Translations under genes and position numbers: made by a program
Shown here: positions 1-15,104 of the stretch, piece after piece
How the letters are laid out: each line of letters begins with the position of its first letter
Position numbering within the stretch: position 1 is the stretch's first letter
Notes under the pieces: model-generated
What the model saw: only the letters and a program-made list of their open reading frames with translations
Database searches by the model: none
Told to the model about the DNA's origin: nothing
NCBI GenBank assembly: GCA_049971295.1
Contig: JBMFLH010000046.1
Span: forward strand, 1 to 15,104
DNA: 15,104 nt
Source: Candidatus Ratteibacteria bacterium
GTDB taxonomy: Bacteria > Ratteibacteria > UBA8468 > B48-G9 > DTJG01
Direction of reading: 5' to 3'

Positions 1-73
1 CTATCCTGCCTCTCTCATCCATTACCGCTATATACGAGAACTTCTTGTGCTGATCTACTCCTATATATCGCAT
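1..73 (-). CDS. IS110-family transposase, N-terminal fragment running off the window edge
   Basis: Not in the ORF track. The reverse strand from ATG at 73 reads MRYIGVDQHKKFSYIAVMDERGRI, matching the IS110 DEDD RuvC-like N-terminus (hGhD.HK....h.hhD..G). A strong SD (AGAGGAGGT) lies just upstream. Confidence 0.85.
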   Translation of the reverse strand, partial: MRYIGVDQHKKFSYIAVMDERGRI

Positions 74-133
74 AGCGCACCTCCTCTTTTTTCTTCTTAT
101 TTTACTACCAGGGCACTATGCTTTCATTATATC
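1..133 (-). mobile_element. Left end of an IS110-family (probably IS1111-subgroup) insertion sequence
   Basis: Transposase start at 73; about 60 bp of non-coding leader containing TATAAT (131..126, minus strand); the host gene stops at 140. The exact boundary is inferred. Confidence 0.6.
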
Positions 134-139
134 TCCATT

Positions 140-811
140 TTATTGATATATCAATATTGCCCTTGACGGACTTGCGCTAAATGATTTCACCTTCAGGGGA
201 AGAATAATGATTTTTGCTCTACCCTGTTTTATTTTATCTCCATTCACAACCGGCGCGAGAGCCATTGCTCCAGAAAGATAAAGTTTTCTCAACTGTGGAA
301 GTGTTTTTGAATCAGAAGGGTCCTGAATGTCGTCGTAACAGGGTATGTCTGAAGCAAGAATTTTAATGTTTTTTGAAACAATCCAGTCCATACATTCAGA
401 ATCAAAATGCGGGCTTTCAGTTACAAATCCTTTTGTATTCCATCTTTTATACCATCCAGTGTAAATAATGAGGCAATCACCTGCTTTGATTTTTACTCCT
501 GCCTCGATAAGTTCTTTCTTTGTGATGTGACTGGCTGGTGGCTTTGTTTTTAGCTTAATGACACTTGCAGGCAGAAAAAGTTCTTCAAGAAAAATCTGGT
601 CAATGGTTTTTTCTCCTTTCAAAAGATGGGCAGGAGTTTCAAGATATGTTGATGTAAGAATGGAAAGTTCGATTTTGTGAGCACTGAAACCATCGTTTTC
701 AACAGTTGCAAGTTCAGTGATTTTTGGTCCTGAAAAGATGGGATTATGTAATTCATCTCCATAGTTCCACATTCCCTGTTCAATTGTTCCACTGATATCA
801 ACAAATTTCAT
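140..811 (-). CDS. Cyclase-family (kynurenine formamidase KynB-like) protein with a non-canonical metal motif
   Basis: Family pattern VDIS..I..GM..Y, LTSTYLETPAH (equivalent to HxGTHxDxPxH), LIIYTGW, P.F, ASD and C-terminal LPLKV...SASPSRAI. Confidence 0.85.
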   Translation of the reverse strand: MKFVDISGTIEQGMWNYGDELHNPIFSGPKITELATVENDGFSAHKIELSILTSTYLETPAHLLKGEKTIDQIFLEELFLPASVIKLKTKPPASHITKKELIEAGVKIKAGDCLIIYTGWYKRWNTKGFVTESPHFDSECMDWIVSKNIKILASDIPCYDDIQDPSDSKTLPQLRKLYLSGAMALAPVVNGDKIKQGRAKIIILPLKVKSFSASPSRAILIYQ

Positions 812-827
812 CTGGCCACCTTTTTAT

Positions 828-3125
828 TTAACACAGAGTTTTCTCAAACTTTTTCAGCAGTCCTGCATCTGCACATCCAGAAATAAAATGTATTAAGCCA
901 CGATAAACCCTTGCGTATTTTTTTGTCGTAATGGTACCCATTCCCGAAAGCCATCCTAAGTCATTCCAGGATTTGAAAAAAAGGTCAAAGTGCCAGAAAC
1001 ACTCTTTCAGATATTTTTTGTTACCAGTAAGGTAATACGCATACACAACAGACTCAACAAATAGTTCAGTTATCCGCACACCGTACTGACGATTTGCAAA
1101 ATTTTTTAAGCCATAATTAACCCATTTCAGAAAAAGATTTTTTGCCCAGAGTTGTTTTGTCGCCTGGTGGTATGCCATTAAACCAACAAGCACTGTGTTT
1201 GCATAAAAACCCTTTCCAAATGCTTCCTTTGCCTGCTGGGATGTGGTATTGTTTTTCAGTTGTTTAATCAGTTGCCCTGCTTTTTCAATATAAGAAATAT
1301 TGCCGGTTGTTTCATAACCATAAACAAGAGCAAGAATTGCCCATCCATACTCCCTGTTGAAGAAATTGTCAAATCTAAATTTTGTCTTATCAAAATAACC
1401 CATGTTAAAATCGCAAATTCCTTTAATAACATCAGGTGCATCATCGTCGCCAGTAAGGACATAGTAATGATACAGTCCCTGAGTCCACTGATGACTTGGA
1501 AGAGATGACATCATGGCAGTATGCCAGTATGAGTGCTGAGGAGTTGAGCGATGCTGCTGCCAGTGGTTACTATAATGTACAAAATCAACCTCTATTTGAT
1601 GCCGCGCTGCGGCAATCAATCTTTTCAGCACAGGAAAGCTTTTTGTTCTCATTGCTTCAAGCGCCAGGCAGTATATTGCATCATACTCATTGTTTGACCA
1701 GACAGGCTCAAGGCACAGTTGCATTTCATAAACCCCACCGGCTGTATTAAAAAGAATATCTATTTTATTTCTATCTTTAGGATATCTGGCATGTGAAAAA
1801 TAATACTGGGTGTATCCTTCGTCAGGTGTATCCCCATAGTGGAACATCTCAGAAATTGTATGAAACCTTCTTGTGGCATCAGATAAAAGATGAGAAAAAA
1901 TCCCTGCGCCTGATTGATTGTCAGAAAAAAGATACTGCTGATGCCAGGTGGATCCTGCGAGTTTTGAATCACTTTGTTCCAGCCAGCAATAAACAGGTTC
2001 AACGTATATTGATTGCGGATTTTTCAGAAAATTTTCAATCTCAGTGGAAGACTGTGAAAAATTAAAATCAAACGCAACTCTATAGCTCATTCCCTGTTGT
2101 AAATGAAGAGTTCCTGCAAATTCAGGCCAGATGTCGTATGTGAGCATACCCGGTTCAGCAACAACCCTTTTCGGTCTATGGTGGACAAAATCCCTCATAC
2201 AACAAACAACTGCAGACGTATGATCTGTTAGACACACCGCATCTCCCACAGTTTTGTTTAAATCTCTTAAAAACACGGGATAATCAAAGGCATCACCAAG
2301 AATAGAAACATCCTTCACATAAGGCCTGTAATTTGTCCTGTCAACGAGTATTTCAGCAGAATGATTTGCTTCAACAACTCGATTTACAGCAAAATTACTG
2401 TACATTTCTTGAAGAAGAAGTAATTTCCTTAGCTCTGAGAAAGAAAACTGACAGAAAAGTCTCTCAATATTGATAAAAGTATGTTTTTCAAGACAATGGA
2501 AAAAGTGAATTGAAACAGAAAAGCCTTGAATGCCAGCAAGAAATTCAATCCTGATTTTTACATCAAGTAATTTCTCACGTGTCTTTTCGTTAACAAGAAA
2601 GCCCTTCCAGGATGCTTGAAATCTGTTTTTTCCACAACTTTCAACCTGAACATAGGCTTGGCTAGATTGAAATTTGTATTTTTCTCTGCCTTTTATTGCC
2701 ACGATGTTCCATTGATTTTGTGTTGTAACGACCTGGTTTTTATGTAAAAAAATGGAATGAATTGGAAAATCGTTTTGTTTTGAAAATGTCACAGAAAGAG
2801 AGCCGTTTTGTACTACAAATTCACCTTCGGTTTCATTGATAATGAGCGCAAAACCTGTTGTTTTTGAGAAGGAAACATTTTGTATTGTGTACATGCCATT
2901 GCCACAACCTAAAAAATCCAGTTGCATCCATCGCGGGGAACCATCAGGATATTTTACAAGTATCCGTGATTGAGCAGAGACTTTTGAACCATCCGGTCTT
3001 TCAACAGAAAAATCAAGATGTCTGCACTGCCCAGGGGCCAATGGAATACTTGTCCTGCACGGTGCAGTTTTTCTATCTGCAGGAAAATTGTTTACAATGA
3101 CTTGCCATTTTTTATAACTTGCCAT
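828..3125 (-). CDS. PcRGLX/YetA-like protein (exo-rhamnogalacturonan-lyase-like architecture); substrate unknown
   Basis: 765 aa. N-terminal YPDGSPRWMQLDF; C-terminal alpha/alpha-toroid motifs WSNNEYD, HQIEVD, SHQWTQGL..YY.LTGD and REYGW. No obvious signal peptide. Confidence 0.65.
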   Translation of the reverse strand: MASYKKWQVIVNNFPADRKTAPCRTSIPLAPGQCRHLDFSVERPDGSKVSAQSRILVKYPDGSPRWMQLDFLGCGNGMYTIQNVSFSKTTGFALIINETEGEFVVQNGSLSVTFSKQNDFPIHSIFLHKNQVVTTQNQWNIVAIKGREKYKFQSSQAYVQVESCGKNRFQASWKGFLVNEKTREKLLDVKIRIEFLAGIQGFSVSIHFFHCLEKHTFINIERLFCQFSFSELRKLLLLQEMYSNFAVNRVVEANHSAEILVDRTNYRPYVKDVSILGDAFDYPVFLRDLNKTVGDAVCLTDHTSAVVCCMRDFVHHRPKRVVAEPGMLTYDIWPEFAGTLHLQQGMSYRVAFDFNFSQSSTEIENFLKNPQSIYVEPVYCWLEQSDSKLAGSTWHQQYLFSDNQSGAGIFSHLLSDATRRFHTISEMFHYGDTPDEGYTQYYFSHARYPKDRNKIDILFNTAGGVYEMQLCLEPVWSNNEYDAIYCLALEAMRTKSFPVLKRLIAAARHQIEVDFVHYSNHWQQHRSTPQHSYWHTAMMSSLPSHQWTQGLYHYYVLTGDDDAPDVIKGICDFNMGYFDKTKFRFDNFFNREYGWAILALVYGYETTGNISYIEKAGQLIKQLKNNTTSQQAKEAFGKGFYANTVLVGLMAYHQATKQLWAKNLFLKWVNYGLKNFANRQYGVRITELFVESVVYAYYLTGNKKYLKECFWHFDLFFKSWNDLGWLSGMGTITTKKYARVYRGLIHFISGCADAGLLKKFEKTLC

Positions 3126-3873
3126 ATTCAGAAAATTTCAATCTGTCTTTCAAAATCGGAAAGGACCTACGTATTTCGCTTACCTGTTCAATACGAATGT
3201 CGCATACGAACGCACCCTGACTATTTTCAGCATCCATAATAACATTCCCCCATGGGTCTATTACGCATGAATCTCCACAATACTTTTCGTCTGGACTTTC
3301 GCCTATTCTATTTACGGCTGCGACAAATGCCTGGTTTTCAATTGCTCGTGCCTGAAGCAATGTCTTCCAGTGAGATTTCCTTTTTTCAGACCAGTTTGCA
3401 ATCACAATAAATATATCTGTTTTCTCAGCATATGTCCAGAATAATGGAGCAAATCTCAGGTCATAGCAAATAAATGGCGTGATGGTTATTTTACCAATGA
3501 CAAATGACTCTATTTTTCTTCCGGGAAGATGATGTAATGGCTCGCCTGATGGGGAAAAAAGATGAATTTTTCTTGTTGTTGAAATGGGACGGCCTTCTGG
3601 ATTGAGGGTGATACAAACATTCTGATGATCGTAAATACCACCAAAACAGACGTATGAACTGTATCTTTGCGCAATATTTGAGAAAAATTCTATGTCCTGT
3701 TGCGTAAGAGATGTTATCTCTTTATTGAAAGAAAAACCAGTGAGAGTTGTTTCAGGAAAAATGATCAGGTTAACCTGGCTCTTTTCAACTCCTGAAAGAA
3801 TTTCTCTTATTTGTGCTTTGTTTTCCTGTTTGTTTTCCCACTTTACCTCAAACTGGCACAGGCATATTTTCAT
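3112..3873 (-). CDS. Carbon-nitrogen hydrolase (nitrilase superfamily; omega-amidase/YafV-like)
   Basis: E-K-C triad motifs FPE, RKIHLF and ICYDLRF, plus ARAIENQ and NRIG. ATG at 3873 (MKICLCQ) is preferred over TTG at 3882. Overlaps the next gene by 14 bp. Confidence 0.9.
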   Translation of the reverse strand: MKICLCQFEVKWENKQENKAQIREILSGVEKSQVNLIIFPETTLTGFSFNKEITSLTQQDIEFFSNIAQRYSSYVCFGGIYDHQNVCITLNPEGRPISTTRKIHLFSPSGEPLHHLPGRKIESFVIGKITITPFICYDLRFAPLFWTYAEKTDIFIVIANWSEKRKSHWKTLLQARAIENQAFVAAVNRIGESPDEKYCGDSCVIDPWGNVIMDAENSQGAFVCDIRIEQVSEIRRSFPILKDRLKFSEYGKL

Positions 3874-3892
3874 TGGAGACAATGGGATAGTA

Positions 3893-4279
3893 TTACTTTA
3901 CCCCTGAAACGAGATTTCTGATAATGGGAAGCAATCGCTGGATATTGAATGGCTTTGTCACATAGTAGTCAACACCGAGCTCATACCCCCTGATTTTATC
4001 ATCATCGGATGTTTTTCCTGTGACCATGATCACAGGCACCCTTCGGCTTCTCCAGCCAGATTTCAACCGTTCAAGGACTTCCCATCCATTGAGCCGTGGC
4101 ATTTCGATGTCAAGAAGAACAAGGTCTGGTCTGAATTCGCGAAATCTTTCAAGTGCCTGCTCTCCATCCTCCGCAATGACAACCCTGTAACCCGCACGCA
4201 ACAGCCCCTGTTGGAGTATCAATCGTGTTTCAGGGTCATCTTCAGCCACAAGAATTGTTTTTATTTGTCCGTCGGTCAT
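3893..4279 (-). CDS. Single-domain (CheY-like) response regulator receiver
   Basis: ILVAEDD, LLDIEMPRLNGW (phosphoacceptor Asp), VTG and YVTKPF; no output domain. Start placed at ATG 4279 (MTDGQ) because the upstream TTG overlaps the -10 box. Confidence 0.9.
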   Translation of the reverse strand: MTDGQIKTILVAEDDPETRLILQQGLLRAGYRVVIAEDGEQALERFREFRPDLVLLDIEMPRLNGWEVLERLKSGWRSRRVPVIMVTGKTSDDDKIRGYELGVDYYVTKPFNIQRLLPIIRNLVSGVK

Positions 4280-4285
4280 GAAAAC

Positions 4286-4314
4286 ATTATACAACAGGAA
4301 GGGCTGTTAGACAA
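4286..4314 (-). promoter_or_regulatory. Sigma70-type promoter for the response regulator (probably leaderless)
   Basis: TTGTCT (4314..4309) - 17 bp - TATAAT (4291..4286) - 6 nt - ATG (4279); no SD. Confidence 0.65.
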
Positions 4315-4334
4315 AATTATGTGCGAAACATTTA

Positions 4335-5966
4335 TCAGGGTAATTGTTTGATAATCTCATCACGAGCAGAAAAATCAATCTTTTTGAATTGCCCACTTTT
4401 TGTTTTTATCAATATTACTTTTTCCTTTGTTGCATATCCAATAATCGTTGCCATGATACCGGATTTTTTATACACCCTGACAAGTTTTTCAGCACTCTTT
4501 TTATCTGTAACAACCAGCAGGCACCCTGAAGAAATCAAACCATAAACATCTATGTTGAGATACTCACAGAAAATTTTTGCTGGTTTATAAAATGAAATGC
4601 TTTTCTCATTTAGAATAAACCCGCATCCAAGGGATTCTGCAATTTCAGCAATTCCGCACGCAATTCCTCCTTCTGTTGGATCATGCATTCTGATAACAGG
4701 AACTGTTTTCCATGCTATCATTGCTTCCTTTACAATAGAAAGCCCGGGCTTTTTTGTCGCATTGATTGCCTTTTTGAAGGCATCGGGGAAATTTTTTGCC
4801 AGCACTGGTTTTTCTCTTGTCAGAATTGAAGCACCTTCAATACCTGCCTGTTTCACCAGTATCAGGGCATCGCCTGACTTGATTTTTTTAACCTTCTTGA
4901 TATATTTCAATTTTTCTCCTGCCATAGCGCAGCATAGTACAATTTGCGAAACAGAAGAACTGATTTCAGTGTGTCCACCAACCCATGCAATTTTAAATTG
5001 ACGGCATGTTTTTGAAATATCGGAGAAAGTTTCTTCAATGGAAGGAAATGTTGTGCCGACAGGAAAAATCATGGTTGTTAGGAGCCAGCGAGGAACTCCA
5101 CCAGCACAGGCAATATCATTGGCATTGATTGTGACAGCGTATTTGCCAGTGTCTTTTGTAACAAGTGTAATGGGGTCAGACTTCAAAATCAAATTGTTTT
5201 TTGATGTTTTAATTAAAGCGGCATCCATACCAATATCGGGTCCTGTCTCAACTGATTCATCAAGCACGCAATATTTTTTAATCAGGTACTTAAGCAACTG
5301 ATGTTCGAGTTTTCCTTCTGGAAGTTTCTTCAGTCCAAGGAGAACTACAAGTTTTGTAATGTCGTCGTAGACAAAGTCAGCGCCGACATTGGTAAAATCC
5401 TGATGCGATTTTCCACCTGTCAGCACCCCGCAGGATAGGATCCCAAGTTTCTTTGCCGCAAGCACATCAAACATATGGTCTCCTGCAACCAGAACCTCAT
5501 CTTTTTTCAAACCGAGTTTTTTTAGCATTACATTGATGTGTAATGTGTGCGGTTTCACTTCAGGGACGTCTTCTCTTGCAAGCAACACATCGAATGGGAT
5601 ATGGTTTTCCTTCAAAATTGTCTCAACAATGCTTCTGCTGTTTCTTGTGATGATGCCTATGGCGATGCCGAATTTTTTTAATTGAGCAAGAAATTCAATC
5701 ACTCCCCTGATGGGTTTTGCATTTTTTGAATATGCGTATTCTTTTTCAAGCAAAAGAGCGTGAGCTTTTTTTAGAAACTCCTCTGATTTTGTTTTGTTCA
5801 GCTTTTTTATCTTCTTCAGGTATTCAAGAATTGGAAGTTTTTCTTCTGGTTCTTTGAGTTTATATTGGTGGGCAAGTTCACTGATTTCAATGAAGATTTT
5901 CTTAAAGTCAATCTCCTGACTTACAATTGTTCCATCAAAGTCAAAGATAATTCCTTTAATTCGCAT
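4335..5966 (-). CDS. Fusion of a HAD-IA family phosphatase and an AIR synthase-related (PurM/HypE/ThiL superfamily) domain
   Basis: About aa 1-210: HAD motifs DFDGT, ITRNS, KP and GDHMFD. About aa 215-543: GKL, GPDIGMDAA, KSDPIT, NANDIACAGGVP, GGHTE, MHDPTEGG and LISSGCLL. Confidence 0.88.
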   Translation of the reverse strand: MRIKGIIFDFDGTIVSQEIDFKKIFIEISELAHQYKLKEPEEKLPILEYLKKIKKLNKTKSEEFLKKAHALLLEKEYAYSKNAKPIRGVIEFLAQLKKFGIAIGIITRNSRSIVETILKENHIPFDVLLAREDVPEVKPHTLHINVMLKKLGLKKDEVLVAGDHMFDVLAAKKLGILSCGVLTGGKSHQDFTNVGADFVYDDITKLVVLLGLKKLPEGKLEHQLLKYLIKKYCVLDESVETGPDIGMDAALIKTSKNNLILKSDPITLVTKDTGKYAVTINANDIACAGGVPRWLLTTMIFPVGTTFPSIEETFSDISKTCRQFKIAWVGGHTEISSSVSQIVLCCAMAGEKLKYIKKVKKIKSGDALILVKQAGIEGASILTREKPVLAKNFPDAFKKAINATKKPGLSIVKEAMIAWKTVPVIRMHDPTEGGIACGIAEIAESLGCGFILNEKSISFYKPAKIFCEYLNIDVYGLISSGCLLVVTDKKSAEKLVRVYKKSGIMATIIGYATKEKVILIKTKSGQFKKIDFSARDEIIKQLP

Positions 5967-6010
5967 AATATTATTTTAACCCGGCTGCAGTTGGAACAAA
6001 AATTCAGGTC

Positions 6011-6042
6011 TTGTTTTTCTCTCTGAAATCTGGTATTATAAT
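6011..6042 (+). promoter_or_regulatory. Putative sigma70 promoter for the kinase-phosphoesterase pair
   Basis: TTGTTT (6011-6016) - 17 bp - TATTAT (6034-6039) with an extended -10 TG; an overlapping TATAAT at 6037-6042; located in a divergent intergenic region. Confidence 0.5.
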
Positions 6043-6083
6043 GTTGTAATTTTAATTTTTTTTATTTTATTGTCATTATGTAA

Positions 6084-6878
6084 ATGTTTAGCAAAAGGGC
6101 GGGCCAGGTTATTGAAGGGTATGAAATCATTGAACAGATATGGCAGGGTTCAACATCTGGTGTATATCTTGCCAAAACCACCACACACAATCCTGAGTTT
6201 GGTCCGTATGTGGCGATAAAAATTCTGAATACCAGAAGAAGCCGCTTCATGAATTCACATCATATCGCTCAATTTAAGAAGCAGGCGCAGATTGCCATGG
6301 AATTAAATCATCCCAACATCGTGAAGGCATACAAACTATTTCAGGATAACCACGATATTGGAATCATTATGGAATATGTGCCGGGTAAAAGTTTAAGGCA
6401 GTGGTCTATGGAGAAAACTTTTTCTCTCGAAGAAGTTCTCGCAATTTTCAGGTCAATGCTTTCAGCTCTTGAGCACCTTGAACAGCATAAAATCGTCCAC
6501 AAAGACATCAAACCAGAAAACATTTTACTTTCTTCTGACTTACAATTGATTAAACTAACAGATTTTGGTTATGCGGTTAGAAAAAGTTTCTTTGCATTTG
6601 ATAGGTTTCCTTACGCAGGAACAGAAAGATACATGGCTCCAGAAAGGCGGTTTGGACAGGTGACATTCAGAAGCGATATATATAGTTTGGGCAAGATTAT
6701 CGAAGAATACCTTGGCAAATGTAATTGCGAAATTCCAGCATATGTCATCGCAATACTGAAAAATTGTATAGACCCTGACCCAAACAATAGATACGAACAC
6801 GCTTCTCTCGCCCGCAAAGACCTTGAATTTTTGACAGAATACCACAGGAAAAAGGATGCTATACGGCATCATTTCTGA
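6084..6878 (+). CDS. Hanks-type Ser/Thr protein kinase, catalytic domain only
   Basis: VAIK, LNHPNIV, IIMEYVPG, HKDIKPENILL, DFG, GTERYMAPE, SDIYSLG and DP.NR. No transmembrane or sensor domain. Confidence 0.92.
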   Translation: MFSKRAGQVIEGYEIIEQIWQGSTSGVYLAKTTTHNPEFGPYVAIKILNTRRSRFMNSHHIAQFKKQAQIAMELNHPNIVKAYKLFQDNHDIGIIMEYVPGKSLRQWSMEKTFSLEEVLAIFRSMLSALEHLEQHKIVHKDIKPENILLSSDLQLIKLTDFGYAVRKSFFAFDRFPYAGTERYMAPERRFGQVTFRSDIYSLGKIIEEYLGKCNCEIPAYVIAILKNCIDPDPNNRYEHASLARKDLEFLTEYHRKKDAIRHHF

Positions 6879-7596
6879 CATCCACGGAAATCTTGAAGCA
6901 GCCATGGAAGTAAAAGATTTCCTGATTAAAAGTGGTGTAGAAAAAATTCTTTTTCTTGGAGACATGGTGGGTTATGGAGTTAATCCAGCAGAGTGTATAG
7001 ACCTTTTTGATTTGCCAGGTAGCGTTTTTATCAAAGGTAACCACGAAGAGGCGTGTATTACTGGCAGATATGAGGGCTTTACCCCTGACGCGAAGATGGC
7101 AATGGACTGGACAAGAAAAAATCTTTCAGATGATTACAAAAAGAAATTGTCCGAATGGAAGGAAACACTGGAAATAGAAGATTTCGTCATCTGTCATGGC
7201 GGATTGAATAATCCTTTGTACTTTTACACCAGTTCCCGTTCCAGAGCAAAGAAAATGTTTGATGAGTTTAGATTTCATTATTGTTTTGTGGGACATACCC
7301 ATTTCCCGATGGTTTTTGTTGATGAAGAAAATAAGGACATGCCATCTATGATTGCAGAAGACCCGAATGGAAACATCAGAGTAGTGATAGAAGAGAATAA
7401 GAGATATATTCTCAATGTTGGCAGTGTGGGTCAGCCAAGGGATGGGAATCCAGAGGCATGTTGCTGCCTTTATGACTCAAAGAGCAGATTGTTTCAACTG
7501 TTAAGGATACCGTATCCCGCTGAAATCACATCAAAAAAAATTGCTGAGGCAGGACTTCCTTCTTCTCTTGCCGCAAGGATCTTGCGCGGGCTGTAA
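6856..7596 (+). CDS. Calcineurin-like metallophosphoesterase
   Basis: SDIHGN, LGDMVGYG, GNHE, CHG, GHTH and NVGSVGQPRDG. SD AAGGA precedes the ATG; overlaps the kinase by 23 bp. Confidence 0.92.
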   Translation: MLYGIISDIHGNLEAAMEVKDFLIKSGVEKILFLGDMVGYGVNPAECIDLFDLPGSVFIKGNHEEACITGRYEGFTPDAKMAMDWTRKNLSDDYKKKLSEWKETLEIEDFVICHGGLNNPLYFYTSSRSRAKKMFDEFRFHYCFVGHTHFPMVFVDEENKDMPSMIAEDPNGNIRVVIEENKRYILNVGSVGQPRDGNPEACCCLYDSKSRLFQLLRIPYPAEITSKKIAEAGLPSSLAARILRGL

Positions 7597-7621
7597 TTTG
7601 ATAGTACATAGCATCGAATCA

Positions 7622-8245
7622 TTATTTTTTGTCAGCAGCAAGAAATACCCTTTCGTATTCCTGCTGTGAATCATCAGTCAGGGTCAAAGTCATGCTGTAA
7701 TCAGGAACTCCAGCAACATGACCATCTGAAAATAAAATGTTGACAAATTTGCCTTTATGGTTAAATTTCCCTTCTGATGCAAGATTAAAATCCATCAAAA
7801 AGGCAAAAACACCTGAAGTACCTTCGATTTCTGGCCTGTAAACATAAGCAGATTCCACAATTCCGCCGGATTCATCTGCCTTTTTTACTTTTTCTCCATT
7901 TGCATAGTTACTTGATGGGCATCCATACATTTCAATACTTCTCAAATGAGCGTGAAATCTTCCAATTCCAACATATTCACCCGTTGCATCTCGAATGATA
8001 TTCCCATAATAAGCGCCATCATAAAAAGAACCGCCATCTATAATCCTCATACCGATTGTCATTCCAATTTGTTTGATATTATTCATGCACACCACCCTTC
8101 TTGCAGATTCTCTTGCCCTTGCAAGCACAGGAAGAAGAAGCCCTGCAAGAATCGCAATAATCCCTATTACCACCAGCAGTTCAATCAATGTGAAACCCCC
8201 TTCAGTCAGATCGTTTTTGTTATCAAAATTTATGCGGTTCATCAT
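7622..8245 (-). CDS. Prepilin-type N-terminal cleavage/methylation protein with H-X9-DG C-terminal motif (DUF1559-like)
   Basis: [41 protein letters not shown] and [16 protein letters not shown]. Confidence 0.9.
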
Positions 8246-8253
8246 ATAGAAGA

Positions 8254-8283
8254 ATCATACTTTCAGTTGTTCTAATGTGTCAA
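8254..8283 (-). promoter_or_regulatory. Near-consensus sigma70 promoter for the prepilin-like gene
   Basis: TTGACA (8283..8278) - 18 bp - TATGAT (8259..8254) - 8 nt - ATG (8245); no SD. Confidence 0.6.
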
Positions 8284-8791
8284 CAATCCATGCATCAATC
8301 TTTCCATAATCTTCAAAACTCAAGATAGCACCAAAAAAGAGTTTGTAGGATTATCCGGGAAATTTTTTTCAAAGGCCTGTTCTATCTTTCTGGCATCCCC
8401 CCTGTAAATTTTGTAAAGATATGCCAGGTCAAAGACGTCTCTTGGGGCAATTTTTGGGCCTGAAACATAAATTTTGTTCAGAAACAAATCATAATCAGAA
8501 GCAATTCTGATTTCCAGAAATTTTTCAATTCTTTCTATATTCTTGAATGGAAAAAACACAAATGAAACCCTGATATTCTGAATATAGAAATCAACATTGT
8601 CCTGAAATTCTTCGTATCTCTGCACTGTGTGGGTTTTTTTAATTTTTGATAAATGTGTCTGAATGAGAAAGTATGTGTTGGTTGAAAAAATCAAGATCTT
8701 TGCTTTCTCTGTGCATGTGCCACAACATAATTGCTGTGCGTGTGTCCCACAGGTATCTCTGAAATTTTTTCGGGATATGTACCTGGTGCAT
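8255..8791 (-). pseudogene. Degraded antitoxin + AbiEii/AbiGii-family nucleotidyltransferase toxin remnant
   Basis: Frame 1 (ATG 8791 to TAA 8639): MHQVHIPKKFQRYLWD-TRTAIMLWHMHRESKDLDFF, containing the AbiEii motif TA.ML...HR.S.DLDFF without the leading GG. Frame 2 (ORF 8320..8694): IRVSFVFFPF...IRIASDYDLFLNK...RDVFDL. Frame 3 (about 8350 to TGA 8255): SYKLFFGAILSFEDYGKIDAWIVDTLEQLKV. Confidence 0.8.
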
Positions 8792-8890
8792 AAATTCTGG
8801 TTTTATTCTTTTCAATGTGTGATTTTTGATAATGGACTTTTTCTCCCTTTATTGATTGTACACCATCAGGCAATGATTTTCAATGGTCAT

Positions 8891-11866
8891 TCAGTACTCA
8901 ATTTTGAGAGTACTCATTTCATATGATGAAATTTCCATTTGAAGTGTGCCAGCGCATTTAATGTTTTCCAGTGGTTTTTCATCAAGAGAAACACGGTAAA
9001 TTTTGCGGGGTCTTTTGTGAAATATAATTGTAATCTTCTGTTTTTCCCCGAGCATTTCAACAAGGCGTAATATCATAGACCTTCCGTCCATTGATGGTTT
9101 GAGGCAAACTGGAACAACCTGACCTTTAATTTCAAAGAGAGAAAAATTCTGGTCAGGTCTTGCGTCTGTTTCCATAGCCACAACAGGCAATGTAAATTCA
9201 GCAGCAAGTTTTGTGATTTCCACAGGATTCATTCTGCCGAAAAATAATCTATAGGAAATTTCGTGCATGCCAGTGTCTGACTGAGCATCTGGTTCATAGG
9301 CATTTCTCAGCAGTGTGATAGAAAGTTTGTTTCCATGCACATTGAACCCATGCCTGTTTTTTGTAATAATTCCAGCCCAATAATTTTTTTCTTTCATTGC
9401 TGCCCACCTGAGCCCAGGCCACTCCTGACCATTTTTTTCTCTCTCAATGCATCCGAATGGTATTTCATAGTAAGCAGAAGGATTTTCCATTGAAAAAGAA
9501 AAATTTGTTCTTACCATTGGGATTCCGTATTGTGAACCGCCAAGTTCTTTCCAGTCAATCAATGTTTCAAAGTCAATGTAAGGAAAATCAGGATAAAGAA
9601 TGGTATTTTGAGTAATTGTGGAATTTTTGTATTGTCTTTTCACAGAGAAAATTGTTCTGAATGGCTCGCAGATGACTTTGCTAAACTTCATTTCGTACAG
9701 ATTTTCTGTTCTGACAATGTTTCCGATAATCCATGCGCTCATATGATGGGGTTGCTCATAGTGAATAGAAATCAAATTGCTGGAAGTTTCTGCCCACCAT
9801 GAGGACGGGTCTTCTCCAATTGCACTTTTTGCAATAGAAAGGACAGATTTTTTATTTTTTTTGTCATAGAGGGTCTTGATTGTACCGGTGCTTTCATCTA
9901 TATCTATCCGGTAAAAATCTGTTTCCCAGACATATTGAGATATTTGCTTTATCGAGATTGTTGATAACTGATCGATATCAACAGTGTTTTTTGTGATGAA
10001 GCCGCAACCCGGAATTTTTTCAACAATGCGGTATCCCTCTGATTTAACATTCACCAGCGCAGACCTTTCCCAGGGACATGGGTTGAATATCATTAGAGAT
10101 TTTCCATCCTTTTCTGGCATTTGCTTGACATAAGTTTCTATCATCTTTCTGGCGTCAGCAATGACACTGTTGCCAAGTTCCACAGAATAATTGTACGATG
10201 ATTTGATTGCTGAACCGCACAGGATATCATGAAACTGGTTGAAAAGTGTTTTCTGCCAGAGTTGTTCAAGTTTTCTAATATCTTCAACCGCAATTCTGCC
10301 ACCCAGTGAAAGAAAAACAGCCATTGCGCTTTCAAGGGTCAACAAAATATCCTCACATTTTCTGTTGGTATCTTTAATGTCAGAATGAGTTGTGTAACAA
10401 CCTTCAAAAATCGTGTTCAATTCTCCCTTTACAACAGGAAGTTTTGACTTATATCTTTCAACTGCTCTGAAATATCGTTCTGCTGTAGAAAATACCAGTG
10501 ACGGCATGACAGGTTTTCCCTGCATTCTCACTTTCATCCTGTAATCTCGTTTTGTTGGACCACCGCCATGGTCACCCACTCCATAGGGAAACATCATGTG
10601 CGGTACCCCGGGCAATAATTTAATAAACTTTATAAGAGATGGTATAACTCTTTCTGGGGAAATCCAGTTATTATAAATGGCTTTGTAAGACAGTACTTCT
10701 TTCCCATCAGGACCTTTCCATCTGTAAAGGGGATAGTCCTTACCGCATCTCATATGAAAGTAATATTGAATTCCTGCATCAGCGCAAATCGTGGGCATTG
10801 TTGCAGGGTGTCCGAAAGTATCCGGACACCACATAACAGGAGAAAGATTGCCAAGTTTTTCCTGTGCATATTTTTTTGCGTAAAGAATATGACGAACCAA
10901 ACTTTCTCCATGTACAAGATTCAGGTCATTTTCAACCCAGGCATTTGCTACTACCTCCCAACGTTTTTCCTTTATCCTTTTCACGGTTTTTGAAAACAGT
11001 TCTGGGTTTGTCTGTTCCACGATTTGATAAACATGCGACTGGCTTTGAGAAAAAGTCAGTTCAGGAAATTGTTCCATGAGTGATGTGACTGAAGCAAAGT
11101 CCCTGACACAAACATCTTTTGTGTTTTCATAATTCCATAACCAGTTCATGTCTATGTGGGCATGTCCAATAAGATGGACTGTAAATTTTTTTGCGATACC
11201 TCTGAAAGCTTCCAGGACAGTTTCCGCCTTTTTTATTTGCTGTAAAACATCTGTCCAGTTTCTTTCTCTAATGTCCTGGACTTTGATACAATTCAGAGCA
11301 GATTCAATGGCATTGTTCAGTTTCTTTTCGTGTCTTGATTTTGCGATGGCAATAGCAAACGCAAGTTGATATCTGATGGACATCAGTTCAAAAAGTATTT
11401 CTTCAATGGCGTCTATATGCAAAATCGCATAAATTCCTCCGTGTCCATCGCCTTTTGGTACTTTGAGCAAAAGCGTATGGATACTACCTGGTATTGCATT
11501 TTCAATAATTTTCAATGGCTCGGGTCGCATATCTGCCCAGTATTGTTGTGAATAAACTTCTTTATCGTCAACAAACAGGGTGATTCCAGAAGGAAATGTG
11601 AATTCAATTTTGATGTCAGAACCGCCACATGGTATGCGTTCAATCTCAGAAGGAGCAACAAGTTTGTATCTTAAAAACGCAGTTCCTTCAGCAGTTGCCC
11701 AGATCGGATCTTTGATTGTTTTCCACGATGATTCATCAAATCTGGCTGTATCTCCTGGTTCATTGACCTGCTGGAATTCCCATGTTCTAAGCCATATCTG
11801 TTGCTGAACTGCTTCATAAACACTGTCTATTTCTTTTTCAATTTGAGAAAAGATTTTATTATCCAT
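8891..11866 (-). CDS. Glycoside hydrolase family 38 alpha-mannosidase
   Basis: 991 aa. GHAHIDMNWLW, WCPDTFGH (nucleophile Asp), GVGDHGGGPT, GCYTTH, NQFHDILCGS and YEIPFG. SD AGGGGA upstream. Confidence 0.93.
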   Translation of the reverse strand: MDNKIFSQIEKEIDSVYEAVQQQIWLRTWEFQQVNEPGDTARFDESSWKTIKDPIWATAEGTAFLRYKLVAPSEIERIPCGGSDIKIEFTFPSGITLFVDDKEVYSQQYWADMRPEPLKIIENAIPGSIHTLLLKVPKGDGHGGIYAILHIDAIEEILFELMSIRYQLAFAIAIAKSRHEKKLNNAIESALNCIKVQDIRERNWTDVLQQIKKAETVLEAFRGIAKKFTVHLIGHAHIDMNWLWNYENTKDVCVRDFASVTSLMEQFPELTFSQSQSHVYQIVEQTNPELFSKTVKRIKEKRWEVVANAWVENDLNLVHGESLVRHILYAKKYAQEKLGNLSPVMWCPDTFGHPATMPTICADAGIQYYFHMRCGKDYPLYRWKGPDGKEVLSYKAIYNNWISPERVIPSLIKFIKLLPGVPHMMFPYGVGDHGGGPTKRDYRMKVRMQGKPVMPSLVFSTAERYFRAVERYKSKLPVVKGELNTIFEGCYTTHSDIKDTNRKCEDILLTLESAMAVFLSLGGRIAVEDIRKLEQLWQKTLFNQFHDILCGSAIKSSYNYSVELGNSVIADARKMIETYVKQMPEKDGKSLMIFNPCPWERSALVNVKSEGYRIVEKIPGCGFITKNTVDIDQLSTISIKQISQYVWETDFYRIDIDESTGTIKTLYDKKNKKSVLSIAKSAIGEDPSSWWAETSSNLISIHYEQPHHMSAWIIGNIVRTENLYEMKFSKVICEPFRTIFSVKRQYKNSTITQNTILYPDFPYIDFETLIDWKELGGSQYGIPMVRTNFSFSMENPSAYYEIPFGCIEREKNGQEWPGLRWAAMKEKNYWAGIITKNRHGFNVHGNKLSITLLRNAYEPDAQSDTGMHEISYRLFFGRMNPVEITKLAAEFTLPVVAMETDARPDQNFSLFEIKGQVVPVCLKPSMDGRSMILRLVEMLGEKQKITIIFHKRPRKIYRVSLDEKPLENIKCAGTLQMEISSYEMSTLKIEY

Positions 11867-11984
11867 ATATCCCCTGAAGTTCAGACAAAAGTTTTACATA
11901 TTTTACCAAAGAGTGGTAGCAGGTCAAAATTTATATTTTTCTTAAATATCGTATAATACTGGCATCTCTGTAAAAGGGAGCAAG

Positions 11985-12725
11985 ATGTTTGATTACAATC
12001 TATCAATATGGGGTTGGTGTTTTCTGTCTCTGGCAGGAATTTTTATCGGGATATCAAAAACTGGTATCCCTGGTCTTGGAATGCTGGCTGTAGCAATGGC
12101 TGCGCTTGTCATACCTGCAAGATTGTCAACAGGCGTGATTCTTCCAATGTTGATACTGGGAGATGTTTTTGCAGTGGCGTATTATAGAAGACATGCAAGA
12201 TGGAAGTATCTGATCACACTGATACCATGGGCTGCAATCGGGATAATTTCAGGTTATTTTGCTCTTGGAAGAATGACTGACCAGCAATTGCAACCCATGA
12301 TAGGATTTATTGTTCTTGTGCTTTTATGGTTGAATGAGGCAGACATTCTCAACAGGTTTCGTATTCCTGAAAGATGGTGGTTTGCTGCTGTGATTGGATT
12401 AAGCGCAGGTTTCACGACAATGATAGCAAATGCAGCAGGTTCTATCATGATTATTTATCTTCTTGCCATGCGGCTTCCAAAGCAGGAATTCATAGGCACA
12501 GGCGCCTGGTATTTTTTTCTTTTGAACTGGGTCAAAGTGCCTTTCAGTGCAAGTTTGGGCCTTATTAATCCGAAGTCCTTGCTTCTGAATCTGAAGGTAG
12601 CGCCTGCAATTATGATTGGCGCGATTTCCGGGATTTATCTGGTAAAAATTATTCCACAAAAGATATTTGAAAATATCATCAAAATTCTTACAGTCATTGC
12701 CGCAGCAAAACTCATTACTGGTTAA
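11985..12725 (+). CDS. Sulfite exporter TauE/SafE (TSUP) family membrane protein
   Basis: 246 aa, multi-TM, with two repeated glycine-rich halves (GISKTGIPGLG; GLSAGFTTMIANAAG) and FIGTGAWYFFLLNWVKVP. SD AGGGAG; TATAAT at 11952-11957. Confidence 0.88.
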   Translation: MFDYNLSIWGWCFLSLAGIFIGISKTGIPGLGMLAVAMAALVIPARLSTGVILPMLILGDVFAVAYYRRHARWKYLITLIPWAAIGIISGYFALGRMTDQQLQPMIGFIVLVLLWLNEADILNRFRIPERWWFAAVIGLSAGFTTMIANAAGSIMIIYLLAMRLPKQEFIGTGAWYFFLLNWVKVPFSASLGLINPKSLLLNLKVAPAIMIGAISGIYLVKIIPQKIFENIIKILTVIAAAKLITG

Positions 12726-12736
12726 AAGGAGTAAAA

Positions 12737-13795
12737 ATGGATGGAAGGGTAAAAATTGTATTTGTTGGAGTAGGTGCAATGGGGCAGTGCGCTCATCTAA
12801 AACACTATGCCCTGATTCCTGATTGTGAAATTGTTGCAATATGTGAAAAGAAAAATTTGCTTGCCTCAAACGTTGCGTCAAAATATGGGATTGAGAAAGT
12901 GTATCACGATTTTTCAGAAATGCTTGAAAGAGAAAAATTTGACGCAATTGTCTCTTCACAGCCATTTACAAGGCATCTTGTGATGTTAAGAGAATTGCTG
13001 AAGGCAAAAAAACCTGTATTTATTGAAAAACCCCTTGCTGGTTCTGTTGAAGCAGGCGAAAAGATTGTTGAACAAATTAAAAAGGCAGGAACCTGGGTAA
13101 TGGTTGTTTACCATAAAAGAAATGACCCAGCAGTGATTTATGCAAAAGAAAAAATAGAATGTTTTAAGCAAACAGGTGAAATCGGAAAAATGACATACAT
13201 CAGAATGACCATGCCTCCTGGTGATTGGGTCGCAGGCGGATTTCACGATTTGATAAAGACAGAAGAAGCACTTTCCCTGGATTTTGACCCGATTCCTGAA
13301 AACATGGATAAAGGCACATTCAATCTGTACCTTGAATTTGTCAACTATTAAATTCACCAAGTGAATCTCATCAGATACCTATTTGGTGAGTCATACAAGG
13401 TGAAATATGCAGACAGGACAGGTGTTTTGAGGGTAGTTGAAAGTATTTCCGGTATACCCGGCATCATTGAAATGTCTCCATATAGGACTTCCCTCGACTG
13501 GCAGGAAAAGGCGCTTGTGTGTTTTGAAAAGGGTTTTATCGAAATATCACTGCCTGCTCCGCTTGCGTGTAACAGGGCAGGAAAAGTAAAAATTTATAGA
13601 GACATACCTTCTCCAGAAACAAGGATCCCTACACTTCCTCCCATCAGTGCCATGTATCAGCAGGCAATGAATTTTGTTCTTTCTATAAAGGGTGAAGCAA
13701 AACCCGCATGTTTTGCAGAAGAGGCATTAGAGGATTTGAGGATTGCACGCGACTACACAAAAATGCTTTGCACGGAAACGCGTAGTCAGGTATAA
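12737..13795 (+). pseudogene. Gfo/Idh/MocA family oxidoreductase interrupted by an in-frame TAA
   Basis: GVGAMG Rossmann motif and FIEKPLA. ORFs 12737..13351 and 13361..13795 share a frame and read FVNY*IHQVNLIRYLFG, with the stop at 13349-13351 just before the conserved His. Confidence 0.85.
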
Positions 13796-13822
13796 TTAAC
13801 TTGACCTCACAGGAGTGGAAAA

Positions 13823-14857
13823 ATTAAAGCGTTAATTCTTTTAGGTGGTTTCGGAACAAGGTTGAGACCGTTTACACTTACTACTCCGAAATCCCTTCTT
13901 CCTGTTGCCTGTATACCTTTGATTTATTATCAGTTTGAACTACTCGCAAAACATGGAATAAATAGCGTAATTCTTGCTATCAATCCGCATTGCAAAAGAT
14001 ACAGGGAACTTTTTACAATGGCAAAATCTCTTGGAATAAAACTATACCTGTGTTGTGAGAAAAAACCGCTTGGAACAGCAGGTGCAATAAGAAACGCAAA
14101 GAAATTTCTACAGGATGGTCCATTTTTCGTATTCAATGGAGATATTCTTACTGATTGCAATCTCACACAAATGTTTCAATTTCACAAAAGCTCAGGCGCT
14201 GATGTAAGTATTGCCGGGGTTGAGATACAAAACCCTGCTCACTTTGGAGTGATAATTTTTGACCAGAACAACAGGATAAAAAACTTTATTGAAAAACCGC
14301 AGCAACCAGTTTCAAAATTCATTAATGCTGGCATTTACATTATTCAACCGGATATTCTTGCTGATATCCCTTCGAATAGAGAGGTATCCATAGAAAAAGA
14401 AACATTTCCAGAATTAATAGCAAAAGGAAGGCATGTTTCTATGTATCTCCATACTGGATACTGGATGGATGTTGGAACGATTGATAATTATAAAAAAGCA
14501 AACTTTGATGCAGTTGACGGCAGGTTAAAACTTGAGTACAAAGAAAACTACTGTAACCAACTCACAACGAAAAATATCAAACTTGAAGGAAAATTGAAAA
14601 CCGCAAGAAATGTCGTGTTTGGCGAAAATGTTGTTATCAAAGGAACAGCAGTTATCGGAGACAATTGCTACATCGGAAATGGTTCTGTACTTCAAAATGT
14701 CATTCTTTTTAAGGATGTTTTTGTAGGGAAAAATTGTTTGATAGAAAATAGTATTATCGGGAATTCTGTGATTGTTGAAGAGAACTGCGAAATAAAAAAT
14801 ATTGCGGTTGGCGATAAGTGTTACCTATGTCAGTACACCCGCACAATAAAATCCTGA
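13823..14857 (+). CDS. NDP-sugar pyrophosphorylase (mannose-1-phosphate guanylyltransferase-like) with a C-terminal left-handed beta-helix
   Basis: The frame extends upstream of 13862 to ATT-AAA-GCG..., giving (M)KALILLGGFGTRLRPFT..PK.L. Also EKKPLGTAGAI, FNGDI, FIEKP, INAGIYI, SIEKETFP, YWMDVGT and hexapeptide repeats. SD AGGAG at 13811-13815. Confidence 0.88.
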   Translation: MKALILLGGFGTRLRPFTLTTPKSLLPVACIPLIYYQFELLAKHGINSVILAINPHCKRYRELFTMAKSLGIKLYLCCEKKPLGTAGAIRNAKKFLQDGPFFVFNGDILTDCNLTQMFQFHKSSGADVSIAGVEIQNPAHFGVIIFDQNNRIKNFIEKPQQPVSKFINAGIYIIQPDILADIPSNREVSIEKETFPELIAKGRHVSMYLHTGYWMDVGTIDNYKKANFDAVDGRLKLEYKENYCNQLTTKNIKLEGKLKTARNVVFGENVVIKGTAVIGDNCYIGNGSVLQNVILFKDVFVGKNCLIENSIIGNSVIVEENCEIKNIAVGDKCYLCQYTRTIKS

Positions 14858-14870
14858 AATCATTCTTTTA

Positions 14871-14944
14871 GCGCTTGTAGCTCAACAGGATAGAGCGTTA
14901 GCCTCCGGAGCTAAAGGCTGTGGGTTCGACTCCCACCAAGCGCG
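14871..14944 (+). tRNA. tRNA-Arg, anticodon CCG
   Basis: Acceptor stem GCGCTTG/CAAGCGC, D arm GCTC/GAGC, anticodon arm TTAGC-CTCCGGA-GCTAA, T arm GTGGG-TTCGACT-CCCAC, discriminator G. CCA is not encoded. Confidence 0.96.
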
Positions 14945-15104
14945 TTTCACTACTTTGAAAGGAGTCGAATGGAGCGAAGACGTATAAGTCCGAGCAAGCG
15001 AGGACTTGTGCGGCTGGCCGACCCGAGCCGTAGTGGGAGGCGAGGGCGCCGACTCCCACCAAGCGCGTTTCACTACTTTGAAAGGAGTCGAATGGAGCGA
15101 AGAC
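14927..15104 (+). repeat. tRNA-linked direct repeat with a 123-bp period, truncated by the window end
   Basis: 14927..14981 is identical to 15050..15104 (55 bp, CGACTCCCACCAAGCGCGTTTCACTACTTTGAAAGGAGTCGAATGGAGCGAAGAC). The first 18 nt are the tRNA 3' end. Confidence 0.93.

Follow-up and report, generated by a model that had tools for sequence, protein, structure and literature searches.

Among described repeats, those of the tyrT/tyrV loci of Escherichia coli (RtT RNA, rttR, RF00391) have the same order of parts as the repeat studied here. In MG1655, the tRNA 3′ end is followed by one linker, one inverted copy of the T-arm, a GA-rich core and one direct copy of the 3′ end, and three such units lie in tandem. 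The accessible text of a 2024 preprint on rttR still calls its mode of action unknown (10.1101/2024.07.17.603846). No account of the origin of the tyrT/RtT repeats was found in the searchable literature. The islands of tyrosine integrases, which are bounded by attL and attR, have a T-loop junction, a duplicated tRNA 3′ end and tandem arrays. REP/BIME sequences, GTAG- and CGTC-tagged repeats and PATEs are described, in the accessible text of two reports, as gene-less palindromes with nested modules that are mobilised in trans (PMC3733652, PMC3119063). SsnA is a single-domain GIY-YIG protein that cleaves ssDNA of one strand only, beside the hairpin repeat that belongs to it; in the accessible part of their 2025 paper, Chenal et al. 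propose an IS-like, REP-like origin (PMC11893778).

The repeat reported here closes a 15,104-nt window, by which we mean the whole stretch of DNA that was analysed; it is the entire contig C46 of a Candidatus Ratteibacteria assembly (1.89 Mb, 127 contigs). Our analysis indicated that it belongs to a real, structured, tRNA-tailored repeat family of RtT-type layout, which is not a member of RF00391, not REP and not an integrase island. The initial annotation had likened it, as a structured and protein-less tRNA-linked repeat, to the tyrT repeats, and the layout shared with E. coli bears this out. Opposite positions 57/58, the RtT arm in MG1655 and the Lys(UUU) copies of our family carry an identical GA/GA substitution. 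Different from the family, in which the direct copy starts at C56, the RtT copy starts at A58; the RtT unit is 178 bp in size, compared to 123 bp in the window, and the family here is found under 29 anticodon labels and has modular long forms. RF00391 gave no match in the window or in 3/3 genomes, with a control match in E. coli, and sequence and model matches between RtT and the family were absent in both directions. Only tRNA was matched by Rfam in the window, and a known RNA family was rejected.

The likeness to integrase islands lies in the duplicated 3′ end starting in the T-loop; unlike the islands, the elements of the family are only ∼80–260 bp in size, and the family has no integrase or cargo gene, possesses a host-matched inverted arm and occupies many tRNA types per genome. 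For REP/BIME, the GTAG- and CGTC-tagged repeats and PATEs, the accessible text describes no tie to tRNA genes (PMC3733652, PMC3119063), whereas the family is tRNA-tied. Compared to REP/REPIN or IS200/IS605, GTAG is located in a variable loop here and not in a conserved foot, and duplication is the rule, whereas those elements insert without target duplication. Ssn with its NTS/SRM repeats has ∼90-aa single-domain GIY-YIG genes and strand-specific flanking hairpins, and similar genes are tRNA-linked in the relatives studied here; however, the accessible text reports cleavage and not insertion, never mentions tRNA and describes no target tailoring (PMC11893778). None of 94 units, and none of the tRNA-linked GIY-YIG loci that were tested, contains the SRM consensus motif. 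To our knowledge, DNA insertion has been shown for no nuclease of this small GIY-YIG kind. Neither this family nor any connection between GIY-YIG genes and tRNA-linked repeats was described in the literature searched, which leaves out most subscription journals; in their accessible parts, the main texts of Geobacteraceae/Pelobacter genome papers hold nothing on the family (PMC2700814, PMC3543383, PMC2996986).

Anatomy of the repeat behind tRNA-Arg(CCG)

The tRNA-Arg(CCG) gene (14871–14944, + strand) was identified by ARAGORN. It is intact and has no encoded CCA; T54, T55 and C56 are located at 14925, 14926 and 14927, respectively. One sugar-phosphate nucleotidyltransferase gene (13862–14857, + strand) lies upstream, with its stop codon 13 nt before the tRNA, and the same gene is also found 5′ of tRNA-Arg(CCG) in relatives G002, G004 and G010. 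Further upstream in the window, one oxidoreductase ORF (12737–13351) and the ORF at 13361–13795 look like the halves of a single gene interrupted by a stop codon; two short minus-strand ORFs at 8320–8873 resemble, by eye, fragments of a type IV toxin-antitoxin pair. In the whole assembly (G000), ARAGORN did not find a tmRNA gene, and several tRNA loci end at contig breaks.

All parts of the repeat are on the + strand. The first 123-bp unit (14927–15049) is composed of C56–N73 of the tRNA, one linker, one inverted T-arm copy and the core. The linker (14945–14960), in which the first of the initially proposed stems would lie, is variable between copies; a related T-rich motif was observed behind 14 tRNA types, at 21 of 84 element loci, versus 0 of 52 element-free tRNAs. 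The inverted copy of the host T-loop and T-stem (14961–14969), which was absent from the initial annotation, is the exact reverse complement of T54–C62 (14925–14933). The conserved core (14970–15049) is ∼80 nt in length and falls in the match to our covariance model R1 (14959–15059), whose E-value of 2e-24 comes from a model that includes the window's own copy. The core contains the variable hairpin H1 (14982–15011), with one tandem GA/GA internal loop, and the right-end hairpin P3 (15017–15049), also with tandem GA/GA; such loops flank the stems. The sequence of H1 varies between copies but its pairing is retained; the hairpin originally proposed at 14981–15012 is present and kept in relatives. 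The core is followed by one direct copy of C56–N73 (15050–15067) and by the start of a second unit (15068–15104), which contains the linker, the inverted copy (15084–15092) and the left end of the core, and is cut at the contig end. As had been noticed, the unit is richer in GC than the window (61% versus 39%).

In the family, the cores are 60–260 nt in size and contain no gene; every tRNA-linked copy among those listed is in sense orientation. The long forms have extra hairpin modules, which are also found within duplicates, and nesting was seen. Arrays reach five or more units, and the final duplicate ends at variable positions.

The exact tRNA-linked repeat first recognized in the window (14927–14981 and 15050–15104, spacing 123) was confirmed. 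Its extent, given initially as 18 nt of tRNA plus 37 nt of trailer, is an artefact of k=55 graph assembly. Terminal repeats of exactly 55 nt were present at 47 of the 254 contig ends of the assembly and longer ones at none; as 55 equals the assembler k, the 18 + 37 nt split is biologically meaningless, and 55 nt was ruled out as a biological boundary. What is informative is where the repeat begins on the left, at C56 of the T-loop, and its period of 123 bp.

At its start, contig C107 carries a longer variant's right end, then C56–N73 of tRNA-Arg(CCG) and a gene that is also located 3′ of tRNA-Arg(CCG) in G002 and G010. Because the right ends on C46 and C107 are different variants with different flanks, two units are needed. 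The array behind tRNA-Arg, for which further copies had been considered possible, thus holds at least two units, the last one on C107. The tandem junction at 15049/15050 is most likely genuine, since tandem arrays lie inside the contigs of relatives (three units at L008, five or more at L468) and the array tail was found on C107. No record bridged the junction under a 31-letter rule in four DNA runs, all from other strains or taxa. Such tRNA-linked arrays break short-read assemblies at tRNA genes, so that tRNAs, and any nuclease gene linked to them, may go unnoticed.

Tailoring to the host tRNA and covariation of the core

The repeat also follows other tRNAs in this genome and in relatives, each with its own 3′ end, as the initial annotation had envisaged. 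In this genome, the inverted arm and the left end of the core were found behind 9 of 45 tRNAs; the whole core is on the contig in 4 of them. The core behind tRNA-Ser(UGA) is 97% identical to the window core, whereas its arm and duplicate match Ser instead. The core was detected at 91 of 162 distinct tRNA loci, under the 29 anticodon labels mentioned above. Among the 114 right ends with an upstream left end, 109 are directly followed by a T-loop copy. The duplicate starts at C56 in 75 of the 81 well-parsed copies, at T55 in 5 and at position 57 in 1.

The tailoring of the arm was counted over loci that are related and not independent: arm scores of at least 8 were obtained for 80 of 91 core-bearing loci, compared to 15 of 71 loci without a detected core, and at T-loop positions 57 (127/132) and 59 (130/132), which are variable, arm and host are Watson-Crick complementary. 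The GA/GA substitution at positions 57/58 is tolerated in 3/132 loci. At 22 loci the duplicate differs from the tRNA; among these likewise related loci, the arm agrees with the tRNA in 15 and with the duplicate in 1, with 6 ties. The arm is extended to G53 in 5/5 T55-start copies, which represent perhaps one to three events, and in 3 C56-start copies. GIY-YIG endonucleases make a staggered cut; the 2-nt offset between the arm end and the duplicate start is like such a cut, and we take it as a hint only.

Several unusual loci were observed. Three tRNAs of this genome (C2 79355–79427, C113 1964–2038 and C111 3378–3463) have a matched inverted arm and no core, and are probable deletion remnants. 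At L155 (1410–1610), the unit behind tRNA-Gly(UCC) has the 3′ end of tRNA-Val as its duplicate, due to inter-locus recombination or an assembly chimera. Family units at L250, L251 and L337 lie beside fragments that resemble a T-arm but belong to no complete tRNA; these may be att remnants of islands.

For structural analysis, we aligned 65 of the 89 listed short units; near-duplicates, T55-start copies and strongly gapped rows were excluded. The helix between arm and T-arm, one 2-bp inner stem and the right-end hairpin were paired in 98.7% of cells, with double changes in 15 of 19 pairs, and 0 of 500 shuffles reached that level. RNAalifold recovered the two main helices unaided. Covariation of the arm helix may arise by copying; that of the right-end hairpin, with double changes in 9/9 pairs, cannot. 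The 2-bp inner stem shows a single change and is weak. A test for covarying structure in homologues had been suggested, and for the right-end hairpin such structure was found; the stems proposed at 15011–15030 and 15033–15059, however, stayed at shuffle level, with 76.4% of cells paired versus 76.0% in shuffled alignments (94 of 500 shuffles as high). These values give no covariation support to the proposal that the unit supplies its own GTGGG for rebuilding an extended T-arm-like stem.

G-U pairing had also been read as a sign of selection on RNA. The two best-covarying stems are nearly free of G-T pairs (3/255 and 5/609 positions), and G-T pairs also form in single-stranded DNA; G-U pairs are therefore no sign of RNA here. 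The H1 hairpins of 91 cores contain 573 Watson-Crick, 40 G-T, 3 A-C and 20 other pairs, a count biased upward by choice of the best register. Compared to shuffled sequences, folding of the unit alone is mildly favoured (z −1.4 to −1.7), whereas for the tRNA together with the unit z is −3.0 as RNA and −3.5 as DNA. With RNA and with DNA parameters alike, folding favours the sense strand (23 and 25 of 30 sampled cores, respectively), so the molecule would be single-stranded; with both parameter sets favouring the same strand, folding energy is not decisive between RNA and DNA. In whole-locus folds of 67 loci, the predicted pairing of the arm is 0.46–0.73 with the real T-loop versus 0.05–0.07 with the downstream duplicate. 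Covariation alone cannot separate these partners; a main fold in which the arm pairs with that duplicate was rejected on its low predicted value.

Distribution in the phylum and candidate enzymes

The covariance model detected the family in 57 of 65 genomes of the phylum, covering all five families, and BLAST detected it in 40 of 65. In genus g8, BLAST found it in 0 of 11 genomes and the covariance model in 9 of 11; as such copies are missed by BLAST, co-occurrence screens are weak. Scanning 185,579 species genomes with one pattern returned 82 stretches; the 80 listed include sequences from Ratteibacteria, Omnitrophota, TA06 and Vermiphilus. The arm and left end are present behind 14 of 41 tRNAs examined in G057 and 2 of 22 examined in G018 (44 found), and in G022, which is 93% complete, the arm was found behind 0 of 46 tRNAs.

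Within genus g1, core identity is 84.5% for different tRNAs of the same genome (121 pairs), 79.5% for the same tRNA in different genomes (36 pairs) and 79.1% for other pairs (658 pairs). The nearest relative of 30 units is behind another tRNA of the same genome in 20 cases and behind the same tRNA of another genome in 8. The present copy number and the uniformity of the family in g1 are probably due to units recombining with each other and not to new insertions. A second palindromic repeat, with C-run and G-run arms, is often found 3′ of the last duplicate in this genus (L005, L026, L030, L035, L046 and L048). Genome G057 has a second tRNA-trailer family of the same layout, with an unrelated, longer core (L293, L294, L296, L299, L306 and L313); its arm reaches as far as roughly G52, and the 5′ side of the T-stem is part of its duplicate, which has an altered T-loop.

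One gene-breaking variant was found at 11 loci in 8 genomes. Here G53 is immediately followed by the variant; the T-loop is altered, and the arm is changed to compensate. An intact tRNA copy is located downstream at 7/11 of these loci and upstream at 1/11, and 3/11 are cut by contig ends; an obligate T-loop intron was rejected, because the interrupted gene is not the sole copy. A phage att site was searched for in viral contigs with one pattern, with 0 matches; three weak GIY-YIG relatives were found in viral contigs, none of them with the element. We saw no empty/filled strain pair, circle or intermediate.

Small stand-alone GIY-YIG genes belong to Pfam PF01541, and their nearest solved structures are UPF0213 and Slx1. 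Among 27 distinct genes of this kind in the phylum, 13 have a same-strand tRNA within 400 nt, compared to ∼1.4% expected. At L178 (two tandem units), L184, L187 and L201, the GIY-YIG gene is sandwiched between the tRNA and a copy whose first base is C56. Over the 20 nt that precede this C56, a family right end is matched at 17/20 positions in L184 and 16/20 in L201 (0/2000 shuffles as high), and at 13/20 in L187 (11/2000 shuffles); L178 shares the C56 junction but not the right end (9–10/20, chance level). In L184, the stop codon is located within the position equivalent to the right-end hairpin loop. The hairpin modules of L201 are found beside family copies (88–90%) and inside family cores (76%). 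L184, L187 and L201 are all at tRNA-Asn; they may represent one event, or a different element nested in an older family copy.

No small GIY-YIG gene was found in the 11 genomes of genus g1, in this assembly (searched with a 27-protein profile) or inside a complete family unit. Integrase, transposase, RT and GIY-YIG genes were absent among the 74 ORFs scanned of the 91 nearest downstream ORFs. RT was found in none of five genomes, and Cas1 was not found in this genome. Tyrosine recombinases of ∼300–320 aa number two per genome in 4/5 genomes, and two here. Y1 transposase is present in this genome and in 38/65 genomes of the phylum but in 4/14 family members; as the element is nearly phylum-wide, a Y1 co-occurrence screen is low in power. 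Neither the genome distribution of Y1, RT, Cas1 and extra tyrosine integrases nor the genes next to the element fitted one of them as the driver.

Other GIY-YIG loci were noted. Small genes of this type lie 5′ of an intact tRNA, mostly Asn, at L183, L192, L194, L202, L203, L214 and L215, where the gene is preceded by one broken 5′ tRNA fragment with a hairpin. Ssn-like GIY-YIG genes with flanking palindromes were found at L189, L193 and L219 (also L182, L188, L195 and L221), and matches to the SRM motif lie near the first three. At L202 (1730–2050), the anticodon arm of tRNA-Asn is interrupted by one ∼240-nt insert that resembles, by eye, a group I intron; a GIY-YIG gene lies on its upstream side and a family unit on its downstream side. 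L239 is possibly of the same kind.

Possible origin and meaning of the family

With a probability of roughly one half, we interpret the locus as a few tandem copies of a hairpin element that carries no gene, joins the tRNA at T55|C56 and is tailored to its host; the element would be non-autonomous, move as ssDNA and be mobilised in trans by small GIY-YIG nucleases. The nuclease would nick the sense strand of the transcribed tRNA gene at T55|C56, and the right end of the core would be joined to C56. The free T55 end would then re-copy C56 to about N73, which would restore the gene and leave the old tRNA 3′ end behind as the 'duplicate'. The inverted arm would pair with the new T-arm and be corrected against it; by masking the T-loop, it may protect the occupied gene from re-cutting. 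Insertion without re-copying would break the gene, and such a copy would survive only beside a whole-gene duplicate.

The GIY-YIG nuclease model is supported by the C56 junction, the arm matching the working tRNA, the covarying core and the sense orientation, as well as by the within-genome likeness of cores, the arrays and the GIY-YIG cassettes ending at C56, two of which have the family right end. Against it stands that no small GIY-YIG gene was found in genus g1 or in this assembly, where the cores are most uniform, or inside a complete family unit; the age and phylum-wide spread (57/65) also fit a host function. A tiny non-autonomous element integrating at the tRNA was one of two options offered by the initial annotation; it is the better one, but no integrase gene is adjacent (0/74 neighbours).

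It is rather unlikely that the units are a host-maintained, RtT-like structured RNA trailer, transcribed with the tRNA, in which the antisense arm, in competition with the T-arm, tunes maturation or read-through or from which a small RNA is released, and which recombination spread and homogenised. Persistence across all five families of the phylum is consistent with such a trailer, yet it is missing from all 46 tRNAs of the 93%-complete relative G022, and occupancy is patchy elsewhere (9/45 and 14/41 tRNAs). Sense orientation and a + strand without terminator-like site between tRNA and unit also speak for the trailer, whereas truncated, nested and gene-breaking copies, and ends common to nuclease cassettes, speak against it. 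The arm tracks the working tRNA, its predicted pairing with the T-loop in the precursor is 0.46 as RNA, and GA/GA at 57/58 is tolerated here (3/132) and in E. coli RtT; the covarying stems, however, have few G-U intermediates. E. coli rtT is described as RNA in the accessible text cited above (10.1101/2024.07.17.603846).

We regard as quite improbable the action of another enzyme, such as a tyrosine recombinase on a 123-bp circle at the T-loop, an HUH/Y1 transposase, a Cas1-like integrase or an RT, with the GIY-YIG cassettes as unrelated squatters at a hot spot. The fixed T-loop crossover and duplicated 3′ end are the classic integrase signature, but a simple circle would bring the 3′ end and arm of the donor, not of the recipient, and 4/5 genomes have just two tyrosine recombinases of ∼300–320 aa. 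The Y1 gene exists in this genome; however, it is present in only 4/14 family members. RT was lacking in 5/5 genomes, Cas1 was lacking here, and no such gene is among the 74 scanned neighbours, although the failure of the GIY-YIG link in genus g1 speaks for this alternative. Finally, the tandem arrangement in the window is very improbably an assembly loop around a single dispersed copy: C46 does end on a k=55 repeat, its core is 97% identical to a copy on contig C28 and no read of the other strains or taxa searched spans 15049/15050, but the differing right ends and flanks of C46 and C107 require two units and arrays lie within the contigs of many relatives; even if right, it would leave the family unaffected.

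Extending the GIY-YIG nuclease model, we tentatively suggest that RtT and these units could be non-autonomous members of an undescribed tRNA-targeting class, driven by ∼90-residue GIY-YIG nucleases, which would insert as folded single strands, have the 3′ end rebuilt and write their own shielding arm. The right end shared with the GIY-YIG cassettes is the most useful new clue. The family offers hundreds of diverged copies of one layout, a fixed junction, failed insertions and candidate ∼90-residue enzymes ending at the same base, and so brings the origin of tRNA-linked repeats within direct experimental reach, using oligonucleotides and a single small protein. Were the model right, it would mean a new site-specific route of insertion into essential genes without integrase, transposase or RT, and a possible role for minimal UPF0213/Slx1-like proteins.
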